DNA of 62,901 nt, the filler included, from Neoconidiobolus thromboides FSU 785 (taxonomy: Eukaryota > Fungi > Entomophthoromycota): NCBI GenBank assembly GCA_025603075.1. It is 6 parts of 6 records of this genome, joined end to end, with 100 filler letters (N's around TTAATTAATTAA, not from the genome) between each part and the next. Parts side by side here need not be neighbours in the genome. Positions count along the whole stretch, not along the records: positions 51,613 to 61,016 come from MU626663.1; 5 more parts are not named here. One strand, written 5' to 3'. Within the stretch, counting starts at the first letter, position 1. Each line of letters starts with the position of its first letter. The notes beneath the pieces are model-generated. The model did not search any database and was not told the DNA's origin. It saw nothing but the letters and a program-made list of their open reading frames with translations. The position numbers were made by a program, and so were the translations under genes. Below are positions 1-62,901 of the stretch, piece after piece.

Positions 1-1402
1 AAAACAAAAATACAAAAAGAATAATATAAATACAAAGCACTAAGAATTATTTACATTTTATTAAATATAACAATAAGCTACATTGTTATTCAGTATCTGA
101 TACATCAAAAAAGAGCGATATAGTTCCAATTAGAGTTATAGAGTCTATAGAAAATAGAAAAATTAAAAGATCAATCCCAGCTTACCTTACGAAAATAACA
201 GAGAATTTAAAAAGCTCAATATTTAATAAGCAAGTAAGTAGTTTGTTAAATGATAGAAGTAGATCATCAAATGTTAAGATTACTAATTTATTAATAGTTA
301 AGTTAATAAATAGTCAAAGAACAAGTAATTACAATAATATGTAAAAACTAATATTACTTGTACTATATAGGGATAGTTAATTATAATTTTGGGTCTAACC
401 ACTCCCTCCCATGCAGCTATTTATTAACTTAGCAATATATTAATAATGTAATTATAGCATTAAAATAGTTTACTTATTTGATAACAAATCTGCAATGTTG
501 GTTATAAAACAGTCGATAATAAGCGTTTCTCAATAAAATCTTATAAGAATATGTATTTAAGATCTAGTAGAAACCCAATTAGCTTACAGTATAAACTATA
601 ATAGAATGATTTAGAACTGTGTCCGGGTACTTTTGTTTTAATAAAAAATTGGATAAAATAATGAAACTAATTCAGACAACTCCCTATCTTAATATTTTTG
701 TTCACTTTGAAATTAGAAATTATCACAGAGAAAATCCCAGAACCTAACCAAGGAAGTTTCTGGCTAGCCTTCAATTTTAATAGAGCATGATTCACCAGAC
801 AACCAAGTAATAGAGTTATAGAATACGACTAAACCTATAGTACTCATAGCAACAATCCAGATGTTAGCCCACTCGAACTGAGATCTGTTAGGTTTGTAAG
901 CAGAGGCAATGGTGTAGTACAATGTTTTAGTAATAAATTAATATGTTAACATAAAGTGTTAGTACAAAGGTAAATTGAGAAAGTGTATTGAAAAATAAGT
1001 AAATTGATGCGGAATAGTTAAAATATAATAATGTATTTGTTTAAAATATAGATATAGTAATAAGGTGTTGAGAATTGAACGAGGATTAAGGGGAAAGAAA
1101 TTAACAATACTTATACTGATTTTTGTATTATTAGGATCAAGATCAAAAGAAACCAAAGGATGGTTGAACAAAGACAATCAAACTAGGATGATGAGAAAGA
1201 AGCTAAATAAAATGAAGCTAATTAAATTTGATATCTAATATATTGATTAGAATAATTTATAAACATCGATTTCTGATGAGCTTTGATTAAAATAAAGTTT
1301 GTATTGTATCCCTTGATCTTTAATTTAGTTTTGATTTATATAATTTTAAATCTCTTGTTTTAAAATTTATGAGTAATTTGGATAGAGTAAGTTGAATAAC
1401 AC

Positions 1403-1500
1403 AAAGATGTTTTTGGCTTCATTACTTTCCGTCTTTTAAGCACTATTTGAGCGGAAAATTTATTGGTAAAATTCTTAAATACAAAAATACACCCCCATAT
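1403..1500 (-). mobile_element. ~100-bp MITE family copy a (left end degenerate)
   Basis: GATGTTTTTGGCTTCATTAC...AAGCACTATTTGAGCGGAAAA...AAAAATACACCCCC+ATAT, reverse orientation of the family consensus. Confidence 0.8.
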
Positions 1501-1723
1501 ATTGAATAAAATTGGCTATAATAGAATAAAATACTAATAGTTTAAATTTAGGAATAGACTTTCAATAGTAATAATAATTTACATATAATAATTGCTATGT
1601 AAAATGATTATCAATTGGTAATAACTTTAATATTAAAAATTTGGTCATCGATGAGAATATTGAATTTATTACCTAACTTCATAGAAAAATACTATTAGTG
1701 CTAAAAATAGGATCAAATCTTCA

Positions 1724-1796
1724 TGAAGCGTACGGGACTCGAACCCGCAATCTTTAGGTCCGAAGTCTAAAGCCTTATCCATTAGGCCAACGCTCC
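1724..1796 (-). tRNA. tRNA-Arg (anticodon TCG)
   Basis: Reverse complement folds as a 73-nt cloverleaf: acceptor GGAGCGT/ACGCTTC, D stem GCCT/AGGC, anticodon loop CT-TCG-GA, T arm GCGGG-TTCGAGT-CCCGT. Confidence 0.93.
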
Positions 1797-2769
1797 AATT
1801 ATTAGTAATGTATAATGTTGAAATATATTTAAACTATTTGTTAGTAAAGAACTTTCTAAATGAGTTGAATTGTTTTATTGACGTAACTTAGTTTGTTTCT
1901 AAAAAATAATGGATTATAAGGAAGATCAAGCATTCTAAGAAAAAAGAAAGTATTTGTGAAGTTAAGCTATTTTAATACTTAAGGAGTTTTATTTTATAGA
2001 ATTATAAATTCAATCAAGTTGTATAATGACAATAGCTTTGAACCATAGCTAAAAAAGTGATGAAATTTAAGCTGGATAAATCAGAATATTGAGTATGAAT
2101 ATCAAATCAATTAATTCACTTATTTAATTTGGACAATTTGACGTTTTAGTAGGGATTTTATTGTTTCTATAATTGAATTGTTAATGACTAATTCGTCAAG
2201 TGTTATGTGGGATAAAGTGATTAATAGTTTAACTCAAATTATCATGATTAATATTTTTAATATATAAAAATTATTATAATTGAATAATCTTTATTTTTAT
2301 TACAACTCTCCTTTATAAATACCTTCCACATCTCTTGAAGTAGCTATTTTTATTAATACAGTGACAATAGAAACTCAAATCTTGATTTTTATAGTAATTT
2401 CCTAAATTATTTTGTTAATTCTTTAAAATGCAAAAATAGATGCTTTTATCACTTAAATAATCCTTTTACGCTTTTCTAATTTCTTAATCAGCTGATGTTA
2501 AATTTGTATTCTTTTTAATTCCAGTTTTCAAATGTGACTAGTTGAATTTAAGCTAGAGCAAATCATCATTGATATTGACTATCACCCGACTAAAAAACAA
2601 TTAAAACCTTTTTAAAAAGCATTATATATTAATATACTTTTTATTTAATTTTTGAGTTCATTTGATTTCAATCTCTCTCTTTTTTTACATTTAATTTATT
2701 GACTTATAATTCATTTTTCTTTTATAAAAATATTCACTCATCCTTTCAAAGTAATAACAAAATATAATA

Positions 2770-3438
2770 ATGGATTTTGGTATTGAAGTAGAAGCCGATT
2801 TACGTCAACATACAAAACATCCGCCAGTAATAAATGACCAAGTCACTGTTCAACCATCCGATTTTGAACTGGAGCCTAGTCTTATTGATAACAGTTTATT
2901 AGATCGAATGACCGAGGACTCTATTGAAGCATCTAAAGTACATCATACATATAAATTATATACCAACTATGTAGGTCGATTATTAACCTATCATTTAAAA
3001 GATATTCATAAAAAACCTATTTATCAAATTAATTTTGATTACGATGGAGCTATGATAGAAGAAGTTAGTAACCAACAACTATTAGGTCAAATTCAATCCA
3101 ACTTCAACCAGAGTTATGAAGTAGGGTTATTTATTAATAATTGTTATAATCAAATTCATATTGTTAAAAATCATATTAATGAATATAAATTAAGTTTAAA
3201 AAATCAAAATTATAAAGAAGACACTTTTATTTGGCTTTGTTTACCTCGTGGCAAATGGAAATTAACAGAGGAAAGTGGGAAAAAAGAAACAATAGCTATA
3301 TTTCAACCACCAGGTAAAAAAGCCATGAAATTAGGAGTATTAAGTTTTCAAAAAGAATTGAATTTTGTATTGAATTTGATTTGCTGTTTTTCATTTTCTT
3401 TTATTTTACATCATCATCATTATAAAAATCAATTATAA
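2770..3438 (+). CDS. Hypothetical protein, 222 aa, intronless
   Basis: Long ATG-initiated ORF with protein-like composition and a hydrophobic C-terminal helix; no family recognised with confidence. Confidence 0.65.
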   Translation: MDFGIEVEADLRQHTKHPPVINDQVTVQPSDFELEPSLIDNSLLDRMTEDSIEASKVHHTYKLYTNYVGRLLTYHLKDIHKKPIYQINFDYDGAMIEEVSNQQLLGQIQSNFNQSYEVGLFINNCYNQIHIVKNHINEYKLSLKNQNYKEDTFIWLCLPRGKWKLTEESGKKETIAIFQPPGKKAMKLGVLSFQKELNFVLNLICCFSFSFILHHHHYKNQL

Positions 3439-6400
3439 AAAGAATGAATTCTTTTCTTCTAAGTTATATTTACTCATTTCTTTTTTAATATTATTAAATA
3501 ATTGTATTTCCTTTATTGTCATGTTTCTTTTTTCACTTTCTAATTGTTGATTGATTTCAAAATACTCAATTATTGTTTGTTTCATTAAGTTATATAATAA
3601 AGGTATTTCTGGAGTTACTGGTAAATAAAAGAATAATTTAGTTACTAAATCAATTACTTCATATTCCATATAAATACTTAATTCTTTGTTATTAATATTA
3701 AGTTGATTAATTATATTTGTAGGCATTTTTGGTATTAATTTTTGTAATATTAATATTTGAAAATCTACTGTAAATAAATCATTAATAGTTAAACAATGTA
3801 TTAATATATATAAATAATTTAAATTAAAAAAACATTCATCTAAATAAATTGGTATTGTATCTTGTAATAATTGATATCTTAAATTTAATATTTTTTCTTT
3901 TTCTTCATTATATCTATGTTGTTGTTGATTATTATTATTATTATTTAAATATGGTTGAATAATAATTAATATTTTATTTAATATTAAATTCAATTCTTCA
4001 TTTAATCCAAAATGTTGCGGTAAATAAATTAATTTTAAGAAATGAAATTGATTTAATTTGGCATCATAACATACTAATTGATTATCTTTAAAGTTTAAAT
4101 AATAATATTCAATTAAATAGAATAATAATAAAACATCTTCATTTTCAAATGTCTTTTTCTTCTCTATTTGAACTGGCCAATATTCTGTTAATGGTTTTAA
4201 TAGCCATAGTACATTGAAGTCGTTATCTTTATTATTAAAGTTCAATAACATTGTTGAATTTATATCTTTTAACCAATAGTTCGTCAATTTATTTAAAAAT
4301 CTTTCTATTTTCTCTTCTTTTTGCTGTGTATTATTAATCAATCGTTGTTTAAATAACTTATTACAATATTTCATTGCTAATCTATTACATTCTATATCTT
4401 TTGAATATTGAATTAATAATGTTGCATAAACTAAGTTCTTATTTTCATATTTGTTATTATTTAATAATATTAACTTTAATAATATATGTTGCAAACTAGT
4501 AAATAAATAAAAGCAATCGTAATTATTATTGAATTGATTTAATAAATTTATAACAAATTTATAAATTTCTTCAACATAGTCTTCTTTTAGATCAAATGAA
4601 AGATAAGCTCTAATAACTAAGAATAATGAATTGAGTTGTTGAAATTGATTGTTAAATTGATTTAAATTATTGATTCCAATAGCTGGAAACAAACGTATAA
4701 ATTTCATATTATCTCTTTTCATTAATAAGAATATATTTTCAATTGAAGTATTACAATCTAATAATTTCATTATTTTTTCAAATCCTAATTTGTCTTCTAC
4801 TTGTTGATAGAACATTGAAACATCTTTATTATTGAATAATTGATGTTGATTAACTAATTGAAATTGACTACTTAAAAAATCAAGGATAGCTGCTAACAAT
4901 CTGAAATCTTGAACATTCTTTATATTTTTTAATGTTTGATAGAATAATTCTCTAAAAAAAGAATAAATTAAACTTAATTCTGATTTATCTAATTGAATCA
5001 AATGTTGAACTGTATAACAATGTAAATAGTTATAAAAGGATATTAAAACTCTATTATCATTGCTACTGTTTTCCTTATTGTTATTATTTAATTGTTTCAC
5101 TAATTTCATATAAACTTCATTAAATAATTCTTTAATTTTCAACCAATAAATGTTATAATATAATAATTGTTTTGCTAACTTAAATATTTCTTCATTAATG
5201 TCATTCTTTAATTGTGTCCATTCATTACCCTCCACTTCAATTAATAAATACTTTATCAAAGGCTGTAATCTCATTTCCAATTTTATAGCAATTTGAGGAT
5301 CTGATTGACATAATAATCTTATTAATTTAATATATAATTTAATCCCACAATATCTTTGATATTCTTTAATCTCCTTGTTTGAAGGTGGCCATTTCATCTC
5401 CACAATAATATGTTGATTTAATGTGTCAATAAACCCTTGCATATTTACCATTAATTGTCCAAATTCATTAGAATAACTTACAAATAATATTAATAATTCT
5501 AATAGTTGATTTCTAACTTTGATTTCCATTCCTTTATTTCTTTGAATTAATTTATAAATTTCATTTAAAATGCCATGCCATATAAGTGAATTTACTGTAT
5601 CATAAGTTTCCAGCCTGAGCATCTCAGTGTCTTTTTCTTCATCAATTAGAATTTCACTTAAATCAAATTTAAATAATTCACTATAATTAATTCCAATACA
5701 ATTTTCTAAAAATTCATGTTGATTACTAATACCTATTAACCAAGTATGTAATAAATCAATTGTATGATAAATTAAAGTTAAGTTTCTTCCTTTTAAATTT
5801 AAAAGTAGTCCATAACCCAATCTATTCTTTACAAAATATTCTAATATGTTTTCCTTATCTTCCTCTAGCTCTATCTGTCTCTCTATTATATTCCATAATA
5901 TTTTTTTAATTATAGAAATACTTAATGTTTTTTGATAAATATAACTGGAATTTAAATACATCATTAATTCTTCTAATGAATATCCCGCCAATTCCGGTGA
6001 TTTACCATGGTGATGGAGACCATGATGAGTAGGTATATCTTGTTTAGAATTTACTATATCACCTTGAAAATTAAATCTTAATCTTAATAACTGATTTTGT
6101 TTTTCCTTTGGCTTGTCATTATTATCTGAGTCTGGTATTTCATCCATCCATTTTAATTTATCTTGTTCTATTGAGATATTTTTTTCTATTGCTTCTAAAT
6201 GTGGATTTTCCATTTTTTCTTTTTCTTTCTGAGTTAATTGAAACATCACTTTCTTCTCCATTTTCTTTTCTACTTTTTCTTTACTTTCTCCTTCATTTTC
6301 TATCTCCTTAACTGAACCACCGCTAGCATTTGCTTCCTCTTGTTCCTTTATAATTCCTTTATCCTTTGTTAATACTTCAATCAATTTCGGATCTAAACTT

Positions 6401-7050
6401 AAAAGCAATTCTTGTCTTAATCTTATTATTTCTTTTTCACTCATCTCTTCCAATTTCTTTTCATTCTCCTTGCTAATTTCATCCATAATATCTTCACTAT
6501 CAGCAATACTTCCCAACTTGAAATCTTTTTTTTGAATCTCGTCTTTTTTCTTAATTTCTTCTATCTCATTCCTCTCTTTATGTTGCAATATCCTTGGAAA
6601 TCCACTAGTATTGATATTCTTCTTTAATATGGATCCTTTTTTCGTAAACTCTATTACTTTAGGCTGAGTTATTTCTCTTTCTTTAACCCCTTTTAATACT
6701 AAACCATCGGTAGATAATGGAGCTCCTTTACTGTCCTCCCCTTTTTTCTCACCGTTTCTCTCCAGCTCTCGACGTAAAGCAAATAAAGATTTTGTTTTTT
6801 TCTTACTTGTTTTATTTTCTTTATCACATTCTATATGACCAAATTGTACTTGATCTCGAGATAATACATCGCCTATAGAAATTCGGATGGGTTCTTTAGA
6901 AGTTTCTGATTTTTGTTCTGGTTTATCTTCCTTTTCTGATTTTTTCAATTGAACTGAGTTTTCTTTATCTCCTTTTAAAAATGCTTCTTGCTGGGTTAAT
7001 AAATCTTCTTCACTAAGTTCAAATTGGCTAGGTAAATGATATGGATTCAT
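3433..7050 (-). CDS. RBA50: RNA polymerase II-associated protein RPAP1/Rba50
   Basis: 1205-aa intronless ORF with an RPAP1_N-like segment (EISKENEKKLEEMSEKEI...LDPKLIEVL) and the RPAP1_C motif LRFNFQG...GLHHHGKSPELAGYSLEEL. Confidence 0.9.
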   Translation of the reverse strand: MNPYHLPSQFELSEEDLLTQQEAFLKGDKENSVQLKKSEKEDKPEQKSETSKEPIRISIGDVLSRDQVQFGHIECDKENKTSKKKTKSLFALRRELERNGEKKGEDSKGAPLSTDGLVLKGVKEREITQPKVIEFTKKGSILKKNINTSGFPRILQHKERNEIEEIKKKDEIQKKDFKLGSIADSEDIMDEISKENEKKLEEMSEKEIIRLRQELLLSLDPKLIEVLTKDKGIIKEQEEANASGGSVKEIENEGESKEKVEKKMEKKVMFQLTQKEKEKMENPHLEAIEKNISIEQDKLKWMDEIPDSDNNDKPKEKQNQLLRLRFNFQGDIVNSKQDIPTHHGLHHHGKSPELAGYSLEELMMYLNSSYIYQKTLSISIIKKILWNIIERQIELEEDKENILEYFVKNRLGYGLLLNLKGRNLTLIYHTIDLLHTWLIGISNQHEFLENCIGINYSELFKFDLSEILIDEEKDTEMLRLETYDTVNSLIWHGILNEIYKLIQRNKGMEIKVRNQLLELLILFVSYSNEFGQLMVNMQGFIDTLNQHIIVEMKWPPSNKEIKEYQRYCGIKLYIKLIRLLCQSDPQIAIKLEMRLQPLIKYLLIEVEGNEWTQLKNDINEEIFKLAKQLLYYNIYWLKIKELFNEVYMKLVKQLNNNNKENSSNDNRVLISFYNYLHCYTVQHLIQLDKSELSLIYSFFRELFYQTLKNIKNVQDFRLLAAILDFLSSQFQLVNQHQLFNNKDVSMFYQQVEDKLGFEKIMKLLDCNTSIENIFLLMKRDNMKFIRLFPAIGINNLNQFNNQFQQLNSLFLVIRAYLSFDLKEDYVEEIYKFVINLLNQFNNNYDCFYLFTSLQHILLKLILLNNNKYENKNLVYATLLIQYSKDIECNRLAMKYCNKLFKQRLINNTQQKEEKIERFLNKLTNYWLKDINSTMLLNFNNKDNDFNVLWLLKPLTEYWPVQIEKKKTFENEDVLLLFYLIEYYYLNFKDNQLVCYDAKLNQFHFLKLIYLPQHFGLNEELNLILNKILIIIQPYLNNNNNNQQQHRYNEEKEKILNLRYQLLQDTIPIYLDECFFNLNYLYILIHCLTINDLFTVDFQILILQKLIPKMPTNIINQLNINNKELSIYMEYEVIDLVTKLFFYLPVTPEIPLLYNLMKQTIIEYFEINQQLESEKRNMTIKEIQLFNNIKKEMSKYNLEEKNSFFL

Positions 7051-7847
7051 TATCAGTTGATTATTAATCTATACGAAATAAGATTTTTTTTTGAATTTCG
7101 AAAATTAAGCTTAAAGCTTAACTACTTTTTAGAGCCAATAAGCTAAAAGTGAATTTTTTAATATTACTTAATTGAAATCAGTGGGATTTGTACTACATAA
7201 ATTGAAGGTGTAATAAGTTAACTGTAGTTTTTTAATCACGATTTGTCAATTTTGCTCTTACATTTATTTTACAGCAACCTTAAATTAAAAAAGATAAGTC
7301 CACATTGAAATTACTTTAGCAATGCTATTTTAAGATGTTAATTTTTCTGAATGAGAAAAGTATAGTGTAAGCATTTGGCTAACAAACTAATGAATAAAAA
7401 ATAAAATAGTAATAAAATTGAAGTTTTATTACATTCTAATTTTTAAACTTATATTTTAGAATTGATCGTTAGTTATTACTAATCTTCCTTACTGTTATCA
7501 ATTAGTCTTCTTTTTACCAGCTGTTAAGCTTATCATCTCCGCCTACTTTTTCTGATAGAGGACTAAAAACAATAATTTTAATTGGTGTAAATCAATAATA
7601 GCCAATTAAAATCTAAGAAAATAAACTAAGTAATCTAATAAAATTAGCCCCTTTTTAATGAAAATAAAATTGATAAATTTATTAAAAAAAGAATATTTTG
7701 TTTTTATAACTATATAAGATATTGAAGTTTTTGCACGAAGATTAATCAAGTTTGAAGCTTCGAATTTAATAGATAGAAAGTAGAGGATAAATAAGATAAA
7801 ACGAAAAAAAATCCATTTATAAAAATATAGCAACCATTACAACCAAC

Positions 7848-9744
7848 ATGCAACCAAGTAAAGGCAAATATATAACGGAAGGTAAAAATTAAAACAAATT
7901 TAACATCTTAAGCTGCAATGAATTATTAATATTGTTTTATTAAAAAAATACAGTGGCTATCTTCTTAGTTTCTCAAGTCATTTTTTATTATGGAATAAAA
8001 TACGTAATGGCTAGTTTAGATCCTTCGAATGAAAAGAAAAAGTTAGCCAAATCAAAAGCTGAAAAATTATTAGATAAATATGGGGTAAGTAAATGAAGTA
8101 TTTGTTTATTTTGATATTATATTACTTTTTTTAAAAAAAGAAAAAGAGAGAATAGAGGATAGAGAACAGGAGAAAAAGGTTAATTAAGTATTTGGTTGCT
8201 AATTTTTTATAATAGAGAAAAGATTTAGAATTGACTGATTATGAACAAATCATAGCCACCGAATTAGTGCATTCAGATGAAATTCCAGTGAATTTTAAAG
8301 GTAAAATAATATTTTTTTTACAGAATCAATCAAAAACAAACTAATTTTATTTCCATTTTTTAGATATTGGAGGTAAAATTAATGTTATAGCTAATTAACA
8401 GCAATATAAATAGTGAAAGTAATAACATTCTAAATCATAATTTTAGGTTTGGATTCTATTGTTACTGAATTAAAAGAAACGGTTATTTATCCCTTAAAAT
8501 TTCCAAAGTTATTCAGTGATACTAATGGACTTGTTACACCACCAAAAGGGGTATTATTATATGGACCTCCTGGTAAGTTTTTTATCTTTAAAATGGAGAG
8601 GAGTATATGAATTGCTTAAAAATCTATATTTAACACAATTGAATTAAGGCTGTGGAAAAACAATGTTAGCTAAATGTTTAGCTAAAGAATCAGGGGCAGC
8701 TTTTATCAATATGAGAGTATCTACATTAACGGATAAATGGGTAAATTTATTGCTTTATTTAATAATTATTAATAATTTATCTTTTTTTAAAATTTTATAA
8801 AGTATGGGGAATCAAATAAATTAGTTTCTGCTTTATTTTCTTTAGCTCATAAGATGCAACCATGTATTGTATTCATTGATGAAATTGATTCCTTTTTAAG
8901 AGAAAGGAGGTCCAATGATCATGAAGTGACGGGTACTATGAAAGCGGAGTTTATGACGTAAGTAGATGAATGAGATTGTTAAATTCTTTTTTTAATTATA
9001 TACTATTTCTTAATTAGTTTATGGGATGGTCTTACTTCGGGTGAAAACAATCGAATCATTGTAAGCTGAATTAAAGTTTTGATTATAGTTGGGTAATAAA
9101 ACCCTTTTTTAGGTACTTGGTGCTACTAATCGACCTTTTGATATTGGTAAATAACTATGTCGATATTTAATATATAAGGGATTATAATTAATTAATTTGT
9201 AACTACCAGATCAAGCTATTTTAAGACGTATGCCAAAAAGATTTAATATATCACCACCCACAGAAGCTCAGCGACTTCAAATTTTGAAATTAGTAAATTA
9301 ATTATAATTTATTTCTATCTCAATAACAGTTACTAATATTTTTATAGTTTTTAAAAGATTCCATTTTAGAACCTGATTTTGATTTTAATGCATTAGCACA
9401 ATTAACATTTGGACAAACAGGTAAATTGATTAAGTCCTATTTAACCCACTCAATCCTAATTCCCCTCTCTTCTGTTAGGTAGCGATTTAAAAGAATTGTG
9501 TCGAGAAACTTCTATGTTACCTATTCGTGAATGTATGCGACAAATGAATTTTGAACATAATGAAAATAACGATATGGATGAAATGCAATTAAAACCGAGA
9601 GAATTAAGATTAACTGATTTTATTGAAACTTCTATTCGTATGGGTCATGTTCCAGTTACTGAAGGTTATAATGAAAATTTGGTAAATCAAGAGAAAATCA
9701 AAAATGAAAAATTACCAGATATTGAACATGAACCTCAAGATTAG
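7848..9744 (+). CDS. MSP1: Membrane AAA+ ATPase Msp1/ATAD1 (multi-exon)
   Basis: Manual splicing gives [35 protein letters not shown] (N-terminal TM), DIGGLD, Walker A GPPGCGKT, Walker B IVFIDEID and GATNRP; last exon is ORF 9496-9744. Confidence 0.92.
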
Positions 9745-9948
9745 ACAGGATATATATGAGTTTGTTTTATTAAAAGAATATAGTAAAAAATTTATTATTT
9801 TTATTTGTAATAAAATATGAAAATTATTGTAAAAATAGAAAATCAGAAATAGATGGATGTGTTTAAATTTAAATTATAAAATAAAAAAATGATTTTTAGT
9901 CTGTTTTTATTAAACGAAATCGAACTCATTTAAAAAGTAAAGTTAAAT

Positions 9949-11212
<1,264 letters not shown>

Positions 11213-11377
11213 GGTAGTTGTAAATAATCTCAAGGAGTTAAAAGAGAATTGTTTAGTGGATAATATGAATTGAGAAGTTTTTAAAAGAGAAAACATTAAA
11301 TGGATTTGCTTTTTATAATCGTCGATTTTGCTCAATTTATTGTGTTCTATAGTGATAGATCGAAAAATTCAATTTTC

Positions 11378-11387
11378 AACCAATCAG
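11378..11387 (+). promoter_or_regulatory. Candidate CCAAT (HAP/NF-Y) box upstream of TRR1
   Basis: AACCAATCAG matches the RRCCAATSA consensus ~165 bp upstream of the TRR1 ATG; could be chance. Confidence 0.3.
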
Positions 11388-11671
11388 ATAAGAAAAAAGA
11401 TTAGGCTATGTTGGACAATTACATCATAAAATTTTGGTTAGTAATCCAAAATTCTTATTATTAAGGTAGATTTATTTAGCCTATTCATATTGAATTGGGA
11501 ATTATAGCCGGAATTTAGATGGAGCGTTTTATGATGAATATGGTTCATTAAATTAGGGATTCCATTTTATTAATCTAGATTCTTTAAATTAAATATTGTG
11601 TTTATTAATTATTGATTATTTCTAATTAATTAAACTATTAACTTAATGAGTATTATCAATATTAACTTATT

Positions 11672-11710
11672 GTTTAGTTTAGTTTAGTTTAGTTTAGTTT
11701 AGTTTAGTTT
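11672..11710. repeat. (GTTTA)n microsatellite, ~7.8 copies
   Basis: Direct reading. Confidence 0.95.
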
Positions 11711-11845
11711 TCTTATTATTATAAACTTAGTGCCATACTAATTTCTAGTTTTTTTTATTAATTTTACTAATTTAATTAATAAGCTATTCTTTATAAAATT
11801 CATTATGTAATAAAATGTAAGAAAGGAAATATTATTGAATTTAAT

Positions 11846-11951
11846 ATATAAGGATGTTTTTTTGATTTCATTACTTTTTCCATTTTTTAAGCTCTATTTG
11901 AGCGGAAAAATTGTTAGCAAAATCCTTAAACACAAAAATACATCCCCATAT
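11846..11951 (-). mobile_element. MITE copy b
   Basis: ATAT-AAGGATGTTTTT...AAAAATACATCCCC-ATAT. Confidence 0.88.
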
Positions 11952-12118
11952 TTTAATTTTCCTAGTAGTTGTATTGGACTAAATTCCATCAATTAATTAT
12001 ACTTGAATTATCATTATTTGCATTTTCATTAATTAATTTGTAATTTTAAACTCAAAATAATGATAAATAATAAATAATAAATAATAGATAAGCTTTAATT
12101 TGACAACGTTATATTTAT

Positions 12119-15100
12119 TTAGTCTTGATTTAACATCTTTCTTTCAGCCTCATCATCACCTCCCTTCTTCTTTTTAACCCAAAATAAAAATACGCCAATT
12201 AAAATGACTATTAATAATACCCACCAAATAGGAGAGATAGAAGAAGAAGAGATGGTAGAATGAGAAGTTAGTTTATTGTTTAAAGCATCATCAATATTCT
12301 TTAAAATGTTCTCTTTTTCAAATTTAAATTCATGTTGTTCAATATCTTTATCAAAAACAATGGAAGTTTCTGGTTTAGTAATGACATAAAAGGGTAAATC
12401 CTCTGAATTTTTGCCATAAACTCTTTTAACATATTCTGAAAATTCAAGACCATTTAAATAACCAAAACCTAATCTTCCATCCTGATCTTTCTTTTCTTCA
12501 ACAATTTCATTTAACATATTAATTTCTAAATCATTTTCTTCTTTTAATATACTTAAACAAATATATTCATATTTTTTCATAAATATATCTATATTATTAT
12601 GATCTAATTTAATTAATGATTGAAATTGAGCTTGTGATAATTGTTGTTTAATTGAAGTAGATTGAGAATTATTTTCAACCATTTTACCATCTGAAAATAA
12701 TTTTAAATCCCCTGCTTCAATTTGTGGGTAATTTTTAGCATCCGATTTCTTCATTAAATATATATTTTGTTCCAAGTATTCTTCTTTTACAAATGATTTT
12801 AATTTCTGTATATGTTGTTCTGTTTCATAGATAAACAACCATAATTTATTTTGTTTGACTTTCAATAAATTTTCCATTTGTTTATCATTAACAATACGAA
12901 TAACTGGTCTATAAAAATAAATAAATAAATCATTAATATTAAATGATAACTTACTTTCTAGAACTAATAATGAATGAATTGATAGCCTCTTTATTAGGAA
13001 GTCCATGATAATCTCTTGGGTTCCCATCTTTAAAATATTTTAATTTTGGATATTTTTCAACTTTTAATTTTTGACATAACTCATGATTTTTATCACAATA
13101 AATTGTTGCTAAATTTACCGAATTAACAAAATCAGGTGCCAACTCTTGCAAAATTGAATGAATTGCTTTACATTTAATACAACTGGCTGTTTTAAATAAT
13201 ATAAAGTAATTACCAGTTGGTACTAATAATTCATAATTTTCACTATTTAATTCCATTAATTTACCATCTGGATTACTAATTCTTTCATTTTTAAAATAAT
13301 AATTGGCAAATAATTTATTTTGAGAAATTAAACTCGTTTTTTCTCGAATATATACTCGAATACTTTCCATATCAAATTCACTATTGCTATAATTTTCTAC
13401 CCAATTACCATTTAAATATAGCTTGATTTCAACTTGTGCTTTAACTTTATACTTTTTACATAATTCATAATCAACTCCACAATCTACATAAGCTAATTGA
13501 GTGTTATAATTATCTTTAAATTTTTCAAATTCCTGTGCCAATACTCCCCATTTTTCATCAAATGGATCGATATCATTTTCTCCTTTTTTAAGAATAAAAG
13601 CTACAAACCTAAATAATAATAAAAACAAACATAAATATCTATTATACATATATATTTATGAATTAATTTAAAAAAACTTACCAAGCTCCATTATTAATAT
13701 TCTCTTCAGATTTTTCGTCAATTTTTAAAACATTTTGAATTTCAACTGGAATACTTCCTTTTTCTTTATTTTCTTTTTTGATTGTCATTCTACCACTTTC
13801 TTCATCTTCAATTGTTTGCAATAACCATTTTTTGACATTATTCAAACTACGATCAAATTCCGTAAATCCTTTAATTAACTCTCCATCTTTATAAAGTTTT
13901 AAAGAAGGATATCCGGTCACCCCATGATCTCTGCAGAAATCTGATTCTGCATCACAATCAAATTGTACCATTTGTAAATTTTTACTTTTTTTGTAACTGG
14001 ATAATTCATGTGATAAACTTAACCATGTAGGACGGAAATGTATACAATGACCACACCATGGAGCATAGTATTTTACAAAAGTATAGCCTTTTGATAGTAT
14101 ATGCTCAAAAGTACTACCTGTTACTGCTGGACTTAATGTTTTTTCATGTTTTTCCATTAACTATAAGAATTGAAGTTAGTATTCTTTTTTCTTTTTTATA
14201 AATATATTATATTTACAGCAACGTCTTTTTTTAATGTCTAAAGTAAAGTTATATTAATAAATTGAATTTTATAAAATATTATCACTATTACCTCTTCACT
14301 GAACTCTGAATTTTCTAAAGTAGTTTCTTTGGATTTATTATCCTCCTTCTTACTGTCCTAATAAATACAAAAAGTTAGTAATCAAAAATTAAAATAAGTT
14401 GGTATTTACTTTATTCTCTTTAGCTTCTTTTTCTTTCCTTTCTTTTTCCTCCTTTTCCTTTTCCTTTTCTTCTTTTTCCTTCTTCTCTATCTCTTCCTAA
14501 ATTACTATTAATTTACATTCTCTAATAACAAATAGTTTTAATTACCTGCTCCTTTTTCTCCTTGTCTTTATCGGATGGATTACTAACATTTTTTTCACTA
14601 GTTACCTAAAAAGCCTGGATAAATAACTAAATACAACAATTCCATAACAAATTTGTACCTTATTTTCAACAGGAGTATCCTTATTCTAAATAAAAGGATA
14701 AATCCCAAAATTTGAACATATTAAATCTCTCTACTTACTTTTAAAAACATTTCTTCTGCCATTTTTTGGATATAAGGTTTTAATTCCTTATCATCTTTAA
14801 CTTCACCCAAGAACTCTTCAATTAAAACACCATCTTTATACAACAATAAAGTTGGATAAGCATCAATGTCATGAAGTTTACATAATTCCACTTCTTTATC
14901 ACAGTTAATTTGTGCCATAAAAAATTTTCTCTTTTCTCTTAAATAGGCAAAGTCTCGACTCATTTGGGACCAAAAGGGAGCTAATTTTTTGCAATGTTTA
15001 CACCAAGGGACATAATGTTTCACAAACCTAGGTAAAATGAAAAAGTTAGTCGATAAGAGGATACAATGGAAATGGGAGATAAAAATTACCAAGTGCCTTT

Positions 15101-15205
15101 ACTAGTAATCATATCAAAATCTGAGCTTTTTAACTCAATGCTATTATCATCTTCAGCGATGATATAACTAAATAATAGTACTAATAATAATAATAGTTGT
15201 TTCAT
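12119..15205 (-). CDS. Membrane-anchored multi-thioredoxin-domain protein disulfide isomerase (Eps1/TXNDC5-like)
   Basis: Signal peptide MKQLLLLLVLLFSYIIAE; Trx motifs WCKHC, WCGHC and SCIKC; C-terminal TM plus KKKK tail. ORFs 14721, 13678, 12951 and 12119 are joined by GT-AG introns. Confidence 0.9.
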
Positions 15206-15749
15206 TTTCAATGTATTTTTTAATATAAAAAAATGAAAGTTGAGTATTCTGAAGCATGTTCCTTATTTTGATAGGAAATAGACTTAATTGGTTCAATTGA
15301 AATTAACTCTTGGTCATAATCATAATGAAAGGCTTAAGAATGAGGCTAAAGCAAAATATTATGGCAGTTTAATCAATTATTTGAGTAAAAAATTAAATTG
15401 ATAGGTTTTCTCGGAGTAGTTGATAAATTAGAGGGTTTTTTAAAATATTAAACTAGAAGATAATTTTTAAAATAGTTGATTTTTTGGGCAAGCTTTCTAT
15501 TATAAAAGTATTTTAATACTACAGTTTGATATTTTTCATAAAAGCACGATATATAATTGAAAGTTATCTTATAAAATATTATTTTATAACTAAAGTAAAA
15601 ATTAAATTGGTAATTAATATTATATACAGCTAAAAAAGTATTTAATTTATATTTATTTAAATTAAAATTAATTACTGATATTATAAATAAAAGATTAGAA
15701 TATAAGAAATTTAAATGACAAATATTTATAAATTATTAATATTTATAAC

Positions 15750-15782
<33 letters not shown>
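15750..15782. repeat. (AAT)11 microsatellite
   Basis: Direct reading. Confidence 0.95.
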
Positions 15783-15850
15783 TAAATATATAAAAAAGTC
15801 AAAATCTGAAATCATGAATTTTAATAAACTAAAAAAGATAGTTTAAATAC

Positions 15851-15954
15851 ATTGGGATGTATTTTTTTGTTAAGAATTTTACTAACGAATTTTCCGCTCA
15901 AATAGCACTTGAAAAATGGACGAAGTAATGATATCAAAAAAAACACCCCCATAT
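15851..15954 (+). mobile_element. MITE copy c
   Basis: TGGGATGTATTTTT...CGCTCAAATAGCACTT...AAAAAAACACCCCC-ATAT. Confidence 0.88.
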
Positions 15955-16460
15955 GTAGAAATTAAATTATAGACATATGCAGGTTAGACATTTAATAGTG
16001 AAAAAATAAATGTAATAATATATTCGATGATTCACCGTTATGTATTCCTTTTAAAGTTGATACCTTTAGAAAATTATTATTAGTTTAGAATCTCAGATTT
16101 AAAAAGTAAAAAAAATACCTTTATTTAATTATCTATATTAAATAAAAATCTATAACAAACATATAAAGCTTATCTTTTATTAGAGTAGTTTTTTGCAATT
16201 AGTATATATCCTTCATCCATTGCTAATATTAAATCAATTGGCATTATCAATTGATAACTACACTCTTTAATTATTGTAAATCCTCAAAACACTTAATAGT
16301 AGAACTAAAATTCTCTTTAAGTTTTAATTTTAACTTATGTACAAAATTAATATTGGTATTAGCATTAGTAGAGATATAAGGTCCTAAGAAAACACTTCTA
16401 ATTTGGTAAGCTTTGTCTTGATAGTATCTAATTTATTAAGTTGTAAATTATCGAAAGAAC

Positions 16461-16567
16461 ACATGGGGATGTATTTTTGTACTTAAGAATTTTACTAACA
16501 ATTTTTTCACTCAAATAGCGCTTAAAAGATAGAAAAAATAATGAAGCCAAAAAAAACATCCCCATAT
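16461..16567 (+). mobile_element. MITE copy d
   Basis: ACAT-GGGGATGTATTTTT...AAAAAAAACATCCCC-ATAT. Confidence 0.9.
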
Positions 16568-16772
16568 TTTAGCACTTTAGTTTATTTGAGTTTAAATAAT
16601 TAGTAATATTTTCAACATTTACATTAGACTGATAATAGTCAAATACCTCAAGTTGGTTTAAATGATTTTTAGATGATTTTTAAATGATTTTTAAATAGAA
16701 CAAGCAATTCAGATAACTCTATGTAGTTTAAAGAAGTTATAGATACTTTTTTTAGTTTTAGCAGTTTTATCT

Positions 16773-17000
16773 TTGTTTTTTTATTATTACTACTATCATC
16801 ATCAACAACATTGTTATTTTATTATCATTATCACCTTCATCGTCACTATCTATATTACAATTGTCAGTATCGCTATTGCCACCATTATCATTATCACCAC
16901 CGCTATTATCACCGTTGGTGTTATCACTATCACAGCCTTAATTATAGTCATTGTCATTGTCATAATCATTTTTACTACTATAGTTACTATTATAGTCAAT
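16773..17000. repeat. Degenerate trinucleotide (ATT/ATC/ACT) low-complexity tract
   Basis: Period-3 ATY/ACT pattern; yields only poly-I/T and poly-H/Y ORFs. Confidence 0.75.
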
Positions 17001-18938
17001 AGCACTATTGTGCACATCTTTACAATCTATAGACATCATATTTAGATAACAATTTAAATATCTAATATTATAACCATTTGTAGTTATATGGATTACCAAT
17101 ACATCGTTTTCTCTAACAAGTTTCTTTTGGTGATATTGATATTCTTGAAAGCTGTAGGGTGACCATATTAAATTATACATGGTAACTCTGCTGATAATTT
17201 TAACAAATCTTTACTTAAGAAACGAAGCTCAAGGTAGTTGGGTTGGATCTAATAATTGAAATGTCTCTCTTCTAGAAGAATACTGAATAATTGTTCGAAC
17301 TTCAAAGTCGTTTTTGAGTTAAACATCTCTTTTATAGTTTTTAGTTGTCATTTGCGTTTATGTAAATTTAATATCAGAACATTGTACAATATTAAAACTA
17401 TTTTAATCAATTAAATGCAAAAGTTGCTTCTTTAGAAACTTTTAAAGGACCAATCAGCTCCCAATTGTTTTACAATATTGTCATCAAAAAGTTCACTATT
17501 ATTTTAAAATAATTTGTATTTTTGAAAAATACAATACTTCTATAATATGAATATTCACATTTGAAGAACTTTTTTTATTTGTGATATAGCATACTAGTTA
17601 AAAAGTTTATACTTTTTTATAAAATGATTGTTTTAATAAAATTGATAAAGGATAGTTATAAATAGTTCAACAAAACCTTTATACTTTATAACTTTTAACT
17701 ATTTTAGTACTCTATGGGTTATACTGTGATGAAAATAAGATACTAAATATTGAGTTAAAACTGTCAATTTTATGGATTATTTTCTTAATATATAGTTAAG
17801 CCTAATAAATATAACTTTAATATAGGCATCTCAATATAGTTTACAATGAAGCCAGATAACGGTACGTTAAACGATTTTTAAGGAATTTTATTTTTAAAAA
17901 GAGATAATTTGAATATTTATTAGAATAGAGCAAGCTTACGGAGATATAAAAGACTGCTCAATAATATAATATATTTATATTCTTTAGTTGTTAATTTAGT
18001 AAAATTTATGAAGATTTGAAATTCATCACGAGATTTTTTAGAAACAAATCAGTTTGAACCAAATTAAATTTGCCCTTTAAGGGAAGTAAATTTAATCTAC
18101 TAATTCAAGGTTTGGGAATGTTTGAACAAGCTGGATAATTTTAATGAAGACAACTGTTGCTGTTTCTTGAGTTTAATATGATTAATGTGTTAATCTCTAT
18201 TTTTTATAAGGTCTCAATACTTATAAAATAACCTCTATAAGGATATAGACTTTTTTAAGCTTTAAATGATTTTATACTTTTTTAAGTGATGTAATTGATA
18301 TTATCAGTTCAATTGAACCATCACAGCTTGTTTTTTAAAAACTACATTCAAGATTAGTCAACCGGGAGTTATTTGAGAAATTACATGGTTGTTTTTGAGT
18401 TCAAATATTCACTTTAGAGCTCATTGCTTAAAGTTAAGTTTGTTACATATTAAATACCATTTTATTTGAATAAACAAAAGCATTTAGCTTTGTAAATTTA
18501 CTTTTAAAAAATAAAGGTATCCGTTAAGATTACAGTTAATTTATAAGATAAGATTAATCTAAAAGTAGTATTTTATCTGATTAAGTTGGGTAGTGGATAA
18601 TGTGTTCTGACAAGTAAGATTTTTAATAAAATCTTGAATTTTAAACAATATTGGAGAGAAACCGCATTAATAAGGATCTGATTGGAGGCATTTATAAAAT
18701 TATATAATATTCTGGCCAGAATCCCAAAATCATCCTTGAAAATGAGTGGGTAAATTTAGAAGATTAGCTTATTTTAGAAATAAAAGAAATTCTGTCTTAT
18801 AAGCAAAGAATTAAAAAAGAATGTTAATTTTATCAGATAGGGTCATTCATATCAGATGTAATATTAAATAAGAAAATTAATATATAAAATAGAACAGAAC
18901 CATTAACTCAAATCTAACTTTAGTTTTTTTATTAAAAT

Positions 18939-20480
18939 ATGAGTGAAGTCAGAGAAAAAGAATTTAATATCAATAACGCTGATTTAGATATTAAAACAGA
19001 TTCAGATAGTGAGAGAGAAAAGCAACTTTCTAATAAAAAATGGATTTATAAAGCATTAGCTTTATTCTGTGCTATTTTTTTTTCAGCTGGTTCCCATTTT
19101 GCAACTAATACAATCAATTCTTTAAAAGAACATTTAAAGAAAGAGCAGGGATTAGATAACACTCAATATGGTGCTGCTCAATCTGCAGTGTATTTGATTA
19201 ATACTATTATGCCATTATTAGGTGGTATTTTTATGGATAGATTTGGAACAGCTTCTGGTTCAGTGCTTTCTTCGTCTTTGATTCTTCTTGGAAATATTAT
19301 TATTGCTATTTCTTCACATGTTAACTCTTTCCCAATGATTATTGTTGGTCGTATTATTCATGGTTTGGGGTCTGGTATCATTGTAGTTGCCCAAGAAACT
19401 ATCTTAGGGAAATGGTTTTCTACCAGTATTATGGCTTCTGTTATTGGTTTACAAATTGGTTCATCTCGTCTTTTCTCCTTTTTAGCTCAAGGAACTGTCC
19501 CTTCTCTAGCAGAAAGCACTGGATTTTATGGTAATGGGCTCTGGCTTTCAGTTGGTATCTGTGGTATTTCGTGGATTGCTACTTTAATTTATGCTTTTAT
19601 CTTACGTCGTGCTGGTGGCGAGCATATTAGCGAAAAAGCAAAGAAGTCTAGCTTCTCTATTAGACGTCTTTTATATTTACCAGTTGGATTTTGGGTCATG
19701 CCTTTTACTATTTTCTTCTTAGGTGGAGTATGGACACCTTTCCTTGGTTCTGTTGCTGAATTTGTATCTAAAACATATGGTACAACAGCAACCGGTAAAT
19801 TAGTGAGTCAAGAAGTTAAAGCTTGGACCTCGTCTGTTGCCTTAATTGTACCAGTTGTTCTTTCGCCTGTATCTGGTGGATTTATTGATGCCTTTGGTTA
19901 CCGTTCAATTTATGTTGTTGCTTCAGCTATACTTACTATTATTTCTATTGGAATGCTGGCTTGGAGTACAGTTTCTATCTATGTTGGATTAACTCTTTTC
20001 TCTTTAGCTCTCACTATTGGTCCTGTCGCTTTGACATCCTCTGTACCTTTGCTTTTGCCTCCTGAATTAGTAGGTACTGGTATCGGAGTTCATAAAGTAG
20101 GATTATCAGTAGGTGTAGCACTTTTCCATTTAGTTTTAGGTCACGTCCAAGATATTACTCCAAGAGGAGAATATTATTTAGTCATGGATATGTTATTTGT
20201 TGTATCATGCTTATCATTAGTAATGGCTTGTGTTTATGTAATTTACAATAGGCGCTTTATCTTTAGTCTATTTGATGTTCCAGCAAAGCGCCGTAGAAAT
20301 TTGATTGAGAAACACCATGGTGAATTACCAGTTACTCAGAAACTCGAAAACTCCAGAAGTAATATATGGCGTAAGTCCCTTGTTGTTTTAATGACCTTAT
20401 TTGTTTTGATTTCTTGGATTTTATTCATTTGGTCTTTGGTAGAAAATCCAATTGCTTACTTCAAACGCTTTAAGCTTTAA
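18939..20480 (+). CDS. MFS transporter, MFSD1-like, 513 aa, intronless
   Basis: About 12 hydrophobic segments; MFS motif A-like GGIFMDRFG and GGFIDAFG; N-terminal FFSAGSHFA resembles the MFSD1 family. Confidence 0.88.
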   Translation: MSEVREKEFNINNADLDIKTDSDSEREKQLSNKKWIYKALALFCAIFFSAGSHFATNTINSLKEHLKKEQGLDNTQYGAAQSAVYLINTIMPLLGGIFMDRFGTASGSVLSSSLILLGNIIIAISSHVNSFPMIIVGRIIHGLGSGIIVVAQETILGKWFSTSIMASVIGLQIGSSRLFSFLAQGTVPSLAESTGFYGNGLWLSVGICGISWIATLIYAFILRRAGGEHISEKAKKSSFSIRRLLYLPVGFWVMPFTIFFLGGVWTPFLGSVAEFVSKTYGTTATGKLVSQEVKAWTSSVALIVPVVLSPVSGGFIDAFGYRSIYVVASAILTIISIGMLAWSTVSIYVGLTLFSLALTIGPVALTSSVPLLLPPELVGTGIGVHKVGLSVGVALFHLVLGHVQDITPRGEYYLVMDMLFVVSCLSLVMACVYVIYNRRFIFSLFDVPAKRRRNLIEKHHGELPVTQKLENSRSNIWRKSLVVLMTLFVLISWILFIWSLVENPIAYFKRFKL

Positions 20481-21619
20481 TTTTAACTTATTCCAAAACA
20501 TAATTATATCTATTAGGCTAATAAAAAATACAATTAATATAACTTGAAGCTTTGTTTTATTTACTCAGCTAACTATAGCTTTATTATAAGATCTTTTTGT
20601 TTTATTAAAGATACAGCTATAGCTAAATAGCAATGAGCTCTTATTTTAAATGTAACACTGGTGATTATGGCAGTCCTATTCAGTCGGATTTCTATAAAAA
20701 TATGTTTTTTAAAGTTGAAGTTAAAAGCTTGCTTTTGTTTGAGTTATTTGACTACATGTTGTAAAGAACGATAATGTCAATATTGATAAAACTTAGAAGC
20801 ATAGCAAAGAAAAGTTTCAAAGTTAAAACCCAGATTTTTACTCAACTCTACAATAATTATCACCAATAATTTAAAAATATTCAATAACTATATATTTATA
20901 GGCAACACCTTTATATTTATAAAGCATACTAATTTCATATATCAACTTAACATATACAAAACAATATAACTTTTGAAGAAACCTAATGCTTCAAACCATA
21001 ACGATTTTAACATATTAGCAATGGCTAGACTATCATTAGTCACTTTCCCGCTTTTCAAATAACCTTTGATAAATGGTCCATTAGATGGGCTTAATCCTAG
21101 ATCATTATTTTTTGTAGAAAGATAACAAAACAAAATAGATTACTCATAAAATACAAATAGCTCCTTTTATTTGATTTTTATCTTTTCCCACTCCTGCAGT
21201 ATACTGTTTTGACAACTTGATAAATAGCTGGATCAAAAAAAAAAAAGCAAAAAAGTTGAATGTCCTTCTGGTCATGAGTAAACAATAAAAGTACATTGAT
21301 TTAAAGCTTCGCTATTGGTGGAACTAAAGCAATAAAGTTGAAATAGTATCTCATTAGAATGAGTAACGATCATAGTCAAAGGATATAATAAATTAAGTAG
21401 GTGATGTTATTCATTGTCACGAAAAAATTACTTGTTTTTACGTTTTATAACTCATAATTTTCACTATGCCTACGACTTCTTCTGAGGTATTGGGATTTGA
21501 ATTTACAAAAGCTATACTGTAATTTAGTTTAAATAATACCACTGCGACTATAATAATAAGGTGAACTATTGCTAAAAATCACCATAATTGAACAGTAAAA
21601 AATTAAGTATTCTTCATAG

Positions 21620-21726
21620 ATTTGGGGATGTATTTTTATATTTAAGAGTTTTACTAACAATCTTTTGGCTTAAATAGCGCTTAAAAGGTGGAAAAAGTAA
21701 TGAAGCTAAAAAAAGCATCCCCATTT
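21620..21726 (+). mobile_element. MITE copy e with non-palindromic TSD ATTT
   Basis: ATTT-GGGGATGT...GCATCCCC-ATTT; element proper 21624-21722. Confidence 0.9.
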
Positions 21727-21907
21727 CTTCTCCTTTTGCATCAGCGATATAACATATATATTATTCACTATATTCTAATTTGCCTAACAATAAAACTCAC
21801 GAATAAGCAGCTAATGCAAGACAAGATCAATCTTAACTAATGAGGAGCTAGAAATCAATAAGGCTAAAATAATTGGGGCTGCCCAATAAGCTATTTCAAT
21901 TCTTTTA

Positions 21908-22141
21908 TTGCTTTTGATACCATTGATGAAAATCGATCGGAGATTGACCCCGTTACATCCATTTAAAGAAAAATACTACAACAGGATTCCTAAAATCTAT
22001 CAACTCATAAAGGCGCATATACCACCATGTTGTTCAAAGTTATATGAATTCCACAAAGACAAAGTGTGTAGTCAACTGCTATATAGAACAGTGCTAATTT
22101 TTAAACAGAGGGAAACTCAATTTATCAACCTTTTGTCGTAG
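21908..22141 (+). pseudogene. Degenerate retroelement fragment, Penelope-like RT N-terminal motif
   Basis: RIPKIYQLIKAHIPP resembles RxPxxYxLxKxHKP; homologous to 23473-23682 on the minus strand. Confidence 0.4.
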
Positions 22142-22538
22142 ACCGATGATTAAAATTAGATGATTCAGTAATAAGATTAATGTATGCGCTTACCCATCCC
22201 AATCATAAACAAAATAACTAACAAGGCCTCAATAACCGAAATTGTCAATACTATTGGGCTATAAATCTTGTATAAAAAAGTAGCAGGCTCTTTTTTGTTC
22301 ATTGCAAATCCTTATTAAATATAGGAAAAACGACTTATATTAGTGTATTATAGGCCAAAAGTTCTTATATCATGAGCCAAGTTTTACAATAAATATCAAA
22401 TGCACAATTTCAAATTAACAAATCAGCTGGAGAATAATTTATTATTTAGTTTATGAATTTTAATCTACTTTTTTACTAAATATTTAGTTCTAAATTTATA
22501 TCACTAAATCATACAGAAATATATATGCAATTTTACAT

Positions 22539-22644
22539 ATATGAGGATGTTTTTTATAGTTTCATCCCTTTTTCTATTTTCAAGCGCTATTTGGGTTGAA
22601 AGAATATTAATAAAATTCTCAAGCAAAAAAACACATCCTTATAT
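22539..22644 (-). mobile_element. MITE copy f
   Basis: ATAT-GAGGATGTTTTTT...AAAAAACACATCCTT-ATAT. Confidence 0.85.
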
Positions 22645-22793
22645 AATGAGATTTTTTAATCTCAAATTTCAAAGTGATTTGTGGGTACAGTGGCAAAAAG
22701 CTTCCAAAGGTGCTAATACAGTAAAATACTGATAATACTCTAGTTACAGAAAAAGCTGTATAATGTTAAAAATAAATTAAAGTTGAAATCTAA

Positions 22794-22896
22794 ATATAGG
22801 GATGTTTTTTTGACTTCATTTTTTCTATCTTTTGAGCACTATTTGAGTGGAAAAATTGTTAATAAAATTCTTAAACATAAAAATACGTCCCTATAT
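22794..22896 (-). mobile_element. MITE copy g
   Basis: ATAT-AGGGATGTTTTTTT...AAAAATACGTCCCT-ATAT. Confidence 0.88.
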
Positions 22897-22919
22897 GCTA
22901 GTTCTAAGACGATAATAAC

Positions 22920-22988
22920 CAAAAATCAAAAATCAAAAATCAAAAAGTAAAAATCTAAATCTAAATCTAAATCTAAATCTAAATCTAA
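22920..22988. repeat. Compound microsatellite (CAAAAAT)3 then (CTAAAT)~5
   Basis: Direct reading. Confidence 0.85.
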
Positions 22989-23472
22989 CAATAAATAAAC
23001 ATTAATGATGGTAGGGTAACTGCGTAACTAAAATAGTCTAAATACTCGTCTCATACTAAATTCGTTTAGTTATCTCACGTATAACATAAATAGTAGTAAA
23101 ATTGTAAATGATAGCGTTATAAATTAAACATAAAATAGTCGATTTTGCTAACAACTGATCAAATAAACAGGTTTGATTATTTGAGGTGGGCTATGCTCTT
23201 AATCTTATATTTGTTTAAGACTGATTATTGAATATATATAATAAAGTATAGTTAATGTAGTTTTAGCTAATTAATGTTTTTATAATAGAGTTGATTTTAC
23301 TTAGCACGATATTAGATGATGTATTTACTCAATATTGTATGAAATTTACATTCTTAAAACTTCAATACTTTTTGCATTCCTGGCACTTTCCATTATGTTA
23401 TTTATAATTCTAATGAGTAATTATATTTAAATAAGCTAAAGATACATAAAATATTATTTTGGTTTTATATGG

Positions 23473-23682
23473 TTATAGGCTAGTAAACCGAGTTTCCTTT
23501 TGTTTACAAACTGGTGTTGCGTTATATGTTGCTTGGTTATATACTTTACTTTTATGGAATTTATTTGATTTTAAACAACTTGGTTCTATATGTACTTTTA
23601 TAAGTTGGTAGACTTTAGCAATCCTATTCTGATTTTTTCCCCTAAATATGTGTATTGTAGTTGATCTGTAATTCATATTCAT
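23473..23682 (-). pseudogene. Second degenerate copy of the Penelope-like RT fragment
   Basis: RIAKVYQLIKVHIEP...KQKETRFTSL aligns with 21908-22141. Confidence 0.4.
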
Positions 23683-25833
23683 TTACAATAAAATATCCAC
23701 TAATATCGTTGAGACCTTATATTGAATGTTTCATGTCATTCTTGCTTTACTAATTTCGACGCCTCCAGTTAGGGTTTTTTATTCAAATTGACTATATGTA
23801 ATTTTTTTAGTTTTAGGTAAATTAGGACACAGTAAATATCATTACACTACATTATTGAAGCAAAAGAAAGAGAACTTATATAAAAATGTTTGGTATTTTT
23901 GCTGTTCAAATATAGGGCTTTTTAGGATTAATATATCTTACTATTGTGGTCATACTTGGTATGATAAAAACAAATCAAAGGCTATCACTAATAAGAATTT
24001 GTAAATTCATAAAGAATGAGGAAATATCTTTTGAAATAATAAAAAGTACCAAATTTTTAGCATGAGGTATGTAAGTTTTGTTAACAATTACACAATTAGC
24101 CAATGATTGGCATGCTTTACCCTTTAATTATGCTTCTTTCATATTCTGTCGGAATATTATTATAATGTTATTGTGTTTTTGGTTCTAGAAATAATAATAC
24201 TTTAGATCAATTGACATTTATTGTGTACCTGTTAGAAGGGACATCCAATTTTATTACATTTTGTTTTGATTCAACTATTCACTATGCTATTGAAAAAATC
24301 TATCTACGGATATATTATATGATTCGCTTCAATAATGAAATTAGAGGTACCAAAAACTTGATTCAATGTTATCATGAATGTTTACATTTATTGGATGGGT
24401 CTAACTCACTTGAGCTTGCACAAATGGAATTTTATAACACTAATAGCGCTGTATTAAACCAAACTAGCCCTACATAGATTACCACAGAATTAAAAGTAGT
24501 CAGTGTTCTTATCTGTTCATTATAAAAATAAGCTTAATAAAAATCTAATAAAATTGTTTAAAATATTCTAAATCTTTATTAAATTTAAAAGCACAGCCAT
24601 CAAGTTTGGCTGTTTATTTACAGCTCCTGCACCTCTATTGCGACATATTTGGCTATTTATTTTAAAGCAATCTTTTACTAAAGCCATTATAAAAGCTAGA
24701 GATTATGCTTGAAAACAAATAGTCGTCTCTAAAAATTCCTAGAAAATAGGATATAAGTGAAGTTCAACGGATGTATTCGGGCTTCAAAGTGAATTAATCC
24801 AGACACTATGATTTTAGCATAGCTAAAAACTGAATAAACAGAAGAAAAGAGACAAAACTTCAGGCAACTAGGGTAAAAAGATGTTAGAAAGGTAAATAGA
24901 AAAGGTTTAATAAGAATGGTTTATCCATATCCTTTTGATGCCTTAGACTCTAAGCTCTTCAAGAGATTTAGACATTCTCTTTTATCAAAACAGACATCTA
25001 GCTTATTACAGTAAGAGGGCAATATTTTTGTTTTTTTAAGCACCGAATATTTTTCTTAACCTTGAAAAATAGAAAATGTTATTGTTTTCAGTAATAAGAA
25101 AATTCAGATATTTGAGGTTGATGAATTATCATCTATTTACAATAAAAAAGAAATACTTGATTACTATAGGTAATGCTGGCCCAATTTTGATTTAAAAATG
25201 TTACATATTTGTAGTCAAACCTTAAATACTATCATGGTTTTTAGCTACATTTTTGTATTATCCTTTCTTGGTGTAACTATCACCATATTACACCAATCAT
25301 ATTATTACCTTTCTACTTATTTATATATGTAATTAAAGATTTTGATAGAACAATAAGAACACAAATATAGCAAGATTAAATAGACCGAACCAGACCTGAT
25401 AGATTTTAAGCAGAGTTATTAAGGCTAAAATTAAGTTCTCTTCTCACTCAAAGCTAATTGATGAGAGAGTAGAACAGTAGAATATTATAGTCAATAGTTC
25501 TAAAATATGATGAAGTATTCTAAATAGAATTTTATCATGTTACATTTGTGTTAAAGTTTGGTCATACCTTAATATGATTAATTATCAGCATTCTTTTATG
25601 ATAATTCGAACGGAGGAATTATAATTATAATTTCTATATAGAATTTTTATAACTAAAAATTTACAAATATAGAGCAGAATTGTCCAGAAATATATTTAGT
25701 TTTTATTAGTTACACTTACATATCAAATAGCTTGAAGTCAAATTGCGTAGTAAAACTTATAAAGAACCTGAAAAGGTATAAAAGCAAATTTACTTTTCAA
25801 ATAATATCAATAAAATCTCTTTTAAATTCATCA

Positions 25834-26654
25834 ATGGAAAATAACAACCTTACTATTCAAGATCAACCTACCCCCCAAGCAAATATGGGGATGAAGTTCG
25901 CTAATGAATTACCATATGACCCTAATGTTTCATTCTATGAAAAATTCATGACTGGGTTGGGTGATTGTTTAGGTACTTTAGGCTCTATCCCAATATGTTT
26001 CTGTTTCCCAAATCCTTACAGATCAGTTAACCAAGGTGAAGTAGGTTTAATTTCAAGATTTGGTAAATATCTACGTACTAGTGATCCTGGTTTAACTTGG
26101 GTTAATCCATGTACTGAAAGTATGAACTTTATCGATATAAAAATCCAAATGACAAACATCGCAAATGTAAGTATTATGACTAAAGATAATGTTAATATCA
26201 CTATTGACTGTGTTCTTTATTGGCACATTGTTGACCCATACCAAGCAAATTTTGGTGTCTCTAATGTCCAATTTGCTTTAATGGAAAGAGCCCAAACTAC
26301 CATTCGTGCTGTACTTGGTCAACGTTCATTACAAGATTGTATTGAAAATCGTGATGAAATTGCACAGGATATTGAAGATATTATTAGTGCACCAGCAGCT
26401 AGTTGGGGTGTTAAAGTTGAATCTGTGTTAATTAAAGATTTGGTATTTTCTCGTGACCTTCAAGAGAATTTATCTAGTGCAGCTCAAGCTAAACGTATCG
26501 GTGAATCTAGAGTTATTGCTGCTCAAGCTGAAGTTGATTCTGCTAAATTGATGAGAGAAGCAGCTGATATCCTTAATTCACCAGCTGCTATTCAGATTCG
26601 TTATTTGGAAACTATGCAACAAATGGCTAGAACTTCCGGATCAAAAGTTATCTT
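25834..26654 (+). CDS. SPFH/Band 7 stomatin-family protein, 3'-truncated by assembly gap
   Basis: VNQGEVGLISRFGKY, TKDNVNITID, WGVKVESVLIKD, RIGESRVIAAQAE, AIQIRYLETM; first ATG at 25834; reading frame runs into the N linker. Confidence 0.92.
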
Positions 26655-26754
26655 NNNNNNNNNNNNNNNNNNNNNNNNNNNNNNNNNNNNNNNNNNNNTT
26701 AATTAATTAANNNNNNNNNNNNNNNNNNNNNNNNNNNNNNNNNNNNNNNNNNNN
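26655..26754. other. Artificial contig linker N44-TTAATTAATTAA-N44
   Basis: Identical 100-bp structure at five places; the 12-mer puts stops in all six frames. Confidence 0.97.
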
Positions 26755-26973
26755 CTTTTAACAGTAAAATTAATAAAAGTTATTGATTGCAACAGTAGCT
26801 ATTTTTACAACTAAGGACTGTGTTTCCCTCAAAAAAGTAAATTATAGTAATTATATATCCTAATCAGAACGGATTTCTCCAAAAAATTAGACTGTTTTAA
26901 CAATTATCTTATAATTATGACTAATTAACACTTTTTAAATGTAATGAAAATATGAAACTTATGAAAAAACTAC

Positions 26974-27080
26974 ATATGAGGATATATTTTTGTGTTTAAG
27001 AATTTTACTAACAAATTTTCCGCTTAAATAGCGCTTAAAAAATGGAAAAAATAATGAAGTCAAAAAAAACACTCCCATAT
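26974..27080 (+). mobile_element. MITE copy h
   Basis: ATAT-GAGGATATATTTTT...AAAAAAAACACTCCC-ATAT. Confidence 0.88.
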
Positions 27081-27228
27081 CATAGCTTAAATTTATTAAC
27101 CCTTAAATGAAAAGGCAACGCTAAAAAAATACTTGATAATTATAAAAATACTATAAGATTGAAGCAACCAAGTTTTAAAGGTAACTATGTTTATCAATCC
27201 ATTATAAAAGATATCAATCAATCATATG

Positions 27229-30200
27229 TTACATATCATCATCGGTATCAACGAAGGGATCCTTTTTTCTAAAAGAAAGTCGATTAAATAATTTCTTTAA
27301 GCTCGAAGTGGAAGATTTATCTTTAGCAAGGCTCGAATTTTTAGATCGGGTCGTTTTGTTATCATACGATTCCTTTTCTTTAACCGAACTATACCCAGGA
27401 TTTTGGCTGGAGGCTTGTGTTGCTGTAACTGGTACTGGGATTTCTGGAATACCAGTACCAAAAGATTTTTTGGTTTGTACATCATGGCCGATACGAGGTT
27501 GGGTATCACTTTCTTTAGATTGGGTATTGACTATAGCTCCAGAGGATCCATTGGTATGATTAACATCATGTGACAAAACAGCACCAGTTGTAGCTGTAGC
27601 AGCGGCAACTCCAGCAGTACTACCAAGTGCTGGTGCTATACTATCATTTAAATTAAAAGCCTGAGATACATTTTTACCACGAGCATCGATATCTGGTGAA
27701 GGGGCGTTTCCAGTGCTCATATTTTGTCCGGAAACTCTATCGACTCCTTTATCATTTAAAGTTGGAGTAACTACTACTTTAGGAATATCTGCTTCAGTGG
27801 CCTTTGGATCTGAAGCTAAAGTTCCAGTAACAGGTGGTGTAGGTTCTACTACTAATTTGTCTTTATTGTACTCGTTAGTTACAGGTAATGCAGATTCATG
27901 CATATCAGCTGCAACCGAATCATTAAGTTGATTCATCTTTTCTGCTTTTTTTTCTTTACTTTTCTTGACCCCTTTATTGGCAAAGATACCAGCAGCTACA
28001 GCACTAGCAGCGGTAAGTGCTGCACTCGCTAATATAGATGAAGATCTTCTACTGTCTTGTTTTTCACCAGTATTATTTGAGCTTGTAGTTGATTTTTTAC
28101 TATCGTTTTTATCCATTTTTAATGGTCCTAAAGTATCTTTTTGTTTAATTGGTATAATTAAAGAACTTTGTTTTTCACTTAAAGCTTTGAAATCAACTAT
28201 TTGTCCAGAAGTAGAGCTGGCAGCTCCTGCAACTTCGCTTTCAATTGGAATTCCTTGGACTAAGGTCCGATTGACATTTCTGTGTGATACATCATCGCTA
28301 GTTTCTACTCCTTTATAACCTTCGGAATACATTTTATTAAGGCTTTCTTCAGTTGCATGATTTAATTCGTTAGGCGGCTCGACATTAGAGTTATCATTTC
28401 TACTAGAAGCAACTGCTGCTGTTGCTCCAACTACACTAGCAGTGGATGCAAGAGCCATACCACTCTCCAACTTATTTGGCATATTACCCCTGGATTTTTC
28501 ACCAATATTATCATTGGTTGGATAGCTGCTATTTATAGTACTTCCATCCCCAGCATTTCCTCCAGGTCCTAAAACAATATTATCTGATCCTAAAGTTTCT
28601 GTTGGAATTGCTTTCAAATCTCCAGATGAATCAATAGTGGAAGTCAAATGAGAAGATTTATCAAGATTAAGAGTTAAAGGTTGAGTTTCAGTTAATACTA
28701 ATGGACCTTGTTGATAATGGGCGCCAGTGCTATCAGTATCCATAGATAAAACAGCTTGGCTTGATGTCATGTTACTTTCATCCTTAACTTCATTCCTTGT
28801 AGTGATGATAGGCATAGTAGCTGTGTCATCATTTGGAATAGTATCATGTTCCCTACCTTTAGAATTTTGTAAAAGGAGCCCAGAAGCATCACTGGTAGCA
28901 ACACTATCAAGATAATTTTCTTTACTAGTTAATAGTGGATTATTTTCTAAACTTCCTTCACTTTGTAAATTGTTGTATTGAACTTGTTGATCAACTACGC
29001 CTCGTGTACTATCCATGTCGGCTGGAATAGCCATAATATTATCATCAAAATGAGATTCTAATATACTTGTGGAATTTTGGACATTGTTCTCACGAGCTTT
29101 AGTTGAAACAGCATCCGATGCAAGTATCCCTGCTGCAACCGCACCAGAAGCTAATCCAAGTTTAGTTTGAATCCCACTTGACTCTTTATCACTTGATACT
29201 GGTACATTATCTAATTTAATATTCATATTCGAATCTTTTGATAATGGACTAACTTCTGTATTAGGGTTAGAAGAGTTGTTATCCAAATTTGAGTCATTGA
29301 AATTTTTCAAATCGCCACCAGCTACTAAACTTTCTTTAGATTTTTCATTTTGTAACGTTAATTTTAAATTATAACGTGCTAATGTTTTAGAAAAATTTTC
29401 TCCCTAATAAATGGAATTAATATTCAAAGAAATTAAAATTAAATAAAAACAAACCTGTAAATTAGCAATTTCTAACTCCAATTCACTTGGCTGACGGGTA
29501 CCATCTTTACCAGCAATAACGGATGAGCCCCATGGACTACCACCTAAAATTTCGGTATCGTTGTTAAGATGAGGAGAGGAGTAACCTAACAAGTTTTAGT
29601 TTTTATTAATTCTAACCATCTACTTTTAGTCTTACCAAAGGGTACATAAATAATCCCAAAATGAGCAAGGGTAGTAAGGAAAGTCAAGATAGAAGTTTCT
29701 TGACCTCCATGTTGAGTTGCTGTTGAAACAAAAGTACCTGCCATTTTACCCGCTAATTCACCCCTAAAAATCATGACGTCAGTCATTAACCAAATATAGA
29801 AAATAATAAATCAATTACTTGGCCCATAATTGACCACAAGAATCAATAAAGTCCTTCAATTGGGCTGGTAAGATACCATATCTAGTACTAAATAATAAAA
29901 TATTAGTATTGAATCATATATTATAGTAATTTCTATGAATAAAACTCTTAATGTTTTAACTTATAGTTTCTAATAACTTACGGAAACCCAAATAAGATAC
30001 CATCTGCTTGACGAAGTAAATCAGTTGTAATATAGGGTACATTTGGTTTAGGGGGAGCACGTACTTTTTTAAGAGCTAAAAGATGATTCAAAAATAGGTT
30101 AGTTTCAATTAGTCATTATTATCTTATATCTAGGTCAAAATCTAATAAAAAAAAGTCTTAATAATACCTTCTTTTGAAAGGGTTTCTGGAATTTGATAAA

Positions 30201-30423
30201 GATAAACATCACATTTCCCTTGTTTTTCAGCTCCTTTTTTAATTTCTAACGCCATTTTATAAATATGTAAATAAGTGGTATAGAACAATATAAATAATTT
30301 GGGTTTTCCATTGTTAGGTAAGATTACTGGCTCTGATTTAACTGTGTTTTGGACTGGAGTTGACACAGTATTGTTGGAGCTATTGTTGACTTTCTTTTTA
30401 TTTTTTTTCGAAGCAACGGGCAT
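27229..30423 (-). CDS. WrbA/Pst2/Ycp4-type flavodoxin-like quinone reductase with ~720-aa low-complexity C-terminal tail
   Basis: Exons give ILFYTTYLHIYKMA, ADGILFGFPTRYG, GKMAGTFVSTATQHGGQE, GGSPWGSS and ELEIANLQ|GENF; the last exon from 29403 reads in frame into ORF 27229-29310. Confidence 0.85.
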
Positions 30424-31266
30424 GCTAAATATTATTGAATTGTCTTTGATATATAGATAAGTTATTAATTCACTAATTATTAAAGAAATTAGATAATACT
30501 AATATTGAATTTAATTCTACTAGATTACCAATCTCTAATTAACTATGTTAAAGTGATAAATTTTAAAAATTTTATTTACAAAAAGATAAAAAGATGCAAA
30601 ACGATAATAAATTTTATTTATAATAGTTATTTTTCTGCAATCTGAAACTTTAGGTTTTAGTTTCAGTTACGTAGCCATTAGCAAAGTTAATTTGCTGTTG
30701 AAATTTAGTTTAGATTTGAATCTTCAGCTCTCCTCATTACTAATTACTTTATTAAGTTAACTCTGGTTATTATTATCTTATAGGAAATCAAATCATTTTT
30801 TATATATCAATCTATCAATCACTTTCTTATTTCTGCCTGTTAATTTAATATCCAATCTTTTCAACATAGTTGATTGGGATTTTTATTAGTTAGCTCAGTT
30901 ACAATAGCATTATTTTAAACGATAAGCCTCTTGAATCAAATGATCAAAATTTCATATTAAATTGAGTTTGAATTTATTTCACTTTGAAATTAGATTTATT
31001 AATATATAGAACAAACTTAAAGTTTCTATTAGATTTAAGTAACTCTATAAGATAACAAACATTAATTTATGTTACTATAATTACTTATTTAACTAGGTCG
31101 AATAAGTTCTATTAAAAAATTACAATTATTTTACAATAACCATTCCAAAGCAAATAATGCAGCTCAAAAAGTGACATAAGTTGAACTTATGCATTACTTA
31201 ATTTGTCTGATGCTCGAAATCACTTTAACTATTTTTTAAGTCTTAAATTCCAAAATTCTAAAATCA

Positions 31267-33817
31267 ATGGAAGCTTCAAGTAAGTAACAATATTAAAAAA
31301 TCATTCAATTAAGTAATTAATTAATAAAAAAAGAAGGAAATGATAAGAAAAATATCAATGGAAAACAGATCATAGATAATGGTCATGATCTATCAAAAAG
31401 AATTAAATTGGAAAATAATGAAAAGAAGGAAGAAGAAGTTCAAAGAAAGGAGGATATAGAATCAAATGATGACATTGGTCCTATGCCAGCAAATGATAAA
31501 GAAGATATAGGGCCTATGCCATCAGTTGATAATGATAATGATAATGATGATATTGGACCTATGCCAACTCAAGATCAAAACCAAAAGAAAAGAAAAGGTA
31601 ACTCATTATTTTTAAATTTGGACAAAGAAAAAATAAATCTAAATAAAAACATAGTATTACTTCATGAAAATTTATACTTAAAAGAAATCCCAAAATGTGA
31701 AATGTATGAAAGAAGTTATATGCATCGAGATCAACTTAGTATGATTTTAAACTGTCCGTAAGTTTGAAATTTTTAATTTATCTTTTATTTTACTCACTTG
31801 AATTTTAGTAATGATTTTATTGTTACCGCTTCTTTAGATGGTCATATTAAATTTTGGAAAAAAACAAAGCAAGGGATTGAATTTATTAAAAATTATAAAG
31901 CTCATTCAGGTACTTTATTTTATTTTATTTTATTTCATTATTTTTATATAACTAAATTTACTTATAAACGTATATAGATATTATTACTGGATTATCTTTA
32001 TCTATCGATGGACAATATATTGCTTCTATTTCAAATGATAAAAGTATACGTATCTTTGATATCTTAAGTTTTGGTAAGTAAATTATTGTTTTTTGATATT
32101 TTTTTAATCAATTAACTAATTAAAATTTTATCTGTTAGATATGATCCATATGATTCGATTAAATTATACTCCTGGGACACTTACTTTTGCTTACAAACCT
32201 GGGGATGCAATCATAAAATTAGTAGTGTAAGAAATATATTAGTTAATTTAATATAACAAAATCAATTAATATGAATTATTATTAGTTCAGATAAAAATAG
32301 TTCATCTATTCATATATATGATGGTATGAATAAATTAGAACCAATAACTAGTTTAGATAAATTACATAAATATAATGTCACATGTATGGCATATAATCCA
32401 ATTTATGATATGATAATTAGTGGAGATGACAATGGCTATTTAGAATATTGGAGTTTAAAGTCACCACATTTAATACCAAGCAATTTAGATTTTGAATTTA
32501 AAGGAGAAACAGATCTATATGATTTTAAAAAGAACAAGTCATATCCAACTAATATTCAATTTTCAAACGATTTTCAATTATTTTCAACTGTTTCATTTAA
32601 AACAGATCGTATGATTCGTATCTTTAAAACAAAATCAGGAAAACTATGGAAAAAGTTAGATGAAAATTTGGATATTTATCATGATTTACAACAAGTAATT
32701 ATCTATATTATTTATATTATTTGTATCATTTATATTATTTATATTTTATTTAGGCTGGTAGTGATATGTATAAATTAGATCCAATGGAGTACGGTCGACG
32801 ATTAGTAGTAGAAAAAGAATGGCCAAATACATTACAAGGAGAACATGTTAATGCTGGTAATATAATTAATTAACAATATATAATAATATATAAAATATTA
32901 ATAAATTTGATATAGTATTTGATTATAGCAATAATTTTATAATTTATCCAAGTATGTTAGGAATTAAAATTATAAATTTACATAACAATAAAGTAGTACG
33001 ATTAATTGGTAAAAATGAACCAGTTAGATTTCTTAATGTAGCTTTATATCAAGATATTCCACAAAAAAAGAAAGATCTTACTATTAATATGGTAGCTAGT
33101 AATAATCCATTATTAGAAGAAGAAAATCAATCGGATCCTACTTTGTTTTTAACTGCTTATAAAAGAAATCGATTTTATTTATTCAGTAATAGGAATCCAG
33201 ATAAGTAAGTCATAGTATAATATATACAATCTATATAATATTAATTTTATTTTAAAATTAGGAATGTTGATAGAGATGTATTTAATGAAAAACCATCACG
33301 TGAAGAGCGTAGTATTAATTCGGATAAAATGATAAGCAGTGGAGAAATGGGAACTAAAACAACAATTCATACAAGTGAGGGAGATATTCATTTAATGCTA
33401 TATCCTAAACAAGCACCTAAAGCAGTATTAAATTATTGTACATTAAGTCGTAAAGGATATTATGATTCACTTATATTTCATCGAGTAATTAAAGGATTTA
33501 TGATTCAAACGGGATGTCCATTTGGGGATGGCACCGGTGGTGAATCAATGTTTAAAAAAGATTTTGAAGATGAAATTAATAATGATTTAAATTTCAATTC
33601 ACCTTATATATTAGCTATGGCTAATGCTGGACCTAATACCAATGGTTCTCAATTTTTTATTACTACTTTGAAATGTGATTGGTTGAATAAGAAACATACT
33701 ATCTTTGGCAAAGTAATTGGGGGTTTTGATGTAGTTCATCGTATTGAAAATACTAAAGTTAATAATAGTGATAAACCATTAGAACCTATTTCTATTATTT
33801 CTATTGATATTAAATAA
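31267..33817 (+). CDS. PPWD1: Peptidylprolyl isomerase domain and WD-repeat protein 1 (Cyp15-like), multi-exon; start codon tentative
   Basis: [41 protein letters not shown] and a C-terminal cyclophilin domain [13 protein letters not shown]...[14 protein letters not shown]. Confidence 0.92.
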
Positions 33818-33935
33818 AAACATAATAAAATAATAACAATAATAAAATAATACTAATAAAATAGTAAGAATAAAATAATAAAATATTATTTTATTTCTAT
33901 TTTATTTATTTTTCAATTTGTTTATTTAATAATCT

Positions 33936-35304
33936 TTAATTAGATGCCCAAAATTTAATAGGAACCAGGTAATGAGGGAATTTTTTTAAGATATGAGATT
34001 TAATATCAAACCAAAATTGATTAATAAATGTATTATATTTATCTTCAGTCAATTCATTTTTAGCAACATTTAATTGAGTAACATTCCAATCTTTACAAAG
34101 ATTAGGTATATGATCTAATCGATCTGTATTGTATAAATAGTATCCTTTTAATTTATAAAATACTGTTTTTGGATTATTCCATTTAAATTCTTTAAATTGC
34201 CAATCTTTACCATTACTAAATACAGCTACTACTCTCTTCCAATGTTCTGGTTTAAGACTACCAATATTGTCTAAGACTTCAAATTTATTAGGCAATAAAT
34301 ATGGATTGTTTTGTGAGTCTAAATAATAACCTTCTTTATCATTTAAATCATAATTAATAATAACTTCTTTTGGCTTTTCCATATAATTCATTAATTCTAA
34401 TGTAGTTTTATGACCTTTTCCTTCTAAAAACCTCTTAACATTATATTTAGTAATATGAGCAGTAGTATTTTCTGGTACAATAATAATTGGCGGTCCATAT
34501 TTTTCTTCAAATGTTAATTCTTTAATATATTTTGGTTTGACTAATCTCTCTTGTACCATTTCATCAAATCCTCCTGGTAAACTAACTCTTGTCTGTTCAA
34601 TATATGTTTTATTTCTTTTACGTACTTCAATATCCATTAATTTTTCAACTATAGGATCTAAACTTCTCTAAATATTATCTTAATAAAATATTTAAAAATT
34701 CATTAATATTTACTTTAACTTTTTTCAAATCGATTTTTTGTTGCAAATCACTAATTTCAGCACTATTTAAATCTTTAAGTGAGCCATAATCAATTACTCC
34801 TCGACGTATATAACTACTAGACCATAACTCATTTTTTAATTTTCTCATTCCACTTACTATTGGTTTTTTAGCTACAATATGTCAATAAAAGCATAGTATA
34901 TAAAATAGTTCTTTAATATTACCTTTAAATAACTCTTCATCTTCTGAGTCTGAATAATCAGGACAGATATATCCGTTCGAAACCCCATTAAAATATAATT
35001 TTAAACTTTCCACATCCTTTTGTTTAACCGCAGGTACTTGATTATCTTTACATTTCTTAACATAATGATTATAACTACAATCTTCATTATCAAGAAAATA
35101 AATCAAAGTTCTTAAATTATAAACTAAGCCATGAGCTTCCCAAATGGGTATTTCTGTCTTTTGGGAAGCTTCATAAACAATTATAGAACCAAAGGCAAAT
35201 TTGGTCGCTTTTTCAATCGAATCCGTGCAGTTTCCTTCAGCATCTAGATTTTGGATTTTTAATTGATTCAGATGAAAGCGTCTTAACACTTCTGTACATC
35301 CCAT
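33936..35304 (-). CDS. CDC73: Paf1 complex subunit Cdc73/parafibromin
   Basis: N-terminal exon resembles CDC73_N (YNLRTLIYFL...YVKKC...VPAV); C-terminal PIIIVP...NVKRFLE, WKRVVAVFSNGKDWQFK; linked by one small internal exon. Confidence 0.88.
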
Positions 35305-35681
35305 TCTAGTTGTAAACTAGCTACTAAATAAATTTGAAAAGTTCGAGTTAGAATGTGAAATAAGTCAAAATACTCTTTTTAATATAAACATCTAAAACTT
35401 TGTAAGTGCAATCTAATTGGCTAAACGATTTAGTTATCCAATCATTTAGTTAAAATATTAACATTTTGGACAAGTAATGTAAATGTGATGACTAAATTAG
35501 TTCATAAATTGGTTCAATGTAGATGTTAAAAATTGAAAATCTGAACTTGTAAATTGGTTTAAGAATGCTACGCTGCAATAATAGACTTTGTATAAAAATA
35601 ATATCATTTTAAAAAATTTAACAAACTATGGATATATATTTAGATTATATACAGCTGGAACATTCTGATTGTAAATAAGTT

Positions 35682-35754
35682 GCCTTCTTGGCTCAGTTGG
35701 CAGAGCGTCCGCCTAGTAAGCGGAAGGTCATTGGTTCGATTCCGATAGAAGGCA
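35682..35754 (+). tRNA. tRNA-Thr (anticodon AGT)
   Basis: GCCTTCT/AGAAGGC acceptor, GCTC/GAGC D stem, TCCGC-CT-AGT-AA-GCGGA anticodon arm, TTCGATT T loop. Confidence 0.96.
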
Positions 35755-36564
35755 TCAATTAGAGAATTATTCTTTTTATATTTATGTTTTTTAAACCATC
35801 TAAAGCTCATTTTTAGTCTGCCTTCTGTTTTATCTAGTTACATTAATAAACAAATAAGGCATTTTTTATATAAATGGAACTAATAGTAAATTAAAAGAAT
35901 ATCTTTCATGTCCAAAATTAACCTGAATAAACATTAGTACTATTTTACTTTTATTTTTTAATATAGATTATCTTACAATATTAGTTAGTTGAGATCCAAT
36001 ATTAATCTGTTATTAAAATATTAATTATCTTTTTCTAATTTCGGAGATTAAAATATTTAGTTAAAGTTTAAAGAATAATAGGCTAAACATTAATTTTATT
36101 ATTAAATAGATCTAGAATACCAACTAGAACAAGTAATTTTTAACAAAACCAATATTTTTATATTTTATATTTTTACATTTCCAAATAACATACTACTTAA
36201 AATATATTAATTAAACAATATTTAAAGATTTTAGTTAAACATTGAATTGTTGATTATTCATCTACAATTGGAATTAACAGTTTAACTACAGATTAATTTC
36301 CTAGAAAAAAAACCCAAGATTCACATTCAAAAGCTACAGTCCAAATTAACCCTCTAACAATAAAAAGTACTAAATTTTATAAATTAACGTTCAAACTGAG
36401 TTACTAACAATCGATTTTTTATAACATTAAAAAATTAATAAATGTCCAAAATAAACAAATGTATATAAATACATAAAAATGTAAATTTTTTAATCTATTA
36501 TTTTAATTTTTAATTTTTATAGTTCATTATCTCTCTTTTACTTCAATCATTCATCCTAATAACA

Positions 36565-37209
36565 ATGAAACCTACCATCATATACTCCTTTTTGTTAGCT
36601 TTAACCACCGCTACTGAATTAACAATCGTTAACCCCTGGGCAGAAAGTAAATGGAATAGTGGTGATATGGCAGTAATCAATTACACCGTTGATGAGAATA
36701 AAGGAGATTACAAATACACCACAATTTCACTTGACTTAATGAGTGGGGACCCTAATGATGGGCTCTTGATCCTCTCGATCAATGGTGGTATGGAAGTAAA
36801 TACTAAAAATATTACATGGAAGGTGGAAGATTTACCATCCAATAAAGACTATTTTTTACGTCTAGGGAATGAAGACCGCTGGGTGTTTTCACATACCTTT
36901 GAAATTCATGGAAGTGGTAAATATCAATTACCAAAGAAACCAGTATTTATTCAAGACAATGAAGAAAGTGAGAAAAAATATTTGAAACAAGAAGTAAGTG
37001 AAAGTCCATCTGCCTCTTCTTCTTCCTCTTCAGTTATGAGTTCGACGAGTTCGAATGTAAGCTCAACTAAACATGATGATAAATCAAGCTTTAAAAGCGA
37101 TAAACCAAGTAGCAAAGGGGGTAAATCTTCCAATGGTAGTAAACTTAGTTTCAATTTATTAGCGTCTTGTGTCTTCTTTTTACCTTTCATCCGAGTTGGT
37201 GCTAATTAA
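36565..37209 (+). CDS. Secreted Ser-rich, probably GPI-anchored cell-surface protein (Kre9/Knh1-like N-terminal Ig-like domain)
   Basis: Signal peptide, W-x-x-G...I-x-Y...L-x-L-M-S-G-D-P pattern, YFLRLG...SHTFEI, Ser-rich linker, hydrophobic C-terminus after a small-residue omega region. Confidence 0.8.
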   Translation: MKPTIIYSFLLALTTATELTIVNPWAESKWNSGDMAVINYTVDENKGDYKYTTISLDLMSGDPNDGLLILSINGGMEVNTKNITWKVEDLPSNKDYFLRLGNEDRWVFSHTFEIHGSGKYQLPKKPVFIQDNEESEKKYLKQEVSESPSASSSSSSVMSSTSSNVSSTKHDDKSSFKSDKPSSKGGKSSNGSKLSFNLLASCVFFLPFIRVGAN

Positions 37210-37670
37210 TAGATCTTTTTCTAAATTTTTAATTCTTTTTAGCATTCTATATAAAAAATTCATTAAATAAATATTTAAAGCATTTTATGTATATTACTGT
37301 TTTGAGCTTTTTTACATTCATTGATTTTAATATGTAAAAAATACATAAAAGTTATAAAATTAAAATATAAGAAGCACACTTTTTAATATTTGTACAAAAT
37401 AGAGTTAATCGGATTATTATAAAATCGTTCATTTTTTATAGTATAATATATATTTGCAATATCATCAACATATTGCAACTCCACAAAAATGAGTAGCATT
37501 CACAATAACAGATTTTTTTAAATTTTAGGTAAATCATTAACATCAAAATAAAAATAAAAATAAAAAATTCTTAATTAAACCAATTAAATTAAAGTACGAA
37601 TTAAATTCAAACAAAAATACAAAATAAACTAATTTCTGATTTTGTTTTTATAAAAATAATAAAAATAATA

Positions 37671-40668
37671 ATGAAGTTATGGCTGTGGAGCATATTAAGT
37701 ATAGGGATTTTGAGTTTGATATCTGAAAATAGAAGGCTTAAATTAAAGTAAATATTAAATATTTTATTTTTTTGAATAATAAGATGAATATTAATGGAAA
37801 TTTATAGAGGAGAGGCAAAAGTAACTATTATCAATAAAAAAAATAACAATAATAATCAGTTATATTAAAACTAAAAGGAAATGTTTTATCATTCGTATAA
37901 CTCATACATGAAATTCGGTTTTCCATCCGATGAAGTAAAATTAAAATATTATAAAAATAATTAATCTGTTTATTTAAAATTTAAAACAAGGTAAAACCAA
38001 TCTCTTGTAAAGGATTTAATCGAGATAAAAAAAATAGGTAGTTATCATTTCATTAAATATTATTTACAAAAATGAAGAGAAGTTTATAAATAAAACTAAT
38101 AAAACTAAATAGAAATAATATTGGGGTGAATGATGTGCTTGGAGATTATCAGTTAACTTTAGTTGATTCAATAGATATGTTAGTTGTAAATAAAAATCTT
38201 AATAAATAATAACAAAACTTGAATAAAAATTAATGACTAATTTATTAGGTCTTGGGAGATAAAGTAGAATTTGAAAAAGGAATTAGAAAAATAATAAAAT
38301 ATGTTAATTTTAATAAAGATGCTCGAGTACAAGTATTTGAAGTAACAATAAGAATGTTAGGGGGGCTGGTAATTATTTAAATTTAGCTTTCTTTTCATCA
38401 ACTTCATACTAACTTCTATTTCCAGTTATCAGGTCATATGTTTGCTAGTCAACCTGAGCATGGATTTCAATTAGATTGGTACAATAATGAATTATTATCA
38501 TTAGCCTTAGATTTAGGCGAAAGATTATTACCTGCTTTTTATTCCTCTCCAACGAATATACCATTTGCTAGAGTGAATTTAAAATATGGTATGAATACAG
38601 TAGAAACTTCAGAAACTTGTACAGCTGGAGTAGGTACTTTGTTATTAGAATTTGCTACTTTATCAAGGTTAACAGGGGACGATAGGTTTGAGGTAAGTAG
38701 AGTGTATTTGATTTTTAATGAACAGGTTTATTAATGACAACATGTTTTTATTTAGAAAGTGGCTAGAGATGCATTAAAACAAGTATGGGATTTAAGATTT
38801 GAAACTGGATTATTTGGTAATTCATTAGATTTAAGAAATGGAAAGGTAAATAGAATAATAGTAATAAATTAATTAATCAGCTAAAAATTCATTAGTGGTT
38901 ATATAATATGTCAGGTATTGGGGCTGGAATGGATTCCTTTTTTGAATATTTACTGAAAAGTGCAATATTATTAAATGATGATTCATTGTTAGATCAATTT
39001 GAATCAAGTTATTTAGCTTTATTGAAATTTACTAGAGATCATTCGGGTTTCTTTTATCTTAATATTAATGCTAATAATACCAATTTAATTAATACTTGGA
39101 TTGATTCTCTAGCCGCTTTTTTTCCAGGGTTACAAGTAAGTTTTTAATTTAAGTTTAAACTCAACTCATTATTGAAAAGATGATAAACGTTACTTTAAGA
39201 TTAAATTAAATATTAATAAAAATAATTCGTTTTTCATACTTTTATTTTAGGTATTAGCTGGAGATCTGGAAAACAGTATTAAGTTACATTTAACTTATTT
39301 TAATTTATGGGAAAAATTTCATGCTTTACCTGAAAGATTTGATTTAGAATCTAACAAACCTATCTTAAATTATTATCCATTAAGACCGGAATTTATTGAG
39401 TCAACTTATATGTTATATCAGGTAAATTAACAGTAATAATAATAATAATAATATTACATGTATTATATTACATTATGTCATATCAATCTATATTGTTATA
39501 TATTTATTCGTATGTTATTTTTATTAGGCAACAAGAGATCCATTTTATTTAAAAGTAGGAGAAATGATTTTAAATGATTTACAGTCTAGATTTCGATGTA
39601 AATGTGGATTTGCTTCAATGAGTAATGTATTAAATGGTACATTAGATGATCGTATGGAATCTTTCTTTTTAAGTGAAACTTTAAAATATTTATATTTATT
39701 ATTTGATACAGGTAATTATAGTATTATATTATTGTTGTTCTACTATATTTAATAATGTTCTTATTTATTTTTTAGATAATTATTTTAATAAATTAGATTC
39801 TAATCTAATATTTACTACTGGTAAATTTAATATAAATTTAATATAAACATAAGTTAATTACATTAAATTATTTATTAATATAGAAGGTCATCTATTACCA
39901 TTAACAAAAGATAAATTACAATTTAATGATAATAGCAATAATAAGATATGGAAATTAAAATGTGATAAAATTAAAAGGATACCTTTATTAGAAAGCAACA
40001 TAATATATCGCTCTGATTTTGATTACATAAGAGCCTTAATACATCATGACGATAAAGATAATATACAATTTAATTCAATAATAATAAAAAATTATAATTA
40101 TGAAGGCCAATGTAGTAAAGGTAATAATAATATTATTCAAGATATAATCAATCGACAAGATCCCATCTTAAGTGAATTAATAATTGAAAATCAACTGAAT
40201 CATCATATTTACCATCATGATCAGAATTGGAAATTATATATTCAATTACAATTACAGCATAATATAGAAAAAGAGTTAGAAAAGATTAATTATTTGGGTA
40301 TGAGAGCTATGTTTGGTAGTTATAATTTTAAACATTTAAATTTACCTTTATCTTTATTAAATACTACTCATCTTGGTTGTCAAGAATATAATTTAGAAGA
40401 AAAACAATCAATTAAAGATAAAATTATTTTGATATTTCGTGGGGAATGTTCCTTTTATAAAAAAGCGGAATATGCTCAAAATGCAGGCGCCAAAGCGATT
40501 CTATTTTTTAATACCAATAATGATTTATTTTCACCTACATTATCTGATACTCAAGATTTATCTAAAATACAGATACCTTCTGTATTAGTGTCTAATGCTA
40601 CTGCAGGCAACTTGATTGAACTATTACATCAATTTCCTTATTTACATTTAAAGTTAATTCCTTTTTAA
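37671..40668 (+). CDS. MNL1: EDEM/Mnl1-type GH47 alpha-mannosidase-like protein with C-terminal PA domain (multi-exon)
   Basis: EMFYHSYNSYMKFGFPSDE, VQVFEVTIRMLGGLLSGH, ETCTAGVGTLLLEF, GIGAGMDSFFEYLLK, YPLRPEFIESTY, RMESFFLSETLKYLYLLFD; PA domain RGECSFYKKA..AQNAGA. Confidence 0.9.
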
Positions 40669-40693
40669 CAAATAAAAATCATATATTTTCCAA

Positions 40694-41488
40694 TTAAATA
40701 TATTTTTCCGATTTTAAACTCTTATTCTTTTTAGTATAATAAATCACTAAATAAAACAATAAAAAGTTAACTGCAAATGCCAATGCATTCCCTAACAATA
40801 TAAAGCCATCCTCAATTTCTTGTATAGTAGTAAATACTCTCGCTGCAGTACCTAAGCAATAAAAAAAAGTAGTTGATATTGACAATTGCCCCACTTTTTT
40901 ACTTTGATAAATTAGCCAAATTTGAGGTATCCTTGAGAGTAGAATTATTGGTATAGTTAGTAAAAAACAACCAGTTAACATACTTTCACTTAACAAATAA
41001 CAGAATAAATAAAGTAAGCCAATGGAACTTAAAACAATTCCCATTCCTAACATTATCTTCTTCTTATAATATAACATCAATCCTAAAACTAATAAATTTT
41101 GTATACTAATACAAACTGCTTCACCCCAAGTTGAAAATGCATTTTCTTTTCTCATATTATATCCAATAACAATCAAGTACGCTAATGTTTCAAATAGATA
41201 GGAAGTAAATGAAACCCCTTTTGTACTCTTTGCTTTTAGTATATTATATAATTGTGGTAATTTGACTATACAGCCACCGATTACTATTCCTAATCCAAGA
41301 CCTTTTGAAAGTCCTAATTTAAGACAGGGAACATTGGTGAAATTAAGGGACTCGATTATTTCTTCATAACAATAGGCTTCACCTAAAATAGTAGTAGCTA
41401 ATTGCTTGATAAAGTTGGGAAGGATAATGTATTTGGTATGAAAAGTTGGGTCGGAGACTGAGTTACCATTTTGAACTGGGAGTTTCAT
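40694..41488 (-). CDS. MPDU1: Mannose-P-dolichol utilization defect 1 (PQ-loop protein)
   Basis: CLKLGLSKGLGLGIVIGGCIVKLPQL, FSTWGEA, second PQ loop SRIPQI, GTAARVFTT. Confidence 0.92.
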   Translation of the reverse strand: MKLPVQNGNSVSDPTFHTKYIILPNFIKQLATTILGEAYCYEEIIESLNFTNVPCLKLGLSKGLGLGIVIGGCIVKLPQLYNILKAKSTKGVSFTSYLFETLAYLIVIGYNMRKENAFSTWGEAVCISIQNLLVLGLMLYYKKKIMLGMGIVLSSIGLLYLFCYLLSESMLTGCFLLTIPIILLSRIPQIWLIYQSKKVGQLSISTTFFYCLGTAARVFTTIQEIEDGFILLGNALAFAVNFLLFYLVIYYTKKNKSLKSEKYI

Positions 41489-41530
41489 GTTGTGAAATTA
41501 AGTTTAGTAAAATAATAAAGATACATTTTT

Positions 41531-41570
41531 TTTGGGAGATTTGGAGATTTTGGAGATTTTGGAGATTTTT
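41531..41570. repeat. (TTTTGGAGA)n tandem repeat, ~4 copies, just upstream of MPDU1
   Basis: Direct reading. Confidence 0.8.
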
Positions 41571-41881
41571 TATCTCATATTTTTGGTAATAGGCATAGAT
41601 AAATCCCATAAATTTAGTGTCAATCAATGAGTTATTTTTTAAATACCTCAAGTTTTCAAATGATTAAATTTAAGCATGTTAAATTTCTACCAATAGAATC
41701 TCAATAGCAGATTAGTAAAAGAAGATTTTAACCAAACTGGACCAATCACTTAGTCTAATTTGTACAACCAATTTAACGAAAATTACTTAAATCTTAATAA
41801 ATCTGGATTTAATCAAGAAAAACTCAAACTTCAATTCTCAAAAAACCAACTTTATTTAAAAAAAATAAAACGCCACTCATT

Positions 41882-42088
41882 ATGTTCCGTCCATTAACCT
41901 ATTTAGAAAAACAGCGTGTGACAACGCGATTGTTTGTTGCAGTAGCCTTAGGTGCTGTATTTACAGTAGCTGCACCGACTTTATTTCCTTGTCCTGTAGT
42001 GAGTAGTCCGTATAATCAACAGATTGAAAGGGATGATGGAGAAAAATTAAAAGATGTTAAAAAAATTGTTATTGGCACTAGGAGGTGA
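41882..42088 (+). CDS. COA2: Small protein resembling cytochrome c oxidase assembly factor Coa2
   Basis: 68 aa; basic N-terminus, one hydrophobic segment, then LFPCP (yeast Coa2 has ..VLPCP.. and is about the same length, from recall); GC-richer than flanks. Confidence 0.55.
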   Translation: MFRPLTYLEKQRVTTRLFVAVALGAVFTVAAPTLFPCPVVSSPYNQQIERDDGEKLKDVKKIVIGTRR

Positions 42089-42692
42089 AGTAAAAGATAT
42101 ATATAAATGATATGAGGATTAAATTAAAAGAAGAGGGTCGATTGAATTTCGAAACAAAAAATAATAAAGTTATTGTTAATGCCGTTAATTTATAATTTGT
42201 TGGAAATGGAATTTGTATTATTTTCGAAGATCTGTTTTACTAGATAACAACTGTTTTCAATCTCTTTTTTAACACTATTTACTTTTTTAATTTTATGATA
42301 TTAAAATTCTCCGGCACTGAGTTGATATCCCTTTTAAATTTGATAAAGTAAATTGAATACTTAACACTTTTTATTTTTAAATATAGTATAGTGAACCCTT
42401 GGAAACATGATAAAAATAAAAATAATTATATTTTATAAACTTATTTATTTTCTTAAACTTTTATTTAAATTGGACAATAGTATAGAGATCCTATTTATAT
42501 TTATATTTTTCAATTTAATTTCAAAATAAAAACTCGCTTCAAATTCCAAAATAAATCCCATAATATCTCATCTGATGAGTAAGTTTAGCTGCAGGAATTA
42601 AGCAGCGAAAATAACTTATTTGGTGAACCAATAAATTTGAAAATTAGAATTTTAAAACTTTCGATTAGATTTTACATTTCTTCAATACAATT

Positions 42693-43407
42693 ATGTTTTC
42701 CAAATTAGCCATTAAAGCGATTCCAAGAGCTTCTACTTTAACCAAACGCGTACTTGTCAATAATGTACGTAGTATCAGTAGCACCATGATCTGCAAAGGT
42801 GGAGGTAAGTAATGAATTTATATTTCCATTTCGTTTGATCCACAATTCATTATAAAGCTTTCTCAACTCAACTTTTCACATACTAAAACTATTTCTCTCA
42901 GATCATCATGCCCCAGCCCCAATTATTGTAGGACCTGGAGCCAAAGATGGTGAAGTACCATCTGATATTGAACAAGCTGCTGGTTTAGCACGTATTGAAT
43001 TATTATCTGAAATTGAAGGTAGAGAGTTTTTCGATTTAAGACCCATTGAAATGACTCACCTTGGTACTAAAAAAAATCCAATTGTTGTTGAATCTCATGA
43101 TAATATTCGTTATGTGGGTTGCACTGGTAAGTCAATTTAAGTTTAATTATCTTTATTTATCGAATAGAATTATGTTTATAATGTATATTTAAATTTAAAT
43201 ATTAACTTATTTCCTTAAATTTAAATAGGTTACCCAGTTGATTCTCACGATACCATTTGGTTAACTTTAGAAGAACAACATGAGTTTGATCGTTGTCCAG
43301 AATGTGGTTCCGTATATAAACTTAAAACTGTTAATCCACCAGAAATTCCTCATGGTTCCCTTCTTGAGCATAATGGTGGTGAAACTGGTAAAGTACACAG
43401 TCATTAA
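42693..43407 (+). CDS. COX4: Cytochrome c oxidase subunit IV, fungal (COX5B family), 3 exons; absent from the ORF track
   Basis: Presequence MFSKLAIKAIPRAST, GPGAKDGEVPSDIEQAAGLARIE, RYVGCTG|YP, zinc motif RCPECGSVYKL. Confidence 0.93.
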
Positions 43408-44632
43408 ATCAAATAAATCAATAAAATTTTTATACGTTTTATATATAAATTTGATATAGTAGGGTGTGGTAATTTTGATCTTTTAAAAGTTAGAGTTGAA
43501 GATGGATTAAGGGAAATTAGGTTTACATTGTAATAATTTAGATTTTATTTTAAATTACTATAGTTGATTTGATAGTACTAAGTAGCAATATATAATACTT
43601 TTAATAAAGTCACACGCCATCCTTTTAACTTTTAGTCTTGATAGTAAACTAATGTAAAGCCTATGTTTTTATTCCAATAAATCATGATCTGACTGTCTAT
43701 TTTTATCTAGATTTTTAAAAAGTTAATATATGGTTCATCATTTTATTATTAATACTTTTAATTATAAGCTTTTAACATGTAATTGATATTAGATAAGTAA
43801 TTAAGAAATTTATTAAAAAATTCAAGTATTTTATATGTAAATCAAATGGCGCCATTTTTTTATCTCTTAGTTAAATGCTGTACAGATTATCACCCACCAT
43901 CGTCATCTATTATTTGTTAGTAAAAGTAATCTTCAATCATTTATGATTTTTAAATTAAGGATTTAATTCTTGATAAAAGACCTAAAAAATCTTGAAGTTA
44001 ATAAAATCCGAGAAAACATTAAATTATTTCTATTTATAAAATTGAACAAATTTATCGAGTTTAAATCAAACTTTAAATATACTATTGAGGATGTCAAAAT
44101 AAAGTATCTAAGCAGAAGATACATTGGTACAAAACCATTGAACTATAATAATTAAACTTTAGAATAAGAGATATATTATTAAACTGTTATTGCTTCAGAG
44201 ATGAGGTTGAAATCTTTAAAGAGTTAGTTTTAAGTAGCATTAATGAAACTCTTGAAGTATTTTATAACTTCAAGGGTACTCGCTTTTCTTGTTACTCTTG
44301 TTTAATCCGCGAAGAATATTTCTTGAATGGATTTCTTATTGGTTTTTGTCTTCTCTTTCACTATTTAACTATATCTTGTTTTAAATAACTGTAGCTTCTA
44401 TTAACATAAAAAATACCTCTTTGGTTTAAATATATGGGGATGTCCAAATTGATTTCATCTTTTTATCTAATTTTAAATTCTAAACTATGAACAAAGTAAC
44501 CAATAAAATGGTATCAAAATAAGCCTAGTTTTTTGGATGTTTATTTTTGAGAATTTTGCTTAAAATTTTATGAAAATAAACTTTTATTAAAAAGCAAAAA
44601 TGTCTAACATTTTTAAATTATTTTATTATAAT

Positions 44633-44739
44633 ATATAGGGATGTATTTTTGTGTTTAAGAGCTTTACTAATGATTTTTCCACTCAAATAGCGCTTAAAGG
44701 ATGGAAAAAGTAATAAAGCCAAAAAAAACATCCCCATAT
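44633..44739 (+). mobile_element. MITE copy i
   Basis: ATAT-AGGGATGTATTTTT...AAAAAAAACATCCCC-ATAT; an isolated TIR half ATATGGGGATGT lies at ~44432. Confidence 0.9.
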
Positions 44740-44845
44740 GTTATAAATTTTCAGAGCTTTTATTAAGTTTAATAAAAATTGCTAGATTAATAAGGCTGTG
44801 AAATCTGGTACTCAGGGTTTGGAGTCAAGAACAGCTATTGCTGGG

Positions 44846-44945
44846 NNNNNNNNNNNNNNNNNNNNNNNNNNNNNNNNNNNNNNNNNNNNTTAATTAATTA
44901 ANNNNNNNNNNNNNNNNNNNNNNNNNNNNNNNNNNNNNNNNNNNN
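44846..44945. other. Artificial contig linker
   Basis: N44-TTAATTAATTAA-N44. Confidence 0.97.
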
Positions 44946-45037
44946 ATCTAAATTAAGTAATTGCTCTTCAGAACTTGATTAGATTATAAATACCCTTGCT
45001 TTATTGTTTTTTTCTAATTTTTATTCATTATTAAAAA

Positions 45038-47104
45038 ATGACTTCCGGTGAAAAAAGCTACGTTGATGACGCCTTTATGAGTGAAAAGGATGATGCATAC
45101 ATCAATGAAAAGGATGACACTAGATATCAAATTCAAAATATTAATGATCGTGACGTTCCAGAAGATATAGTAGATTATCAATTCACATTCCGTTCTATTG
45201 CTGTTGGTACTCTTTTAGGCTGTATCCTTGGTGCAAGTAATATATATATGGGTTTAAAAGCTGGATGGCAATTTTTAGGATCTTTCTTTGGTTCAATTGC
45301 TGGTTTTGGTATTGTTCAATTAATATCTCATTTACCACTTTATCTTGGTGGAGGCCCACTTGGTGTCAGAGAAACCTGCACAATACAAACAGCTGCTACC
45401 GCAACTGCTGGATTAACAGCCGTCTTCTCTTCTGTTATCCCAGCTGCATATCGCTTAGGGTTACTTCCACCACTTCATCTTTCATGGGGATTATTAATTT
45501 GTTGGCTTATTCCAGCTTCATTTTATGGCATGTTTTTTGCTATTCCTTTGAGAACCACTTTTGTTTTAAAACAGAAACTTCCTTTTCCAGGACCAGCTGC
45601 AGTATCTCAAGTGATTAAGAACCTCCATAAAAAATCAAGCAGCAATGCTTCCAAACAACTTTGGTATATGATGGTTCCATTTGCTGGCTCTTTACTTTAT
45701 CGTGTATTTACTTTTTTTGTTCCCTTCTTATGGGACCTTCATTTCTTTTATTGGGTTGGATCAGCCGCTAATAACGCCAGTGTGATAGCTGTGGATACTA
45801 TTTGGGGATGGAGAGCACAGGTTACTCCTGCATTTTTTGGTTGTGGAATGATGGTTGGATTAAATACTTCATTTTCTTTCCTTGCTGGAGCCTTGCTTGC
45901 CTGGGGCATAATTGGACCTTGTGTTTTTTATTTAACAGATATTGTTGGAAAGAGTTTAGTTATTACTCAGAATCCCACGGGTACTTCTATTGTACAATGG
46001 AATCTTTGGATTGGTATCATAATGATGCTTGCATACAGTTTCACTGAATTAATAGTTAATTATGATACTGTTTTCACTGGATTGAAGGGTCCATTAATTT
46101 CTTTAAAGAATTGCTACTATAGACGCTTCTCGCCATCAAATGTACAAGATATAGAATATGAAGATCATGATGATCCTGCACCACCAAACGAACAAGTTCC
46201 AACTTGGATGTGGGTTGTTGGTCTTATAACCTCGTTAGTAGTAAACATTTTGGTAAATCATTTCTATTTAGATATTGGGATTGGTAAAACTATTTTATGT
46301 GCCATCTTAAGTTTCTTACTTTCCTATGTTGGAACTTTGATTGCAGCACAAACAAATATAAATTCAGGTGGTGCTATATCTAAAATAGTTCAAATTATAT
46401 TTTCAGTCATTCCATCTGCTGATGTTAACATGGCACTATCAAGCAGTTTAATGCTTACTGGTTATAGTACTCAAACAATATTACAAGCTTCAGAAATGGT
46501 TGGAGATTTGAAAACTGGCCATGATGTAGGTGCTGCACCAAAATATCAATTTTATGCTCAAGTTTTAGCAACTATCCCTGGTATTTTTGTCGCTGTAGCT
46601 ATCTTTCAGTTGTTTGCTGCTGGATATCCTTGTATTTTAAGCAAAACTCCTGATCTACTTTGTCCTTTCCCTGCCCCTGGTGCAGCATCATTTCAAAGTC
46701 TTGCATTACTACTTACTAGCGGAGCAGATAAATTATTCCCATCATCATGTCGTATTGCTTGTATAGTGATGGGATGTGTTAGTATTATAGGTGCTTTATT
46801 GAAAAGCAAATTTTTGAAAAAATACAGCAATTATATACCTAACTTTGGGGTTATAGGCTTAGCCTTCTGTGTTCCTCAACCAGCTGTTCCTATTACGCTT
46901 TCTGTAGGCGCTATATTTGGATATTTCTGGAATAAACGTAATCCAGAGAGTCATAGTCTTCTAATGATGTCGATTGCAGCAGGAATGATAGGTGGAGAAG
47001 GAATCGGTGGATTAGTAACAGCTATATTAACTATTGCTGGAGTCGATCAAGGCAAATATGCTGTAGGGTTCGGATGTCCCGAAAATAATCCAAAAAAATG
47101 TTAA
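45038..47104 (+). CDS. OPT-family oligopeptide transporter (YSL-like), 688 aa, intronless
   Basis: FTFRSIAVGTLLGCILGASNIYMGLKAGW, ETCTIQTAATA, LPFPGPAAV, DLKTGHDVGAAP, GMIGGEGIGG. Confidence 0.92.
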   Translation: MTSGEKSYVDDAFMSEKDDAYINEKDDTRYQIQNINDRDVPEDIVDYQFTFRSIAVGTLLGCILGASNIYMGLKAGWQFLGSFFGSIAGFGIVQLISHLPLYLGGGPLGVRETCTIQTAATATAGLTAVFSSVIPAAYRLGLLPPLHLSWGLLICWLIPASFYGMFFAIPLRTTFVLKQKLPFPGPAAVSQVIKNLHKKSSSNASKQLWYMMVPFAGSLLYRVFTFFVPFLWDLHFFYWVGSAANNASVIAVDTIWGWRAQVTPAFFGCGMMVGLNTSFSFLAGALLAWGIIGPCVFYLTDIVGKSLVITQNPTGTSIVQWNLWIGIIMMLAYSFTELIVNYDTVFTGLKGPLISLKNCYYRRFSPSNVQDIEYEDHDDPAPPNEQVPTWMWVVGLITSLVVNILVNHFYLDIGIGKTILCAILSFLLSYVGTLIAAQTNINSGGAISKIVQIIFSVIPSADVNMALSSSLMLTGYSTQTILQASEMVGDLKTGHDVGAAPKYQFYAQVLATIPGIFVAVAIFQLFAAGYPCILSKTPDLLCPFPAPGAASFQSLALLLTSGADKLFPSSCRIACIVMGCVSIIGALLKSKFLKKYSNYIPNFGVIGLAFCVPQPAVPITLSVGAIFGYFWNKRNPESHSLLMMSIAAGMIGGEGIGGLVTAILTIAGVDQGKYAVGFGCPENNPKKC

Positions 47105-47278
47105 TTTGATGGAATAATTCATTTGTTATTTGTTCTTTAATTATTCTGTACTTTTTTTGATACATTATTCAAGTCAAATGGGCTATATCGCACAACCACA
47201 TTTCAATTTTAATAAAGAAGTTTTCAATTTTGGTAAAAAACGTTTTTAATTTTTTAAATTTATAGTCAAAATAATAGT

Positions 47279-47384
47279 ATAAGAGGATGTTTTTTTTTAT
47301 TTCACTACTTTTTCCATCTTTTAAGCGTTATTTGAATGGAAAAATTGTTAGTAAATTCTTAAATGAAAAAATACATCCCCATAA
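47279..47384 (-). mobile_element. MITE copy j with non-palindromic TSD ATAA
   Basis: ATAA-GAGGATGT...ACATCCCC-ATAA; element proper 47283-47380. Confidence 0.9.
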
Positions 47385-48273
47385 GTAAATTGTAAATATA
47401 TAAATACGGTGATGAATTAAACCTAAATCACGTTCATCAAAATAATTTATTTATAAATCAAATAATCATAATTTAAAAAGAGCAATTAAATACTACAATA
47501 CCAAATATCATATCTTACTATAATATATATATAATATAGCTTTTCAAAGTAATAATTAATAGTATGGCTTTGAGTCGATAAGGATTTATGAGTTCGTGAA
47601 GTAAAAAGTATAAAATTAAATAATATAAGAAAAAACGATTTTTTATTAAACATCGTATAATAAAAAATAAATATTATCAGAAAAATATTACCAAAGCACC
47701 CAAAGCTATTAAAACAAAAAACACCAACAAGTATGATGCTAACTATTTAATATTAATAGTTCAACTTTAATTTATAAGAATCCTGTACTTTTAATCAAAG
47801 GAATTGTACTAAAATTAAAGCTGGCTAATTCAGAAAAGGAAAGATTAGTCAACTACATACTTGAACTAGGTGCTAAATGATTTCCCCTTGAGTATATTTA
47901 TGTAGAAACTATGGCTGGTCGCTTTCTTACTAAATATAAAAGGTCGTTAATTAATGAAACCTGAGTTATCAACTTTATAAAAAGAAAACCAAAAATTTGA
48001 ACTTGTTGAATAGAAAGTATGGCTATTAAGAAGCTAAAATAAAGGTATTGATTTAATATTAAATTGGTTTACTATTACTAAAAGAATTGTTATAAAGTAT
48101 AATATATATAAAATAGTTATGAAATAAAATTATTTATTGAATATGTTTTAATATAATATTTAATATTATTATATTTTTTATAACAGATTTTTAAAGCTAC
48201 TTTTTAAAGTTATTGTTTAACAGTTTTAAATTGCTTCCAGCTAATTACATCTATTTCTTTTTAAAGATTATAA

Positions 48274-48588
48274 TCATTTTATATTAAAAGTATTTTCTTT
48301 ATAAAACTCCTTTTTTAGTATATGGGGATGTATTTTTATGTTTAACAATTTTACTAATAAAATTTACGCTCAAATAGTGCTTAAAGAATGGAAAAAGTAG
48401 TGAAGTCAAAAAACATCCCCATATCTTCTGTTTTGCTTAATGGTTCAAAACTACTTTTCCATTTTGAAAGGTTTCCAAAATGTCCATCAGCTATACTTTT
48501 TCCATGATGCTCAGCAAAAAAATTAAGGTTGACATTCAAACTACTATTTGGGGTTGTCTGAATTAGTTTCATTATTTTATCCAATTTT
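48274..48588 (-). pseudogene. DDD/E transposase remnant (Sola2-like motif), interrupted by MITE copy k and cut by the contig end
   Basis: NLNFFAEHHGKSIADGHFGNLSKW; removing the MITE plus one TSD restores the frame ...SKTEDILKKEFYKENTFNIK*. Confidence 0.55.
48320..48424 (+). mobile_element. MITE copy k
   Basis: ATAT-GGGGATGTATTTTT...AAAAAACATCCCC-ATAT. Confidence 0.92.
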
Positions 48589-48688
48589 NNNNNNNNNNNN
48601 NNNNNNNNNNNNNNNNNNNNNNNNNNNNNNNNTTAATTAATTAANNNNNNNNNNNNNNNNNNNNNNNNNNNNNNNNNNNNNNNNNNNN
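48589..48688. other. Artificial contig linker
   Basis: N44-TTAATTAATTAA-N44. Confidence 0.97.
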
Positions 48689-48690
48689 CA

Positions 48691-49023
48691 AATTTATCAA
48701 GAATGAAGACAATCTCTCATCATAATTCAAGAAGGCTCAGTTATGCTGCTGATGTGTTTGAACAACATGCTTATACTGCTAAAGCATGTAGAGAACATGA
48801 ACCTTTTGATCCTAGCTCCAACTTACCACCTTGTGAAATCAAACATCTTATTCCAATTTCAAAGCAAATGTCCGCTATTTCAGCTTATGGAATTGATATC
48901 TATGGTACTGCTATTTTATTATTATTATCAAGTTTCGTTTTAGCATCCTATTTCTTATACTACTTATCTAAATTTGTATACAGCTTTTATAAGCAAATTT
49001 CAGCTAAGTCAAAAACAGAATGA
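48691..49023 (+). CDS. 3' end of a probable UDP-glycosyltransferase (5' part lost at gap)
   Basis: NLSRMKTISHHNSRRLSYAADVFE...HLIP...IDIY, a C-terminal TM and a KSKTE end resemble UGT C-termini; frame open from the contig start. Confidence 0.5.
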   Translation, partial: NLSRMKTISHHNSRRLSYAADVFEQHAYTAKACREHEPFDPSSNLPPCEIKHLIPISKQMSAISAYGIDIYGTAILLLLSSFVLASYFLYYLSKFVYSFYKQISAKSKTE

Positions 49024-49282
49024 ACAAAGTGAACTACATTTCTTATTATTATTAGTATCACTGTTTTTTAAATAAATAAAGGGATATTAAATATTATTAA
49101 TTGTTATATATATGTATTAAATATAAATATGTTTCTTATATCTCTACTGTAAAAACAAATAAATATTCAAGTTGCCTAACTTATGAAACAAAGCCGTCAA
49201 TAGAGTTGCTTTATTGAAGTAAAGGTAGTATTGAGAATATTCTTTTGCTTTTAAAAAACTCAATAAGCTAAAATTAAATTCA

Positions 49283-49384
49283 CCTGGGATGTATTTTTAT
49301 GCTTGAATTTTAGTGATAGTTTTTCCACTTAAATAGCGCTTAAAAGATGGAAAAAGTGATGAAGCCAAAAAAACATCCTCATGT
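49283..49384 (+). mobile_element. MITE copy l
   Basis: TGGGATGTATTTTT...AAATAGCGCTTAAAAGATGGAAAAAG...AAAAAAACATCCTC. Confidence 0.85.
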
Positions 49385-49399
49385 TATTTTCATTCAAGT

Positions 49400-49500
49400 A
49401 TATGGGAATGTATTTTTATGCTTAGGAATTTAACAACCTTTCCGCTCGAATAGCGCTTAAAAAATGGGAAAGTGACGAAACCAAAAAAACAATCCCATAG
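49400..49500 (+). mobile_element. MITE copy m (tandem with l, 15 bp apart)
   Basis: ATAT-GGGAATGTATTTTT...AAAAAAACAATCCC-ATAG. Confidence 0.85.
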
Positions 49501-51512
49501 CCTATTGATTGTTTATAAAGTGATTTATAAGGTAATCTGACCTTTTTGATTTATGCAGAAAATAGGCCATAGGTTGCAATAGTAGTTTTAATTTTTAGAA
49601 TTTCTAATAAAGAGCTGTTTTTTATCAGAAAATTTTGGTTTCTTTCACTACAGATTAATTAACTCTATTTGCAGTCATTAATAATAAAACTAACTGCTTT
49701 TTCTTGATTTAAAATAGCTTCTTAGAAGATTAAAAACTAACACTATAGTGAAGGGTGTTATTTAGCTGCCTTAATCTAATTAATAATGTATTCTTGACTG
49801 GAATTTGTTTCTTGAATAATTAGGTCAAATTTTATGAAAATTAGTTTCATAGTTGCAGTTAATTACCCTTGGGGCTTGGCCTATAAAAAAAGTCAGATTA
49901 CTTTATAGATTACATTATATAATCACTAAACATTGACAAATAGAAGGTTCAAATAACTTAAGTATTTATGTAAAAATATGGTGTGTGGTCTCATTTATTA
50001 AATAAGCTAACTTGAAATTCCACTTACATAATTTTTAGAATTTTAGTATTTCAGGCATTTGAATTTAATCTTTTTTAAATCACTAATTTACACAGAAGGT
50101 TTGGTTTATTTAGGACAGGGAAAATTTAAATAAAGATAAGATAAAAGGCAAAGGGCAAAAACTTTAACCCAAGTTTGGAGTAGGATAAGTTAGATCCACT
50201 ATGCTCGTCCAATTTATTTCTTGAAAGCTTTGTTTGGATTTTTGAAGAGGTTTGTGTAGCGTTGAATGGATTGATACTCCTTAAAAGATCTCTCTTCTAT
50301 TCAGAAGTAACACAGCTATAGAAGGAGGATGAATATGTATTTTTAGTAAAGTTTATTGGAGGAAATTCTTAAGCTTTGAAAACACATTGTAACAATGCTA
50401 CAGCTGTTGCAACCCTTTTGAAAAATACTGAGAATAATTTTTATAGTTGAGTTATTTACCTAAGTGGATTTTTTTAAAGGTTAGCCCTTATATATTGATG
50501 GAATTTTAGAAATTATTTTACTCTTAAATAAACACTTTATAACATTACAAAAAGAGCTGCAACGTCTGTATACAAACAAAAAATAAAAATTTGAATTTTT
50601 TGTTTTTTTAAACATACTAAACACAAGGGAAAGCAATAGTTTTGTTCCAAAAAAAAGGAAAGAGCCTTTAGAATTCTATGGAGGAGAGAAATTTGATGAT
50701 CCAAGGGGGAAATTTGTGGGGAGTAAACTAGTTTAAGTATTTCAAGAGCTATTGAGTTGAAACAAAGGAGTGCTTACATTCGCGGCTGATTGGTAAAAGC
50801 CACTTTAGGAAAAGAACTGAAATAGGAAGAGGACTCGTAATCAAATTGAAGCTAGGAAAATAAAATATCTTGTGGAAAAATCTAGTAACTGAACTTACAA
50901 ATAATGATTGTATAATTATAATCAGGTAAAATAATATTTGTAAAATCAAAATTAATTGTCCATGGCTTAGGATTAAGAGAAAGGCTGTTGATATAAGTAT
51001 CTGCTCAAGGAGTCTATAAAGATTTGGTATAAAAATATTAAAAATCTATAGGCTACTTTGACATCTATTTTGACTCAATTAAATAAACAATATTCACTGA
51101 TAAGAGGCTTGAAGTTGTGGATCTGAGCTAGAATTGAGTAAACTATAAATGAAACACACCGTTGAATTGAATACAATTTTGAAGATAAGTATTAGACTCG
51201 AATAGTTTTGAGCCTAAATATGTATCTTATATGTTAATAAAATTTTGGAATTAACAATACTATTTTCTCTTTTAGTAAAAGTTGTAAAATAGTCAATTAG
51301 ATAATATAAACAAAATATTATTAAAGTCATTTATTTATTCAGTTTTAGTTTTAGTAGCTATTTGTTTATACAACTTGTATACAAATTTTGATAAGAAATA
51401 TAATAGACATAATGATAAAATAAAACTTGATAATAATATCAAAATAGCAGTACCATAAATATCGATACCTTTAGCTTGTATAAAGGACATTTGATTTGAT
51501 ACTGGAGTAAGA

Positions 51513-51612
51513 NNNNNNNNNNNNNNNNNNNNNNNNNNNNNNNNNNNNNNNNNNNNTTAATTAATTAANNNNNNNNNNNNNNNNNNNNNNNNNNNNNNNN
51601 NNNNNNNNNNNN
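51513..51612. other. Artificial contig linker
   Basis: N44-TTAATTAATTAA-N44. Confidence 0.97.
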
Positions 51613-52727
51613 ATTAAAATCACTAAATTTCAATCTTTAAACATATCAATAATATTATTATGTAATATAGAATTATTAAAAGTAAAATAAATAAATAACA
51701 AATAATAATAATTAACAATAATTAACAATAATCAATAATTATCAATTTAATAGAAAAAATATCCGTTTGATTTGAATGTTTTATTAAAGTAAATAATATA
51801 TTAATATTTCATTTATATTATTAACATTAATTGAAGTGACTTTGATATTATAATCAAAAAGAAAGATATTAGTACTAATGAAGAAATTAATTTGTTTTTA
51901 AATAATACATTGATTGATGATAATTATTTAAATAATCATTATCAACAGAACGATGAATTATTTATTAAAATGAAAAATGTAATTCAACTAATAATCGATA
52001 AATTCTAACTATTTTATTTTTAGTATTTGGAATTATTATATAATTTAGATATAAGGTAATTAACTTATATAATTCAATAATAATATACTATTATTATAAT
52101 AGTTTAAGTGAATGTTGTCAAGAAATAATACAAATGTATTTCAAAGCATTAAGAAACTTACAATTAAATAAAAAGAAATGTATACTAAATCCACATGATT
52201 CATTATCTGTAAGGAATAATAAAAATAATATCAAATATAAATATTAAATATGAACATTAAATTCATTATGCATAGAGTTTAGCCAAAATCACTATTTTAA
52301 ATGCTAAATGTTTTCATAGAAAAATAGCAACTATTGAAGATGCTTTAATAAGGTAATTATATTTATTCTACTATTTCATTGTTATTTTATTGTTATTCTA
52401 TTTAACTTGTATTTAGTATAATTTACTTTGAAAATAATTTAAAAGTTAAATTCCATTATAAAGTTATCTACATTAAAAAGAATGATAACATTGGTAAATA
52501 AACATATATATATTATAATGGAACATTTATTAATATTTGTAGATTATAATATCTTTAATACAAATGATATAAATAATGAATTGTTATTTAGTTTACCTAT
52601 TAATAACATTTCTTTTTTATTAAAAAAAGAAGTACAATATTGGCTATCAAATAGTTTATTAAATAATTGTTATGATTATACAAAAACGGATCTAATTAAA
52701 CATCTCATTCATTTATTAAATCTATAA
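51613..52727 (+). CDS. 3' part of an MCM AAA-lid protein, MCMDC2-like (multi-exon, 5' truncated)
   Basis: Six GT-AG introns splice to ...NLDISLSECCQEIIQMYFKALRNLQ...SLSSLAKITILNAKCFHRKIATIEDALISIIYFENNLKVKF..., an MCM lid pattern. Confidence 0.6.
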
Positions 52728-52767
52728 CAAAATAAATTAAGTATTCAATGCTCGTTAATTATATTAT
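51613..52767 (+). repeat. Left arm of 1155-bp inverted repeat
   Basis: Line-by-line comparison with the reverse complement of 59862-61016 shows one mismatch (51871 A vs 60758 C on the + strand). Confidence 0.97.
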
Positions 52768-53126
52768 ATTATATTATATTATATTATCAATGATTTTTAT
52801 TTCTCAATAAAGTGGCTATAAATCAACTCATAAGTTTTATTTTCTCAGCTCGATCAAGTTGGATATTAGATTATCTAACAAAATGGTCAAAAATATTAAT
52901 CATTCTATTAATCATTTTAATTATGAAAATAGTTATTCTTTTAATTTTCAATCTTTATATTATATGAGAAGTGAACAAAATAAAATAAAAATGTTATCTC
53001 ATTAAAATAATTCAACCAATCAACTTTTTATCAACGTAACTTCCATCCTTTAATTTATCAAAAGAAAAAATAACTCAATTTTCCTTTTTTGTTCACTTAT
53101 TAAATTACAATTAATATAAAATATAA

Positions 53127-55566
53127 ATGAGTGTTGCAGCAACGAATGAGTAACATTAATTCAAATTTAATAATATTCAATAGTAATTATCAATATAGTT
53201 TATGGGTAGAAAAATATCGACCAGTAAACAAACTCGATTTAATTGGTAATAAAACATTAATAGATAATTTAATTATATTCTTAAAAACATGGTGAGTTTT
53301 ATCAAATACTTTTCATTTCACTCCTTTTTATCAATTTCAATTTCAATTTAAAAATATTTGTTATTTATAAATTCAGTTAATTTATTTTTTTCTTGTTTGT
53401 TAGGGACCCTAATGGCCTTGAAACCAAAGTCAATTTTCGCTCTGTGTTAATCAGTGGACCCCCAGGTATTGGAAAAACAAGTGCAGCTTACATAGCCTGT
53501 AAAGAAGCTGGTTACGAAGCTATTGAATTTAATGCTTCAGATACAAGATCAAAAAAAAGTATTGAACAAAAGATTAAAGAAATATTAAGTTGTAATTCTA
53601 TTTTATCATATTTTAAAAAAGATAAAACGAAGCAGGATGGGAAGGAAGGAGATAAGGATAAAAGTAAAGGTAGAAAAAAAGTACTGATTTTGGATGAAAT
53701 TGATGGTATGTCAGGTGGAGATAGAGGTGGTATTCAAGAAATTATTAAGTTATTAAAGACTACTAAGGTATTAATTATATTAATTAATGTATTTTTTAAT
53801 TAATAATAACTAATAATAATTAATTAATTAGGTACCAATTATTTGTATCTGTAATGACCGAAACTCAGTGAAAATTAAATCCTTAGCTAATCATTGTTTT
53901 GATTATCGATTTAGAAGGTAAATTTAATTCATATATTAAATAAATTAAGTAATATAACAATTAATTGTTGATTAATTAATTTCAATAGACCTACAGCTGC
54001 CCAAATAAGACCTTTGATTCAAAGAATCATTACTAAAGAAGGACTTGAATTATCTGAAAATGTATTAGAAACTTTAGTCGAAACCAGTCGTAATGATATT
54101 CGACAAATTATTAATTTATTATCAAGTTGGAGATTAACTAGTAAAAGTATGTCTAAAGAACAATCGAAAGAATTGTAAGTTATTTATTATAGGATAATCA
54201 ACAAGCTTTTAAGTCGAATTATTAATATTAATATCAATATTAAATTTAGTTCAAATATGATGAAAAAAAATGTATTATTAAATCCATTTGATATTGCTAG
54301 TCGTTATTTTAATAATGAAAATTATATGAATGATTCGTTCACTGATCGAATTGAGTTATATTTTCATGATTATCAATTGGCTCCGTTAATGGTACAAGTA
54401 AGTTTATTAAGACATTTATGAAATAGATAGAGAACAATACTTAATTTATACTAAAATAAATGGATAGGAAAATTATATATATTGTCAACCTAGTAGTTCA
54501 ACAATGAATTTTAAACAAAAAGAATTAGAAACATTAGATAAAATAGTCCATGCTTCTGAATTTATTTCTCAAGCAGATTTAATTGAAAAATCTATTCATA
54601 CGTAAGTAAAATTCAGTTTTATTAATTATCGATTAATTGATTAATAATTTAGTTCTCAAAACTGGGATTTAATGCCTTTACATGCTGCCTATTCTTGTGC
54701 AATTCCGTCTTATTTTATGCATGGTAAAATGAGTGATAGATATCGATTTCCAAGGTAAGTTAAATAATGATTGTCGCTGTTATTAAGTAATAGAATATTA
54801 ATAATTAATATCAATTAACAATGTTATTTTAGTTGGTTAGGACAGAACTCAAAAACAAATAAATATAATCGATTATTAAAACAAACTCATTTACATATGA
54901 AAGTGAAAATCTCAGGAGATAAAAATGAATTAAGACAAAATTATTTATTAACATTAAATAATAAATTGACTAAAGAACTAATTAAGGATGGGAATGTAAG
55001 TCAATTAATACTATTTTATCATTTTACTATTTTAAGTGAATCTTTTTTTATATTATTTTTTATTAATATATTAATTAAATTAGAATGGTATATCAAAAAC
55101 AATTCAATTGATGGATAATTATTATCTTGATAAAGAAGATTGGGACACATTAATAGATTTAGGTATTGGTTCTCAAGCTGGTAGTGAAATTCTAAAAGGC
55201 ATACCAACTAGTGTCAAATCAGCATTTACTAGAACGTATGTTTTGCTATACTACTTTATATTTAGAAAATCCAACTAACATTATTTTTATTTCTTTTATT
55301 TTAGTTACAATAAACAGCCTCATCCAACAATGTTGAATGTAGTTATTGCTTCGGTTAAGACTAAAAAAGAAGCCATACCAGATTTGGAGGACGTGTTGGG
55401 TGAAGGTGAATTGAATGATGAAGAGGAAGAAGAAGAAGAGGAAGAAGATGATGAGGATGTAATGAAAGATAAATTGATATCAAAAGCTAAAGAGGGAACT
55501 GCAGCTAAAAGAAAATCAAAGGCGGCAGGAACCAAGGCTACTCGTGGAAAAAAGGGTAAGAAATGA
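53127..55566 (+). CDS. RFC1: Replication factor C large subunit, apparently lacking the N-terminal BRCT region
   Basis: LWVEKYRP, GPPGIGKT, EFNASDTRS, DEIDGMSGGDRGG, ICICND, SQNWDLMPLHA, FPSWLGQNS, LRQNY, KSAFTRTYNK, acidic/basic tail. Confidence 0.93.
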
Positions 55567-55883
55567 AAGAAGATAAATGAAAAATAATGCAAGAATAATA
55601 ATAAATGAATTATGATTATGTTAATTGATATATTTTTGATTTTTTTTTGTGGACTTTTTTTGTTTTTTTTGATCACATTTTTAATATTGAAACCTTAAAA
55701 TTGTCAAAATAACATAAAATCCCATAATAACACTTCAATTTTCTAAATTGAACCAATTAAAACCATGAAATTCATAGCGTTAATTGTAGCAAAATTTAAT
55801 ATTCAAAATTACTTTTTATATAAAGAGAGCAACTAAGATAGTTAAATTTATAGATAAAAGAAAAAAAGAAAGAAAATACTAAA

Positions 55884-58059
55884 ATGTATAACGATTATGA
55901 AGATGATGATATTCCTTTAGAATTAGTATTAACACCTAATTTATATCCAAGTAATCTTGAGGAAGAAGAATATGGTAAGTAATTTTTTTCAAATATTATC
56001 CAGTTCTCACATTTGTCAAATGTTCTCATTAACCCATTTCTTTTTCCTCGTTTTTAGAGCATAGTCATTCGATTGAAAGTGTTAATTCGGCAGTTAACGG
56101 ATTACCAGAAGAAATTAAAAAATTTATCTTTAAATTTCATCATGCTTTAGTTGAAAATAATTATTATGAATTACAATACATTTATGAAAATTTATTCAAT
56201 AAACTAACTGAAAGATATTATGCTAAAAGCTCATGGCCAGATCCAGAGGTCGTGAGTCATTTAGTGAGTGATGGTAAGTTTTGATTTAAGAATTTCAAAA
56301 ATCATGCAAAGGAAATTTATTGATGATTTATGTACTTTTATGGAATAATTAATAATACTTTACTTTTATTTTTATAGATCAAGTATTTTTAACATTATAT
56401 CGTGAACTTTATTATCGTCATATTTACTCTAAATTACAACCAAGTATTGAACACCGTTTTCAATCATATGAAAATTATTGTGATTTATTTAATTATATTT
56501 TAAGTAAGCTAAAGTTTAATACTATTCTTTATATCCTCACATACAGTGTCAAACTATAGCTAAAATTATCATATTATGTTATTTTATATTAATTCTAATT
56601 ACTAATATTAATAGATTCAGATGGCCCAGTACCATTAGAATTACCTAACCAATGGTTATGGGATATTATTGATGAATTTATTTATCAATTTCAAACATTT
56701 TCAACATTTAGAAATAAAATCAAAAGTAAAACAGAAGAAGAGTTGATTTTGTTAAAAGAAAATCCACAAGTAAGTTTTTATTTTATTATGAAAGGTAAAT
56801 ATATTAATTATTATTATTTAGGTTTGGTCTTGTTATTCTGTTTTAAACGTTCTTTACTCTTTAATTCAAAAATCAAGTATTTATGAACATTTAGAAGCTT
56901 TAAAAAATGGAGAAGAACCAGGTTTACAATTGGAAGTGTAAGTTTAAAATGACTAAATTAATATTATACTGTTGTATTAATTTTATTTTAATAGAGAAGA
57001 AAAAGAAGATTATATCAATAAACCATTATATAAAATGTTAGGTTATTTCTCAATCATTGGATTACTTCGAGTTCATTGTTTATTAGGCAATTATACCATG
57101 GCCTTAAAAACTTTAGATAATGTAGATTTAAGTAAAAAATCACCATTTCATAGAGTTATTGCATGCCATGTAACTGTTTATTATTATATTGGATTTTGTT
57201 ATATGATGATGAGAAGATATGCAGATGCTATTCGTTCTTTTTCTCATATATTATCTTTTATGGCAAGAACTAAAATATTTCAAACCAAAAGTTATCAATT
57301 TGATCAGGTAAAGTAGAATATTTTTAATATATTTAACAATATAATTAATTAATATTTTTTATAATATTTTTTAATATTAGATGAATAAAAAAGTAGATCA
57401 AATGTATGCTTTATTAGCTATGTGCATCTCCTTATTCTCTAGTCGAGTTGATGAGCATATTCATAATACCCTTAAAGAAAAATATAGTGAACAAATGTCA
57501 TCTATGCGTACATTAGAATCGAATTTATCCACTTATGAAGAATTATATCTATATTCTTGTCCTAAATTTATCTCACCAACATTAACTAAAATGGATGAAT
57601 CAGAACAAAAACAATCAGCTACTCAATATCAATTAAGTATCTTTTTACAAGAAGTTAAACATCAATATCTTATTCCTACTTTAAGATCTTATCTTGCTTT
57701 ATATTCAACTTTATCTATTGAGAAGTTGGCAAGTTTCTTAAATATTGATAAAGATGAAGTTCGAAGACAATTATTAATATTAAAATTAAAGTCAAAACAA
57801 AAGAAGCAATTAAACGTAGGTAATTTATTGGATGGCCAATATACTTTAGCTAGTGATTTAGATTTTACAGTTAATAAGGTAAGGTTTAGTTTAATATAAA
57901 TTAAATTGCTAGAAATGTATATTAATTTCGTTTATCTATTATTAGGATATTATTATGGTAACAGAACATAAAATTGCTCGAAGATATGGAGATTGGTATA
58001 TTCGTAATATTTCGAAATTTGAAGATATGATTGATAGTTTAAAAATTCGTAAAAATTAA
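55884..58059 (+). CDS. EIF3L: Eukaryotic translation initiation factor 3 subunit L (multi-exon)
   Basis: [67 protein letters not shown]. Confidence 0.95.
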
Positions 58060-58392
58060 AGAGTAATTTTTTAATGAAATTTTGTAAGCTTGAACTTTCT
58101 TTCCTTTACATGCTTACCTCTTGATGTATGGATAGAATGAAATCTTTACTTTGAAAATAAAATAGTCAGTAAATGTGATGTTTTGTTTTTATTTTATTTT
58201 GAATATGTGTTCCTATTGGTACTAGTTGAAATAACTTTTTTTACTTTCATTGGTAGAATATTAAAATGGATGCTAATTATTGAATTAATGTGATTTTTTT
58301 TAAATCAATTGATGACAAAATAAAATCCTAATCTAACTATTCCATTTTATATTTTATTTTATATTTTATTTTATATTTTATTTTTATTTTAT

Positions 58393-59630
58393 TTATTCAA
58401 TTTTCTCTAAAGCCTTGAATAAGCCACTTAACATTTTTTGATTCTCATCTTCCGTACCTATCGTAGCTCTTAAACATCCTTGACAATGCATTTCATTACC
58501 TCTGTAACGAATAACAATCTTCAATTCATCCGCTAAGTATTTATAAACTTCTTTTGCTCTATTAGAGCATGGATTGTTATCCTTGTTTTTGACTTGCATT
58601 AATAAAAAATTAGCATCTGAAGTACCTAATAAAGTTAATTGAGGATGATCTGATACTTGTTTAATTAGAGATTGTTTAGATTCACTGATTTTAGAGATGT
58701 TATTGGAAACTGTAGATAAATTTATTGGCTCAAAAATTTCCATTCCTTTTTCAATAGTTAAACAAGAGATGTTATATGGTGCTTTAGTATTATTCATTAA
58801 TTGAATAATTTCCGTATGACTATAAGCAATACCTAATCTAATATAATAAATTCATCAATCAATCAACAAAATTTTAATTTGTATCCTAATAATTTTAATT
58901 TACCTAATTCCAGCAGCTGAAAAAGCTTTGGATAATGTCTGAGTTACAATCAAGTTAGGATATAAATTTAATAAATTTAAACAAGAATATTTAGAATCTA
59001 CAAAATCAATATAGGCTTCATCGACTACTACAATACCATTAAAAGAACTGTTTAATAGAATTTCAATATCATCTAAGTTTAATAAACTTCCAGTTGGATT
59101 ACCAGGATGGCAAAGGAAGATGACTTTAATTGTTGGAGTAGATGATAACATTTTTAATATCTAGATAAGAATTGAATTGTTAATATTAATATAAAATAAT
59201 AAAAATAACCTACATTATCTACATCCAATTGGAATTTCTCTTTTAATAAAGGACAAGTAACTACTTTAACATCATTAATTTTAGCACATACTTTGTACAT
59301 ACCATAAGTTGGTGGACAAATTAATATACTATCTTGACTTGGGATACAAAATATTCTTAATACTAAATCAATTACTTCATCCGATCCGACTCCTAAAAAT
59401 AGCTTCTTTACATTATCAATCTTCTTATATGACATTATCTTTTGCTTTAGTGATAATTGATAAGGATCGGGATATCGATTTAAACAAGCTGATGATAGAT
59501 TGAAAGGATAACTATTTTCATTGGCATCTAATAAGATACCTTCATTATAATCATCACGAGCACAACGATAAGGTTCTAAGGAGAGGATGTTGGGACGTAC
59601 AATAGATTTTAAGTTGAAATTAAGTGGCAT
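58393..59630 (-). CDS. HIS5: Histidinol-phosphate aminotransferase (3 exons)
   Basis: LEPYRCARDD, LDANEN, GVGSDEVID, CPPTYGMY, VVVDEAYIDF, TLSKAFSAAGIR, LRATIGT. Confidence 0.95.
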
Positions 59631-59861
59631 CTTTCTTTTATGTAGCTTTAAAGTTAAGGATAAATGAATAAGATTATAAATTAATTTTAGTTTTTATTGT
59701 TTCAAATTTTAAATCGCTAATTTTGATGACTCAATACAACTAATCATTTCAAGAATTATACCATCATCTTAATTTTTATCCTTAGTTAACTTACTCTTTA
59801 TTGGCCATTGATTATACTACCAATCAATTGAATTACTAATGGCTATAAATGGTAAATATTG

Positions 59862-61016
59862 ATAATATAATTAACGAGCATTGAATACTTAATTTATTTT
59901 GTTATAGATTTAATAAATGAATGAGATGTTTAATTAGATCCGTTTTTGTATAATCATAACAATTATTTAATAAACTATTTGATAGCCAATATTGTACTTC
60001 TTTTTTTAATAAAAAAGAAATGTTATTAATAGGTAAACTAAATAACAATTCATTATTTATATCATTTGTATTAAAGATATTATAATCTACAAATATTAAT
60101 AAATGTTCCATTATAATATATATATGTTTATTTACCAATGTTATCATTCTTTTTAATGTAGATAACTTTATAATGGAATTTAACTTTTAAATTATTTTCA
60201 AAGTAAATTATACTAAATACAAGTTAAATAGAATAACAATAAAATAACAATGAAATAGTAGAATAAATATAATTACCTTATTAAAGCATCTTCAATAGTT
60301 GCTATTTTTCTATGAAAACATTTAGCATTTAAAATAGTGATTTTGGCTAAACTCTATGCATAATGAATTTAATGTTCATATTTAATATTTATATTTGATA
60401 TTATTTTTATTATTCCTTACAGATAATGAATCATGTGGATTTAGTATACATTTCTTTTTATTTAATTGTAAGTTTCTTAATGCTTTGAAATACATTTGTA
60501 TTATTTCTTGACAACATTCACTTAAACTATTATAATAATAGTATATTATTATTGAATTATATAAGTTAATTACCTTATATCTAAATTATATAATAATTCC
60601 AAATACTAAAAATAAAATAGTTAGAATTTATCGATTATTAGTTGAATTACATTTTTCATTTTAATAAATAATTCATCGTTCTGTTGATAATGATTATTTA
60701 AATAATTATCATCAATCAATGTATTATTTAAAAACAAATTAATTTCTTCATTAGTACCAATATCTTTCTTTTTGATTATAATATCAAAGTCACTTCAATT
60801 AATGTTAATAATATAAATGAAATATTAATATATTATTTACTTTAATAAAACATTCAAATCAAACGGATATTTTTTCTATTAAATTGATAATTATTGATTA
60901 TTGTTAATTATTGTTAATTATTATTATTTGTTATTTATTTATTTTACTTTTAATAATTCTATATTACATAATAATATTATTGATATGTTTAAAGATTGAA
61001 ATTTAGTGATTTTAAT
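59862..61016 (-). repeat. Right arm of 1155-bp inverted repeat
   Basis: Reverse complement of 51613-52767 with one substitution. Confidence 0.97.
59902..61016 (-). CDS. Second copy of the MCMDC2-like 3' part
   Basis: Same exons and introns as the left copy; one Ser-to-Gly difference (AGT vs GGT). Confidence 0.6.
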
Positions 61017-61116
61017 NNNNNNNNNNNNNNNNNNNNNNNNNNNNNNNNNNNNNNNNNNNNTTAATTAATTAANNNNNNNNNNNNNNNNNNNNNNNNNNNN
61101 NNNNNNNNNNNNNNNN
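61017..61116. other. Artificial contig linker
   Basis: N44-TTAATTAATTAA-N44. Confidence 0.97.
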
Positions 61117-61537
61117 AAAGTGTAATAAAATAGTAAACATTTGAATTTTCTAAACATTTTCGACACATCTTAGTTTCATATATATAATGTTCCTATATAT
61201 TCTGGATACTATACATAAACTTAATATCAACTATAAGACTGGGATTTTTTTAGTACCTTAAGTTAATAATATGGTTATAAACCAATATGGAATATATGAT
61301 AAAAATCTTTTATAATGCCTGTCATTATAAAGTAGACATAAATATATTAAAGCAGAACACGTTATATGTTTTAAAAACTATGATCTAAATTATAATATAT
61401 TTTTGTATCTAATGCACTATTTCCTTACTCTGTAGAAAATTAAACTAAATTCTTTAATAGTTTAAATCTAATTCAATTGGTTCTTTTAAGCTATTTGAAA
61501 TCCTTTATGGTGATTTACTCGTATACTGTTACCCGAT

Positions 61538-61611
61538 TTGCTAATAATTTTTCCACTCAAATAGTGCTTGAAAAATAAAAAAAGTAATAAAGTCAAAAAA
61601 ATACCCCATAT
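61538..61611 (+). mobile_element. MITE copy n (5'-truncated)
   Basis: CTAATAATTTTTCCACTCAAATAGTGCTT...AAAAAAATACCCC-ATAT; left TIR missing. Confidence 0.75.
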
Positions 61612-62029
61612 AAACTTCCATTGGTAATTTTATTAAAATATGGGATCTATTTTAATAATAATTTAAATACCTAGTATTCACTATTTATATTAGATTAGTC
61701 TACAAAATCTTCAATCTATAATAAGACGTACATAGCCAAACCCTAAAAGTGTTATTATCTCTAGATAAAATTTATAATATAGCTAGCATACAGTATATTT
61801 TTCAAAACTAAGTAGTAGTGTAAATGATATATACATTGCGTTTAAAAATAGTGACAAACATCTTTTAAAGAATAGAACTTGAAAACATTACTATTAATTT
61901 ATCTTAGGAGAAGCGTAGTATTAGATTTCACTGATTTGACAATAAGATTCATTAAAATACATGAAATTAGTTTTCAGCTCAAGAACATTGATATACTTAA
62001 GTGACCTTGAAATTTGTGCTTAAATTTGT

Positions 62030-62106
62030 ATATGGGGATGTCTTTTTAATTATTTTCTAAGCGTCATTGAGTAGAAAATTCTTAAACAAAAAATACACCC
62101 TCATAT
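62030..62106 (-). mobile_element. MITE copy o (internally deleted)
   Basis: ATAT-GGGGATGTCTTTTT...AAAAAATACACCCTC-ATAT. Confidence 0.8.
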
Positions 62107-62901
62107 TTTAATAAATATTCTATTATAATATCTAAAGCTAGTCATCAAGTTATAGATCTTGATATACCCTACAAGTATTATTTATTTATAAAATATTTTT
62201 AACATTTAGATTGTAATAAAAGGCATTGCGTTTAAAATACAGCTCATGTATCGTAATGAATAAGAGCAAGCTTATATTTAATAGGTTTTTATTTCGTATC
62301 TTAAAAATCCAAAAATGCTATAGTATTGTCATTAAATCGTTAATCTTATTTAACTGCTTTTACCTACTTTTAACGCTTTTATCATAGGTTTATAGGTGCT
62401 ACCAAAAATTTAAACTATCTACTAGTAAACATTTACAAAGTCTAAGGGTATTGATTATATGATAAGTTTTAAAATTTTGATAAAATTTTGATAAAGCTAT
62501 ATAAAAAGCTCTGATTATGTAGTGGCGCATCTAACAATGACTTTTTATTAAATTTCTGAATTTAGTTATTTTTTAATTAAAAGTAAACAAATGACCATGG
62601 TCATTATTTTCAATCTCATTTATTTTGTCAAAGCATTTATGTATAACAATAACTAACCATATTTGATAAGTAGTAAGCTATCGAAAATTTAGTCAGGGAT
62701 AGAAAATTCCATCGTATTGCAATATATAAACTAGACTAAACTAGCATATGATATTTATCTAGAGACATGATATGCGATCTGATTCATTTGAACGTTCTAC
62801 AAACAGCATCAAAGCATATAAAAAGAATAGTCTAAGTCATAAATAAATTATCATACTTTTAAGTATTATAAAAATCCAGATGAAATTCCCAATTTTAATT
62901 G

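Follow-up and report, generated by a model that had tools for sequence, protein, structure and literature searches.

The scaffold MU626663.1 of Neoconidiobolus thromboides FSU 785 (JGI, GCA_025603075.1) begins and ends with the same stretch of host gene DNA in opposite orientations. This arrangement raises the question of whether the three genes between the two copies sit in an invertible or amplified segment, in an inverted duplication without any programmed function, or in a product of library preparation or assembly. The complete 9,404-bp scaffold occupies positions 51,613 to 61,016 of the window, the whole stretch of 62,901 nucleotides (filler included) that was analysed, and coordinates are given along the window. 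The best reading, to which we assign a probability of roughly 60%, is a real inverted duplication that is either very recent or homogenised by gene conversion.

The terminal inverted repeat

A repeat search and a direct comparison both identify a terminal inverted repeat of 1155 nt per arm, identical at 1,154 of 1,155 positions. They confirm the preliminary description of scaffold ends that are reverse complements with one mismatch and share the same end base. The arms extend to both termini of the scaffold (its positions 1 and 9404) and enclose a spacer of 7094 nt.

51613-52767, + strand: left arm, inward-reading 3' part of orphan gene K502DRAFT_353592
59862-61016, - strand: right arm, inward-reading 3' part of orphan gene K502DRAFT_353595

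The longest exact inverted match measures 896 nt. In thirty simulations under a first-order Markov model, this length averaged 16 nt and never exceeded 20 nt, so the match is far beyond chance. A single substitution separates the arms and pairs an A at 51871 with a C at 60758 on the + strand (a G in arm orientation). It converts AGT (Ser) in the left arm into GGT (Gly) in the right arm and is also visible in the deposited 220-aa arm gene model P0010. Duplication is confined to the arms, and the scaffold contains one copy of the 7.1-kb core.

The arm gene

Each arm contains eight exons in consistent frames and seven introns of 45-72 nt, all with GTAA..AG boundaries. The view that both arms represent the 3' part of one intron-containing gene, pointing inward, is thereby borne out.

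51970-52727, + strand: left arm gene model K502DRAFT_353592 (KAI9290816.1), exons E1-E8, stop codon at 52725-52727
60956-59902, - strand: right arm gene model K502DRAFT_353595 (KAI9290820.1), partial, stop codon at 59902-59904

The related claim that the arms are made of host gene DNA and do not derive from a transposon holds up as far as it can be assessed. The arms form a spliced, multi-intron gene with no transposase or Pfam domain, and the cargo between them consists of three housekeeping genes, again with no transposase, an organization that does not correspond to a TIR or composite transposon.

The arm gene product is an orphan helical protein without detectable relatives. HMMER searches with the last arm exon over 1.84 billion protein representatives matched the scaffold's own two models only, with no third annotated copy of this exon in that collection, which indicates that the scaffold does not redundantly represent a locus that is annotated at another place in the assembly. 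Word-index homology searches gave no match for the arm ORF and, for P0010, returned only the scaffold's own partner. Pfam matches to P0010 were all sub-threshold, the best look-alike of the last arm exon in the ESM Atlas scored 0.83, which is noise level, and AlphaFold2 modeling of P0010 without an alignment gave a mean pLDDT of 37, too poor for a fold search. Exact-protein look-up of an 81-aa arm ORF and a 172-aa eIF3L exon found no match in a collection that consists of deposited spliced models. The last arm exon lies 40 nt from the junction, so a contig carrying either junction would also contain this exon; a JGI metagenome scan with the exon returned 596 pattern stretches, 0 of which were confirmed by tblastn.

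Genes of the core

The core had been described as carrying RFC1, eIF3L, and HIS5. Domain matches confirm all three genes, and all three are complete.

53127-55566, + strand: RFC1, replication factor C large subunit, 570-aa deposited model
55884-58059, + strand: eIF3 subunit L, Paf67 domain, 542-aa deposited model
58393-59630, - strand: HIS5, histidinol-phosphate aminotransferase, 372-aa deposited model, three exons

RFC1 matches the AAA, AAA_lid_RFC1, and RFC1 C-terminal domains. It starts 13 residues before RFC box II, with no BRCT or N-terminal region encoded. Truncation of its 5' end by the left junction was considered and rejected: the 360 nt upstream of the first exon far exceed any intron found here (45-72 nt) and have no BRCT coding potential, so the short RFC1 looks native. 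The eIF3L gene has Paf67 matches at E values of 4e-50 and 5e-44, and the three exons of HIS5 span positions 1-345 of the 349 in hisC TIGR01141. No tRNA or Rfam family was detected on the scaffold piece. In a relative, Massospora cicadina, an eIF3L fragment is present with no neighbouring genes called within ±10 kb.

The inner junctions

The preliminary description placed the inner boundary at an (ATATT)n tract with five units on the left and one on the right. Sequence comparison agrees and adds that, beyond the tract, arm homology picks up again for ATCAAT.

52761-52791, + strand: left inner junction, (ATATT)5 at 52761-52785 and ATCAAT at 52786-52791, then unique GATTTT...
59858-59868, + strand: right inner junction, ATTGAT at 59858-59863 and a single AATAT unit at 59864-59868

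With the slash marking the boundary, the left side reads TTAATT(ATATT)5ATCAAT/GATTTT and the right side, in arm orientation, TTAATT(ATATT)1ATCAAT/ATTTACC. When a gap of 20 nt (four repeat units) is allowed, arm homology reaches 59858. The sequence common to both junctions is ATTATATTATCAAT, 14 nt in length. Neither junction contains adapter-like or GC-rich foreign sequence.

Both junctions fall within intergenic stretches whose length is ordinary for a scaffold this compact, only ~14% of which is intergenic, and no core gene is broken. Between the arm stop codon and the start codon of the adjacent gene lie 400 nt on the RFC1 side and 272 nt on the HIS5 side, and the gap between RFC1 and eIF3L is 318 nt.

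A separate feature, which is unexplained, is a pair of direct copies of TGGCTATAAAT that flank the core just inside the junctions.

52813-52823, + strand: first direct copy of TGGCTATAAAT, just inside the left junction
59840-59850, + strand: second direct copy of TGGCTATAAAT, 8-18 nt inside the right junction

Origin of the repeat

In an inverted duplication, the terminal ~1.16 kb of an intron-rich orphan gene, comprising exons, introns, and 3' flanking sequence of ~60 nt, would be present twice in opposite orientations. One copy would lie on the 5' side of RFC1 and the other on the 5' side of HIS5, together bracketing the 7.1-kb RFC1-eIF3L-HIS5 block. Since the arms differ by one substitution and by microsatellite length, the duplication would be very recent or kept uniform by gene conversion. 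The inner breakpoint would lie at the 14-nt microhomology adjoining the (ATATT)n tract, a configuration that would fit a replication-template-switch or microhomology-mediated origin. The assembler would have extended the unique core into the repeat in both directions and no further; having stopped within the repeat, it would produce a scaffold composed of repeat, core, and inverted repeat with the same end base on both sides. We infer that both junctions lie in one chromosome. The earlier proposal of a recent or gene-conversion-homogenised inverted duplication remains the best, if only probable, reading.

The main competing explanation is an artefact, as the preliminary description had also raised; it holds that the arm gene is single-copy and that one inner junction, on either the HIS5 or the RFC1 side, was made in vitro or in the assembly graph. 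The true neighbour of one core end would then be on another contig, and possible sources include a template-switch or fold-back library molecule, a chimeric long read, or a mis-join. This explanation is a good deal less probable but deserves serious weight. The arms stop at the same base at both ends of a short, unconnected scaffold, and no outer flank is seen, hence no two different flanks, which counts against a real duplication. Contigs of the repeat-unique-inverted-repeat type produced by graph assemblers look alike in this respect, with a terminal repeat that runs to both ends, stops at the same coordinate, and is not extended; the pattern is a property of assembly and not of biology, and is silent on whether the second copy is real. 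Microhomology beside an AT-rich microsatellite is also a signature of in vitro template switching. Inverted chimeras are known to form during library preparation by strand displacement and template switching (Lasken & Stockwell 2007, as summarised in the preprint 10.64898/2026.06.11.730069); among the chimeras formed by strand-displacement amplification, inverted ones that join nearby sequences are the most frequent class. Such molecules run forward and then, at a short microhomology, switch strands and resume a few kb back, which gives the order of arm, loop, and inverted arm seen here.

Several features separate the scaffold from such chimeras. The strain is cultured, and the description of these genomes mentions no whole-genome amplification (PMC9391592). 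The breakpoints spare all genes, as expected of a rearrangement filtered by selection, which counts in favor of a real duplication; we estimate a chance of ~2% that two random chimeric breakpoints would both be intergenic. The arms are not byte-identical, with one substitution, five versus one ATATT units, and ATCAAT beyond the tract, a pattern that would be expected of slightly diverged copies and that copies of a single template should not show, barring heterozygosity at the site. The one A/G mismatch could indeed be such a heterozygous site instead of a difference between copies. A graph mis-join through the microsatellite was rejected, as only one ATATT unit is present at the right junction and the 14 nt shared by the junctions are too short to produce a spurious de Bruijn link with k set to 61-97, the values given for Illumina genomes in the likely source paper (PMC9391592). 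A missed SMRTbell adapter in a PacBio read was likewise rejected, as it would give a palindrome without a spacer and not a 7.1-kb unique core. The sequencing platform affects this balance, because all but two of the JGI genomes in PMC9391592, the paper cited for the genome, are PacBio/Falcon assemblies. If the FSU 785 assembly is also PacBio, ~10-kb reads should carry the assembly through a real 1.15-kb repeat without a break, and a lone contig of read size whose ends are symmetric would look suspicious and more like an aberrant molecule.

A further explanation, a heterozygous inversion or merged haplotypes, treats the arms as alleles and appears improbable. Diploid or mixed nuclei of the mycelium would carry two versions of the locus, each with one arm gene and with the 7.1-kb core in opposite orientations, and the assembler would have stitched the arm onto both ends of the core. 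The difference between the arms, one substitution plus microsatellite length, is allele-like, and vegetative diploidy has been reported for Entomophthoromycotina (PMC9457484). However, a heterozygous inversion needs to arise without a pre-existing inverted repeat at its breakpoints, and two alternative neighbours at each core end should stop the contig at the core ends and not 1155 nt into the arms. The sequence of a second flank is also not seen.

Inversion, switching, and amplification

If the duplication is real, the two arms, with 1.15 kb at 99.9% identity, make occasional inversion of the core possible. Such inversion would proceed by ordinary non-allelic homologous recombination (NAHR) as a passive by-product of the repeat, the deposited scaffold containing two kb-sized, highly identical inverted copies.

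A stronger proposal is that the repeats exist to invert or amplify RFC1-eIF3L-HIS5 in a regulated manner, as a programmed flip-flop switch or palindromic amplicon. In the flip-flop MAT loci of Ogataea polymorpha and Komagataella phaffii, the chromosomal segment that can invert lies between inverted repeats of about 2 kb. The MATa and MATalpha genes of these methylotrophic yeasts lie next to the two repeat copies, and one of the two positions is silenced by proximity to a centromere or telomere. The scaffold resembles these loci in geometry only, with near-identical inverted repeats of about 1.2 kb (1155-nt arms) around a segment of a few kb (a 7.1-kb spacer). Unlike them, it carries RFC1, eIF3L, and HIS5 and no MAT genes. 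Pfam gave no HMG or homeodomain match, the genes being these three and the orphan helical protein only, and no recombinase or integrase domain was found in any ORF or exon scanned, so the scaffold also lacks the gene that marks site-specific invertible elements such as 2-micron FLP/FRT and bacterial invertons. With no recombinase, mating-type or regulatory gene, tRNA, or Rfam match on the scaffold and a cargo of constitutive housekeeping genes, a regulated switch is very improbable. The promoters nearest the junctions, those of RFC1 and HIS5, lie within the unique core and move with their genes, so inversion changes no promoter-gene relation on the scaffold. The earlier analogy with methylotrophic-yeast switching is therefore not upheld. 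Palindromic amplification, also suggested earlier, fares no better, as only the arms are duplicated and the core occurs once on the scaffold.

The long, ORF-containing inverted repeats of Candida albicans, which mediate inversions, copy number variation, and loss of heterozygosity (Todd et al. 2019, PMC6591007), are similar to the scaffold in both geometry and origin. These repeats measure 1.7-3.2 kb at >98% identity, have spacers of 4-100 kb, and are documented drivers of inversion (PMC6591007). In both cases, the repeats derive from host genes and not from transposons, the arms are kb-sized and >98-99% identical, the spacers range from a few kb up to tens of kb, and NAHR between the arms is expected to cause inversion. 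The two cases differ in that the N. thromboides arms comprise only the 3' part of a gene and reach the scaffold ends. In addition, both orientations and the breakpoints have been verified by PCR and sequencing in C. albicans, whereas the N. thromboides arrangement is known from the deposited scaffold alone.

A more dynamic version of the locus, in which a real repeat flips its block among coenocytic nuclei or the scaffold is a 9.4-kb inverted-repeat-ended, tandem, or circular amplicon with essential genes, is unlikely. In the amplicon variant, which is more exotic than flipping, the symmetric scaffold ends would be true molecular ends or a palindromic junction. If true, either version would give Entomophthoromycotina its first described locus with a dynamic structure.

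Implications

The N. thromboides genome contains 13.5% repeats and 8,867 genes (PMC11105155). Neither a real duplication nor an artefact at this locus points to a new mechanism or a regulatory switch. Should the repeat be an artefact, the analysis draws attention to a mis-join in a public reference scaffold on which two essential genes lie. A real repeat would represent a clean and very young inverted segmental duplication, bounded by microhomology, in a zygomycete genome that is compact and poor in repeats, and the locus could then serve for measuring how often repeats mediate inversion in a coenocytic fungus.

Structure of the inverted repeat

Scaffold MU626663.1 of Neoconidiobolus thromboides FSU 785 (assembly GCA_025603075.1) probably holds a real inverted duplication, a reading given a confidence of about 0.6; this value and the verbal grades given to the alternatives below are independent estimates and not a partition summing to 1. 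The scaffold (9,404 bp, the whole piece) carries both arm gene models and the following features.

Features of scaffold MU626663.1
51613-52767, + strand: left arm, 1155 nt, from the inverted-repeat search
51613-52727, + strand: 3' part of the arm gene, left copy (K502DRAFT_353592)
53127-55566, + strand: RFC1, with AAA, RFC1-type AAA lid and RFC1 C-terminal domain matches; 570-aa deposited model
55884-58059, + strand: eIF3L, with Paf67 matches (E 4e-50 and 5e-44); 542-aa deposited model
59630-58393, - strand: HIS5, three exons tiling hisC TIGR01141 1-345/349; 372-aa deposited model
59902-61016, - strand: 3' part of the arm gene, right copy (K502DRAFT_353595)
59862-61016, - strand: right arm, 1155 nt, from the inverted-repeat search

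The arms are separated by a 7094-nt spacer, and GC content is very low (16% in the arms, 24% in the core). Low GC, the abundance of short GT-AG introns and an eIF3L fragment whose best match is Massospora cicadina are all in keeping with an entomophthoralean fungus (Zoopagomycota) grown in culture; the DNA is neither human nor animal. The longest exact inverted match, 896 nt, compares with at most 20 nt in simulations matched for composition. At the sole mismatch the left arm has A (51871) where the right arm has G when read in arm orientation (60758); this turns a Ser codon of arm exon 3 into one for Gly, the residue found in the deposited right-arm protein. Each arm contains eight exons, whose frames agree, and seven introns (45-72 nt, GT-AG, all of the form GTAA...AG), and its stop codon lies 40 nt before the boundary called by the repeat search. 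On the left the inner boundary reads TTAATT(ATATT)5ATCAAT; its right-hand counterpart is TTAATT(ATATT)1ATCAAT, so arm homology runs six bases past the microsatellite. The 14-mer ATTATATTATCAAT is common to both junctions and is followed by complete divergence; when aligned locally, the inner flanks score no higher than shuffled sequences. These results bear out the preliminary description, which had reported contig ends that are reverse complements with one mismatch, inward-facing 3' parts of one intron-containing gene, and an inner boundary about 40 bp past the stop at an (ATATT)n tract of 5 versus 1 units.

The 11-mer TGGCTATAAAT occurs exactly twice in the piece (0.02 expected), at 52813-52823 and 59840-59850, both on the + strand and just inside the junctions, with no further similarity around either copy. 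The core is thus bracketed by a short direct repeat within the long inverted repeat; the pair could be coincidental (about 0.03 by our own estimate), a TATA-like motif or the trace of a rearrangement.

The arm gene

The arm gene is an orphan. When its last exon was searched with HMMER against 1.84 billion protein representatives, the one true match, at 100% identity, was the deposited left-arm model (KAI9290816.1, hypothetical protein K502DRAFT_353592, N. thromboides FSU 785), whose cluster partner is the partial right-arm model K502DRAFT_353595; both are encoded on MU626663.1. Two other matches are unrelated repetitive proteins, and no relative was found among these representatives or in a JGI metagenome scan. 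A word search returned nothing beyond the scaffold's own models, no Pfam family matched, and the ESM Atlas gave no lead. The AlphaFold single-sequence model, predicted helical, is unusable (pLDDT 37). Its many introns speak for a host gene and against a mobile element, in agreement with the earlier view that the arms are not a transposon. Because no third annotated protein among the 1.84 billion representatives contains the last exon, MU626663.1 does not duplicate a locus that is annotated somewhere else; the 5' part of the gene must sit on another contig. The arms are annotated unlike each other (left, 161 aa and labelled "complete"; right, 220 aa and partial), although their DNA is the same but for one substitution.

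Genes of the unique core

RFC1, whose top NCBIfam matches are replication factor C large subunit, eIF3L, with a fragment closest to Massospora cicadina, and HIS5 are all intact. The piece contains no tRNA or Rfam family, and its scanned exons and ORFs contain no recombinase, transposase or mating-type domain. Searches with the core genes covered them one exon at a time, and the two deposited arm models were searched as whole proteins.

Yeast and animal RFC1 proteins carry an N-terminal region of roughly 300 aa that includes a BRCT domain. This RFC1 gene comprises only 570 codons and does not encode that region; its coding sequence (53127-53292) opens just 13 residues ahead of RFC box II (LWVEKYRP). 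The 360 nt upstream (52792-53126) show no coding potential for it and are too long for an intron by this genome's standard; the gene is either a lineage-specific short form or split. Its C-terminal tail (55420-55457), where a GAA/GAG (Glu/Asp) run gives way to Lys-rich sequence, is the scaffold's GC maximum at about 32%. A perfect TGACTCA (Gcn4/AP-1 type) lies at 59727-59733, about 100 nt 5' of the HIS5 start codon, one of two in the piece against 0.7 expected. A site of this type is what one would expect if the histidine-biosynthesis gene were under general amino-acid control.

Origin of the probable duplication

Three observations favour a genuine pair of copies. Both inner junctions fall between genes, in spacers of ordinary size for so compact a scaffold (arm stop codon to RFC1 ATG, 400 nt; to HIS5 ATG, 272 nt; RFC1-eIF3L gap, 318 nt). 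Since only about 14% of the scaffold is intergenic, two random chimeric breakpoints would both be intergenic an estimated 2% of the time; intergenic junctions, which leave the core genes intact, are expected of a rearrangement that survived selection. The arms differ by one substitution and by microsatellite length, with homology resuming past the tract. Two slightly diverged copies would look this way; barring heterozygosity at the site, a single template read twice would not. The 14 nt common to the junctions fall far short of what a false graph link at k = 61-97 would need, and neither junction contains adapter-like sequence. A graph assembler produces a scaffold of repeat, unique segment and inverted repeat, starting and ending at the same repeat base, when the unique segment lies between inverted copies of a single repeat that has been collapsed and the outer flanks of those copies differ. 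Merged haplotypes or a heterozygous inversion are considered improbable.

An assembly or library artefact is somewhat less improbable, yet still unlikely. The scaffold lacks outer flanks, as the arms fill both ends. For this genome an eLife comparison (PMC11105155) refers to Chang et al. 2022 (PMC9391592), the probable source, whose methods give the k range above for its Illumina genomes and PacBio/Falcon for all but two of its JGI genomes. If FSU 785 is among the latter, long reads ought to have crossed a genuine 1.15-kb repeat. An orphan contig about as long as one read, with symmetric ends, would in that case suggest an aberrant molecule, for example a fold-back or template-switch product, or one made when a strand in which the repeat is really present snapped back. 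The same topology is seen in inverted chimeras, in which the sequence switches strand at a microhomology and resumes a few kb back (10.64898/2026.06.11.730069), but they are documented for amplified DNA, and for this strain, which was cultured, no amplification is reported.

If the duplication is real, the 14-mer beside the (ATATT)n tract suggests microhomology-mediated placement of the copy, perhaps by a replication template switch or MMEJ-type repair. The tract may be native to one target site and not reflect slippage after duplication. The 0.09% divergence implies either a very recent event or homogenisation by gene conversion. The scaffold end, if it is the true outer boundary, would lie inside arm exon 1, making one copy a truncated and presumably non-functional fragment.

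Comparison with known invertible systems

Elsewhere among fungi, inverted repeats as long and as similar as these allow non-allelic homologous recombination to invert the segment between them; in C. albicans, for instance, ORF-containing repeats of 1.7-3.2 kb with >98% identity go with inversions of 4-103 kb (PMC6591007). By analogy, occasional flipping of the core by this route is plausible. A programmed switch or amplicon is very improbable. The RFC1 and HIS5 promoters, TGACTCA site included, lie inside the core, so inversion would leave every gene its own upstream region and offers no on/off logic. A flip-flop switch like that of the mating-type loci of methylotrophic yeasts (PMC6692504) is not supported; the geometry of inverted repeats flanking a segment is similar, but the defining MAT genes are absent, as is any recombinase, and the locus does not belong to that family. 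The 2-micron and inverton systems differ in having a recombinase, and TIR elements in their transposase and terminal character. Palindromic amplification, also proposed earlier, finds no support either, as amplicons carry duplicated cargo and this scaffold does not. The closest known kind is an ordinary dispersed long inverted repeat, or segmental inverted duplication, and the N. thromboides locus, if real, would be another instance of this already known kind.
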